A stretch of DNA of 64,000 nt from Stegostoma tigrinum (Eukaryota), in NCBI RefSeq assembly GCF_030684315.1, contig NC_081370.1:50424728-50488727 (forward strand), read 5' to 3'. The notes beneath the pieces were generated by a model, which saw nothing but the letters and a program-made list of their open reading frames with translations, was not told the DNA's origin and ran no database searches. The position numbers were made by a program, and so were the translations under genes. Shown here one piece after another: positions 1 through 64,000 of the stretch (positions within the stretch are counted from its first letter, which is position 1; the number at the start of each line of letters is the position of its first letter).

Positions 1-811
1 ATCTTGCAAAACAAGTTGGATCTGAAGTAGGGGAGTGTGAGGATGTTGAAGAGTTGCTTGAGTCCCACTGTGAAGACCTGTACAGCTGATGTACAACAAC
101 TTGTCGCTGACAGGATAGTGGAAGCTGGAGATGAAGAAGTATAGTCCAGAATGCAGTGCCACAGAGCTTTCCACTTCTGTTTTGTCTTCTATCCTGAGGG
201 ATATTGAGAAGCAGTTTTAGCTCTTAGAGAATTACGATTACAATGCAGAACGCAGCAGAGTAGCAGTTTGAGGGATTAGGTCTTATTTGGCACCTTATGA
301 ACAGCTTCTTCATGAAAGAAGGAAAAAGGGCAAAGCAGCAAAAACTGGATGGCTTTTTTAAGCCAACTCCCAATTAAACAGTCAGAAGACAATGAACCAC
401 AGCCATCCACTTCTGGATTAACTAATTTTCACTCTTACCCTACAAACACAACTGTAACTGAAGGTACTGGTGATGATGATGATGACGACAACAACAACCC
501 TCAGCCCCTGTATTAACAACAGAACAATGTCCAAGACTCCTCCCCCAGCAAGTCATTTTGACACTTTTTCAAGATAAGGTGTTAAATTGCCCTTTATTTC
601 ATTCTTCGATGTGAATTAAACATTTATTCATACTGTGCTATCCTTTGTTTGTCTTTTGAGTGTTTTTTTCGATCGATTTTTGAGGGGGTTTTTTTGGTGG
701 TTTGCCCTAACCCCACTTTTCCCATAGGCTTCCTCATTTCTGTGGCATGATTTTCTGTAATGCAGTGTTGTGCTGGAGTGCAGCAATCATGTTATAGCAA
801 AACCAATAGTA
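1..811 (+). mobile_element. Tigger/pogo-family DNA transposon remnant (3' part)
   Basis: Degenerate translation LAKQVG..EDVEELLESH and ..APYEQLLHERRKK...LDGFFKP resembles the TIGD/Tigger transposase C-terminus; contains stops and frameshifts; ends near a TA. Confidence 0.6.
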
Positions 812-822
812 CAAATATACAT

Positions 823-911
823 TAGAGATAACAAGGTGTAGAGCTGGATGAACACAGCAGGCCAAGCAGCATCAGAGGAGCAGGAAAGCTGATGTTTCAG
901 GCCTAGACCCT
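823..911 (-). mobile_element. Solo Penelope pseudo-LTR fragment
   Basis: gataacaaggtgtagagctggatgaacacagcaggccaagcagcatc...tagaccct, same family as the PLE termini at 6027/7877/61490. Confidence 0.8.
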
Positions 912-1329
912 ATTTGCCTTCTGATTGTTGTTTCAAAACCTGATTGGAAGCAGCTGGTCTTCAGTTATCACTTATCTTTGACTTAATAGCTGAGAAATTT
1001 TAGACTAAAGTAAATTTTCTCTCACACTATAGAGTACATTAATATGTAAATCTACACTCATCATTACAAATTACAGAGGAACAACACTGATATCTACTAA
1101 ACATTGTGGAAATTTGCCTGGGAAGGTTCTGTTTCCAAAAAGCAGGACAAGTCTATTGTAGCTACTTGCTGCCACGTCTGTCTACTCTTGTTCATTGGCA
1201 AAGGTAATTAACAGTACTAACAAGTGACGTTGGCAAAAGGATGTTCAGTTTGGATCATTTGGCTTCTGGCCTCATTAGGCCTTAGTCAGACAAAGACAAA
1301 AGAACTAAATTCCAGGTGAATGCATCTGC

Positions 1330-1990
1330 AATAGGGTTAGGAAGATGATTATGGTTTTGGAGGTCATTTTCATCTGCTCCATCAATTATCTTTCTCTTGC
1401 AAAATGTTCACTACTCATTACAGCAAGAATTGACCATTTTTTTTTGGCCAGCATTTGCACCACCGAAGTACCAAACAATGACTGTCTCCAAAAAGCAAGA
1501 ATCTAACCATCACCCTTTGATGTTCAATGACATTACCACCACTGAATCCACACGATCAAAATCTTGGCCATTGTCACTCTACTGGACCAGCCAAATAAAT
1601 ACTGTGCCTACAAGAACAGGTCAGAGGTTAGGAATTCTACAGCAAGCAACTCACCTTCTTTCACCCTAATGAAATATTCTCCACTTGCTTGAATTGGTTG
1701 TAGCTTCAACACACAGAAAATAAAAACCTTTATCTTCCAGAGCCACGTGATTATGACCCTATCTACCACTTGTGTTCACTCTCTTCGTCACTGACGCACC
1801 CTGGCAACCGTGTACACCATGTACAATATGCACTGTTGTAACTTACAAGACTCCAAGAGCACCATCCAAACCTGTGACCTCTACTGCCTAGAAGGAAAAG
1901 TGCAGCAAATGCATGGGAATACCATATTGCTATTCCTTCACTGTTGCTGGTCAAAAAATCCAGACCTCCCTTCCTAACGGCTTTGTCAAA
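1330..1990 (+). mobile_element. Old CR1/L2-clade LINE fragment
   Basis: Similar to 26390-27517 (caatgactgtctccaaaaagcaagaatctaacc, ataaatactgtgcctacaagaacaggtcagagg). Confidence 0.6.
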
Positions 1991-2139
1991 GCAAAGACGA
2001 GTCCACACCTGCGAATATCTAAACAAAATATCTGCTCTTTAAATATTTTGGTGTGATCTAAGTGCACTTGCTAAACAATCCCAGCTGTACTAGCAACAAA
2101 TTTACAATTAACAGTGAAGCTTTGAAGCTTGTAATGTGG

Positions 2140-2940
2140 CTCATTTCACTTGGTAGCAGTGGCATACATTCACTGAGCCATTCTCTGGAAACAAAAGGAA
2201 TGTGTTTAAGCCTTGTCTCTGTTTTTGAATTATGTTAGAGCTTAGCGGAGCCTGTAGTTCCACATAACTTTCTGTATTGGAATGCTTTATCCAATCAGTT
2301 GGTCAGCACCCTTTTCTCCCGTGATAGTAGTAGTTGTATCTGTGTGAAATTTGGTAATCTTGTGTTGTCCTGATGTGTGTGAGATGAAAGGTATTGAAAA
2401 CATATCTGTCTTCATAAAGTTCTGTCCTTCCAACTGACTTTGTAAAAGAAAGAGAGGGCAGTTATCTCCCAAGTCCTAGCCAATATTTATTCTTCTATCA
2501 GCATCATTTTAATAAAAAATTATCTAACCATTACTCCTTTGCTGTTGCTAGAGTTTGCTATGCACAATTGGGTCTTCTGCATTTTCTACATTGAAACTTA
2601 TTAAACTTCAAATTTGAATGATTTGGCTGCAAATTGCTTTGAAATATCCAGTGCTCCAGAAGGACACTATTATCAGTGCAAATGTTATGTCACAATCTGC
2701 ACTATCAGAAACATTTTTTTTTCCTCTATTGCTGTTTGTAGGACAGTGCTGTGCAGTAATTGGTGGGCATGTTTCCCAGGTGGCAACGGTGACTGCACTT
2801 CCAAAGGAAGTACTGTATGTGCTCTTGACAAAATTAACCCTGCAAACTTTGGCCTATAGCATTGGTCTCTATAAAGTGGAGGAATGTATAAGATAATAAA
2901 CTGAAGTGCTTTGGGGTATTGAATGCAAATTCTTTATTAC
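2140..2940 (+). mobile_element. Degenerate Deu-domain SINE (SacSINE1/AmnSINE1-like) with duplicated 3' part
   Basis: gtcctagccaatatttattc ... ttgctgttgctagagtttgctatgcacaattgg, and a second copy ttgctgtttgtaggacagtgctgtgcagtaattgg; resembles the Deu domain as I recall it. Confidence 0.5.
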
Positions 2941-3049
2941 TCTGATTTTTGTAATGCTGTTTTAAAATTAAGTAGAAAGTCTAATCATGCTTGTAGTGCT
3001 GAAAAAAGGTGCATTTTGTTTATGTCCTTATTGAAATACCTTGCCATTA

Positions 3050-5220
3050 CAAGGTAAGCGAGGTAGACTCAGCACGTTTCAAGGCAAGGACTTGTTGACT
3101 CGATCAGGAGTTTGCACAGTGTACAGCAAGAGATGATCTGATCAAGGTAGCCATTATCCCACTGGCTTTATGGTGCCCAATTTTTGCATCAAATTTGCAC
3201 AGTAAACACATATCTCGAGTCCTGTTCACAAGATTGCCAATAGCTAGTGTTACACTGTTTAGAAACAGTGAGGATCCAAATATATTTACTGACCTGTGAA
3301 GGTGAGTTTGCAGAAGGTAAGGTACTACTAGAGAACCCTTGGCTGATTTTTGAATTGGACGTTGAATGCAGGTAGCTCACTTGACTTCCATTTTAAATTT
3401 GAATTTGAACATGACCTGGAGTTCTGTAAGATGTAAGTGAAGATCCAAGCATAGTAAGCAGATTTTCTTCATGTCAAAAATATGCACATAGTATGAAGTT
3501 GGTGTCATTCCTTCAAAAATGCACTTCTTGTGGAAAACAACCAGAATACTTATGGGACCTGGGCCTTCTAGGGATTTAATGGCCAAACCATGTATTCAGG
3601 CGTGCTTGGTGTTATTAAAACTGAGTTCATAAGTTCAGTGAATACCGATTCATGAAGTCATGGTGGATCTAGATTACCATGCTGCAGCGCTGATGTCTAT
3701 GGCTTTCTTGAGTGGTACATTGGTGAATAGGCTAGTAATGTCAGATGAGTACATGGATTCTGCTTGCTCAAAACTGGTTGTAGCAATTTTACCCAACCAT
3801 TTGTCCAGTTTACGTTGTGCACTCGGATTGGGCACAAAGTGACAAACGTATGTGCACTCTGAGCATCTTGTGTACGTGGATGGAGTAAGTGTGAGTATAA
3901 CCCCATTGTATATAAATCATGAGCTCATTATTCAGACACAAGTCCTGCAAACATTTTTCAGCTTCCTTTTGAATAATGCTTGTCCAGTCATACTGAGCAA
4001 AAGGCCTGATCGATACATGTTTGGACTTGTCAATAAAAGTGGCATGTACTTTGCTGATATAGCCATGCTATTTATTGGTGACTATTCTATTCCTTTTGTC
4101 AGGGCTACTGACGTACATGTCCAATTTGACTCTGAGTCCTCACAATGCTGCCAGGCATTCACGTTGGAAATGAACATCAGCCAAGTAGTTAAAAATCCTG
4201 TGGTATCTGCACTAGATTATCTGGCCGTGCCTTCAAGGATTCACTGCCTTCGGTGTGTACTGATTTGCTGTATAGTAGATGAGTTCAAAGTTTAAAGTTG
4301 ATTAAAAGATGAAGATTCACCAAAGATTAAATCATGTGCAAGAACAAACTCACTTTCAGACAGGACAAAGTCAGAAAAATATACTGTGTTTAGTGACATT
4401 GTTAATTGCATTGGCAATGTGTTTCCACTTAAGTAAGTTTACAATCCAGGCATGTTTTAAACGAGTCCTGTTTATGATGTAATCCTCTACTGAAGCAACA
4501 TTGTGACTTAATGGACCAAATCAAAAACTGGAAGAAATTTCTTTTCCACAATACACTGGTTGACAATGCTGCAAACCTACCTTCACTAGTCGTTTTGCTC
4601 CATAGGTTTGATACAGTTCCATACACTGTAAGATTGGCCTTCTCAGCAACCTTGTACAGAGCACCAAAACCATGTGTGTATTGCGCAAACTTAATGCTAA
4701 AAGAGGGTACATCAGAGTCAACAGCAAAAACAAAGTCCTAAGGAACGGTCACCGGACCCAAAATGTCAACTTTGTTTTTTCCTTCGAAGCTGCTGCCAGG
4801 CCTGCTGAGCTTTACCAGCAAATTTGGTTTTGTTCCTGATTTACAGCATTCATAGTTCTTTGAGTTTTTACATCAGAGCCATCCTGCAGGATAATGGCTA
4901 CCCTGAGCAGACCATATCTTAGTGTATATTACATAAACTCATGACTGGATCTAAGGCAGTCTTTCTTTGTCAAGTTTAAGGGTTAAGTGTTTCCAAAGTT
5001 GGAGCGGCAGCATGTTTCTCATACTATTACTATGCATTAGCAATGTGAGTAGTATTCATCATTAGCAGGCTGCTGCCTTCAAGCCAGAAAGATGCTCTGC
5101 TTATCACACAAATGAGTAATGTAGTATATGAATTTAGTGCTGGTGAGATGCCAGTTACATAAGCTAGTCTTTGGGAGATACAGCTTATCACATCAAATAG
5201 CATATCCCTTCAGCTGTGTA
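3050..5220. mobile_element. Old Penelope-like element with inverted architecture (minus-strand RT ~3050-4540; plus-strand RT C-terminus/GIY-YIG start ~4550-5220)
   Basis: Minus strand: SSDITSLFTNVPLKKAIDI, FNNT..IHGLAIKSLEGPGP, KLTFTGQ. Plus strand: KPTFTS, RAILQDNGYP, KDALLITQMSNVVYEF. Confidence 0.7.
4721..4868 (+). mobile_element. Short PLE-derived (MER6-like) insertion with degenerate hammerhead motif and 13-bp TSD
   Basis: TSD tacatcagagtca (4708-4720) / tacatcagagcca (4869-4881); host PLE reading frame rejoins when the insert is removed. Confidence 0.7.
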
Positions 5221-6084
5221 TTTGGGAAGATGTAGAGTTTCAGTTAGCAATGCGTATTTCCTAATTGCCATTGAAAGAAACATTGTTTGGAATAATGTTA
5301 TTTTCTTAAGTATGCAACAGGCAAGTGTTCCCATTAAATCAGAGATATCCAGTCAAGGAAAATGGAGAATTTGGATAGTTTGACCAATCTTTTGACATGT
5401 ATGCTGTATCTGGAGTTGTTGGACTTGATTTTCAGTGCACTAACCCAGTGTCACAATTTGAGTCCTGTGACTAGGATTTTATAATGCAGGTAATAGAAGA
5501 TTGACTATTAAGTTAGTAAGTGATAAGGGACCAAAAGGGGAAAAAACAACAGATCTTCTACTAAGGAAAGTTAAGATTGCAGTAGAAACTGCTCAAACCT
5601 TCCTGCAGATAAAAGAGAAACCCTTGGCAAACTTTGACGAGAATCCAAAAGCCAGGTTGTGTGAATTAGCAAGTAAACTGGATGTGGAATTACCTGCCAA
5701 ATCAAAAAACATAGAAATAACTGAGGATTTAGTACAGCATTGGGCTTGATGGAAACAGTGGATGGGAATGGAACTAAAAGATTGGAATTTGAGGAAATGG
5801 CATGAGAAGAAGAATTTGAGAGGCTTGAACTGCACATGCAAAGGAGAGAGGAAAAGAATTTTAGCTTAAAGTGATGCACTTTTTAAAAAAATCTAATTGC
5901 TGATGCAGACTCTAACGGGAAAATCATAAACTGTATATCATTACCCAAAGTTCTGTGAGGAAATGTTAATGTTTGTACTGGCCCGACCAAACTTTGAGCA
6001 AAAGGACCTGGTGGCATTCTTCAGTGTAATAAAATGTGAGGCTGGACGAACACAGCAGGCCAAGCAGCATCTCAGGAGCACAGA

Positions 6085-6120
6085 AGCTGACGTTTCGGGC
6101 CTAGACCCTTCATCAGAGAG
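6085..6120 (-). ncRNA. Minimal type I hammerhead ribozyme motif (PLE pseudo-LTR)
   Basis: Reverse complement reads cu-CUGAUGA-a-GGGUC ua GGCCC-GAAAC-GUC^ag. Confidence 0.75.
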
Positions 6121-6528
6121 GGAGATGAGTTCGGTGGGGCAGGAGCAGGCTGAGACGATGGGTCGACCAGGGCAGGCAGGTTTGTGGATTTTGGGAAGGA
6201 GATAGAAACGGGCCGTGCGGGGTTGGGGAACAATGAGGTTGGAGGCTGTGGGTGGGAGGTCCCCTGAGGTGATGAGGTCGTGAATGGTGTTGGAGATGAT
6301 GGTTTGGTGCTCGGGTGTGGGGTCATGATCGAGGAGGCGGTAGGAGGTGGTGTCGGAGAGTTGGCGTCTGGCCTCGGCGATGTAGAGGTCAGTGCGCCAT
6401 ACTACCACTGCGCCACCCTTGTGTGCGGGTTTGATGGTGAGGTTGGGGTTGGAGCGGAGGGCTGCCCGTTCTGCGGGGGAGAGGTTGGAGTGGGTGAGAG
6501 GGGTGGAGAGGTTGAGGCGGTTGATGTC

Positions 6529-7800
6529 TCAACGGCAGTTGGAGATGAAGAGGTCGAGGGAGGGTAGGAGGCCTGGGGGTGGTGTCCAGGAGGAGGACTT
6601 GTGTTGGAAGCGGGTGAAGGGGTCAGTGGAAGGAGGGTTAGGTTCCCGGTTGAAGAAGTAGGCGTGGAGGCGAAGACGGCGGAAAAACTGCTCTATGTCC
6701 AACCGTGACTGGTATTCGTTGATGTGTGGTTGTAGGGGGACAAAGGTGAGCCCCTTGCTAAGGACTGACCGTTCGTCCTCAGTCAGTGGGAGGTCTGGGG
6801 GGATGGTGAAGATGCGGCAGGGCTCAGTGTGGCTGTCTCCTCTGGGGTTGCAGGCTGTGGAGGTTGTGGGCGGAGCGATGAGGTCGTTGGCCGTGGGCGG
6901 GGTTCCGTTGGCCGTGGGCGGGGTTCCGTCGGCGGAGACCGTGGGCGGGGTTCCGTCGGCGGAGACCGTGGGCGGGGTTCCGTCGGCGGAGACCGTGGGT
7001 GGGGTTCCGTCGGCGGAGACCGTGGGCGGGGTTCCGTCGGCGTCGACCGTGGGCGGGGTTCCGTCGGCGGTTGGAGGATCGGGGTGGGCGGCAGCAGCTG
7101 AGGTGAGGGTGGTGTGTGGGGTGTAGTACCTGGACGTGGAGGTGGTGACTGCAGCAGCGGTTCCGGAAGTGCTGTGGCCGGCGGAGGCGGATGTGACGTC
7201 ATCGGTGGGGCCTCCGGCCGTGTCCTCATGGTCAATGGCGGCGGGTGCATGGTGGGGGAGGGGCAGGGACAGACTCGGGATTTGGGAGGCGCAGGAATCC
7301 TCTTGTGGGGGGCAGGGGCCAGTGAGTTTGTTGTACTTACGATTTTTGGTGTCCAGTAAAGCTGAGTGGAACTGGGTGTTCAGTCTGTGGATCCTGCGGA
7401 GGATGAAAAACAGCAGGGGTCCTTTGCAGGTCTGGGAGAGGGAGGCTCTGAGCTGGGGCAGGCTGGATTGCAGTGCCTGGAGGTGCCGGCGCATGGCTGC
7501 GAGAGTCTGTTTCAGGAGTCGCAGGGAGAAACGCTTCTGAAGGGTCTGAATAAGCTGGGTGTAGAGGTGGTCACGGTTGGGGCCAAATTGGGAAGGCTGA
7601 AATGTGGACTGTAGTCCCTTTGGGATGATCTGGTTCCGTAGGCAGGTGCTGAGGAAGGTGATGTGGCTGTGGTACCTGGTTTGCTTCAGGACATGGTCGA
7701 GCAGTTTCAAGGCCGAAGAGATTACAAGAGAGTTGCAATGGGAGAGAGATTCCCTGAGGTTGGTCCGGAGGGAGGAGGGTAACTTCTTCAGGTTAGGCAT
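6529..7800 (-). CDS. PLE ORF N-terminal region (423 aa; basic helical domain plus Pro/Thr-rich linker); frame continues past a single TGA into the RT N-terminus
   Basis: ORF track; LSKGLTFVP and FFRRLRL motifs; same frame as ORF 5941-6408 (7800-6408=1392, divisible by 3). Confidence 0.7.
   Translation of the reverse strand: MPNLKKLPSSLRTNLRESLSHCNSLVISSALKLLDHVLKQTRYHSHITFLSTCLRNQIIPKGLQSTFQPSQFGPNRDHLYTQLIQTLQKRFSLRLLKQTLAAMRRHLQALQSSLPQLRASLSQTCKGPLLFFILRRIHRLNTQFHSALLDTKNRKYNKLTGPCPPQEDSCASQIPSLSLPLPHHAPAAIDHEDTAGGPTDDVTSASAGHSTSGTAAAVTTSTSRYYTPHTTLTSAAAAHPDPPTADGTPPTVDADGTPPTVSADGTPPTVSADGTPPTVSADGTPPTVSADGTPPTANGTPPTANDLIAPPTTSTACNPRGDSHTEPCRIFTIPPDLPLTEDERSVLSKGLTFVPLQPHINEYQSRLDIEQFFRRLRLHAYFFNREPNPPSTDPFTRFQHKSSSWTPPPGLLPSLDLFISNCR
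6886..7070. repeat. 27-bp GC-rich minisatellite (~7 units; encodes VSADGTPPT on the minus strand)
   Basis: Repeated ccgtgggcggggttccgtcggcggaga units. Confidence 0.95.
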
Positions 7801-7934
7801 CCCTGGAAGAGGCTTCGCAGTGAGGTTGAAATAGTATCAGAGATAATGGGAACTGCAGATGCTGGAGATTCCAAGATAATAAAATGTGAGGCTGGACGAA
7901 CACAGCAGGCCAAGCAGCATCTCAGGAGCACAGA

Positions 7935-7968
7935 AGCTGACGTTTCGGGCCTAGACCCTTCATCAGAG
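7935..7968 (-). ncRNA. Minimal type I hammerhead ribozyme motif (PLE pseudo-LTR)
   Basis: Identical core to the 6085-6120 copy. Confidence 0.75.
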
Positions 7969-8747
7969 GGCATTCTTCAGGTAATTTGGGAAAACAGTGA
8001 GATCAATGAATTGACCATGCAGAGTAGGTTGATTGCTAAAGCAAAAGAATTTTATGCTTCAGTTTCAGAGATTTGTATTAAGTGCGTATGTCTGAGAAGC
8101 ATACAGGCAGAAGTTTTGAAATTTAAGGAACCAGCCCGGCAAACTTGCATTGAATTTGAAAGATTAAGCAAAATAATTTTGACAGGTGGATTCGAGTTTT
8201 AGGAATTGAATCCATGTATGCTATACTTGGAAGAATTTAAGAACTCACTACCTCTTTGTAATAAGAACTCATGGAGGGCCAGAGTTACAAGACACAGTAC
8301 TGACTGATAATTATGAGCTGCTCTAAAAGACTGAACCTTTATTTTTCGGTCATCTGCATAAACCCAAGAAGAACAGAGTGGTGGGAGAATGAAAGGAAGG
8401 CAAGGTAAAAGAAAGGGTAGTTGGGAATGACCCAGAAATATTCCAGGCCTCTCTGAACACCAGATTAGTTCTGATGGGGGAAGGGATGGGGGAGCCTGGA
8501 GAATTGCAAATGCCACACTGTTGTTGAAGAAAGGGGCAAAAGGTAACAGAGGAAGTGGCAAACTCGTCAGATTGACAACAATAGTGGGAAAAATGGTGGT
8601 TGCCATAATATGAGCTAAGGTGAATATACACCTGAATAAAAATAAGTTAATACAATACAGTCCACATAGCTTTGTCAAGGGCAGGTCATGTCTGACTAAT
8701 TTAGTTGAGTTCTTTGAGGTATCACAGGCAATGGATGAGGGTAGTTT

Positions 8748-9083
8748 GCTTTATTCAAATGTGGGATATAGGTGTCTCTAGCCAGGCCAGCATTTATTCC
8801 CCATCCCTCACTGCCCAAAGGACAATTAGAAGTCAACCAACTTGCTGTGGATTTGGAGTCATGACAACAGTTTTTCTTTCCTAAAGGACATTAGTGAATC
8901 AGATGGGTTTTTCAACAATCTGCATTGGTTTTGTGGTCATCATTAGACCCTAATTCCAAAATTTTTCTTGATTTCAAATTCCCCTATCTGCAATTGCAGG
9001 ATTTGTATCCAGGTCTCCAGAACATTGGCTGAGTTTCTGGATTAAAAATCTAGTGATAATACCGCAAGGCCATTGCCTCCCCA
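8748..9083 (-). mobile_element. SINE with gggaataaatgctggcc...gaataa tail, inserted in CR1
   Basis: Related to 59583-59930 and 39285-39640; tail shared with the LINE at 26390-27517. Confidence 0.6.
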
Positions 9084-9316
9084 GTGCTGTCGATGTTGTG
9101 TGCCTAGACTTTCAGAAAGCATTTGATGTGGTGCCACGTGGCAGGTTGTTTATCAAATTAGAACGTTTTGGGATTGATGGGCCCATGACATCACGGATTA
9201 GAAATTGGCTAAAAGGAAACAGATCGGCATTGCTCAGATTAGCGAGCATTGAGAAGATTTGTAGCTCAGGTTGAGGTTCTGGATGGGAGATTGCTCGCTG
9301 AGCTGGAAGGTTAGTT

Positions 9317-9358
9317 TTTAGACGTTTCGTCACCATTCTAGGTAACATCATCAGTGAG
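9317..9358 (-). ncRNA. Hammerhead ribozyme motif (Poseidon-like pseudo-LTR)
   Basis: Reverse complement: cuca-CUGAUGA-u-GUUACC uagaau GGUGAC-GAAAC-GUC^uaaa. Confidence 0.75.
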
Positions 9359-9853
9359 CCTCCGACGAAGCGCTGGTGTTATGTCCCGCTTTCTATTTAT
9401 CTGGTTAGGTTTCCTTGGGTTGGTGATGTCATTTCCTGTTCTTTTTCTCAGAGGATGGTAGATTGGCTCCAAATCAATGTGTTTGTTGATGGAGTTCCGG
9501 TTGGAATGCCATGCTTCTAGGAATTCTCGTGCGTGTCTCTGTTTGGCTTGTCCTAGGATGGATGTGTTGTCCCAATCAAAGTGGTGTCCTTCCTCTTCTG
9601 TATGTAAGGATACGAGTGATAGTGGGTCATGTCGTTTTGTGGCTAGTTGATGTTCGTGTATCCTGGTGGCTAGCTTTCTGCCAGTTTGTCCAATGTAGTG
9701 TTTGTCACAGTTCTTGCAAGGTATTTTGTAGATGACGTTTGTTTTATTTGTTGTCTGTATAGGGTCTTTTAAGTTCATTAGCTGCTGTTTTAGTGTGTTG
9801 GTGGGTTTGTGGGCTATCCTGGTGCCAAGAGGTCCGAGTAGTCTGGCAGTCAT
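9338..9853 (-). pseudogene. PLE GIY-YIG endonuclease domain (open segment of a frameshifted ORF)
   Basis: VIY-CxxC-YIG-R-EH...E...N motifs. Confidence 0.85.
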
Positions 9854-11077
9854 TTCGGAAACGTCTTTGATGTAGGGGAGAGTGGTTATGGTTTCTGAGC
9901 CCGTTTTGTTTGTTTGGGTTTATTGCTGAGGAATCGGCGGACTGTGTTCATAGGGTACCCGTTCTTTTTGAATACGCTGTATAGGTGATTTTCCTCTGCT
10001 CTGCGTAGTTCCTCTGTGCTGCAGTGTGTGGTGGCTCGTTGGAATAATGTTCTAATGCAGCTTCGTTTGTGGGTGTTGGGATGGTTGCTCCTGTAGTTCA
10101 GTATTTGGTCCGTATGTGTTGTTTTCCTGTAGACGCTGGTTTGAAGTTCCCCATTGACTGTTCACTCTACTGTGACATCTAGGAATGGCAGTTTGCTGTT
10201 GTTTTCCTCCTCTTTTGTGAATGTTACGCCAGTAAAGGGTGTTATTGATGGTCTTGAAGGTTTCCTCTAATTTGTTCTGTTTAGTGATGACAGAGGTGTC
10301 AACCACATAACGGACCCAAAGTTTGAGTTGGATGCTTGGCAGCGCTGTTTGTTCGAGTCTCTGCATTACTGCCTCTGCTAAGAACCCTGATATCGGAGAT
10401 CCCATGGGTGTACTGTTGGTTTGTCTCTAGGTTTTGTTGTTGAAAGTGAAGTGGGTGGTGAGGCATAGGTCCACTAGCTTGGTGATGTTGTCCTTGCTGA
10501 TGAGGTTGGTGGTGTCCAGTGTATGTGTCTTCAGTTCTTGTAATAGTGTAGTCAGTTTGGCCAGGTTGATGTTGATGGATGTGAACAGGGCTGTTACGTC
10601 AAAGGAGACCATTATTTCATCATCTTCTATCTCGGTGTCTTTGGTGTTCAGGAATTCTTGGGTGGAGCGAATGGAGTGGTGGGAGTCTTCTACTTTTAGC
10701 CTTTGGTGTAATTCCTTGGCTAATCTGTAGGTTGGTGTTCCAGGTAGCGACACTATGGGTCTGAGGGGGACTCCTGGTTTGTGAATTTTTGGTAGTCCGT
10801 AGAAGCGTGGTGTGTTGGATCCATCTGGTTTCATTTTTTTGGAAGCCTCTCTTGTTTAATTCGCCAGATTTTTGAAGATTTTTGAGTAAGGCTGTGATTC
10901 GGTTCTCTAGTTGTGGGGTCGGGTCTATCGCCACCTGTTGATAAGTGTCAGTATGTGCAAGCAGTGTGTTCGCTTTCTCAATGTAGTCTGTTCGGTTTAA
11001 GATGACTGTCAAGCGTCCTTTGCCTGCAGGTAGGATAACGAATGTTTTTATCTTTTTTGAGTCATCCAAAAGAGGAC

Positions 11078-11581
11078 CTACTCGGACCTCTTGGCATCAA
11101 GGTAGCCCACAAACCCACCAACAAACTAAAACAGCAGCTAATGAACTTAAAAGACCCTATACAGACAACAAATAAAACAAACGTCATCTACAAAATACCT
11201 TGCAAGAACTGTGACAAACACTACATTGGACAAACTGGCAGAAAGCTAGCCACCAGGATACATGAACATCAACTAGCCACAAAACGACATGACCCACTAT
11301 CACTCGTATCCTTACATACAGAAGAGGAAGGACACCACTTTGATTGGGACAACACATCCATCCTAGGACAAGCCAAACAGAGACACGCACAAGAATTCCT
11401 AGAAGCATGGCATTCCAACCGGAACTCCATCAACAAACACGTTGATTTGAAGCCAATCTACCATCCTCTGAGAAAAAGAACAGGAAATGACATCACCAAC
11501 CCAAGGAAACCTAACCAGATAAATAGAAAGCGGGACATAACACCAGCGCTTCGTCGGAGGCTCACTGATGATGTTACGTAG
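11078..11581 (+). pseudogene. Inverted duplicate of the PLE GIY-YIG domain
   Basis: Near-identical peptide to 9338-9853 on the opposite strand. Confidence 0.85.
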
Positions 11582-11602
11582 AATGGTGACGAAACGTCTG
11601 AA
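11561..11602 (+). ncRNA. Hammerhead ribozyme motif (Poseidon-like pseudo-LTR), sense to TTC17
   Basis: cuca-CUGAUGA-u-GUUAC guagaaug GUGAC-GAAAC-GUC^ugaa; 3-bp stem I. Confidence 0.75.
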
Positions 11603-14600
11603 AACTAACCTTCCAGCTCAGCGAGCAAACTGACATCCATTGTTCAGATTGGAGAAGAGTTGAAAATGGTGTCCCCGAAGGATTGCTGTTGAAAACCCTT
11701 GGTTTTCTGATTTATATAAATGATTTCGAGGTGGTTGTTGAGAGCAAAATCTCTAAATTTACAGATGGTGCTAAGCTAGGAAGAATGAGAAATTGATAGG
11801 ATGATGCTGATCGACCTCAGAGAAACAAGTTCCTCAAATGGGCAGACACCTGTCAATTGCAATGCTGAGAAATGTGAGATATTGCATTTTGGAAGGAGAA
11901 ATGTGTCGAGACAATACTGGCTCAGTGGTACAACTTTTAGTGGGTTTAGGAGCAGAGGGACCTCTGGGTTCACATGCACGATTCTCTGAAGGCAGCCAGG
12001 CAAGTTGAAACAGCTGTTAGGAAGGCTTATAGTATCCTTGGGCTGATGAATAAAGGCAGAGAATATAAAGCAAGGAAGTTATGCTATGCCTCTACAAGTC
12101 ATTGATCATAGCCTTGTGTTCAGTTCTGGACACCTTATTTCAGGAAGAATGTTAAAGCCGTGGAGTGAGTTCAAAGGAGATTTACCAAAATGATGCCAGG
12201 AACGAAGGATTTTAGGTACAAGGATACATTAGAGAAATTGGGCTTATTCAGATTCGCAGTTAAGTTTGTTTTATCTCTTTCCTTGATGTAGTAGCCTGTG
12301 TCCAGTGTCCAGAAACAGTCCATTATCAGCTGAACTGTTTTGTTTGATAGGGTGCTCCCCACTCCCTTGTGAACATAGGTAATTCAACTGCTTTAATTAT
12401 TCAGCTTCCACTTGAAATTAAGAATCGTCAACCTATGGACAAAGTTCCCAGGAATCCTTTCGGTTCTATCAATATAATTTTCTGTGCAATAACTGATTTC
12501 CCCTTTTGGTATTGTATTGTTGTCTTGCTCTGGGATACTTCAGTGCCTTTCTTCCATCTCCTGGAACAGGTGGTTTTCCTAATGCTTCCTGCAAAGTTCT
12601 CGTCCACATTTCTTTTTATATTTCATTCCTCAAAACGTCTTTCACTTCTTAAAGGAATTGGGCGCATTGTTTGAAGTGCAACAACTGAATATAATACTAA
12701 ATGTCAAGCTATTTTGTACACTCCAGTAATTTTTTGGCCTAGGGATACCTGATACCTAGCTAGTCAATCCAGTTTCCTTGACCAAAATGCCATTTAAAAT
12801 TTTGTGCAGTGATTGACCGAGCTCCTCTGCAATGACAGACAAATATGGATGCTTTGAAATGATCAACTCAAGGCCTCAAAATCAATATAACCAGGGACAA
12901 CGCATTCTACAGGTTATTAGTCTAAGGAGCCTTTGGAGTTATTACCGCTACCAAAATAATTCATCAGTGAATGTAAGAAAAGTCATTGAATTTTTAAAAA
13001 ATACATTTTAACAATCTCCAATTTACCCTTGATGTCCTGATTTCACTCAATATTTCATTCAAGATAAAATATCTAAAAATTAGCAAGTTGCCAAATATTT
13101 GCAACTGAGGTAATTTTGAACAGCATCTTATTTGTGTACATACTGCACAGGCATTCACGTCAAGCCTGGAAACTAACTATCAAAACAAGTCCACAGATAC
13201 AGGAGAGCAGACGTAAGCCTGAACATTGCAAATGTTTCTGCAGTTGACCCCCCACAAAAGCTTGAACCTGTGTACTTGCCAAAATGAAAGAGATTTGCTC
13301 TTATGTTTGGAATGTGAGCTTCTTGAACTTTGTTCCAACAATACCCTTTACTCCAGATTCAGAATTTACCCTACTGTGGGATATTTCCATTGTGTGGTCC
13401 ACAAGATTTTTTTTGATCCAACCTGCGAAGCAGCTGCTAGGTTCTTTTCTCGGCTTTTAACAACATTGAATTTAAAGTTTTTAAAGTTCTTAGAACCAAT
13501 AGAAGCTGCTTCTAAATTGATACTTCCAAGCTTCAGGGGAAGTTAAGACATTTGAAATATTTGCGTACAGTCGTCTCATTGACTTCATCAAACATCTATC
13601 TTAATTAGTTGTATGCAGGATGCTTTGTAATTTTGGGTTCACGTTGTCTTTAATTGTGAGACCTGAGGCATGTAAAGGTTGTCCTCGGATACAAATCTAG
13701 TTACATACCCATATAAACCCTTCTAAGTGTTCAGGTTAGTTCCTTGAAGTTATCCAAGCTAATTTGATATCTTTTTAACAGTGTAGATCTTCTTGCTGTT
13801 ACATATCTTTTCATGATACAGTGAACAATGCAGCATCCGTTCCCATTACTAGGGGATGAAAATGATCATTGGCATGGTTACCATTCTTTATTGAACACTC
13901 AATTATGATTCCTGTTATGAAACGACACGCAGTGTGGAAAGAAGGTAAAAATAGTCCCAGGCATAGCTGGATAGGTGGAACAGCATGCATAGAGACTTAG
14001 AAAAATACTGCAAACTGAGGTGGAGCCAAGCTTCAATCATCCCTTATGCACCACCTCTAACATTGCCTGTACATCTGTTAACATATCAGTGGTCTTATTA
14101 TTGCGAATCAGGCACACATGGTTGGAATAATGGGTAGGACAGTCAGTTTTACTCATTTTTAATCAACCTGCTGGGACATGTAATGACACACCTATGGAGC
14201 AGATTAAACTTTAATTCGGGTCTTCTGGCCCAGAAGTGGTAGCACTTATTGTTGTAACTTACTTAAACAGTTATAAATTGTATTGAGAGAGTTAATCTAA
14301 AGGGTTTAATGATCTTAATTGGTTGCAAGCCCAGTTACAGCTGCAGGTGTATTCTCACAAGTTTTACGGAACATATTAAGTTTGTCATGAAAGAAATGAT
14401 ACTCAATAAAAGCTATCTTCAGCCATTTTATAACATCAGATAATGGTAGTGATTTGCCAACTGCTTGTCTCTTTTTCTCTTCTCATGACTGAAGTTCTCC
14501 TGTCTGCAGTCATCTTCCTTGTGTATCGAACCTTTAAGAATCACAACCTGTTAACTCCTGATAGCCAATACTCCCTGTGCATGATCAGAGACTTCTCTAG

Positions 14601-17561
14601 CACTAATTGGCTTATTTGTGCGTTGGCAGTTCATTGTTAATTTTGCATGAGCTCAATATTGTCTTTTCAATTCCTGATTTTTTTAAAAAGTTATGGTCGC
14701 CTTAGTGACATCACTTCCCACTATCTCCTGATTTATTCTTTGACGTGCCATTGACTTTGTAAGATCTTCCATTTTGTAATGGCTTCTCTCTTTCAGTTTA
14801 CTAACTTCATTTATCCTTACCAAGATAAACTGGCACTAGCTGAACAATTTATCTAACTATTTTGAGTATGTATTGTCACCTTCCAGTGATTAACTGTACG
14901 TCAAATGTTCTAGCTGATACATTGTTATTATATTTTAATTAAAAGAAGCACATATGACTCCACAATAACTAATAAAGCCCAAGACATGGCCATTTTCCAA
15001 AGACTGATACAAACTTTTGTCTTCCAAGAGACCTAATAGACTTCAAGTTTCACAACTAAACAAATTTAAAACATTCCTGTGAGCTTCAAACAAAGCATCT
15101 TACCTCAAAGCATTTTTATTTGTTGGTCTGTTTACATGATCCTGAGTCATAAAAACTGCCATACTTTTGAACTCTTATAGTGGAAGTACCCCTCCCTCTC
15201 ATCCAAAAGATCCAGATTTGAGTCCTTTAGCAATCAGCCAATGAGCTTGTGGTTTGAACTGTGTCATATGGCTTTCTTCCTTGCTGAAAATGTTTTACAA
15301 CTAATCACGCTCAAACAGGATATAATTTAATTCCTCACTTGCTTATATAGAGACCCTTACTATTTTTAGTTGGCTCCTTTTTTTTGGTAGACCTGTGTCG
15401 ACCTAGTTGAGGCTAGGGTTAGTTGAACTTTTAACACCTATGTGTTTAATAAAGGGAGAACAGACTCACAGGTTTGTTGATGACTAGCCCAGAAAATAAT
15501 GTAACTTAATTATTAATCTAAGGAACACACGGGACAATTCAACCCAATGTTTCACCATGCCCAGAACTGGCAGCTGGTTTAATATTGAGTTGGTCAATCG
15601 TGAGAGGACCAATATTAACCGGCTAACCAGAGAGAATATTGATTTTTTTTTAAATCCTGCTCATACTGGTTTTGTAGGTACAGAGATATTTTTGGGAACT
15701 TTGGGACTGTCTGCTTTTTTTAAAAAATTGTCTAGTTTTCTGTTCAGTTAAAGAATTATTGAATATCCTGAGAAAAGAATCCCAGCCTGTAAGAAATCAG
15801 TAAAAAAAATTCTGGGAATCTACTGAAATTATTTGAATTCACCAGCGACTTCAAAATTAGACAGTTGTGCCTGTGGAAATCTTATCATCCAAGGATTGCA
15901 TGGAGACATGGCCTCCATTATTTGAAACTGTTTAATTGTGATTCTTTTATTTCTCTTTTTAATTTATCCCTTAACTTTGTCTTTTTGTCTGTGAGAGTGG
16001 ATGATGATCAAAGAAGATTGGGTTTAAGTCATAGCTTGCTATCTCTGGTCAAAACACCTTAATGGAACCAAAATTGGTAATTCTGGAAAAATAATTCAAT
16101 CCTACGCCATGTAAATGCCATCTTAAAATGTGTACAAATTGTGATAATTTGGCTATGCCATTGTAAAAATGTATTTTGAAATGATTGGAAGTGCTATAAT
16201 GTTTCTATTGATGGCAGGTTGATTCCCCTCTTAATCTGAAGCATCCCCATGATTTGGTGGTATTTATGAGACAGGAAGCTACACTCAACTACCTCAAAGA
16301 GCTGGAAGTAAGTCGAAAAATCCTTTTGCTTGATTATGGTACATGAAACATGAGAGAAGACGAATTTTAGTAAAACAGCTGAATGTTTCAAATATTTTGC
16401 AGCTATTATTCGCAACGATTAATATCAAGTTTTATATTGTAATAAAGGCTAAAGAGTATCAACTTGCAAGACTTATAACTATCAAGCTGGCTAGTCCCAC
16501 TTACCCATTTTAGTTTATTTAAAAATTTCTGTACAGTGGCTTCTATTATTATCGGCTTTGTGTCAAAATTTCTCATTTTTAGTCCCTTCCATCCAGATTT
16601 TGAATCACTGAAAATTTCCAATTTGATATGGGTTAGGCAAGTGCTCAATTATTATATTTATTTGGATTGGTGTCACTGAATCAAAATCCTTTGTAGACAG
16701 GATTTCATGAGAATTTGTGGTTAGACGGATATATAATCTGAACAAAATTGCTGTGGACACCACATGAAATAAGGAAAACCTTGATCCGATTATAATCTTG
16801 AACATGCCAAACTCTTCCAAATCACAGGTTAAAGATCCTAACCTATGCTCTGAAGGACAGAGACTTTTGACGCATTAGCTATCAAATGCACTGCTTCACA
16901 GGAGGAGAATGTGGCATTTTAGTGAAACTATAGGTTATTAAAATCATCAGAATGGAAACTAATGATTACGTATGGGTAAAATGTTAGTGAGCAAAGTTGA
17001 AAATGGGTGACCTTGTCTAGCAATAAAGGAACGGTCCCTCACGCAGTCTTAATCGTGTGCTGACACTGTTTTCCCCCCCACCCCCAGCTCCTCCATCCCA
17101 TATACGAACTCCAGTATGTAACATTCAGAGCATTTGGATGTGAACAGGGCATTTGGATAAGATAGAAGAAAAACATTGCTATTAAATTAGTAGGAAATTT
17201 TGGTTTTATTCCTTGTTAATTCCTTATTTTAATTTTGGACATCAAATTGGTAAACCACTCATTATTCAACTTAGCTGTCTGGAGAAGATGAGTGTTTTCA
17301 CTTATTTGATAAGGAAAAGAATGTAGGCTCCAGGAGAATCTGAACTTGGGTATTATTTATCTTTAAGTTATTACTAAAGACCTATTACCAAATCTTTCTT
17401 ACTTCAATTGTGCATGATTTAACAATTTCAGTATGAATTCCACTAATCTTGAAACAGTTACTTTAAGAGATGTAGTGTGTCTTTATTCAGCTGGAATAAA
17501 ATGAAATCTTTAAAGCCTCATCTTTGCTGTTGGATACAATAATTCTCCTTTTTATATGCAG

Positions 17562-17731
17562 AAACACTTGGTTGCTCAGAAAATTCATATAGAAGAAAAT
17601 GAAGATCGAGACACAGGTTTGGAACAGAGACACTACAAAGAGGATTCTGACTGCATTAAAGCCAAAGTACCTCTTGGAGACCTCGATCTATATGATGGAA
17701 CATTCATTCCTCTGGAAAACAAGGATATCAG
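17562..17731 (+). CDS. TTC17: TTC17 coding exon (~exon 3): KHLVAQK...ENKDI
   Basis: Acceptor tttatatgcag|AAA; donor AG|gtttaa; 170 nt. Confidence 0.93.
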
Positions 17732-20700
17732 GTTTAAAAAGGCATTTTAAAAACGTGTTCTTTTAGCTTCCCAGTCAACTGTGTATCATTCACCAGCTGA
17801 TGGATAAGAAGGCTATTCACCTTCACGTCTGTGACGGTCATGACAGTTCAGAGATTAATTTACGTTGACTAGTATCTGAGATCAGCCATTTCTGGTTAAA
17901 TGACATCATGGAGCTGCTGCAGCAATATTAACTATGAAGCAGTATAGGGATTACTCCAATGAAAGCTCTGGAAGTCAGCACTGAGATAGCCCATTAAATA
18001 ATGTGTGGGAGCCAGTGAGGAAGGGAAATATTTGCTAACAAGAGTTTTCCTAGAGTTATGCTTTGAATTGTCTCCTAATTTTCATTCTTTTCAAGCTTGA
18101 CTTTGATCTCAAGAATTTCCTAATGAAATGATTTGTTTATGGCAACATCAGATTTTGTGTCTGATGCAGAGGGACCTCCGAAAAGTAAAACTTAATAACA
18201 GAAGTGAGCTGGTGGTAAAGTTACAGTATTACCAGTTTATTTTTCTGGATGCGAAGCAGTTGGCAATAAGTTGTGAAAATGCCATTTTTTAGTAGCATGA
18301 AATGTGAATTCAAGTCAGAACCTGTTTTCAGTTGTTAACTCATTAAATTGATATCCAAAAAGTACTTAAGAAATAGTAAATAAAAAGATAAAACCAGTTA
18401 TTTCTCTTGAGGTCAAATTCCATTACTTTGAGACTGCAAAGGCATATACCAAGAACTGACAGAATTCTATCAAATGGAATGATGAATACAGTATTTTTCA
18501 GATATAGACTTAAAATCTGAAGCCACTGAATTGTGAAATCTAGGCCTCGCTAAAACAAAAAATGACTAATTTATGTACAGGCTCTTAATTCTTAAATTAT
18601 AAACTATTGTGGGCGGCACGGTGGCTCAGTAGTTAGCACTGCTGCCTCACAGTGCCAGGGGCCCGGGTTCGATTCCCCCTCCGGCAACAGTCTGTGTGGA
18701 GTTTGCATGTTCTCCCCGTGTCTGCTTGGGGATACCTCCGGGTGCTCAAGTTTCCTTCCACAGTCCAAAGATGTGCAGACTAGGTGAATTGGCTATGCTA
18801 ACTTGCCCATAGTGTTCAGGGATGTGTAGATTAGGGGGTTTGGGGAATGGGCCTGGGTCGGATGCTCTGAGGTCGATGTGCACTTGCTGGGCTGAAGGGC
18901 CTGTTTCCATACTGTAGGGATTCTGTGGATCTATGGAAACTTGATTTTAAAGGATATTTTTTCACTTTGCATATATATTATACATTAAAACAGTGCGGAA
19001 ACAGACCTTTGGGTCCAACTGACCATGCTGACCAGGTATCCCAAACTAGTGGTTCCTATTTGCCTGCATTTAGTTCACATCCCTCTAAACCTTTCCTGTT
19101 AATCTACATGTTTATGTATGTATTAAATGTTACAATTGTACCTGCATCTACCACTTCCTCTGGCAGTTCATGCCATATACAAAACACCCTCTGCGTGAAA
19201 AAGCTGCCCCTCGGGTTCCTTTTAAAGCTTTTGTCTCTCAGCTTAAACCTCTGCCCTCTAGTTTTCAACTCCCCACCCTGGGGAAAAGACATTTGGTGTT
19301 CACTTTATCTGTGCCCACATGATTTTACAAACTTCAGTAAGGTCACCCCTCAGCATCCCATGCTCCATGAGTCAAAAAAGTCCTAGCTTGTTCAGTCTTT
19401 CCTTATAACTCCAACCCTCTTGATATATATGTGTCTATATAGATCTTTTATACATTTGTATTTCGTAAATATGGTATTTATAAGCCAGTTCGCCTTCCAG
19501 TAGACTTTTTTTTGATTTTGCTACAGCTTCTTGTAAACTGCAGAAATTAACATTTAGTTCTTCTCTTATAGCCCTGAAGAATACATTGATACAAAGGCCC
19601 CATTACCTCAAGACCTAGACACACCTGATTGCACGAAAATGATGGATCTTCCATTTAGTATTCATGCTTTTCAGCATTTGAGGGTGAATGTTTTTCTGAT
19701 CATAACAAGAATTGAACTTAAAATAACACTTAATTAAAATCTTCTGAGATTATTTACGGGACTTCTTAATTTTTAAATATTTATTAATTAAATAAAATGC
19801 AATAGTAATTTTCATTTTTATAGTACTTTTCATGTAAAAGACCATCTAATTGCTTTGCGTGAAGAAAACAGTAGAGACTGAGTAGGTGGTGAGGAGTCTA
19901 TGGGAGAATTAGCTGTGTAGCTCTTTTAGGAGTCTTCTGTACTGTAAAATTCATCAATTCTATTACAAAGCCAACAGTTGGAAAATGTTTTAGTCCCTAT
20001 GAAAAGTTGTGGTGCAATAAAGTGACATTTTCACTTGCAGCCTAGAACTACCACGAATAACCTAGTTCTGCTGAACCACAGGTATCCTAAAAGTCTTGTT
20101 TTTAAGCTATTCTATGTGTGCAATAGCAGGCCTAGAGGTTCCTAGGAAGGAAGTGTGTAATTCTATTGGCAATTTAATTTTATACCCAGAAAGTGCCAAC
20201 AAATGTAAAACAACTGTGCGAATGTTATTTTATGTAGAGCGTTTTTAAGCCACTGTCTGCTTCTGATGAGGACTTCATTTGAAAGAATATGCTGGATGAC
20301 ATGACCTTTAACCCTTGAGAGTTGCATTGAAATCCATTGCCACATGAGGACCTTAAAATACTATGTACTAGTTGCATAGGTCCTAATTAAAACTAAATTT
20401 AATTAATCTTTTTTATAACTGGTAGCAGTTTTATTCTGCGAGGTGTTAAGAGAAATATGAATTTGCTGTGTTTTTAATTAATTGATATTAAAAAACAATT
20501 GAATGCTAACAGTCAAATAGTGACATAATCTTACCATTCATGTTAATCTAATTCGTAATGTAATCATCTTTACATAGCAGAGTTAATTGTCCTACTCAAA
20601 AGATACTCCTGTACTAATACGTATCGATGTAGAGTGTTGTACGCAGCATGAAGGGCCAGAAAAGTTATCAACATGCTATAGTATGTGTCATGAACTAATT

Positions 20701-23700
20701 TAGATTTTAAAAAATGATACTACGACAGAACTAGTGATAATGGGAACTGCAGATGCTGGAGAATCCAAGATAACAAAGTGTGAAGCTGGATGAACACAGC
20801 AGGCCAAGCAGCATCTCAGGAGCACAAAACCTGACGTTTCGGGCCTAGACCCTTTAGCCAAAAGATTACAGTTTATACTTTCCAAGTTTGAGGATTTGAA
20901 AATTGAAATGACAAGTAATGCATTAAACTTTAAACTTTAATTCTAGGGTATCCAAGAACGGATCAATCTTACAGCACCAGTATTATCAAAAGAAGATCCT
21001 ATCTTTGTCAGCTTATCAAGGAGATTAGGTAGAAGTATTGAAGAAATAGGCCATAGAATTAATGCAGCCTTATTGAAGGTACGATTTACATTTTGTAATC
21101 TTCACTTAACATCTGACTTTTATTAACTGTTAGCATGTGAATACAGGTAATGTAAGCTGTGCATGCATTTCATGCAATGTATTCAAGTTCAGATAAAGCA
21201 AATCAGCCCATGCTGTTGGCTCCTTGAAATGTCAGTCTACTTACTTCCACCTTCTTGCATTTCCCCACAGCCTTCCAAATTTTCTCCCCCTTTTTGGGTG
21301 TATCTGTTTCCTTTGGAAGTTATTGTTGAATCAGTTTCAACATGCTATTAGCCAGTGCAATCTAGCTCATTATTGTGTCAAAAGAAATCTCTCGCAAGTT
21401 CGTTCATCAGCCCCCTTGAATCTCTGACCTCTGGTTGCTTGCCCTGCTACTACTGGAACCAGTTTATCGTTGTTTGTTTTATCAAAACTTTTACATTTGT
21501 GAGTATCTGTATAATATCTTCCCTCAACTTATTTGCTGTAGAAAGAGCAGCCCAAGCTCCTCTAATTATTTAAATGATACCATACTTAAAGGAGTTCTCC
21601 ACTCTGCAAGCTTTTGACGTTGTCTTTACATGTGTTGTGATGCTCTCGAATGCACTACCTAAAAGGTGTCGGAAGGCAGTTGAATACAGACTTTCAAAGG
21701 GCAGTAGATGACTTCATTTTATACTGTATGCTGCTTCTATTTATAAAACCAAAGCGACCATACACACTTTAACAACCTTATCTTGCCCTGTCACCTCCAA
21801 TTATTTGATTGGAATTTGTGTCTATTTCTGATCCCCTCTTAAATGTATTATTCAATTCATGCTGCCATTTCTCAATACTTGTACCAAAATGCTTTCTTTC
21901 ATAATTTTCCATTAACTTCCATCTGCCATACTTTTGCTTCAAGCCCATGACTATTCTGTTTGCTGTTGTGCATTTCAAACTCTCATGCAATTAGAAAGCT
22001 TGAACATTATATTGGAGCTATTTACCCAGCTTCATTCCATTAATATAAATCAGAAAGCAATGTAGTCTTGTACTCATCTCTGGCTTCCTACTGATCTGTA
22101 CGAGTAAGTTCACCACAGTTCTCTACTTTCTGTTCCTTAACTAATTTGATGTTTATGAAATTGCTATCGCTTAGACTGATTAGAAAATTTGTAGTCAGTG
22201 AGATTAATAATGTGATAATTTAGCAAAGACTTTTTGATAGTTACACATTAACCACGCTATCTTCATTCTCAAATCTCTATCAAATCAAACACAATTTGCC
22301 TTTAAAAAATTGTGCTGGTTGTCATTTATTACTTCATGAAAATGACAGTGAACAAGATGCGTTCTTAGTACCTTCTAAAATTAATACATCATTAAATTCT
22401 TACTGTTAAAAACGTAGAATATCTTCCTACTCTGTTGAGCCTTCAGCAGATGATATTGTAAGACATTATAATGCCACTGCTCTTTGTCAGCTCTGGTTCT
22501 GATATCTTGTACCAGTATCTTCCATTCAATTTATTTACGCATTGGACAAACAGTATAACACCTACTTATCTAATACATCCAAAATGTTAATTGGAATGAA
22601 ATACAGTTGTGAATTTGGGTAGCATACTCAATTGCAGTCACTTTTGATTGCATTACTTCAGACCTAATCTTAAGTTGCCATCCTTCTTTTCAGCTGCTCT
22701 AAGAATTGAGGAGATTTGAACTAGGTTTAGTCTCTGCAACTTCCGAAGCTGCTATTCTCAAAGGAGAGTTTTTGCTAATAGTAACGTTTTAAATAAAAGT
22801 GATGGTGTAACGATAAATAACTTGATAATTTTGATGACATTTCCAAGGAAAAGCTCAATAAATAATTTTCATTGTTTAAGTTGTTTCCATAATTGTAAGA
22901 AATTTCCAAACCCATTTTACAAACTATATTTTGTATGTTAAATATCAATTTATTCAGCACCATTTCTCTGCAACCACATTAATATTGTCCAAGCTTAATG
23001 GTAAACATAAAACGAATTTATCCTTTCAACACAATTTGTACGTATGTAAAATAGGATGTGACTGAAAATATTTTGAAATCTACCATATTAATACATCACC
23101 AAATTGTCACATCAATTCTAAATCATATTGAGTGCCATAAAATTATTGTTTCAGATACTTCTACTTCAGTTTGAGGGCTGTGCAACATTTAGAAATGTCA
23201 TTAATCTAAAAGAGCATGATCAATATTTCTTTAATATTTAAACTGTTCACAAACCTAAGTAAGAATTATTAAAGAAATGTATTTTCACATGACTACTGGG
23301 ACTAAATTGTTAAGTCCTTAATAGTTGAGCACAGTGATCACAGGGTCACATTGCAATACCTTGCAATGGATTAAAATAGCCGATTTCAAGTGTCCACAAT
23401 GATACAATCGTTCCTATTAATCTGATGTTTCTGTTATTGCAATGTTTTCATTATTTTTAGAATACATCATCATGGGTGTTGTATAACATGGCTTCATTTT
23501 ACTGGAGGATGAAGAATGAGCCGTATCAGGTGGTAGAATGTGTCATTCGGGCATTACATTTTTCTCCACGGTAAGCTTTCAAAAGCCAAGTGATAAACTT
23601 AACACTGATAGGGTTTCTCCTTGCATCCTGACCAATATTTCACAGTGTTTACTTTTTTTCATTTTCTTTGTGTGGAATGGCAGCTTAGTTGAACATGACT

Positions 23701-26700
23701 AGTGGCTGCATTTGAAGAAAGAACTAATTAGATGTAAAATGCTTTGGGACAATGTGTGCAGTGTGATAAAATTGAATCCGTGGCGTGGAAGTCATGCTTC
23801 AGGTATACAAAGCTCTGGTTAGACCACAGTTGGAGTACTGTGAGCAGTTCTGAACACTACATCTTAGAAAGGATACACTGGCCTTGCATAGAGGGCAATA
23901 TAGATTCATTAAAGTGCTACCTAGACTCCAGGTTTTAAGTTACTAGGAGAGATTAAATAAACTTTGGTTGTAATCCATGGTATTTTGAAGATTAAGAGTT
24001 GATTTGATCATGTTTTTAAGATATTAAGGGTAACAAATGGAGAAAATTCTGTTGCTAATTGTGGAATCAAGGACATGTTTTTTATTCACTCATGAGAAGT
24101 GGGTGTCATTGGCTGGACCAATATTTATTGCTCAACCCATTTTACTGTTGAGATGGTGGTGGTGGTGCACTGACCTTTGAACCACTGTAGTCCATATGCT
24201 GCAAGTAGACACATGATGCTGTTAAGAGGGGATTCCAGGATTTTCTCCCAGGAACTCTGATGCAATAGTGATATAGTTCATTGAAAGTTACGTCACAGGT
24301 AGACCGAGTGATAAAGAAGGCATTTGGCATGCTTGCCTTAATTACCCAGACCATTGAATACAGGAGTTGGGATGTCATGTTGCAGTTGTAGAGGACGTTG
24401 GTGAGGCCACTTGTAGTCGCCCTACTATAGCAAGGATATTATTAAATTGGAGAAGGTTCAGAAGTATTTACAAGGATCTTGCTGGGACTGGATGGTTGGA
24501 GTTACAAGGATTGGTTTGATAACCTGCAGCTTCTTTCACTGAAGTGTAGGATGTTGAAGGTTAATCTTTTGAGGTTTATATAATCATGAAGGGCATAGAT
24601 GAGGTGATTAGCAAAAGTCTTTTCCCTAGGATTAGGGAGTTGAAAACTAGAGGGCGTATTTTCAAGGTGAGAAGAGAAAATTTAAAAGGCACTTGAGCGG
24701 CAGCTTTTTCGCAAAAAGGCTGGTTCATTAATGGGGTGAACTGCCAAGAGGAAGTGGCAGATGCAGGTGCAGTTACAACATTTAAAAGACATTTGCACCA
24801 GAAAATAAATAGGAAATGTTTAGAGGGATATGGGCAAATGAGAGTAGTTTAGTTTGGGAAGCTAGGTTGGCATTGACAAGTCCGACTAAAGGGTCTGTTT
24901 CTGTATTGTATGACTTTCCAGATTAGGGATGGTGAGTAGCTTGGAGGGGACTTGCAAGTGATTATGTTACTTTACTGCCTTTGTCCTCCTCCAAGGGTTT
25001 GAAAAGTGAATCTTTAGTGAATTTCAGCAGTACCTCTACTGCTATCAGAGCTATGTCTGACAAGAATGAAATTATTCTTAAAATATAGTAGAATTTTTGA
25101 ACTCTGTTTCAAAAACCACACTTGGTGGCTGAACCAATTGTTAATTTTCAAACTGATTTTACTAGCTAAAGACATTAAGGGAATAGGGAAAATGCAATTG
25201 TACTTCTGTTGAATATTTGCAAAAATCTCAGTCATTGAATCATACGGCATTGAACAGGTCTTTCAGCCCATGAAGCCTGCCATGACCTATCTTCATGAGT
25301 CATGTTTTGCAGCCCTTGGCCCATAGCCTTGAATGCTATGCCATTTCAAGTGCTCATCCACACACTTTATTAAGGTTGTGAGGGGTTCCTGCCTCTGCTG
25401 GCCCCCTCAGGCAGTGCATTCTAGATTCCCATCCCCTCTGAGTACAAATTTTATTCCTCAAATTCCCTCTAAACCTCCTGCTTTTCACTTAGCGCCTCTC
25501 ATTATTGACCATTAAACTAAGGGAACAGCTCCTTCCCATCCAGCCTGTCCATGCCCCTCCCAATCTTTTACATTTGTCAGGCGCCCATCAAAGAAAACTA
25601 TCTGAACCTTTTCTAGTGCCTTTTCAGAACTACAATGCTGCGACCCAGCAACATCCTGGCTAATCTGTTCTCCATTCTTTCCACTGTAATCATATCTCAT
25701 TGAATAGCACTAAATAACCTCAAGGTGCTAATTGGCCTATTCCTAATCTTTCCTAACATAGAACTGTACTGCACTGGAATGGGCCCTTTGACCCACAATG
25801 TTGTGCTGAACATGATGCCAAATGAAACTAATTCCTTCTGCCTGCCATTGGCCCATATCCCTTCATTCCCTGCATGTTCGTGTGCTTCCCTGAAAGTTCC
25901 TTTATTGCCTGTATTGTATCTGCCTGCATCACCACTCCTGGCAGCGCATTCCAGACTCCTATCACTCTATGCGTAAAAAATAATCTTGCCCCTCATGTCT
26001 CCCTTGAACTTCCCCGTCCAGCTTTAAATGCATGCCCCATAGTATTAGATATTTCAACTCTGGAAAAAGATTCTTACTGTCAACCCTATCTATGCAACTT
26101 ATAATTTTACGGACTTCTATCAAGTCTTCCTTCAGTTCCACTGCTCAAGAAAAGACAACCCAAGATTTTCTAGCCTCTCCTTATAGTTCACACTGTCTAA
26201 TCCCCGACAGCATCCTGATAAACCTCATTTGTACCCTCTCCAAAGTCTCCACATCCTTCCTGTAGTATGGTGACCAGAATTGAACACAATAGGCAGCTCA
26301 CTGATACTCAGTTCGGGTTCTGCTGAGGTCACTGAGTTTGTAACTTCGTTATAACCCCATTCAGACATGGACAGAAGAGCTGAATTCCAGAGGTAAGGTG
26401 AAAGTGACTGCCTGTGACATCATGGTTGTATTATATCTTCGAGTGTGGTGTCAAGTAGCCCCAGCAAATTTGAGTCAGTGGGAATTGGAGGAAAACTCTG
26501 TTGGTTGAAGTCCAACTTGGAAGAAAGGAAGATAGCTATGGGTATTTGAGGTCAGTCATCTCAACTCCAAGACACTACTGCACATGTTGCTCAAAGTAGT
26601 GTCATGGGTCCAACCATCTTAGCTGCTTCGTCAATGACCTTCCTTCCATCTTAAGTTCAGAAGAGCGAAATGTTTAACGCTCATAGCAACTCCTCAACTA

Positions 26701-29700
26701 GTAAAGCAATCCTTGCCCAAATGCAGCATGACCTGGTCAATATCCAAGTTTGGACAACAAGTGGCAAGTAACATTCACCCCTCACAATTGCCTGGCAATG
26801 ACCATCTCCAACAAAAGAGAATCTAATCGTTGCCCTTTGAAATTAATTGACATTACCATCAGTGAAGCCTTGATTACCAACACCCAGAACATCACCATTG
26901 ACCAGAGAAAGAACTGCATTAGCCATATAAATACAGTTGCTACAAGAGCAGGTCAGAGGCTATGAATCCTGCAGCAGATAACTCACCTGAAAGCCCGTCC
27001 ACCATCTATAAGATATGAGTCAGCTGTGTGACGGAATACATCCCACTTCCTGGATGAGTGTAATTCCGACAACACTAAAGATGTTTAACACCATCCAGGA
27101 AAAAGCAGCTGCTTGAATGGCACCACATCTGCAAAATTCCATGCCTCTTCACCACTAACACTCATAGAAGCTGGGAGCATCTACAAAATGTACTTTAGAA
27201 TTTCACCAAGACTTCCTAGAGAGCAGCTTCCCTAACCCATGACTACATCTAGACGGACAAGGGTGGCTCATATCCCACAACTTGCGAGTTTGCCTCCAAG
27301 CTACTCACCATCCTGACTTGGGAATATATTTCTGTTTTCTCACTACTGGATTAAAATCTTGGAACTCGTTCCCCGTGAGGTGGGTGTACCTACACGAAAT
27401 GCACTGCAGCAGTTCAAGAAGGCCGCTAACCATTGCCTTCTTAACAAAAACTAGGGACGGGCAATAAATGTTGACCTATTTATTGAAGTCCCTATCCCAT
27501 GAATGAATTTAAAAAAGCACAAATAGAATGTACAGGAGCTACTGCCATTGATATTCAAAGAGAGAGTGTCACTTCTTCCTCAGATCCATAATGACAATTG
27601 ACATCAACTTTTTTTTTTCCTGTAAGTGTGCATGCTGTCCTGCATGCCATATTAAATGAGAAAAGCAGTGCCAGAAGCTGATGGAATCTGATGCCTGCTT
27701 TGTGGAGGAAAAGGTCAGGAATTAATCAAAGGTCAATGAATGTATGACAGACTTCACTTTCTATTTCTTAAGCATTGCACCACTGCTCATATGTAGCACC
27801 TGTTTACAGAACTTAGCATGACCTATCAGCTGATCAAACTGCCCCTGCTCCCAATGTTGTTTGCCAGCCAATTTCTAAATCCTAGATATACCCAACAAAA
27901 ATAAAGACAGAATCCCCCAGTCCCCTCATACCACCCCACCAACCTCCGCATTCAGCGTATCATTCTTCACCACCTCCTCACAACCAAAGAGATATTTCCC
28001 TCCACACTCCTATCTGCCTTTTGTAGGAATTGCTATCTCCGTGATCCCCTCATCTGCTCCACACTTTCCACTAATTACACCACACCTGGGACCTTTTCCT
28101 GCAACCGCAGGAAGTGCTTCATCTGCCCTGACATCTCTTCTCCCCTGCCCCACCTCACTGTCTCCTCCCCTACCCCCCCATCCCCTCCCCCTTCCCTCCC
28201 TTCCTCTCATGTTCTCTTTACCCCCCGCCTCATACTCTCCCCTCACCTCCATCCAAGGCCCAAAGCAAACTTTTCATACCAGACAGGTACATCTGTACAT
28301 CTTCCAACTTGTTGTTACTCCCGATGTGGTTTCTACATCGGTGAGACCAAGCGTAGACTCGAAGACCGTTACAGAGCATCTGCGCTCAACGCGACAAACT
28401 ACAACAACTTATAGTCCGCACCATTTTAACTCACCCTCCCATTCCCTGATGATATGTCCATCCTAGGCCTCCTCCAGTGTCACAATGCCTCCACATGCAA
28501 ACTGAAAGAGCAATACTTTTTATTCTGCCTCGGGAGCCTAGAGCCCGATGATCTTAACATAGAATTCACCAGTTTTATAATCTCCCCATGTCCAGTCCTC
28601 CCTTTCATCCCCACGTCCTTCTCCTGACATAACCTGTCCATCATCTCTCCCACCTATCCATCCCACCCATCCCATTGACCAATCCCCTTCAGTCCCTGCC
28701 TGCATTCACCTATCACTATCCCACCTACTTACCCCAGCCCTACCCTTCATCTCTATTTATTTCCCAGTTCTCTTTCCCCTCCCCATTTCTGAAGAAGCGT
28801 CCTAAACCAAAATGTCAACTTTCTTGCTCCTCTGCTGCCTGCCCTGCTGTGTTCCACCAGTTCCACATTGTGTTATTTCACAGTTAATTGTATGATCTTT
28901 TTTGTATTGAAGAACAACTTGCTGCAGAGATTCTGGAATTTTACGATACAGGAAAGGCATTCCCAGAAGCAGAAAAAAAGTTCAAAACTCCTGCATTATG
29001 CTGTATACATATACTTTTTTAAACAGGCAACATAAAGATGTAGCATTGATGAATTTGGCCAATGTCTTGCACCGAGCCCATTTCTCAGCAGATGCGGCCA
29101 TACTGGTTCACGCAGCATTGGATGTATCCACGGACTTTCTCACAAGTCATTACACTCTTGGAAACATTTATGCTGTGAGTATGCTGAATGTCTCTTTACG
29201 ATTTAATTTTGTTTACATTCTTGTTAGTGTGTTTAAAGGTCTTTAAAGTTTTATGCAGCAGTTCTCATTGACATAGTTTACGCACACAGAAGTATTCAAC
29301 TGTCATATTAGGTATTACTGCAAAGAGATGTGTTACTGAAGCTTTTCATCTTGCACTCATCACCGCAAACATAAGAACGCCAGATTTCGTGCCTTTGTGC
29401 TGATGAGTACATGATGAACCAAAATGATGACTTAACTGTCTCTCTTAAACAACACTTGAGTTCTAAGCAGTCTAACATCAGTCAAGTTAGAACTAAAAGG
29501 GGGACTATTACATTTGTATCATTTTATTTTGTATTTTAAATGGATTGTGTGAATATATTTTGAACTTCGTCTGTTTTACATTCACACAAGAAAAAAATCT
29601 TATTCACAAGCAGGACCCCATTCTTTCTATGCAAAATGAATTTGTCCCTGTGATGCATCTTTGCAGTTGAGGAAAGGGTTACAGAAATCTCCAATCCCAG

Positions 29701-32700
29701 CTTCATTCCCCATGGTCATGCCTTGACCAATTACAGTTTGCGTGCCTGGTCTGAGTTTAATAAGCTAACTATGATTGAACTGTATTCAGTGCCCTTTCCT
29801 CATGCTGTATGCATTGGTATTCCCTTTCATTTTTATTGTGTCCCAGCCCTGATGAGTGCAAGATGAACTCTTACAATGTTTCAAGTTCTGTACTCACAAG
29901 GAATTTTAAAAAAAACTTATTAAACACTTGTAACTGGCTAATATTTTGATAATTAATGGAGTTCCAACAGGAAATCTGTGCTTTTCTTCATTCCTAACTG
30001 GTGAATCCTAATTGGTTTTGATTTATTCATTCCGCAAACTTTGACATTTTTCAGCTGCAGGAAGAATTTAGAACACATTAAATAGTCATCAGCTCAACCA
30101 TGCCTTCAATTGCCAGTGACAGGGATAGAAGTTAAAAGATGATTGATTCAAGGAAGAAGGTAATAGGTCAGTTAAAACAGAAGTATTTAATAGTCTGTAT
30201 GCAAAGATGTAGAGGAGGGTCATTTAAGATGAATGATAATATGGCTGTAGCCGATTGTCATTGCAGCAAGAAGAGGGATTGCCTTTGAAGAAAAAAGATA
30301 TTGCATTTGATCTAACAGGATCTTTGGGGAAAAAAAAGTTCTAGTGTCCTAGTGGAAATGGATATACTAATTCTATTTGTCCTGACAGAAGTAAAGATTT
30401 GAAATGTAAACCCGTTGGTACAAGTCTAGAGCAGTGAATAAATTCCATTCCTTTTCCTGTATCAGAGACTGGTATGACACGAATTTTATGTTCCAGTTTT
30501 GTATATCTTAGTCATACATGATATGAGGCTCAAATCAGAGAGATTCTTCCGTGTTTTTCTTTCACTATGTTTATTAATAAAGTACAGTTGAGGATTTAAA
30601 AAAATTACAAGTAAAACCTTTTCCAAAAAAAATCAATAATCCCATTCTCCAGCCCAACCTTTTCACATGAATACATGCAGCATACGAAGTAAAATAAGTT
30701 TGAATTATAGAGTGGAGGTAGGTGAAGCATTTAAAAGTTCAACAAGAAGTTAAATTTCCAGTGGTTTTCAAGATCTGTGATGTGATGTTGCTGTATCAAC
30801 AGTTTAAATCCAGTGTTGCCCTGACTCTAACTATGGGTTTTATGTTGTTTAAAATTCTCAGGATCGTTTGTGTTCCTTTCACTCAATGTTGCCAACCAGA
30901 CTGTTTCCTACTTGACAGAGAGAAAAAGCCTTCTTAGCCTGTGTTCAGCTTTCCCTTTTCTGCGTAGACCTTTTGAGGCTCATGCTCAGTAGCGATTTCT
31001 GGAACTTGAAGTCAGTGCTGTAATCCCTGAAGGCACGCCAATCACTGCGCATGTAACATCAGAGCACTGCCACTTAGAGGCGATGCTGCCTGTTTTCAGT
31101 GCTGTATTCCAAATTCTATCTCCACCATTCTACCAAAAAGCTCTTTGAAGTTGAAGCTGTTTGTGTATTCTTTGTCTGTGGAGCTTATTGTTTCTAGATT
31201 CTCAATTGCAGTAGATGTATCATCTCCAACATATGAAGATTCTCTTAATCATAAGAGTCTCTACAGTGTGGAAGCATGCCATTAGGCCCATTGAGTCCAC
31301 ACCGATCCTCCGAAGAGCGTCCCATCATCCCCATTCTGTCCCTGTAACCTTGCATTTTCCATAGCTTAATCCACCGTTAGGCTATGGGAGGAAACTGGAG
31401 CGCTGTCTGGAAACCAGCACAGACACAGACGTAATGTGCAAACTCCATGCAGACTGTTGCCCAAAACTGAAATCGAACTGAGGTCAATGCACTGAGAGGC
31501 ACTGGTGTCACTTAGCCACCATGTCAATCAAACCTGTGCTTCCCACAGTTTTAATTACTAATTTCAGACGCCTTGTGAAAAATATGAATTTCAGGCTGTT
31601 TTTGGTCAGTTCCATGTTGGTTCCATGAAACTTGGCTAGCCTATTTATGTAGTACCATTTTAGGCTATATTTTGGTCCGCTTTTGTTTAAAAAGACCATG
31701 TCTGTCTATTAAAGTCCAAGGTATGAAATGAGCCGTTGGAATTTGGTAAACAGTATCCTGTATTGTATCATGACAGTGTATGGTATGTAATGTATTGCCC
31801 CCTATGTTTTCCTCTTGTTATCTGAAAATGGGAATTTACTCCTTCACAAAAGATATTATGGAGAGAAACCAGATTTTCACTGCAGCTTTGCTGTGGGCTA
31901 CCTCCACTTAGATACAAAGAAAATAGAAGCAGGAGTAGGCCGTTTGGGCCCTCATGCCTGCTCTGACATTTAATATGATTATGGTTAATCATCAGACTCA
32001 ATACCCTGTTCTTTCTTTCTCCCTGTACTCTCTGATCCCCTTAGTTCTAAGAACTATATCTATTTTCTTAGAAACATTCAATGTTTTGGCTTCAACTACT
32101 TTTATGGCAGAGAATTCCACAGGCTCACCACTCTCTGGGTGAAGGAATTTGTTTTTATCTCAGTCCTAAATGACCTATGTGTCGTCTTTAAATTGTGACC
32201 CTGGTTCTGGACTCCCTGGTCCGAGAGCAACTTTCCTAACAAGACTGTCTAGTCTTGTTAGAATGTTACAGGTTTCTATGTGATACCTCCCTCAATCTTT
32301 CTAACTCCAGTGAATATAGTTGTAACCAATCCAGTCTGCCTTCATATTTCAGTCTTACTGCCCCAGGAATAACTCTGGTAAACCTTCGTTACATTCCTTC
32401 CATAAGTAAAACATACTGCTCAGGTGAGGAGGCCAAAACTGCACACCATACTCCAGTTATGGCCTCAGCAAGGTCATGTACAATTGCAGCAAGGCATCTC
32501 TGCTCTGTACTTGATCTTTCTTGCTCTAAAGCCAACATAGCATTTGCCGCCTTCACCACCTGCTGCACTGCATGTATACTTTCAGTAAGGATACCCAAGT
32601 GTTGTCAATCAGTCATCATTTGATAATCTACCTTCCTCTTTGCTACCCAAGCGGATAACCTCCTGTTTATCCATATTATATTTAATCTTCTATGCATATG

Positions 32701-35700
32701 CCCTCTCTCTCAACTTCTCCAAATCACACTGAAGCATCACTGCATCCTCCTCACAGATTTACCTACCTACCCAGCTTTGTGTTCTCTGCAAACTTGGAGA
32801 TTTAATTCATATAAATCATGAATATATACCGTCAGTAGCTGGGGCCCAAGTACTGATCCCTGCCATACTCTGCTAGTCATTGCCTACGACATCTTTGACT
32901 GAAATTTCAAAATTTGGAAATTTTTTTCCTACCTCTTTCTCCCCGCTCCATCTTTCCCTTTTGTTCCCTAGAACTAGAATTCGAATTTTGGGCATCTAGT
33001 TCAACCTAGTGCAACAGATCAACCTCTGTTGATTTTTACATATAGACTGTGATAAATGTTCTTTGCTGCATTTAAGCATTGTTAAGGTAATTTATCTATT
33101 GCGAATCAGAAATGAAATTGTTTTCTTATGACAAGTTACTTTTATTTGTTTTTCTATATTGTATTAAATTTTTCAAAAAATTTGTTTCCAAATAAGTAAA
33201 CAAATTGTCATATGGTGTATATATATATTTGCTAATTTCACTATTGTACTGCATCAGTATAACTCAATATGTTGTACAGTTACAGTTAGCATGCATTAAT
33301 GTGTTCCATCATCCTGTGAAGTACCCATCGTACTAGGAAAATACCTGAGGGCTAGGAAATTATGATGTGAATGTCCCTAAATTAAAACACCAGTGTTTTT
33401 ATTAATCAATCAACAATGTGATTTTCTGCAATATGACAGTTTAGATAACAAATCTGCCAATGAAGAGCCAGTAGAGGACAAGTAGAGATTGTCAAAACTA
33501 AGTTCCAAATAACTGTAATGACCAAGTAGGGAAGTCAGTGCACAGAAGTGGAAAATTACCATATTTTACGGTACCATCAGTATCAAGTCAAGCATGAGAG
33601 TGTTTGCAGAATTATTAATCATTTGAAATGAAATGTTGATATGACTTGTAATTTTTCTTTCCCAGATGTTAGGAGAATATAACCATTCAGTGCTATGCTA
33701 CGATCAAGCATTGCTTATAAGGCCAGGCTTTGAACATGCGCTGAGAAGGAAACATGCCGTACTGTGCCAGCAGAAATTGGAACAAAAATTGGAGGCACAG
33801 CACAGGTATGATGCATGTAACAGAAACATGGTTGCAATTTTGTTTTCGTGTGCTGCCTTAGGAAAGTACAGCACAAAAGGAAATCAGTCAGCTCAAAGTC
33901 TAAGAAAGTCTAAGCCAAATCTTTCAGAAAGCAATCCTCTCGTATCACTGACATACTATTGTTCTATATTCCTGCATTATATTTTCTCCTTAAACCATTT
34001 ATCCAATTCTCTTTTGGAAACAGCATTTGAATCTGCTTTACATAATAAATGTCAATGCTTTTCTTAGTTCATGCAAGTAACTCCAGTTGAGCAATGACCC
34101 TCCTTTAACTTAGCGAACAACTGCACCAAAGGATCTATTCTTACCCTTTATTCTTAAAAAAGATATTTTGCAGATATTGCTCAGTGGGGAGAATGTGTCA
34201 GTTTGTAATGCTAGTAAATTTACATGTTTCGCTCACAAGTTCGTCCTCGTTTAGTTTTATTTTTCCTTTGGATTGTTGGGACTTATTATGGTGATTCATG
34301 TATTTAGATCTTTGCAGCGAACGTTAAATGAACTGAAGGAATACCAGAAGCAACATGATAATTACTTGAGGCAGCAAGAATTGCTGGAGAAGCACAAAGT
34401 TATGCAAGATGAGCAACTGCTGAGAAATATAATCCATGAAACACAAATGGCTAAAGAAACTCAGCTAGGTAAATTCACTGTCTTTTGATGCAAATTATCA
34501 AACAGCATTGTTGGAAAATACCATCATACTCAAATGAGTATTTTCACAGTTGTCTGAAGGTGGATGGTTATTTTGTATTTAGCCATAAGTGCAAGAGTCA
34601 GTCTTTTTTACACTTTCCAGGTTTCAGTTATTTAAATTTTGAATTATATTTAACCGATTTAATTTGTAAATTCTTTTTGGAAACAGTTTTGCATCTACTT
34701 GTTCTATTTCCTTGTTATATTAGCCAGTACATTATCCAAGAGGCAACTTAATAAAAAGTAGCTTACAGGTATTACAATCCTAGCTAGTGGTACTTCTGGA
34801 AAAATTAGATCCTAGAATGAAAGCTGGGTTGATCTTTATTTGTGTTTCGCTGGTTAATGTGGTTAGTCACCAAGACATGTTCACCCAAGACTGCAGATTT
34901 TCTTCAATAACAGAAGTTTATTGTACAAAAAAAAGCAAGCCATCTAATGAAACTCTTGGGAGTCAGTTGAATCAAAGTAAAGTTGAGAAAGTGGTGTAAT
35001 TTGTCTGGACTTGAGCCTTTGTATGTTATAGCGCCATTTTCTAGAAGTGATCAGATTCATACAAAATATGTCAAAATTTATTTAACTTGTGTTACTGCAG
35101 AATTGGGGTCAATCAGAAATTACTCAATAGTATAAAGGCCAATATTTAGGTTAAATTTGTTTTTTTTTAATTCTTTTTAGGAAACCACCAGCTTTGTCGC
35201 TGGATTAACAAGCAGCAAATTTTACATTGTCAGTGGGATCGTCCTGTGCGCTATACCAGAGGCGATCTTTTTGACACAGTAGAACATGTACAGGTATAAG
35301 TTAAAGTAAAATAACAATTTAATTAATGTTTGGTATAAGGTGACAGCAGTTTGCGCTCACCTTTACAATTTTGGTGTACCTGTTCATCTTCAGTTCACTT
35401 CCACTGTATCCAACTCCTTAACTCATTGTAAGATCCGGATATTCTAGGCTTTTTTTTTAAAAATAGCAATCCAGGGTTTATGGTCACCATTGCTGCATTT
35501 GCTTTTTGTTCCACATTTGTTTAATTAACTGTTATTGAACTGTCAACAAAGTTACCCTGGACCATTAATCAAGACTTCTGAATGCTATTTCAGTAACATC
35601 ATTAGCAAAAGCAGTAGCACAACCATCAGTACCCACCAGTCATTTGGGTGTGCAAAATCCAGAGTGGCTAGAGATTGTATATTTCTCCTCCTCAATCTGT

Positions 35701-38700
35701 CACCTTTCATTGGATGTCTTGCTTAATGTGAACAACTCATCAACCCAGCTCCTTAATTTACCTAACCTCATCCACTGTCATCTGTGAACTTGTAAAGCTA
35801 TTTTCTGTTCCCGTTTCCAAGTTATATTTGGCATCCTGCTCATGATCCCTTTCCATGTGTCTGTATCCTTTACCAACCTTCATTTTCAGACCAAAATAGT
35901 GCTAGGAATATTTGTCCCTTTTATTTTTCAACATCAGGATTGCATGTTGTTTTCTTGAAACTATAGTGTGATTCTTCAATACTAGATGGAATGTTATAGC
36001 TTTAAATTGCTTAAGGACTATGTAAATGTTAGAGGCCAGTCCAGATCCAGAACTTCCTCTGGACACTGCCACAGGATAACTGCACGTTAGTAGTAATTAA
36101 TTTTGATAAAATTAAAGAAAATGGTAAGGTCACCAAAAAGGACACCAAAACTTTGCCATAGAAATACTATTTACTTGTTGAGGTAAGATTGTCCTTAAAA
36201 AAAAATAGTGAATTGAAATTTAAAATTTGAAAGACAGAAATTTCTGATGACAGTTGATGTGTAAATGCCTTTCCTGAATGTAGTAGCACTGCAGGTTGGA
36301 ATTTGAAGGTTGTACAATTTCTTTAAAATATTGGCCAAGACTTTGCAGTCAGTAGCAAACTGACAGCACTCACATCTAACCTTGAAAGCTGCGCAGAAAG
36401 ATCCAGCAATCTCTGTGACATGGTCCCTATCCTTTGCAAGCAGAAAACACATGTCCACACATTGTGTGATTTTCAGCCAGCGAAAAGTATGGAAGAAAGG
36501 CATTCACATGTGAACTATCCACAAGACCACTTCTACCGATCACAGTCTGCTTGCCAGCCAATCACTTATGCACTTTGAATTGTTGTTCCCTTTGAGTTTT
36601 TGGTATTCATGTGATTCTATCCTAATGAATTCAGGTTGAAAAGAATCAACAGCAGCTCTTCTGCACTTTTCTGGACAGCAGAATTGCTGTCAGTTTCATG
36701 GCATAATTGTAACAAATGTTGACAGTTGGACCATGATTGCAACTGCAAAATTTGGGGATTTAAAAAATTCTCCCTATCAAATTTTTGTTTTATGATGTTA
36801 ATGTCAGTTAAGTTTTTAAATATTATCTTAATTGAGCTTTTTTGCAATGAACATTTTTGCAGGCTCTGTCATTTTTTGAAAGAATTTTAAGGTATTCTCC
36901 CTTTTGTGTTACTCACTAACTGCATCATATTTACTCAAAACAAATCATTCCAATAGCTTGCAGATATTTTTCATCCCCTTTCAGATTGCTGTACAGTGAT
37001 TTTCTACCAAACATTTTTATTCTTTCACTTCTCGATGTCTGTAAGATTTCACTTTCAGAAGGTTTAACTGCTTTGGGTATATCTTACATTGTTGAAATAT
37101 TGCGCAGAGTCAATATTTTTTCAAGTATTTAACTGTTCCTTTTTTTAAATAAATGCAAGTGTGCATTTCTTTCAGTTCGGAGAGGATAGTTCCACCTCAA
37201 GTATGATGCCTGTTGAGATGAAGTTGATGATGAATATGACATGGGATAACATACAGCAGCAATTTCCATCATCACCACCAGGTCGATCAGTGTTGAATAT
37301 ATGGGGAAAGGATTTCTCAAGCTACAATGTAAGTAACAGAGAGGCAGGGCGGGTTAGAATTTGAGACTTGTTTTGCTTTGTGCTCCCTTAGATTGTGGAT
37401 CCTTACAAGAGCAGTGTCCTTGAGCCAGGATAATGTTCCAAACCAACACCTATATGTAAAAATTTCAGTGCAGTTCTTTTTCTTCAGGATTTCATTCAAA
37501 CCAAACCAAACCTTTGGTATTGGTTTGAATATATTCATGTAACATTAAGTTTCCATTACTTCCTCTGTTCTGATTTATTTTTATTTTACATTGTGTGGCA
37601 AAGTTGTTGAAGCTGTCCTTTGAGACAAACGATTTATTTAAAGTCGTTTGCTAAATTGTTTCAGTTCCATTTTTATTTAGGATTGCCATACTTTATTGGT
37701 ATGTCCTTTGAACTTGTGGTAAATGCTGTATTAAGAGACTAGGGCCACTGCTATGATAGAGAGTGGTGCGTGTATGGATTAGGTTGCTCGAGAAAGTGGT
37801 TAAGGCGGGTACAGTAGCAACATCTTAAAAAAAAATTTGGACAGGCACATGGGTGGGGACAGTTCAGAGGGATATGGACCAAATGTAGGCAGTTGGAACT
37901 AGCTGAGTGGGCACCATGGTCAGCATGGACCAGTTTGACCGAAGGGCCTGTTTCCATGTTGTATTACTCTATAACTCTCTGAATCTATTTGATAATTCTT
38001 ATTAATGACATTTTTGTTTCAGTTCTGACGCAGAAACATTTGTGCTGCTTCCCAAAGTGATGAAGCATTGTCTGTTCCTTGGCCAATGTATTGCGCAGAC
38101 AGTTATGCTTGTTCTGTTGCTCAAGCCCCATACAAGGAAGGCAAGAAGTTCAAGGGGGTCACCCCAGTTTTCCAATAGCCTACTTCAGTCCCAATTAGTT
38201 ATAACACGGAGTAGTCAGGCTTATGCTAGCAGATCGCCTACCTACTCATTGCAGGGAATGGGGCTAAGTAAAAAATATTTGTTTGCAAAAAGTAGTTTAG
38301 AGTATTATTTTATTCAACAATTACCACAAGTTTAGATACTGACTTGTTTATAATTCTTAGAAATTTGCTAGGAAAAAAAAGTAAGTATTCAAGAAAAAAG
38401 TTACACTACTTTTAGAAATAGAATACTAAAATGTGAAATATTTATTCATGTACTCCTTGCGTTGCCAGGATATGTTATGGCCAAAAAGGTTGGACTGCAT
38501 ACACAGTTATCCCACCCTTCCCAAGGCAGCTGATCTTCCTACATACTTTCTACCTCCAGAATACAGAGGATTTGGGTAAGAATTTGGAGACTTGTGGAAA
38601 ATTGGGCTATTTTGTAAGGTACAGGGATGTCATCTTAACAACAAACTAACAGCAGCAAAGTGTAAGTCATTGCTGTAATAACACCACAGATGCAAAACAA

Positions 38701-41700
38701 TGTAAGCAAAACAGTAATGCATACAGATTTATTTTCTAGTATTAAAACTTTGGTTTTTTTAAAGTCATGTGCCAAGAGATATCAAGGCTTTGACCATGTT
38801 ATAAAATCATAACATCTGGAAGCAGAAATAGGCTATTTAGCCCTTCAAGTCTGCTCCACCATTCAGAGAGATCATGCCTGATCAGACAATCCTTAACGTT
38901 CTGCCTTTTCATCAAAACTCAGCATTCCTTTACTGATTAAAAATCTGTCTACCTCAGCCTTCGATATACTTAACCCACCCTCTACAGCCTTCTGCAGTAA
39001 AAATTCCGCTGATTCATTGCCATCTGAGAGAAGAAATTCCTCCTTATCTTGCCGTCAATGAGTGAGGTTACGCCGTTTGGTCCTAGATTCACCCATGAAG
39101 GGAAACAATCTGTTAGTATCTACCTTGTTATTAAAAGAGTTCTAAAATTGTTAGCCAGTGTGGTTCAGAATATATAAAATATAGGAGTGAAACTGTCAGT
39201 TATTTCAGTTCTGAGATATGTTTGAAACCATGGTTTATGTCTGTTCTTGTGAGGGAATGCTTTTATGAAAATGTTTTCAGAAGTCCAAAGATATGGCATT
39301 GGTTAGGTTGCTGGATTGATATCCAGAGACATATGGTGTCGGGAAAGAGTTCCAAATACCAGTACAGCAGCTGGTGATATTCAAATTCAGTTCATAAGTC
39401 CTGGAATTATAAAAGTAATCTGTGATGTAAAAACTATTGTTTATTGCCATGAAACCCATTCTGTCGGGAAGGAAATATTCAATCCTTACTTCATATGTCT
39501 GATGTGTGACACCAATCCCACAGTCATGTGGCTAACTCTTAAATATTCTCTGAAATGACCAAGCAAGCCACTCAGTTCAAACGCAGTTGGGTAGGGTTGG
39601 GCAATTAATGCTGATCTTCATCTCCAACCCCTTGAAAGTAATGTTTTTTATAAAATGGAGTAATATAATGTCAACCATGTATCCAAATAGGGATTTGCCA
39701 CCGCGAGTCATATACTCATATAAACGTATTTTGAACAACCCAGGAAAATTACAAGGATTAAGCACATTAATCCTATTTAATATCTTACATATATATATAG
39801 CTTGCTTTCATTTTTGGGTATATATTGCTAAATTGTGAATCAATAAACAATTAAAACTTTTTTTCTTTTTACTAGTGTCCGGTCAGTTCTGATGCCTTCA
39901 GGAAACCAAGATAGAGATATGGCTGGCAGACTTCCTGACTGTTCTTCGATGTTAGATTTCCACAGCAATGAACAGCTTTATCAACTAGTGAAAGAACTGG
40001 AAAATACACCAGACTTGAAATCAGGAATACCAGACTACTATGCCAAGCAGGTAAGTTTTGTTTTCTTAACCGAAGGCCACATTATATAACACTTGTTGAA
40101 TATTGTTAATGCTAATGTTTAAAAAAATGTTGGAGCATGTTTCAGTAAAAAAGGAACTGGTGTCAGAGCCTGCAATGGAGCAATAAGCCAGAATAAAATG
40201 ATTTTGAGAACAAAGCAAACCTTGGGCTCCTGTAGCCTGCTCTTGCATTTAGTAGTTCATTGCTAATTGTCTGACACAATTTCCCTTTCCACCCAACTCC
40301 CTGATCTGTCTTATTTTCCTAATGGACCAAAAATCTGACTTTCTCAGTCTTCAATTGGTTTAACAACAAAGCTTCCATGATCTTCATTAGCAAAAATTTC
40401 CAAAGATTCGCAACATTCTCAGTCAACAAATTTATCCTTCAGCCTAAATAATCAGTCCCTTGTCCTGAGGTTGTAGCCCGAGTTCCAGATTCCTCAGTTA
40501 GACAAAACAGCCTGTCTAGCTACCCTACAAAACTCCTTCGCAATCTTGGATGTTTCGGTGAGATCATATCATTCTTATAAACTCCAGGGAATATGTCCCA
40601 AGCTTATTTGGCCTTTCGTTGTAGGACAGTCCCATTACTTCAGGAATTACTCTATCAGACCTTTACTATATAGACTCGAAGACAAGTATATCCTTCCTTA
40701 AATATAGAGACCAAAACTGCGCACAGTGCTCCAAATGTGATCTCCCCAAAGCCCGCTTGATTTGTAACAAGACTTTGTCCTACTTGGACCCCAGTCCCCT
40801 TGCACCAAGGCCTTTGGTGTCAAACTTGCTAAAAAGTAAATGCAGTGTTTTGTCCTAAGTTGATAAGTTAGCCCATGTTTTTGGATGATATCCCTTCTAT
40901 TTATAGTCCAATGCAGGACACAGTCATTACCCTGCTTTACCCCTTCTAATGTTCACACTTTATAATTGGGTCTATGTATTCCTTGTGTACGTTTTCATTT
41001 GGTTCCTGACACATGATAGAGCCTCATCTTACCATTCCTTTCTATCTGGTTACTTTGAAAAAAATCCCTCAATATTGTTTCACCTGTTTGCCACTTTATT
41101 TTAAGAATTAATAAGTTGCCATTCAAAGCACCAGAGATAGTGTTGAGAGTGCCGTTTTCTGCTTGTACAGAGCAGTAACTATAAACTACAGTATAAAAGT
41201 GACAAAAATAATACAAATGATCCTTGTATTTCAATTGAAAATGTAATGCAAAAACTGCTATGGGTCACACTAGATTAAGTCAATTCATTCAAGAAATTTT
41301 GTAGCTTGCTAACTGAGTTGGCAGTTTTGATATTTTGGAGAAGGCTTGACAGTTGCAAAATATGTCATGTTTCATGCAGTGTCATTTTACACATAGATGT
41401 CATACAAGAATGGTTCCAAGAATGAGAAACTTCAGTTATGAAGGGTTTGTTGAAAAAAATCTGGCCTGTTCTCCTTGGGGAGAGAACGGCCAGAGAAAAT
41501 GTCACAGGCGTTTTTAAATCATGAGTGGCCTGGATAGAGTAGGTAGGTAGCTAGGATTTGCCAATCGTAAGGGAACACAGATCTAAAATAATGTACAAAA
41601 GAAGGAAGGGTGATATGAAAAAATACTTTTACACTCAGTGAGTAATTAGGATGTGGAATGCTTTGTTCCGAAGTATGGCGGCCCCAAGTTCAATTGAGGC

Positions 41701-44700
41701 ATTAAGAGGACATTGGATGAATGTTTGGATAGAAATGGTGTGCAAGGGTATGGGGGGTGGGGAGGATATTGACACGAGGGTAAAAAGCTGATGTAGGCAT
41801 GATGGGCCAAATGGCTGCCTCCTGCACTATTATACTGTGAAGAATGATGACTTCCATTTATCCACTGGAGACGTCTACGTTTATTTTTTGCATGTATGCT
41901 CCCAAGGCTACATTTTTGTACTTTGCATTGCAACTATGATTTGCTTTTCTTTGAAAAGGCTCTGTATTCTCACTTGAGTATTATTGAGGAACAAGTTGGA
42001 GAGGTCATCTCGCGAGCTATTGAAAAGGTAAGCTGATAACTTTAGTATGTCAAATTAAAGATGCCTCCTACTGGCAGGGCAGACCCAGCAGAAGTGGTGG
42101 CACAGTGGTATACATTCAGGAAAGAATTGCCCAATAGCCCTCAACACAGATGTTGGGCCCTATGAAGCCTCATAGAATCCGGTCAAATATGGACATGGAA
42201 CCACGTGTTGATTGCCACATACCCGCTGCCCAGACTCCTAGCTGATGAATCATTGCTCCTCCGTGTTGAACAACAGCTGGAGAAAGCACTGAATGTGGCA
42301 CGGGCACAGAATATACTCTGCATGGGGTATTTCAGTGTCCACTACCAGGAGTGGTTTCACAGCGCCACTACTAACTGAGCTGATCCTCAAGTGCTAAAGA
42401 ACATAGCTACCAGACTGGGTCTTTGGCAGGTGGTTAAGGAACCAAAAAGAAAGGAAGACATACTTGACTTCATCGTCCCCAGTCTGCCTCCTACAGATGT
42501 ATTTGCCCCTGACAGTATCGGTCACAGTGACCATGCCACAGTTCACATAGAAACAAAACTCTGCTTTCACGTTGAGGATATCCTCCATCGTGTGTGTGGC
42601 TCAGTGACTGTTCCAAATGAGATAGACTTTGAACAGATCTAGCAATTAATTGGTCATCAACAGCATCCAAATTATACTCCAACACATCTGCAAATTCATG
42701 GCCTGGCATATCCTCCATTCTTCCATATCCTTCAAGCTGGGAGGGGATCAAATCTGGCTCAGTGATGATTTTAGGGCATGCTAGGAGCAGTACCAGGGCA
42801 AAGCCTAAAAATTAGGTGTCAGCTTGATGAAGCTATTAAACAGGGCCATTTGCATGCCAAACTGCATAATCAACAAGTGGCAGATAGAGCTCAGTGATTC
42901 CACGTCCAGCAAATAAGATCCAGGCTGTGCAATCCTGCACGTCTATTCATAAATGGTGGTGGACAATGAAGCAATTCACTGGAGGAGAAGGCTCCACAAA
43001 CGTCTCATTCCTCAAATTTGGAAGAACCCAAACGTCAGTGTGAAAGATAAGGCTGACACATTCACAGCAATCTTCAGCCTAATGTTCCAAGTGATGATCC
43101 ATCCACCCTCCCCCAAAGGTCCCCAGCATCACACATGCCAGCCTACAGCCAATTCTGAGCAATTAAGCATTCATATTCTATTTTGGGTTGTGACTGTTAA
43201 GTTTCACTGTTTCATGCAACCATCCTGTATTTCAGAATCTGATTTTTAGTGTAAATTATGGATCTGTAATGCTTCAGAAATATTTCTTATAAAATATGGT
43301 GTCCTGTATGTAATGTCCGCTTTTAATATTTGTGCTCCCAATCCATAAACACCACAACAATTTCCATTTAATAGAGAGAAGCAGTATCTCCGAATAGCCA
43401 GTATTGTAGCTGACTTATGCCACTTCACTTCACTTAAATAGAGCCATTTAAGAATGAAATGCAATGTACTTTTTGCCACTTGCCCTGTATTATGTTGGAC
43501 TAATACAATGAACTCTTGGCACCCTATCATAAGATGATGCAACACAGAAAGGTGTCATTCACTTATCAGGCCAATGGAAGCTCTTTGGTTGAGTGTCTAA
43601 TGGGTCTTGTTCCAGTGCTGTTTCCCTGTAACCATTTTTTAAAAAATGTATATTATGCTCATTTGAATACTACTATTGAGCCTATTATCACTTTTTCAGG
43701 CAATACATTCTAGATCACAATAATTCACAATATAAAGAATATTATAAATGTTATAAATATAAGAGTGCTGAGTTTATCTGCAAGTCAATTGAAATAGTTA
43801 AGCAGGAAAGCTGACATTCCAAGTCTAGACCCTTCCTCAGAAATGGGGGAGGGTAAGGGGATTCTGAAATAAATAGGAAGAAAGGGGCAGGCGGATCGAG
43901 GATGGATAAAGGAGAAGATAGGTGAAGAGGATTCAGACCAGTCAAGGAGGCGGGATTGGAGCCAGTGAAGGTGGGGAGCTAGGAAGGGTATAGGTCAGTC
44001 CAGGGAGGACAGACAGGCCAAGGAGGCGGGTTGAGGTTAGTAGGTAGGAGATGGGGGTGGGTCTTGAGGTGGGAGGAGGGGATAGATGGGAGGGCAGATT
44101 AGGGAGGTGGGTATCAGCTAGGCTGATTTTGGGATGTGGTCAGGGGAGGGGAGATTTTGAAGCTTGTGAAATCCACATTGATACCCTTGGGCTGCAGGAT
44201 TCCCAAGCGGAATATGAGTTACTGTTCCTGCAACCTTCGGGTGGCATCGTTGTGGCACTGCAGGAGGCCCGAGGAGAGGGAGGGGGAGACGAAATGGTTT
44301 GCAACTGGGAGGTGCGTTGTTTGGTGGGAATCGAGCGTAGATGTTCCACAAAGCAGTCCCCAAGCATCCGCTTGATTTCCCTGATGTAGAGGAGGCCACA
44401 ACGAGAACAGCGGGTACAGTATACCACATTAGCAGATGTGCAGGTGAACATCTGTTTGATGTGGAAGATCTTCTTCGGGCCAGGGATGTGAGTTTGCGGG
44501 GAGGTGTAGGGGCAGGTGTAGCACTTCCTGCGGTTGCAGGGAAAGGTGCCAGGGCTGGTGGGGAGTGTGGAGCAGACAATGGAGTCACGGAAGGAGTGGT
44601 CCCTCTGGAACAGATAAGGGTGGGGAGGGAAAATGTCTTTGGTAGTGGGGTCGGATTGCAGTTGGCGAAAGTGTCGGAGGATGATGCATTGGATCCAGAG

Positions 44701-47700
44701 GTTGGTGGGTGGTACGTGAGAACAAGAGGGATTCTGTTTTCGTTGTTATTGCGGGGAGGGGGTATGAGTTGCGGGAAATGCAAGAGACGCAGTTGAGGGC
44801 GTTTTCAACCACTGTGGAGGGGAAGTTGCGGTCCTTGAAAAACGAGGACATCTGGGATATCTGAGAGTGGAATTCCTCATCTCGGGGGCAGAGGCGAAGG
44901 AATTGGGAATAGGTGATGGCCTTTTTGCAGGAAGGTGGGTGAGAGGAGATGTACTCAAGGTAGCTGTGGGAGTCGATAGGCTTGAAATGGATATCGGTTT
45001 CCAGGTGGTTGCCAGAGATGGAAATAGAGAGGTCCAGGAAGAAGAGAGAGGCTTTGGAGATGGACCAGTTGAACTTAAGGTTGGGGTGGAAGATGTCAGT
45101 GACGTGGATGAACTGTTCGAGCTCCTCGTGGGAACACGAGGCGGTGCTCATACAGTCCTTAATGTGACCGAGGAAGAGGGGGATAGGGCCAGTGTAGCTT
45201 TGGAAGAGGGATTGTTCCAAGTATCCTACAAAGAGGCAGGCATAGCTTGGGCCCATGTGGGTACCCATGGCCATACCCTTTGTCTGTAGGAAGTGAAACG
45301 AATTGAAAGAGAAGTTGTTGAGAGTGAGGACGAGTTCGGATTCGCGGATGAGGGTGCCAGTGGAGGGGGACTCATCGGCCCTGCAAGACAGGAAGAAGCG
45401 GAGGGCCTTTAGGCCATCTGCATGGGGAATGCAAGTATATAGGGACTTTCCATGGTAAAGATGAGATGTTGGGGACCAGGGATTCGGACTTTTTGGAGGG
45501 GTTGGTGTCACGGATGTAGGTAGGGAGTTCCTGGACCAAGGGCGAGGAAATGGTGTCTAGATGAGTGGAGATGAATTCAGTGGGGCAGGAGCAGGTGAAG
45601 ACAATGGGTCGACCAGGGCAGTCAGGTTTGTGGATTATGGGAAGGAGATAGAAGCGGGCGGTGCAGGGTTGAGGAACGATGTGATTGGAGACTGTGGGTG
45701 AGAGGTCACCTGAGGTGATGAGGTTGTGGATGGTTTGGGAGATGATGTTTTGGTGTTTGGGGGTGGAGTCATGATCTAGGAGGTGGTGCTGGAGAGTTGG
45801 CGCCTGGCTTGGGGGATGTAGAGGTCAGTGTGCAATACTACAAGAGCGGTCTAGACCGAAATGTCAGTTTTCCTGCTCCTCTGATGCTGCTTGGTCTGCT
45901 GTGTTCATCCAGCTCTACACCTGGTTGTCTCAGATTCTCCAGCATCAGCAGTTCCTGCTATCTCTGCAACAATTGAAATAGTTATTCCTTATTTGTAAAT
46001 TTGAACACCATTTAATCTCTTCTTAATCTGATGAGCCCAGTTTCTCTAAACATAACCAAATTCATAAACTAATAAGAAATAGGAGCAGGAGTAGACCATT
46101 CATTTAGCTTATCAAACTTCGGTAAGATCATAGCTAATCTGGTTGTCGTAACTCCGCTTTCCTGTCTGCCCCCCAATAATCCTTGACTCTCCCTCTGATC
46201 GGAGTACTGTCTAACCTATCCTTGAATATTTTCAGCAAATCAGCCTCCGTTTCTTGGAAGAGATTTCTGAAGACTGATGATGCTCTGATAGAAGTTCCTC
46301 ATTATTTTTGTCTGAAGTGGAAAGCGCTTATTTTGACCAGAATCTTCCATTTCTAATTCTACCATGTGGGGAAATATCCTAAATAAGAACTGAACAAACT
46401 GCAGACGCTGTTGAATCAGGAACAAAAACAAAGTTGCTGAAAAAGCTGAGCGGATCTAGCAGCATCTGTGAAGAAAAAAAACAGAGTTAACATTTCTGAG
46501 GAAGGGCCACCAGATCCAAAATGTTAACTGGGTTTTTTCCCCTCACAGACACAGCCAGACCTGCTGAGATTTTCCAGCAACTTTATTTTTGTTGTTGTGG
46601 GGAAATATCCTCTCAACGTCCATCCCATTAAGCAACCTCAAAAATCTTGAGTTTCACAAAGATCACCCTTCATCCTTCGAAATGCTGATACATTTGGGAA
46701 CAGTCAGTTCCCCTTGCAATAAAAACCAAACATGCCGTTTGTCTTTCTAATTACTTGCTGTGATTCTAACTTCTGATTCATATATAAGTGCACCCAGATC
46801 CCTCTTTATGTCCTGCCATTTAAATAAACTGCTATTTCCTTCCTGTCAGAGTAGACAACATCATATTTTCCTATGTGATATTCCATCCGCCCTTTTGCTA
46901 TCCTACGCATCTTTCTATCTTTGCCCATCCTGGCAAATCTCTTTCTCACCTCTCAAAGCCCTGACAAACTTTCCTAAAGTTTGGTGTCCTGAGTTAAACC
47001 CGACTACTCATAAATGATTTATGAGGGCTCAGTATAACAGTTACTTTTGTACTCCTCTTCCATTGATAAAACCAAGAATTTCTTAAGCTTTTAACAGCTT
47101 GCTGAAATTTGTCTGTCACCGTCAAAGATATTCCTACATTCTCAAGCTTCTACTCCTTTGAAAATTGGACCAATTAGTTTATATTGCATGTGTTTAGACT
47201 CCTGAACATGATGGGTGGATTTGAATTATTGCACTTTTGCTATTGTTCATTGGATAACGTGAAGGTTAGCCTCTCAATTTACATTCAAAATTATTTGTTT
47301 ATTATATAATTACGTGGCATATGTTTACCATTCTAATAACTGAGCAATTATTTTTAAACTATTATGCAATGCGTTCTGTTGATGTCAAACTTCAATCTGT
47401 ACCTAGTATTTTTGTGTGAGACAGAACAGATTCTTCTGACTCATTATGCTGATGGCTCACTCAAACTCATACAAGTCAGACTAAGTTACTCTGACGATAA
47501 AAACAATATAGAAATTTATAGAACAAAGAAAATTACAGCACAGGAACAGGCCCTTTGGCCCTCCAAGCCTGTGCTGATCCAGATCCACTATCTAAACCTG
47601 TCGCTATTTTCCAAGGATCTGTATCCCTCTGCTCCCTGCCCATTCATGTACTGTCTAGATACATGTTAAATGATGCTATCGTGGCCGCCTCTACCACCTC

Positions 47701-50700
47701 CACTGGCAACACGTTCCAGGCACTCACCACCCTCTGTGTAAAGAACTTTCCACGCATATTTCCTTTAAACTTTTTCCTTCTCACCTTGAAATTGTGACCC
47801 CCCAGTAATTGAGACCCCACTCGAGAAAAAAGCTTCTTGCTATCTTCCCTGTCTATACCTTCCATGATTTTGTAGACTAATCAGGTTCTCCCTCAACCTA
47901 GACCAGTCAGGTGCCCCCTCAACCTCTGTCTTTCTACTGTAAGTAATCCTAATCTACTCAACCTATCTTCATAGCTAACGCCCTCCATACCAAGCAACAT
48001 CCTGGTGAATCTCCTCTGCACCCTCTCCAAAGCGTCAATATCCTTTTGGTACGGTGACGACCAGAACTGTACACAGTATTCCAAATGTGGTCGAACTAAT
48101 GTCCTATGTACTGTAACATGATCTGCCAACTCTTGTATTCAGTACCCCGTCCGATAAATGAAAGCATGCCGTATGCGTTCTTGACCACTCTATCAACCTG
48201 CATTGCCACCTTCAGGGTACAATGGACCAGAACACCCAGATCTCCATGCATCAATTTTCCCCAGGGATTTTCCATTCCATATAGTTCACTCTTGAATTGG
48301 ATCTTCTAAATTGTATCATGTCGCATTAGCCTGGGTTGAACCCCGTCTGCCATTTCTATGCCCAACTCTCCAATCTTTACATATTCTGATGCATTCTACG
48401 ACGGTCCCCTTCACTATTTGCTACTCCACTTGTCTTAATGTCATCTGCAAACTTGTTAATCGGACCATCTATACCTTCCTGCAGATCACAAACATGAATC
48501 TCTGGGGGACACCACTGGTCATAGTTCTCCATTTTGAGAAACTCCCTTCCACTACAACTCTCTGTCATCTATTGCCCAGCTAGTTCTCTATCCATCTAGC
48601 TAGTATACCCTGGACCTCATGCGTCTTCACTTTGTCCATCAGCCTACCACGGGGAACCTTATCAAACACCTTACTGAAGTCCATCTATATGACATCTACA
48701 GCCATTTCCTCAAAGAATTCTATCAGGTTGATAAGACATGACCTTCCCTGCACAAAACCATGCTGCCAATCACTAATAAGCCCATTTTCTTCCAAATGTA
48801 AATAGATCTTATCCCTCAGTATCTTCTGCAGCAGCTTCCCCACCACTGATGTCACGTTCACCATTTTATAATTACCTGGATTATCTTTGCTCCCTTTCTT
48901 AAACAAGGGGACAACATTAGTGATTCTTCAGACCTCCAGGACCTCACCCATACTCAAGGATGCTGCAAAGATATCTGTTCAGGCCCCAGCTATTTCCTCT
49001 CTCGCTTCCCTCAGTAACCTGGGATAGATCCCAGCCGGACCTGGGGACTTTTCCATCCTAATGCCTTTTAGAATACCCAACACTTGCCCCCCCCCCCCAA
49101 CTCCTTATGCCAACTTGACTTGAAGTAATCAAACATCTATCCCTCACCTTAACATCCTTCCTGTCCCCCTCATTGGTGAATACTGATGCAAAGTACTTAT
49201 TAAGAATCTCACTCATTTTCTCTGACTCCTCACATAACTTCCCTCTTTTGTCCTTGAGTGGGCCAACCCTTTCTCTTGTTCCTCATGTACGAATAAGAAG
49301 GCTTTGGGATTTTCCTTAACCCTGTATGCTAAAGATATTTCATGACCCCTTTTAGCCCTCTTATTTCCACGTTTCAGATTGGTCCTACTTTCCCGATATT
49401 CTTCCAAAGCTTTGTCTGTTTTCAGTCGCCTGGACCTTTTATGTATGCTTCCTTTTTCCTTTTTGCTAGGCTCACAATTTGACCTGTCATCCATAGTTTT
49501 CTATCCCTCATTTTCACAGGGATGTGTCTGTCCTGCACTGTAATCAACCTCTCTTTAAAAGCCTCCCACATATCAAATGTGGATTTACCCTCAAACAGCT
49601 GCTCCCAATCCACATTCCCCAGCTTCTGCTGAATTTTGCTATAATTGACTTTTTCCCAATTTAGCACTCTTCCTTTAGGACCACTCTCATCTTTGTCCAT
49701 GAGTATTCTAAAACTTACAAAATTGTGATCACTATTCCCAAAATAATTCCCTACTGAAACTTCAGTCACCTGGCTGGGCTCATTCCCCAACACCAGGTCT
49801 AGTATGGCCCCTTCCCAAGTTGGACTATTTACATACTGCTCTATAAAACCCTCCTGGATGCTCCTTACAAATTCTGCTTCATCTAAACCCCCTAACACTA
49901 AGTGAATCCCAGTCAATGTTGGGAAAATTAAAATCTCCCATCACCACCGCCCTGTTGTTCCTACATCTTTCCATAATATGTACATGACTGGGAAAAATGT
50001 TTTCAGTTCGTGTTACTGTTAACACTATCTGATGTTATTTCTTGATTAATATATAATATTGGTGATGACGTGAGCAGTTTTTATTTGAAAAAATCAGTAG
50101 ATCTGCTTCTCTTCCAGCAAGCTGCACCAATGTGGTTACTATTGAATGAAGCAGGTTTGTACTGGCGAGCCATTGGGAATACAACTTCTGCTCTTGACTG
50201 TTTAAGACAAGCATTGAATCTGGTTCCAGAAGATTACATGGACATTCCACTTGTCAACCTGGCTAATCTGCTAATTCACATTGAGCTACACCAGGATGCT
50301 GCTGCTCTTTTGCAAAAAGCACTGGTTATTAACAGCACAGAGGTAATTTAACCAGATAAATTAAAAAAAAACTGACACTGTGTCAATTCAGAGTGAAGAA
50401 AGATTAAATGTATTTTATTTATATAAAGGACCTGGTTAAACTTGGAAAAGTGATCAAAGAATGATTAGTCTATTCAAAATTAACCTTAAGTTGTATGATC
50501 TAATTAGCATTTATGATACTTTGAAGTACCTTTTGAGCATTGCATTTAAATTAACTTAAACTGTGCTAGTATTAATGGGTTGGCAGTCTTTGCTTCAGCC
50601 TCCTCAAATGTGAGGTAAGAATTTTCCCACCTAACAGGAAGTGAGTTTCAGTGCATGTGGAGTAGTTGTATCTACTGAATTTGACAAAGATTGAGGTCCC

Positions 50701-53700
50701 AATGTCATCCAGCATTCTCTGGGTTGGGTTCTCTTTCAGCCTCCTTGCAAATCTCTTCCAAGTCCAGCAAAGAATCCCTTTTCATAGGAGCCATTTGACC
50801 TATCAAGTCTGCACTGATGGTCTGAGGAGTAGCCCACACAAACCCAGCCCTCTGCTCTACCTCTGTAACCCTACATTTACAGTGACCAATCCATCTAATG
50901 TACACATCCTTGGACTGTGGGAGGAAACCAGACCACGCAGTAGAAACCCACGCAGACACAGAGAATGTGAAAACTCCACACAGCCAACCAAGGCTAGAAT
51001 TGAACTTTGTGCTGTGAGGCAGCAGTGCTACTGAGCCACTAGGCTGTCTTTCACAGTTTGAAATGCAGTTTAAAAGTCTAAATCCTTTTTTTTAAACCCT
51101 GGATTCTTTTGGTGCATGTGATCCATGCTGTCGATACACCTTTCCAAGTTCAACAAAGATGCACAGCAGAAATTGAGTGAAACTGACCAAATAACAACAG
51201 TATGAAATCAATGACCCAATGGTCAGCTAGTCCTGACAGCAGTGGTTCTGTCAGTTGTAAGAACTACACATATTTGAATTGGAAACATCAGCAAAGAAAA
51301 TGGAAGTTTGGATACTACTGGGTTACTGAAAATGAACTAGTTGCTTTTTCCAGTAACTCAGAAAAAATGGAACAGTGTGGTGTTCAGTCATTAGTTAAAC
51401 AAGATTTTGTAAAATTTACAAAAAGAAATGGGGAGTTTGCACTGCAGTTTGCCTGCACTTTCCACATCCTAGAAAAGTATATTTTTTAAATGCCGTCTCA
51501 ACACCCGCACCCCCCAAAAATTGCACAATGTAAGGTATCATTGAATAATTCTGTGTTTTAAACTGGAACTGTGGCAAAGATTAGTTGACTGAGCACAGAT
51601 TGAAGATGAGAATTTAGGCCTGGACTATATCATGACCAAGAAGTTATGAGATACAATTTTCAAACACTTTCTGGAATTAATGAAAGTCTGTAGGCACAAA
51701 CTCCATCTGAGAAAAAAAAATTAGAATTTTTTTTAATTCTTGGCACTTTAACCATTGTCATTTCTTTGTCTCCTTGGTTATAAACAAAGATCCATCAATG
51801 TAGCGTCGCAACTATGAAGGACTTAAATATAGAGGTAGACAAATTGAACGCATCAGGCTTAATAGTGTTATTCCACTTTGTGCTTATCACATAGCAGCAT
51901 AATAGCTCATACCTCATTTTATCTCTATATTAGTCATAAAAGTACTCAAATCTATACTGGTATTTCCACTTGAGAGAAGATATGTTTAAAATTTTCCACT
52001 TGCACATTTTGAATACTTTAGATGTAAACTTAACAGAGGCAAAAGGTACTAAATATCCCAACTGTTGAGTGTGGCAGTTTGCTTTATTTCTAAGTGCAAT
52101 AGCTGACAAAATTTGCATCATTTTAGTTTGTCTGAGCATTGAATTAACCCGTATTATGTTGCTTCTTCCAGCCTCTAACCCTTCTAAGCTTAGGGAATGC
52201 CTATCTGGCTCTGAGGAACATTAGTGCTGCTCTTCAAGCCTTTCGAACAGCGCTGGACAGAACAACTGGATGCCCTGAATGTGACAGCAACCTGAAGTTA
52301 ATTCGCTGCCTACAGTTCTATCCTTTCTTATACAACCTTACATCTTCCAAGTGTACAGGTAAGAACGGAATAGATCTTGAGGGAGGCAAAAAGGAAGCTC
52401 CATAATTCAGTTATCTTTTAAGTGAATGTTCATTAAAGAATTAGTTCTAGAAGCATGTATTTGTGTTCGTTAGAGTGCAAACAAAATCTCTGCCAAGAAA
52501 GATGTGCATTATTTCATTTAGCTTCATCTACATGGACATGAGACATTTTACAAGTATATAATGTTGCCTGAAGTCTTAATAATTAAGAGTTGTATCTCAT
52601 TTCAAACTGTAGATTTCATAATCATTTGTAACATAGAAGGTTACCATTTGGCCCATCAACAAATGCCTGACTTCACCAATCCCATTTTCCTGCTTTAGGC
52701 CTAAAACCCTGGAGGTTATGGTAGCACAACACAATATTCTGGACTCCCACCACCCTCTGAAAACTCGCCTCACTTCTCCTGTTAGCATTCTATCTGTTAC
52801 CTTGAATCTGTGTCTCCTTGTAATTGACCCCTCTACTAATAGAAAAGGTGCCTTTGTATCTCTCCTTTCTATTCCCTTGTGATCTTATGCACCTCTATCA
52901 GATACCCTCTCAATCTTAAATGTTCCAAAGAAAACAAACCCAGGCTGTGTAATCCTTCCTTATCATGGATCCTCCAGCCCAGCAACCTTCTGGTAGATCA
53001 CCCCTGCACCCTTTCTAGTGCAATTATATCCTACCTGTAATATGGTGATCAGAACTTCATGCAGTATTCCAATTATGGTCCAACCAGCATCTTCTTGCTC
53101 TTGTATTCTCTGTTTTAGCTAATAAAGGTAAGAATCCAGTCTGTAGAATTCTCTGCCACAAAGGAAATTTGAGGCTGGGTCACTGTTATATTTGAGGTTT
53201 ATGATAGATGGATTTTTAATCAGTAAGGGAATCCAGGATTATTGGGAAAAGGCAGGAAAACAGAATTGAGGATTGTCAGATCAGCCATGATCTCATTGAA
53301 TGTCACAGCAGGCTCAGTGGGCTGACTGGCCGACATCAGCTCTATATCTTATGGTCATATGCCTTCATGACCACCATATCTACCAACCCTGCTACCCTCA
53401 ATGATCTGTGAATATGCACACCAAAGTTTCTCTGATATTCAGCACTTTCTAGGATCCTGCCATTATGATGTAATCCCATGCATTGTTAGTCTAATCCCAT
53501 GTGCATTGCCACAAACTTTTCAGGGCTAAATCCCATACATGCACTAAAGAAAAATGATATCTTAACTACAGGTACTGGAAGGTTGTTGAGTATACTGTGC
53601 GCCATATCTTTAAATATGACAGTGTTCTTTGCATTAAATATAAATGTTTGTTTTTCATGGATGTATTGTTGGGGAAATTCCAGAGATGTTGGGAGAAAAT

Positions 53701-56700
53701 ATATAGCATTTACATATTTTGATATTTTTATTTTTGATGCAGTAGTATGACTAAATTATATCGGTGAGGCCATATGGGTACAGCTCAGGAATATGATAGG
53801 AATGCAGTCACTTTATTGGGGTTGTACTGTGGGCTTCCCAACAGGCAGTACGATATAGAGGAACAGATATGTGGACAGATTGTGGGAAATGTAAAAAATA
53901 GTGATTTTTAACTTCCTCAATATTGACTGGATCTCCCTCAGTACCAGGGGCATAGGTGGGAGGGAGGGCGCATGTTGATGGTTGATTTGAGGTGCATCTG
54001 GGAAGGTTTCTTGAAGCAATATGTAAATAGGCCCAACTAGGGAAGGAACTGGACCTGGTATTGGAGAATGAGCCTGGCCAGGTGATTTGAGTTTCAATAC
54101 TTTGTATTGGTGCATTTCAGGAACAGTGACCATAATTCTAAAGTTTTTAAGTTACTTATTCATAAGGATAAGAGTGGGCTAAGGCAATCTACAAAAATAT
54201 TAGGCAGAAACTGAGGAATGTAGATTGGGAGCAGCAGCTTGAGAATAAATCCACATCTGCCATGTGGGAATCCTTTAAAGACCATCTCCTTAGTGCACAG
54301 GACCAGCGTGTTTCTGTGAAAATGAAAGATAAGAATGGCAAGATTCGGGAACCTCAGCTGACAAGATATTGTAAGCTTAGACAAAAAGAAAATTGAAGCA
54401 TGTGTGAAGTTTAGGAAACCAAAGACGGCAGACAGCCCTTGAAGAATATAAAGAAAGCAAGAAAGAATTTAAATATGAAGTTAGGAGGGCTGAAAGGGAC
54501 CATGAAATGCCCTTGGCAAACAGGATTAAGGAAAATCCCAAGGCATTTTATACATATATAAGGAGCAAGAGGGTAGCTAGGGAAAGGATAGGTCCACTCA
54601 AGGACAAAGGAGGGAATTTATGTCTGGAGCTAGGGGACGTGGTTGGGGTCCTTAAGAAATACTTTGTAATGGTGCTCATAAAGGAGAAGGACACCGGTGA
54701 ATGGTAAGTCTAGAGAGGAGAATGTTGATTTAGTCGGGCATGTCAATATAACAGAGTTAAGACCATAGACCATAAGACATAGGAGTGGAAGTAGGGCCAT
54801 TTGGCTCATCGAGTCCACTCCGCCATTTAAATCATGGCTGATGGGCATTTCAACTTCACTTCCCTGCACTCTCCCCATAACCCTTAATTCCTTGTGAGAT
54901 CAAGAATTTAGCGATCTCTGCCTTGAAGACATTTAACGTCCCAGCCTCCACTGCACTCCTTGGCAATGAATTCTACAGGCCCACCACACTCTGGCTGAAG
55001 AAATGTCTCCTCATTTCCATTTTAAATTTACCCCCTCGAATTCTAAGGTTGTGCCCACGGGTCCTGGTCTTCCCGCCTAATGGAAACAACTTCCCAGCGT
55101 TCACCCTTTCTAAGCCATACATTATCTTGTAAGTTTCTATTAGATTTTCCCTCAACCTTCTAAACTCTAATGAATATAATCGCAGGATCCTCAGCCATTC
55201 ATCGTATGTTAAACCTAGTTGTTGGGTGTTGTGAAAAGCATTAAGACAGACAAGTCCCCAGGACCTGATTGGATCTGTCCCAGAATACTGAGGGAGAAAT
55301 TGTTGGGAAGTTGCTTGCAACTTGTACAAAGCCTTTGTATCTTTATTTAAAGGAGAGGTTCCAGAGGTCTGGAGAATAGCCAGTGTTGTTCCTTTATATA
55401 AGAAGGGTCATAGAGATAATCCGAAATGATAGGCCAGTGAGCATTATGTCAGTGGTGGGGAATTTATTGGAGAAGATTCTTATCAACAGGATTTACTCAC
55501 ATTTAGAAAAAATATGCAAAAGGCAGCATGGCTTTGTGCAGCAGAGGTTGTATCTCACAAACTTGATTGAGTGTTATGAGAAAATGATAAAGATGCTTGG
55601 TAAGGGCAGGTCAGTGGATGTTTTTTACATGGACTTTAGCAAGGTCTTAGACAAGATTCATCGTGGCACGCTGATACAGGAGGTGAAATAACATGGTATC
55701 GGCAGTGAGCTGGTAAGATCGATACAGAACTGGCTTGGCATAGAAGACCAAGTAGTGGTGGAAGGGTGTTTTTCTGACCGGAGATCTGTGACCACTGATT
55801 CGTAAGTTTGTGAACAACAAAGATTTGGGGAGCTGTGGATAGTGAGGAAGATTGCCAGAGGATGCAGCAGGAGATAGACACCTTGGGTAGAGCAATAGCA
55901 GATGGAATTTAATTCCGACAAATGCAATGTTATGGATTTTGCACGGTCTAATGCAGGAGGAAAGTGTACAGTAAATGGCAGAACCCGTAGAAGCATTTAC
56001 ATGCAGAAGGCTCTAGGTATATAGGTCCTTTAATTAGGCCACACTTGGAATATTATGCATCATTCTGGTCTCCACACTGCCAGAAGGATGTGAAGGATGG
56101 AGATGGAACAGTAAGGATTTACCCGGATGTTGACTATTTTGGAGGGTATCATCTATGAGGAAAGTTTAGACAAACTTGTTTTCACTTGAGTGCCAGAGGG
56201 TGAGCGACAACCTGATTTGAAATTTACAAATTGTGAGAGGCATGGATAGAATGGATAGTCGGAGTCTTTTTCCTAGGGTAGATAGGTGAATTACTAGGGG
56301 ACATAGGTTTAAGGTAAAAGGGGGTAAGTTTGAACGAGACTTGAGAGGCAAGACTCTGGAATGTGCTGCCAGAGGACGTGGTAGAAGCAGGTGCAACAGC
56401 AGTGTTTAACAGGCATGTCATATACATGAATAGGCAGGGAATAGAGAGGTATGGACTGCATAGGGCAAAATATTTTCAGTTTAGCCAGGCCTCATGTCCG
56501 TGCAGGCTTGGTGGTCCAAAAGGCCTGCTTCCTGTGCTGCACTGTTCTTTGTTCTTTTGCTCTAGAACCAGGAGTCATACATGAAAATAAGAGGGGTTTA
56601 GGACGACTTGAGATGAAAGACAGTTGCGTATCTTTGCAATTGTCCACAGTGGACTGTGGAACCTCAGAGTTTAAGTAAGTTCAACATGAGTAGTGATAGA

Positions 56701-59700
56701 ATAGAATTCCTATTACCAATTGCATAAAAGGTTAGGGGGATTGTGTGTGTGAGAAATAAAGTATTCGATCAGCCATGATTGCATTAAATGATAGGGCAGG
56801 CTCAATAGATTGAATGGTCTACTCCTGTTCCTATACTTCGAGGTGCAATGCTTTTAATTTAAATGATCATTGTTTTGCTCTGATCCTTGCATATGCCACC
56901 ACTGATCAAATCTGGCCCCAGAATGAAACATAAACCATATATTTTATTTAGTTAGTTAACCTGGCCTTCAGTTACTAAGACCTATTTACTCAAGACTGCA
57001 GATTTTCTTTAACAACAGAACAGAAATTCATTACACAAAAGGATCTTATTCTTTAAAAACAAGCTGTCTAAATCTAGGAGACACTTTGAAAGACCTCAAA
57101 GCACAGAACAGAACAAACTTTTAGCATGTTTCCTGACACTATCCTTTAACAAAAACCCAGATAAAATCAGAAGAAATAGGGACAGGAGCAGGCTTAAGCG
57201 AGATTCGACATTCCTCACAACCACTTTCCTATCCTTTGCCTGTAACCCTCGATTCTCCCACTCATGAAAAATCTTATCTCAGCCTTCAAAATACACAAGG
57301 ACTCTGCTCCCACAGCTGTCTGTGGCAAGGTGTTTCAAAAACACTCGCCTTCTGAAAGAAGAATTTCCTCCTTATTTCAGTCTTAAATGGTGCCCCTTTG
57401 TCCTGACACAATGTCGTTTAATCCTAGACTCTCCTATGAGGCGTTAACAGCTTATCAGCATTTAACCTGTCAAGGCCCTTAAGAATCCTACATATTTCAA
57501 TGAGATAACTCCTCATTCTTTTAAATTCTGATGAGTCGAGACCCAACCTGTTAAACCTTTTCTCATAAAACAATCCCTACATACCGGGGATCATTCTAGT
57601 GAACCTCTTCTTAGCTGCCTGCAATGAAATGATATCTTTCCTTAAATAAGAGAACCAAAACTTCTCACAGTACTCTAAATGTGGTCCCACCGTAACTTTG
57701 TACAGCTGCAGTAAAACACTCCAACTGTTATATTCCCACTATCTTTAAATAATGGCTAATGTTCCATTCGACTTCCTGATTACCTGCTATCCCTGTGTGC
57801 TACTTTTCTGTGTTTCATGTGCAAGAATCACATTTCTACAGACAGTTGCTCTCCATTTAAATAATACTGTGCTTTCATTGTCTCTTCCAAAGTGAACAAC
57901 TTCACAATGTTCCACAGGGATATAGGATATATGTCTAGATAGAGATAGGGGTGTAATTTCTCTGGACTCGGCCCTCTGACAGATCATGTCAGAAAACATG
58001 TTGGTGACAGTAGGAACTGCCGATGCTGAAGTATCTGAGATAACACAATGTAGAGCTGGATGAACATAGCAGGAGGAGCAGGAAGGATGACATTTCAGGT
58101 CTGGAACCTCCTTCATTTCTGAAGAAGGGTCCAGACCCGAAATGTCAACTCGGCCTGCTGTGTCCATCCAACTCTACACCTTGCTATCTTTGGTTACAGT
58201 AGATATTGCCTATATAAACCTTTCATGCAGTAATTTTACCCTTTACCAGTAGATGCTTTAGTGCCAATGTTTACATTTCATAGCTCGTAAACCCAGATTG
58301 AGCCAAATGTGAGTCTTCATAAGTGTGCTTCTGTACTTCCCAAATTGTTTTCCCTATTCAACTGTATTAAAAAAAATACAAAAATGTATTATCTAAACAT
58401 AACATTATATTCAAATCAGGAATTAAGTCTGTTCAGATTATTTAATCAAATTACCTCCTATCTTCTCTAATCTTGTTTAACCTGAAAATTGCTTTGGTTT
58501 TTACTCCAGTGCCTTGCATGATATAGGAGGTTGTGTATGTTTATTTGAATTTGCCGCCTTGTCTCCACATCTGTCATCATCTATATCTCTACATTAGTTG
58601 CATTTTTAAGATGTGGCCTCAATCTTAACATTTATGAAAAAGAGACATTTTGCTTACATTTTTCATCTTGCATTAGTCATTAGCACAATTCAGAAGAATT
58701 ACCAATTTAAAGGGAATATAGCATTTATCCCTTATCAGTGTGCTAATTGGTTAGCAAATGAACTGGTTGCTGGAGGTGTTGTCATGGAGAATCTACCAGT
58801 TAATGATGACTGTCAGTCAACCATCAGGTTTTGTTTAAACACTGCAGGTTGATTCTGGTCAAGATATTGTCCTGAGAAATGAACCAGAGAATGGTTGTCA
58901 CTTAACTTATTGCGATGAAACAGGTGAAGTCTATGTACATATTGTTTTTGCCTGCAGAAAGGGTCCTGTGTATTAAAATATTCCAGTACAAGCAAGTGCA
59001 CCATATTGCAAACCCAAGTGGCAATCATTATTAGTTTTTCATTATTATTTTCAAAGCACTTGGGATTATATACCAAATATTATCCAGTTGTAGAATCACA
59101 TAATTGTAAATTTGACACGCACAAACTGCTTGGCACAGTCAGTATCTTGTTTTTTGTGACAGAAAGGTTGTCGATCTGAAACAATTCTGTCACTGCAGAT
59201 ACTGTCTGGACTACTGAGTGTTCCCAACGTTTAGTATGTTTTTATTATGTTTTGAAAATGAAGCTTCTTACCAAGTAAAGTCATGTCTATTTTAAAAACA
59301 TGTTGATCTATTAACCGTTCTGTTAGATTTAATAAAAGTGTTTTACAAGTTTTGCAAATCAAGTATAATATAAAACATGCATGTTGTTGTTGTTCCTGGA
59401 AGGCCATTGTAACAGCAGAGAACATGACTTATCAGCTCATGAACATCAAAAGTATTTTACTGATCCAGAAAGGATAATAGAGTCCTCAGAGGAAGCCATC
59501 CTCAAAGAGGATTCCCAGCTACCTGGACCCTCACAAGGGGATTCATCACCATCGGAACTTAAATGTGAGTCATTTTTTATTCTTTCATGGGATATGGATT
59601 AGTATTTATAATCCACGTTTGATTGCCTTTGAAGTGAGCAGCTTGTTAGGCCAGTGCAAAGAGTATTTAAGAGTCGACCACCTTTCTGTGGATCTAGAGT

Positions 59701-62700
59701 CACTTGACGAGTTAAGGATGACAGATTTCCTTTCTGAAAGAACATTCATGCACCAGTTGGATGATATTGAAAATGACAATGATAGCATGATTATCGTAAC
59801 TGAGTCTAGCTTTATTTCCAGATCTACTAACTGAATTCAAATTGCACCAGCTGGTGTGGTGGGATTTAAACAGACATCCCCAGAGCATTAGCCTAGTCCT
59901 CTGGATTACTACGACATCACTGTCTGCCCCAAAATGCATCTGGACTTTGTAATGGACATGATAAACTTAAAAACATTCTTGCTTACTTGTGTTGACCTAG
60001 TGACTGTGAAGTAATTAAAATTGAAATACAAATTGGTAAAATTCAGCTGAAAACAGTCATTTTCCAATCACATTTAGAACCAGAATTGAAGATTAAAAGA
60101 GAATTAAATGACAATTTACACACACAAAGAAATCGTTGTTTGAAAGGTGCAGAAAAGGTAGTTGATGCCAATGAACATACTTTGATTTTACATCCATGAG
60201 TTAACCTTGTCGTGGGTTAAATACAATGTATGTTCTGCAAAATTATTTCCTCTGCTTGATTTCCATACGCAGCAGAAGAAAATTATGCAAAATATCTGTT
60301 TGAAGGAATTTTGCATAGCAGGTGAGCAGAGGTGGATTATTTTTCTTGAAGATGTCAACAGCAATCCTGAAGGAAAGAACTTCTGAGGCCATCTTTCTGA
60401 GTTGAAGTGATGGTTGAGTTGCATTTATTAATAAGGGAAGTTTTGTTTCTTTCTTGGCAGCCAGCCTCAAAACTAGGAACAGGAATTGATCATTCACTCG
60501 CTAAAGTCTGTCTCATTGTTTACTAAGATTATGGCAGCTGCAAGGTACTTACAATTTCCTGAATGAACTTGAAAGATTTCCTCATTTTGGCCAGATTAGA
60601 ACGAGGAGACACTGTTTAATAATAAGTTTGCCTTTTAATATAGGTCTAAGGATTTTTTAATTTCTCTCAAGATTGTTATCCTTGGAATTCAAGGTAATAA
60701 AGGCTGGATGATTGTCTCAAATAAATTCAGAGTTAGGTGGAGTTTTGATTGACGAAGGCATCTAGGATTGTGGAGACCAGGCAGGAAAATAGAATTTAGA
60801 CCACAGCAAGGTTAGCCATTATGCTATTGAATAGTGGAGTAGGTTTGAAGGAATGTATGACCTGGGCCTTGCTCTTATGTTCCTGTGATCTGGCTAGCCT
60901 TTTTTTTGTTTTTGCAGTTTTTATTTGTTGGTAGCAAAATCACTGGGTTCACCTACACCAAATAGATGGTGGCATTTCAAGATGGCAGCTCGCCATCATT
61001 TTCCTAAAGTCAACTTGAGGTGGACAGTAAATACTGGCTCAGTTATTGATGTTGAAATCCATATTGTACGGTTGGTTTTGCGAGGTGTTGGCAGTTGGGG
61101 AGGTGTTGAGGTTGCTGTTGAGCTGATGCATAGTCAGAGATAGGCTCAGTCATGGTTGACAGAAGCTGCCTGTTGCAGACTGTAGGCTCCATAGAGAGGC
61201 TAAAGTTGGATGGCTGGGAACAGTTCAACCTCAAGTCTGAGCGAGCGAGACAGCAAAACAGCGCCAATCGGGTCATCTACAGTGTTAAAAAAAATCTGAT
61301 CATGTGCAGTGAGATTCCAAGTCCCAGTGACTTAATAACGTTAGAGTAATGCAACTATATACGGGCAGCGTTGAATCTGCAACTCCCGTGTTAAAGACTG
61401 AAAAAATTTGGAGATTCCCAACTTAGAAATCACCTTTAGAAATGTTGGACTGCGCTTAGGTGTCAAAATGGATAGACTCTTCATATTAGAGATAGTAGGA
61501 ACTGCAGATGCTGGAGAATCTGAGATAACAAGGTGTAGAGCTGGATGAACACAGCAGGCCAAGCAGCATCAGAGGAGCAGCAAGGCTGACGTTTCGGGCC
61601 TAGACACTTCTTTCTGAATCTCGGCCCGAAACATCAGTCTTCCTGCTCCTCTGATGCTGCTTGGCCGGCTGTGTTCATCCAGCTCTACATCTTGTTATCT
61701 CGGACTCTTCGTACTAGCTGGAATTAGATTTTCAGAAAGAAACACACTTTTGAAACAGATATCAGAAGGATTAAAAGAACTCCTGAGAAAATTACATTTC
61801 TTAGCAACCTTCATGGCTTAAATGGGTCATTCAGTTGATATAAACACAATGAATAGAGGATTGACCTGTGGCTGCAACAAGACATTAGCAAGATAAATGC
61901 TGAAAGCGTCAGTATGAAAGAATGATAACTAAAAGGAATGAAGCTAGAGACACTTATGGCATTTATAGGCAGTTGACAGGAGCTGGGAACTATAACAGAA
62001 GAATGAATCTCAGAAATGTCCATGCTATGGTAGGATTATAATATCATTATGCAATTAATTGTTCTAAACAGAGTGCAAGGGTTTGGAAATTACACATTTC
62101 ACACAGACAGTTTGGAAAGTGAAGATAGTGATACTGATCAGGCAGAATAGAAGAGTTATAAGAAACTTCAGCCCAATAATGAATATTTGTTTCTGTCACA
62201 GACTTGAACAGTCACACTGTGCTGGACAGTGGATGCAGATCTACAGTGTGTGGATTAGTTAAAATGTTCTTTAATCTTACTTTAGTCCTCTGTAGTGAAA
62301 GAAATTTGCAAGCTCTATCTGCTTTAGGTTTGGAGATGACAGCATACAGAAATTACTAAAGACGTGGTGATTTCCTGCAAAATAGTTGAGTGAAAACACT
62401 TGGCCAGCACAGATGTAACAGCAAATGAAATACCCTTGCTGTTAGTCAATGAAAAAATTTCAAATGAAATCCATGGAAAGCAAGGAGACATTTATTTGGA
62501 AAGTCAGTGGACTTAACAGTTTACATGATCAAATGCCAGTATTCCAGATCAGTGTTGAAGCATGTCGGAGTTTACAATATTATTGTTAAGAAAGTGCACT
62601 AAATGTTGTCTTTTGGCTTAGGAAGCCAAAAAAAAGTAGCTAATAGTACATTAGCATTAGTGTGGAATTTTATTGGGACCTGAATGATGAGGGTCATATC

Positions 62701-63903
62701 AAGTAATGTGGCAATATCACACTGGAAGTCCATAAGATCTGTCTTGACATTGGGAGCGAATGACTGTGTCCTTTAACTAAATTCTGGATGCTATGGTAAG
62801 ATCCTCACTAGGTAGCCCTGAGTTGCCTATTAAAGAGGAATATTGTTTGTTAATCTTATTATGATGCTCACCAAATTTCAGACAACACCCACCATCCTTC
62901 CAACATTCTCTGCAAGCTGCACAGCTAAGCAGCCCTTCTGGGTTTCCACATATTGATCAGTGTGGTCAGCAAACCAACAGATGGACTTCCAGTTTCAGAA
63001 GTTGTTGCATGCAGGAACCTTGAAGGCTCTGTTCTGAAGAAGGGTCACTGGACCTGAAACATTAGCTCTGCTTTTCCTCCACAGATGCTGCCAGACCTGC
63101 AAAGTTATCCCAGCAATTTCTGTTTTTATGATTTCCAGCAACCGTGGTTCTTTTAGGAATTTGTAATTGTTTCCTGTCAAATTGAAGTACAGGTTGTGAG
63201 GGGATAAGTGAGCTTCTTCGTAAAATGGAACATGTCTACATATCCAGTCAGCCATTTGGAATTGAGGATAATTGGTCTAATGCTGTGCCACTGCACGAGA
63301 GTATGTTTGCATAAATGAAGCTTGAGCACATCTGGGCAGACACTACTGCAGTAGTCCGTCTGTGATCAAACAAGCCAATAACACATTTTCATGTAGATAA
63401 CAGAACATGAGACAACTAACACTTTTGTTTGTAGTCCATAGTATTTCTTGACTCATTTACTGTTCTGCTGCAGAGATAGTATGTTCTACTGTATCAGTTC
63501 CAGACAATTCAAGATCATGTTATCAGTTCTTCAAGGTATGTTGTTTTTGTTTTGCACCCTGAAGGAATCATTACTTCTTGTTCCACTATTGTTAATCTAT
63601 GGGTCCTTTCTGTTTATAGCTGTAATTATAGCAGAAAACAACAGCACTAATGAAAGAGAAATTCCTAAAACCTTGGAGACTGATGAAAATCCATCTGCCA
63701 CGTCAGAAGTGTTTGAAAATACTTGGCCCTCCGAAAAAGACCTTCTGGGAGCATTTGAAGGAGCATTTGAAGGAACATTTGAAGTTAAAGGTCATCGAGT
63801 AGATTTACAGGGTATTCGGGTTTTAAAGAAAAGTGTCCAGGATGGAGTACCTGGATCCTGTTTTGGAGATTGTGAAGATGATGATGATGACGAAGCCGAA
63901 TGG
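17562..63903 (+). CDS. TTC17: TTC17 (tetratricopeptide repeat protein 17), partial multi-exon CDS: 16 exons in window, 816 codons, 5' and 3' ends outside window
   Basis: Exon peptides match vertebrate TTC17 as I recall it (KHLVAQKIHIEENEDRDTGLEQRH, NTSSWVLYNMASFYWR, MLGEYNHSVLCYD, LNEAGLYWRA, DLQGIRVLKK). All introns are GT-AG and phases are consistent; exon lengths sum to 2448 nt. Exon numbers below assume the human gene structure. Confidence 0.96.
18611..18934 (+). mobile_element. HE1 SINE (elasmobranch V-SINE), near full length
   Basis: tRNA-like head with A box tggctcagtagttag and B box gggttcgattcc; V-domain gtggagtttgcatgttctccccgtg; CR1-type tail gggcctgtttcc. Confidence 0.9.
18985..19420 (-). 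mobile_element. CR1 LINE 3' fragment
   Basis: LKTRGQRFKLR..FFTQRV..WHELPEEVVDAG. Confidence 0.85.
19572..19683 (+). CDS. TTC17: TTC17 coding exon (~exon 4): PEEYIDT...AFQHLR
   Basis: Acceptor ttctcttatag; donor AGG|gtgaat; 112 nt; phase fits previous exon. Confidence 0.93.
20733..20853 (-). mobile_element. Solo Penelope pseudo-LTR (hammerhead truncated before CUGAUGA)
   Basis: Near-identical to 7843-7960. Confidence 0.85.
20947..21078 (+). CDS. TTC17: TTC17 coding exon (~exon 5): GIQERINL...AALLK
   Basis: Acceptor ttctag; donor AAG|gtacga; 132 nt. Confidence 0.93.
23461..23570 (+). CDS. TTC17: TTC17 coding exon (~exon 6): NTSSWVLYNMASFYWR...LHFSP
   Basis: Acceptor ttatttttag; donor CG|gtaagc; 110 nt; TPR region. 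Confidence 0.95.
23760..24915 (+). mobile_element. Cluster of CR1 3' fragments with an embedded antisense repeat piece
   Basis: Degenerate LYRTLVRP-type segments; ends with the gggtctgtttctgtattgtatgac CR1 tail. Confidence 0.7.
25240..26290 (-). mobile_element. Two CR1 3' fragments
   Basis: Antisense CR1 3' ends (tatggtgaccagaattgaacacaata, accactcctggcagcgcattcc). Confidence 0.7.
26390..27517 (+). mobile_element. CR1/L2-clade LINE 3' remnant whose tail is shared with a SINE
   Basis: Degenerate RT (QSSVMGPTI; DNKWQVTF); 3' tail gggcaataaatgttgacc...gaatgaatttaaaaaa. Confidence 0.65.
27860..28885 (+). mobile_element. Neptune-like PLE 3' fragment (GIY-YIG remnant + pseudo-LTR)
   Basis: IQGPKQTFH..., EHLRS, HHFNSPSHS; ends ctgaagaagcgtcctaaaccaaaatgtcaac...gctgtgttccaccag. 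Confidence 0.8.
29027..29174 (+). CDS. TTC17: TTC17 coding exon (~exon 7): QHKDVALMNLANVLH...LGNIYA
   Basis: Acceptor ttttaaacag; donor GCT|gtgagt; 148 nt. Confidence 0.95.
29334..29880. repeat. Degenerate repeat pieces carrying a ctgatgagtgcaagatgaa hammerhead-like motif in both orientations
   Basis: ttttcatcttgcactcatca (~29343, minus), ctgatgagtacatgatgaa (29400, plus), ctgatgagtgcaagatgaa (29849, plus). Confidence 0.45.
31250..31525 (-). mobile_element. HE1 SINE, degenerate
   Basis: Antisense V-domain tgtgcaaactccatgcagac and tRNA-like head. Confidence 0.7.
31910..32890 (-). mobile_element. CR1 LINE 3' fragment
   Basis: VQQVVKAANAML, RHEGPNGLLLLL tail, and an antisense GSVLGPQL-type segment. 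Confidence 0.8.
33666..33805 (+). CDS. TTC17: TTC17 coding exon (~exon 8): MLGEYNHSVLCYD...LEAQH
   Basis: Acceptor tttcccag; donor AG|gtatga; 140 nt. Confidence 0.95.
34308..34468 (+). CDS. TTC17: TTC17 coding exon (~exon 9): SLQRTLNELKEYQKQ...ETQL
   Basis: Acceptor tatttag; donor G|gtaaat; 161 nt; coiled-coil-like segment. Confidence 0.95.
35181..35293 (+). CDS. TTC17: TTC17 coding exon (~exon 10): NHQLCRW...EHVQ
   Basis: Acceptor ttctttttag; donor CAG|gtataa; 113 nt. Confidence 0.93.
37176..37328 (+). CDS. TTC17: TTC17 coding exon (~exon 11): FGEDSSTSSMM...IWGKDFSSYN
   Basis: Acceptor tttctttcag; donor AAT|gtaagt; 153 nt. Confidence 0.92.
37745..37980 (+). mobile_element. CR1 3' end fragment
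   Basis: gaccgaagggcctgtttccatgttgtattactct tail. Confidence 0.75.
38469..38575 (+). CDS. TTC17: TTC17 coding exon (~exon 12): DMLWPKRLDC...LPTYFLPPEYRGF
   Basis: Acceptor gttgccag; donor GG|gtaaga; 107 nt; LWPKRxDC and LPTYFLPPE motifs. Confidence 0.9.
39285..39640 (+). mobile_element. Degenerate tRNA-derived SINE
   Basis: Head tggcattggttagg..ggattgatatccagag; tail gggcaattaatgctg. Confidence 0.5.
39876..40050 (+). CDS. TTC17: TTC17 coding exon (~exon 13): VRSVLM...PDCS...LVKELE...YAKQ
   Basis: Acceptor ctttttactag; donor CAG|gtaagt; 175 nt. Confidence 0.9.
41959..42027 (+). CDS. TTC17: TTC17 coding exon (~exon 14): ALYSHLSIIEEQVGEVISRAIEK
   Basis: Acceptor ttttctttgaaaag; donor AAG|gtaagc; 69 nt, phase 0-0; resembles human ...EEEIGSFLFHAINK (from memory). 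Confidence 0.85.
42040..43160 (+). mobile_element. LINE apurinic-endonuclease region remnant
   Basis: LGLWQVVKEP..DILDFIV...DSIGHSDHATV (APE SDH motif). Confidence 0.7.
43801..45969 (-). mobile_element. Neptune-like PLE, 5'-truncated (RT + GIY-YIG) with inverted pseudo-LTR and 15-bp TSD
   Basis: SLYTCIPH, QTKGMAMGTHMGPSYA, NVVYCTRCSRCGLLYIREIKR..EH; perfect TSD caattgaaatagtta (43786-43800 / 45970-45984). Confidence 0.92.
46381..46595. mobile_element. Fold-back PLE-derived mini-element (MER6-like) with 16-bp TSD, inserted in an antisense CR1 fragment
   Basis: TSD tgtggggaaatatcct (46365-46380 / 46596-46611); two inverted arms around a degenerate HHR. Confidence 0.8.
47515..49980 (-). mobile_element. 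CR1 LINE, 5'-truncated (APE C-terminus + RT + 3' tail), degenerate
   Basis: ILDLVLGNE..FGNSDHN, FKKGSKDNPGNY, QHGFVQGRSCLINL, KFADD, LVRPHLEYCVQFW, FFTQRVVSAWNVLP. Confidence 0.92.
50118..50342 (+). CDS. TTC17: TTC17 coding exon (~exon 15): QAAPMWLLLNEAGLYWRA...INSTE
   Basis: Acceptor ctcttccag; donor GAG|gtaatt; 225 nt; TPR region. Confidence 0.95.
50765..51048 (-). mobile_element. HE1 SINE
   Basis: Antisense V-domain and tRNA-like head (gctgtgaggcagcagtgctactgagccac). Confidence 0.8.
52172..52358 (+). CDS. TTC17: TTC17 coding exon (~exon 16): PLTLLSLGNAYLAL...FYPFLYNLTSSKCT
   Basis: Acceptor cttcttccag; donor G|gtaaga; 187 nt. Confidence 0.95.
53740..56560 (+). mobile_element. CR1 LINE remnant (APE-RT-3' tail) with nested antisense CR1
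   Basis: LANRIKENPKAFYTYI, RPVSIMSVVGNLLEKI, QHGF, VFYMDFSK. Confidence 0.88.
54760..55216 (-). mobile_element. Younger CR1 3' fragment nested in the older CR1
   Basis: Open LRLYSLEFRRLRENLIETYKI...FFSQSVVGL; microsatellite-like tail gaccatagaccataagacatagg. Confidence 0.85.
57170..57920 (-). mobile_element. CR1 3' fragment
   Basis: EHCEVVHFGR motif and antisense CR1 3' end. Confidence 0.7.
58014..58189. mobile_element. Fold-back PLE pseudo-LTR mini-element with hammerhead motif
   Basis: Inverted arms; plus-strand CUGAAGA-a-GGGU ccag ACCC-GAAAUGUC at 58119-58146; flanking ttggtgacagtag / ttggttacagtag. Confidence 0.75.
59403..59564 (+). CDS. TTC17: TTC17 symmetric (phase 1-1) probable cassette exon: HCNSREH...QKYF...SELK
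   Basis: Acceptor gttcctggaag; donor T|gtgagt; 162 nt (multiple of 3); resembles the optional GNCHE...KQKYF exon of long mammalian isoforms (from memory). Confidence 0.75.
59583..59930 (-). mobile_element. tRNA-derived SINE (same family as 8748-9083)
   Basis: gcattagcctagtcctctggattactacg head; tail catgggatatgg..agtatttata. Confidence 0.6.
61490..61702. mobile_element. Fold-back PLE pseudo-LTR mini-element with 15-bp TSD
   Basis: Arms 61522-61600 and 61623-61701 are near-perfect inverted repeats; TSD gactcttcatattag (61475-61489) / gactcttcgtactag (61703-61717). Confidence 0.85.
63028..63153 (+). mobile_element. MER6-like PLE-derived fragment with hammerhead-like core
   Basis: ctgaagaagggtcactggacctgaaacatt...ccacagatgctgccagacctgc. 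Confidence 0.65.
63620..63903 (+). CDS. TTC17: TTC17 coding exon: VIIAENN...DLQGIRVLKK...DEAEW
   Basis: Acceptor tctgtttatag; donor TGG|gtaaga; 284 nt. Confidence 0.93.
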
Positions 63904-64000
63904 GTAAGATTAATTTGATAATAAAGGGAATTTAATTTTCTTTTGCACTAATGCTGTTTTTGCAACTAATATGGTTAGTAGGATAAGCCGAGAGAGTCTG

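Follow-up and report, generated by a model that had tools for sequence, protein, structure and literature searches.

A one-off deletion copy of a young Penelope-like element, held between two hammerhead repeats and probably formed by a reverse transcriptase template jump

The closest described relatives of the element analyzed here are EN+ Penelope-like elements (PLEs) of the Neptune/Nematis type. In the parts of the articles drawn on here, these carry a single ORF with a reverse transcriptase (RT), a Cys-rich linker and, at the C-terminus, a GIY-YIG domain, hammerhead-bearing pseudo-LTRs, two 3′ ends about 38 nt apart (the "tail") and a target site duplication (TSD), and they form tandem and inverted insertions as well as internal deletions with an in-frame stop (PMC8557442, PMC3846280); all of these traits are shared by the parent family described below. 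Internally deleted copies with stops have been described among rotifer PLEs (PMC3846280, consulted in part). The minimal hammerheads that Cervera and De la Pena (2014, PMC4209133) describe in metazoan PLEs share with ours a conserved core, an unpaired base between positions 9 and 10.1, a G10.1-C11.1 pair, a palindromic 15.2-16.2 segment, the lack of a helix III loop and the need for a dimer, and the sections of that article used here state that evidence for in vivo cleavage by PLE hammerheads is absent. The start of the D. virilis Penelope lies shortly upstream of the hammerhead, across an intron (PMC2377424; PMC4209133). In vitro, the RT of an anole PLE has two internal start sites, works on RNA that is uncleaved and extends both strands of the DNA (PMC11167929). 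From what these partly consulted sources say, both the formation of pseudo-LTRs and the role of the ribozyme in PLEs are open questions (PMC4209133, PMC11167929).

The window analyzed was a stretch of 64,000 nt from Stegostoma tigrinum, in which a sequence-only reading had recognized a Penelope-like element whose pseudo-LTRs bear minimal hammerheads. Reference positions (r) refer to a natural copy, L069, with a monomer of 3,693 nt, in which r3 is the first base of the hammerhead core and the predicted cut lies at r30/31. The features of the locus are:

6013..6024, no strand: TSD, left copy, 12 bp
6025..6026, minus strand: two non-element bases between the TSD and the 3′ end of the element
6027..6118, minus strand: 3′ pseudo-LTR (reference r1-r92), with the minimal hammerhead core at 6116-6089 and the predicted cut at 6089/6088
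6119..6127, minus strand: deletion junction between r1857 and r-1, the latter 4 nt upstream of the core
6121..6528, minus strand: 136 in-frame codons remaining past the stop, with 96% identity to the full-length protein
6529..6531, minus strand: premature stop, CGA to TGA at a CpG
6529..7800, minus strand: the "423-aa ORF", the N-terminal part of the family's single ORF, with its ATG at 7800 and no Pfam match
6885..7070, minus strand: in-frame 27-nt minisatellite (ADGTPPTVS)
7801..7876, minus strand: 5′ untranslated region past the repeat, in which the other common 3′ end of the family falls, near r130
7877..7968, minus strand: 5′ pseudo-LTR, starting 2 nt before the hammerhead core (r1), with the predicted cut at 7939/7938
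7969..7980, no strand: TSD, right copy, 12 bp

The initial description of the locus was confirmed in part. Each repeat carries the hammerhead core on the minus strand (CTGATGA-A-GGG-TCTAGG-CCC-GAAAC-GTC), and the 92-nt direct repeats are 100% identical at an offset of 1850 nt, with no flanking base matching further. The 12-bp TSD (GGCATTCTTCAG) is clean, two extra bases separating its left copy from the 3′ end of the element, and CpGs are indeed retained, with an observed/expected ratio of 0.73 in the element and 0.28 over the remainder of the window. Position 6027 corresponds to the shorter of two common 3′ ends in the family and would mark the point at which RT started on this copy. Among 17 full-length copies, two were out of register and left out of the comparison of repeats, and 10 of the 15 comparable in register had identical repeats; on this evidence, an identical pair is normal for the young Penelope family to which the window element belongs.

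The parent is a young, autonomous Neptune-type Penelope family, and the window copy is 97.8-98.4% identical to the 17 full-length copies. A genome search with the 5′ region returned 2,925 candidates, of which 40 were scored, all at ≥98%. The 28-nt hammerhead core has 92,176 exact matches in the genome and the 33-nt tail 95,398, and uninterrupted frames of 1,085-1,178 aa were present at 16 of the 20 loci fetched. The family protein is encoded by a single ORF (about 1,075-1,100 aa, with intact frames of about 1,085-1,110 aa) with RT and GIY-YIG; in a Pfam scan of one full-length copy, RVT_1 (E=2e-5) as well as GIY-YIG (E=0.003) matched with scores below the curated cut-offs. With domain scores at that level, the family has the EN+ Penelope organization, i.e. 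one ORF with RT, Cys-rich linker and C-terminal GIY-YIG, together with hammerhead-bearing pseudo-LTRs, an optional 30-40-bp tail and a TSD. The parent frames contain the linker CNRRKCYTC (CX2-5CxxC-like), and it is this Cys-rich motif, under the definition in the part of PMC8557442 used here, that points to the Neptune/Nematis type as the clade. The window element, a deletion derivative of EN+ PLEs, is a single broken member of a family of about 10^5 copies.

The coding part of the copy fared less well than first described. The 423-aa frame, described as open and as continuing into RT motifs, begins at the ATG at 7800 and ends at TGA 6529-6531, where all 17 aligned full-length copies read CGA; the RT-like stretch CPTELIS/LSDEG lies within the 136 further codons behind that stop. 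The absence of the RT core and GIY-YIG was borne out, as neither was matched by Pfam in the window frames and both were matched in a full-length copy, below curated cut-offs. The DKG motif reads HKG in the window copy, at 6423. Nine changes are private to this copy, i.e. absent from the 17 full-length copies: one in the UTR, one synonymous, six missense and one stop. Just one of the nine is a CpG transition, and for that reason some may have been inherited from an unsampled sub-lineage. The 27-nt minisatellite varies in copy number between full-length copies with the frame kept. Selection on the N-terminal ORF had been raised as a point to check over copies; the stop, the altered DKG motif and the ratio of six missense changes to one synonymous change suggest, in these small numbers, a decaying frame with no sign of selection for the N-terminal protein.

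Relative to L069, the window copy consists of r1-r1857 joined to r-1..r92 and is missing 1,834 nt. The two sides of the junction share 2 nt of perfect homology, or 7 nt with one mismatch, and there is no untemplated base and no extra G. Had the copy belonged to a distinct non-autonomous family, as was proposed, independent insertions should share this junction; none was found genome-wide. The 31-nt junction sequence has one exact match in the 3.2 Gb genome, the window itself, and one match with two mismatches (L002), in which the crossover lies on the opposite side of the mismatch in the CATC(T/C)CC homology and the repeat variants differ. A gapped junction pattern recovered six loci, including the window copy, all with different junction letters, versus none at a control site (P=0.03, for one control site). 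Three of these loci (L307, L308, L309) are solo repeats nested in older copies, independent insertions at a near-identical RT-region site (r1847-r1866) that hint at a preferred target or joining site, with the RT-side pieces of L307 and L309 short and their alignment uninformative. Another pattern gave 24,529 matches, mostly ordinary repeats, and normal pre-hammerhead sequence thus resembles the RT site; when local matches to the pre-core sequence are ranked, the r1857 site falls outside the best 12, which weighs against the template jump proposed below.

The layout itself is not unique. Repeat-deletion-repeat arrangements were present in 3 of the 29 other top matches, with junctions at r906, r1497 and r1856 and a G just before the repeat each time; L071, L080 and L081 have the same layout as the window copy and a junction G not supplied there by the reference. 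Neither L002 nor L071 could be accepted as a sister of the window copy, given their other junction letters, other sub-lineage variants and lack of any shared private change where covered (L071, the closest analogue, has none of the nine). The layout recurs, arising anew each time; the junction has not been amplified, and the window copy has left no daughters in the present assembly. The unique junction and the decaying frame are two of the outcomes that the sequence-only reading had itself named as speaking against a distinct family.

Copies of the family end preferentially just ahead of the hammerhead, and both window repeats begin at this breakpoint peak, 2-5 nt before the core. Of 100 tail-anchored copies on one contig (C1), 23 end between r5 and r-7 versus 5 over the next 50 nt; a further 14 end at r34-r60, 7 at r28-r33 (5 of them at r31) and 5 at r6-r27, the longer ends in this count being partly artefacts of divergence from the reference. 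Anchoring at the core instead (n=115, contig C1) placed 36 ends within 7 nt of it versus 13 over the next 100 nt. Over the whole genome, a break at r-1 preceded by two non-reference bases is present in 5,919 copies; among the 100 matches listed, the base adjoining r-1 is G in 85, T in 14 and A in 1 (C being excluded by the pattern). Untemplated letters were present in 29 of 73 r-1 junctions inspected on contig C1, and the last of them is G in 25 of the 29, versus 3 of 12 at r31 (P=0.0003; the r31 sample comprised 53 junctions on contig C1 and was enriched for non-palindromic cases). At the 3′ side, family ends cluster at about r92-r101 and r125-r138.

An extra G at a 5′ junction is a mark of an RT that has copied an RNA cap. 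From the breakpoint peak and the G next to r-1, we infer that the family RNA would be capped and would begin within the pyrimidine run, 2-5 nt upstream of the core. Alternatively, the peak could stem from an arrest of RT past the core hairpin combined with a preference for adding C. Two other sources of the G were rejected: splicing, as the parent has no AG acceptor there, and pure snap-back (AG/CT), which provides only partial cover, TG and GG together making up 30 of the 85 G cases listed. Contigs from DNA runs are joined at 6117, 6120 and 6088, with loose ends at 6117 and an additional C after 6120; of the 11 rows listed for one run (X8), 4 have the additional C after 6120 and one has it after 7968. 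The runs with those joints may be what the assembly was built from and do not count as independent support. In a literature search bounded by subscription-journal coverage, and covering parts of articles with supplements excluded, we found no report of a cap-like G, a pre-core peak or cleavage-site junctions in PLE copies.

These observations lead us to regard the window copy as a single defective insertion of a young and abundant autonomous Neptune-type PLE, likely made in one integration event through a template jump by RT. Target-primed reverse transcription would have started internally, about 92 nt into the RNA, and the first cDNA would have run off the RNA start after about 94 nt. RT would then have jumped, on a few bases of homology, to about r1857 in the RT region and copied on to the RNA start once more. 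Two such run-offs would leave two identical repeats, both beginning at the hammerhead, as they do in the window because the family-wide breakpoint peak lies just upstream of the core. The stop codon would have been picked up after insertion. The internal starts required have a precedent, as the two clusters of family 3′ ends match the two internal RT start sites of the anole PLE (PMC11167929, in the part used here). Furthermore, both window repeats carry a C at r36 that was seen in none of 135 sampled copies and in 1 of the 17 full-length copies, and this rare variant common to both argues that the two repeats come from one source. The three repeats of L080 likewise have three rare variants in common, and in 28 head-to-head pairs 33 variants are shared, against 10.8 in shuffles, none of 2,000 shuffles reaching 33; sub-lineage alone may partly explain the sharing in such pairs.

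The main alternative is that a full-length insertion later lost 1,834 nt through a microhomology-mediated DNA deletion, which would still leave a one-off dead copy. This also fits the window locus, because the junction has microhomology and no extra G or other untemplated base, and deletions of this type, with in-frame stops, are described for rotifer Penelope in the part of PMC3846280 consulted. However, the deletion ends 1-3 nt from the family's strongest cDNA-end peak, better homologies are available elsewhere in the element, and the same layout in L071, L080 and L081 comes with a G that the reference does not provide at that place. We therefore consider a later deletion unlikely. Less probable again is a retrocopy of an already deleted or nested "master", mobilized once in trans and since lost or absent from the assembly. 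The solo repeats nested at the same RT site (L307-L309) show how it might arise, as a transcript of such a locus would give the window layout, and pseudo-LTRs suffice for mobilization in trans in rotifers (PMC3846280, in part); yet no other locus has the window junction, and the shared r36 C indicates one source rather than an unrelated nested repeat.

Whether the ribozyme took part can be approached through its core and the breaks at its predicted cut. The repeats have the features of a minimal type I hammerhead as listed in the part of PMC4209133 used here, with the CUGANGA / GAAA / GUC core, palindromic helix III and G10.1-C11.1, whereas helix I, for which 4-5 bp are expected, has 2 bp available (CU/AG); helix II has three Watson-Crick pairs. 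The predicted fold of the monomer is a hairpin that buries the core, and an Rfam scan at E≤10 gave no match. In genome-wide counts made at r26, r27 and r31, 2,687 copies break at r31 versus 212 at r27 and 249 at r26. Fold-back letters at the AGCT palindrome account for 63 of the 100 r31 breaks listed, and fold-back letters at the ACGT palindrome for 44 of the 100 listed at r26, nine of these from one array; some r31 breaks are microhomology joins or small local indels. A palindrome by itself was rejected as an explanation of the r31 peak, given that 249 breaks, against 2,687, fall at the ACGT palindrome, which lies 5 nt away. A pause of RT at the foot of the core hairpin is a possible cause and would predict almost the same place. 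The r31 excess is a hint of in vivo cleavage in the family.

At four loci (L242, L243, L368 and L370), the 5′ region (r203-r278) is joined directly to r31, the base of the predicted cut, in short joins that may be products of jumps from cleaved RNA. At L080:3135-4265, the three repeats have common changes in and beside the catalytic core, and this element was probably copied with a dead ribozyme.

The window copy has neither an end nor a junction at r31, and the idea that its hammerhead-bounded ends record the copying of a cleaved circle gives way to the family breakpoint peak. A transcript of the window copy, with the RT core and endonuclease deleted, would in principle retain the cis sites that copying in trans requires. 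A retrozyme-like non-autonomous family, in which double hammerhead cleavage would release an 1,850-nt circle and the N-terminal protein would be kept, has in its favor two intact cores in direct orientation, a family-wide excess of ends at the predicted cut that suggests occasional ribozyme cleavage, and circles proposed for PLEs (PMC4209133, in part), but is very improbable given a single copy with a nonsense codon, a mutated DKG motif and seven protein-changing versus one silent private change, no end at the cut site, a core buried in the predicted monomer hairpin with a 2-bp helix I, and, in the portions of the sources drawn on, known retrozymes that are non-coding, tandem and 51-972 nt long in a vertebrate survey (PMC7229834; bioRxiv 10.64898/2026.07.22.740005) and Xenopus dimers of which eight of nine tested failed to cleave (bioRxiv 10.64898/2026.07.22.740005).

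Other PLE sequences were noted in the window and elsewhere in the genome. An older, decayed relative at 43801-45974 (70-80% identical) still covers the RT core and the endonuclease region that the window copy lacks, and 45848-45974 within it is an inverted repeat stub. At 9280-11639 lies another, unrelated element of Penelope type, whose RT and GIY-YIG-like frames are broken and whose inverted arms, 562 nt long, are 98% identical. Stubs of the same repeats or related ones are also present at 826-909, 20733-20854, 27976-28875 and 61484-61708, the last being a head-to-head stub pair. Three frames flanking the element gave no significant Pfam match. Outside the window, L382:1474-3392 (contig C2, near 58.043 Mb) consists of 9.2 tandem units, each 208 nt long and 99% alike, derived from r26-r233. 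Its unit is without most of the hammerhead core, and tandem amplification there thus needs no ribozyme.

The locus is ordinary, and its value would lie in being a clean example of a one-step origin of hammerhead-bounded deletion units. A broader scheme for PLEs of the parent type is offered tentatively, as somewhat short of an even chance: the capped RNA would begin with the hammerhead, RT would start about 92 or 130 nt in, and the resulting strong-stop-like cDNA would have to jump. A correct jump would give an element with pseudo-LTRs and a failed one a stub or mirror pair, of which there are tens of thousands; a mis-jump, as in the window copy, would give a hammerhead-to-hammerhead unit in a single step, the raw material of retrozymes. 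Ends at the exact cut base would reflect in vivo cleavage. The family junctions give base-level predictions for this scheme, with a capped RNA start between r-2 and r1 and cleavage at r30/31.

Compared with EN+ PLEs in the portions of the literature cited above, the locus differs in that both repeats begin at the hammerhead, and the size of the family lets its ends be counted. Its ribozyme departs from the PLE minimal hammerheads of PMC4209133, as partly consulted, in a helix I of only 2 bp, as in D. virilis, and in a helix II of three Watson-Crick pairs. The anole Poseidon element PAc (Frangieh et al. 2024, PMC11167929) shares two internal RT starts downstream of the hammerhead and insertion without need for cleavage, which here is paralleled by L080, inserted with core changes. 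In the part of that article used here, PAc yielded no RNA reads ending at the cut site, whereas genomic junctions peak there in our family, and run-off-and-jump products go unreported. Lastly, non-LTR retrozymes, as described in parts of PMC7229834 and bioRxiv 10.64898/2026.07.22.740005, share with the window copy a PLE-derived, hammerhead-to-hammerhead unit without enzymes. The window unit measures 1,850 nt rather than 51-972 nt, is present as one unit plus 92 nt at a single locus, contains a decayed coding piece and has a minimal, not canonical, ribozyme, compared here from DNA alone. Retrozymes form multi-copy non-autonomous families of a fixed unit with abundant circular RNA, typically a short (under about 1 kb), non-coding tandem one; here the junction is unique and the unit derives from coding sequence. 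The window copy shows what a newborn retrozyme unit would look like, and the run-off-and-jump route, if true, would supply the missing step from PLEs to animal retrozymes.
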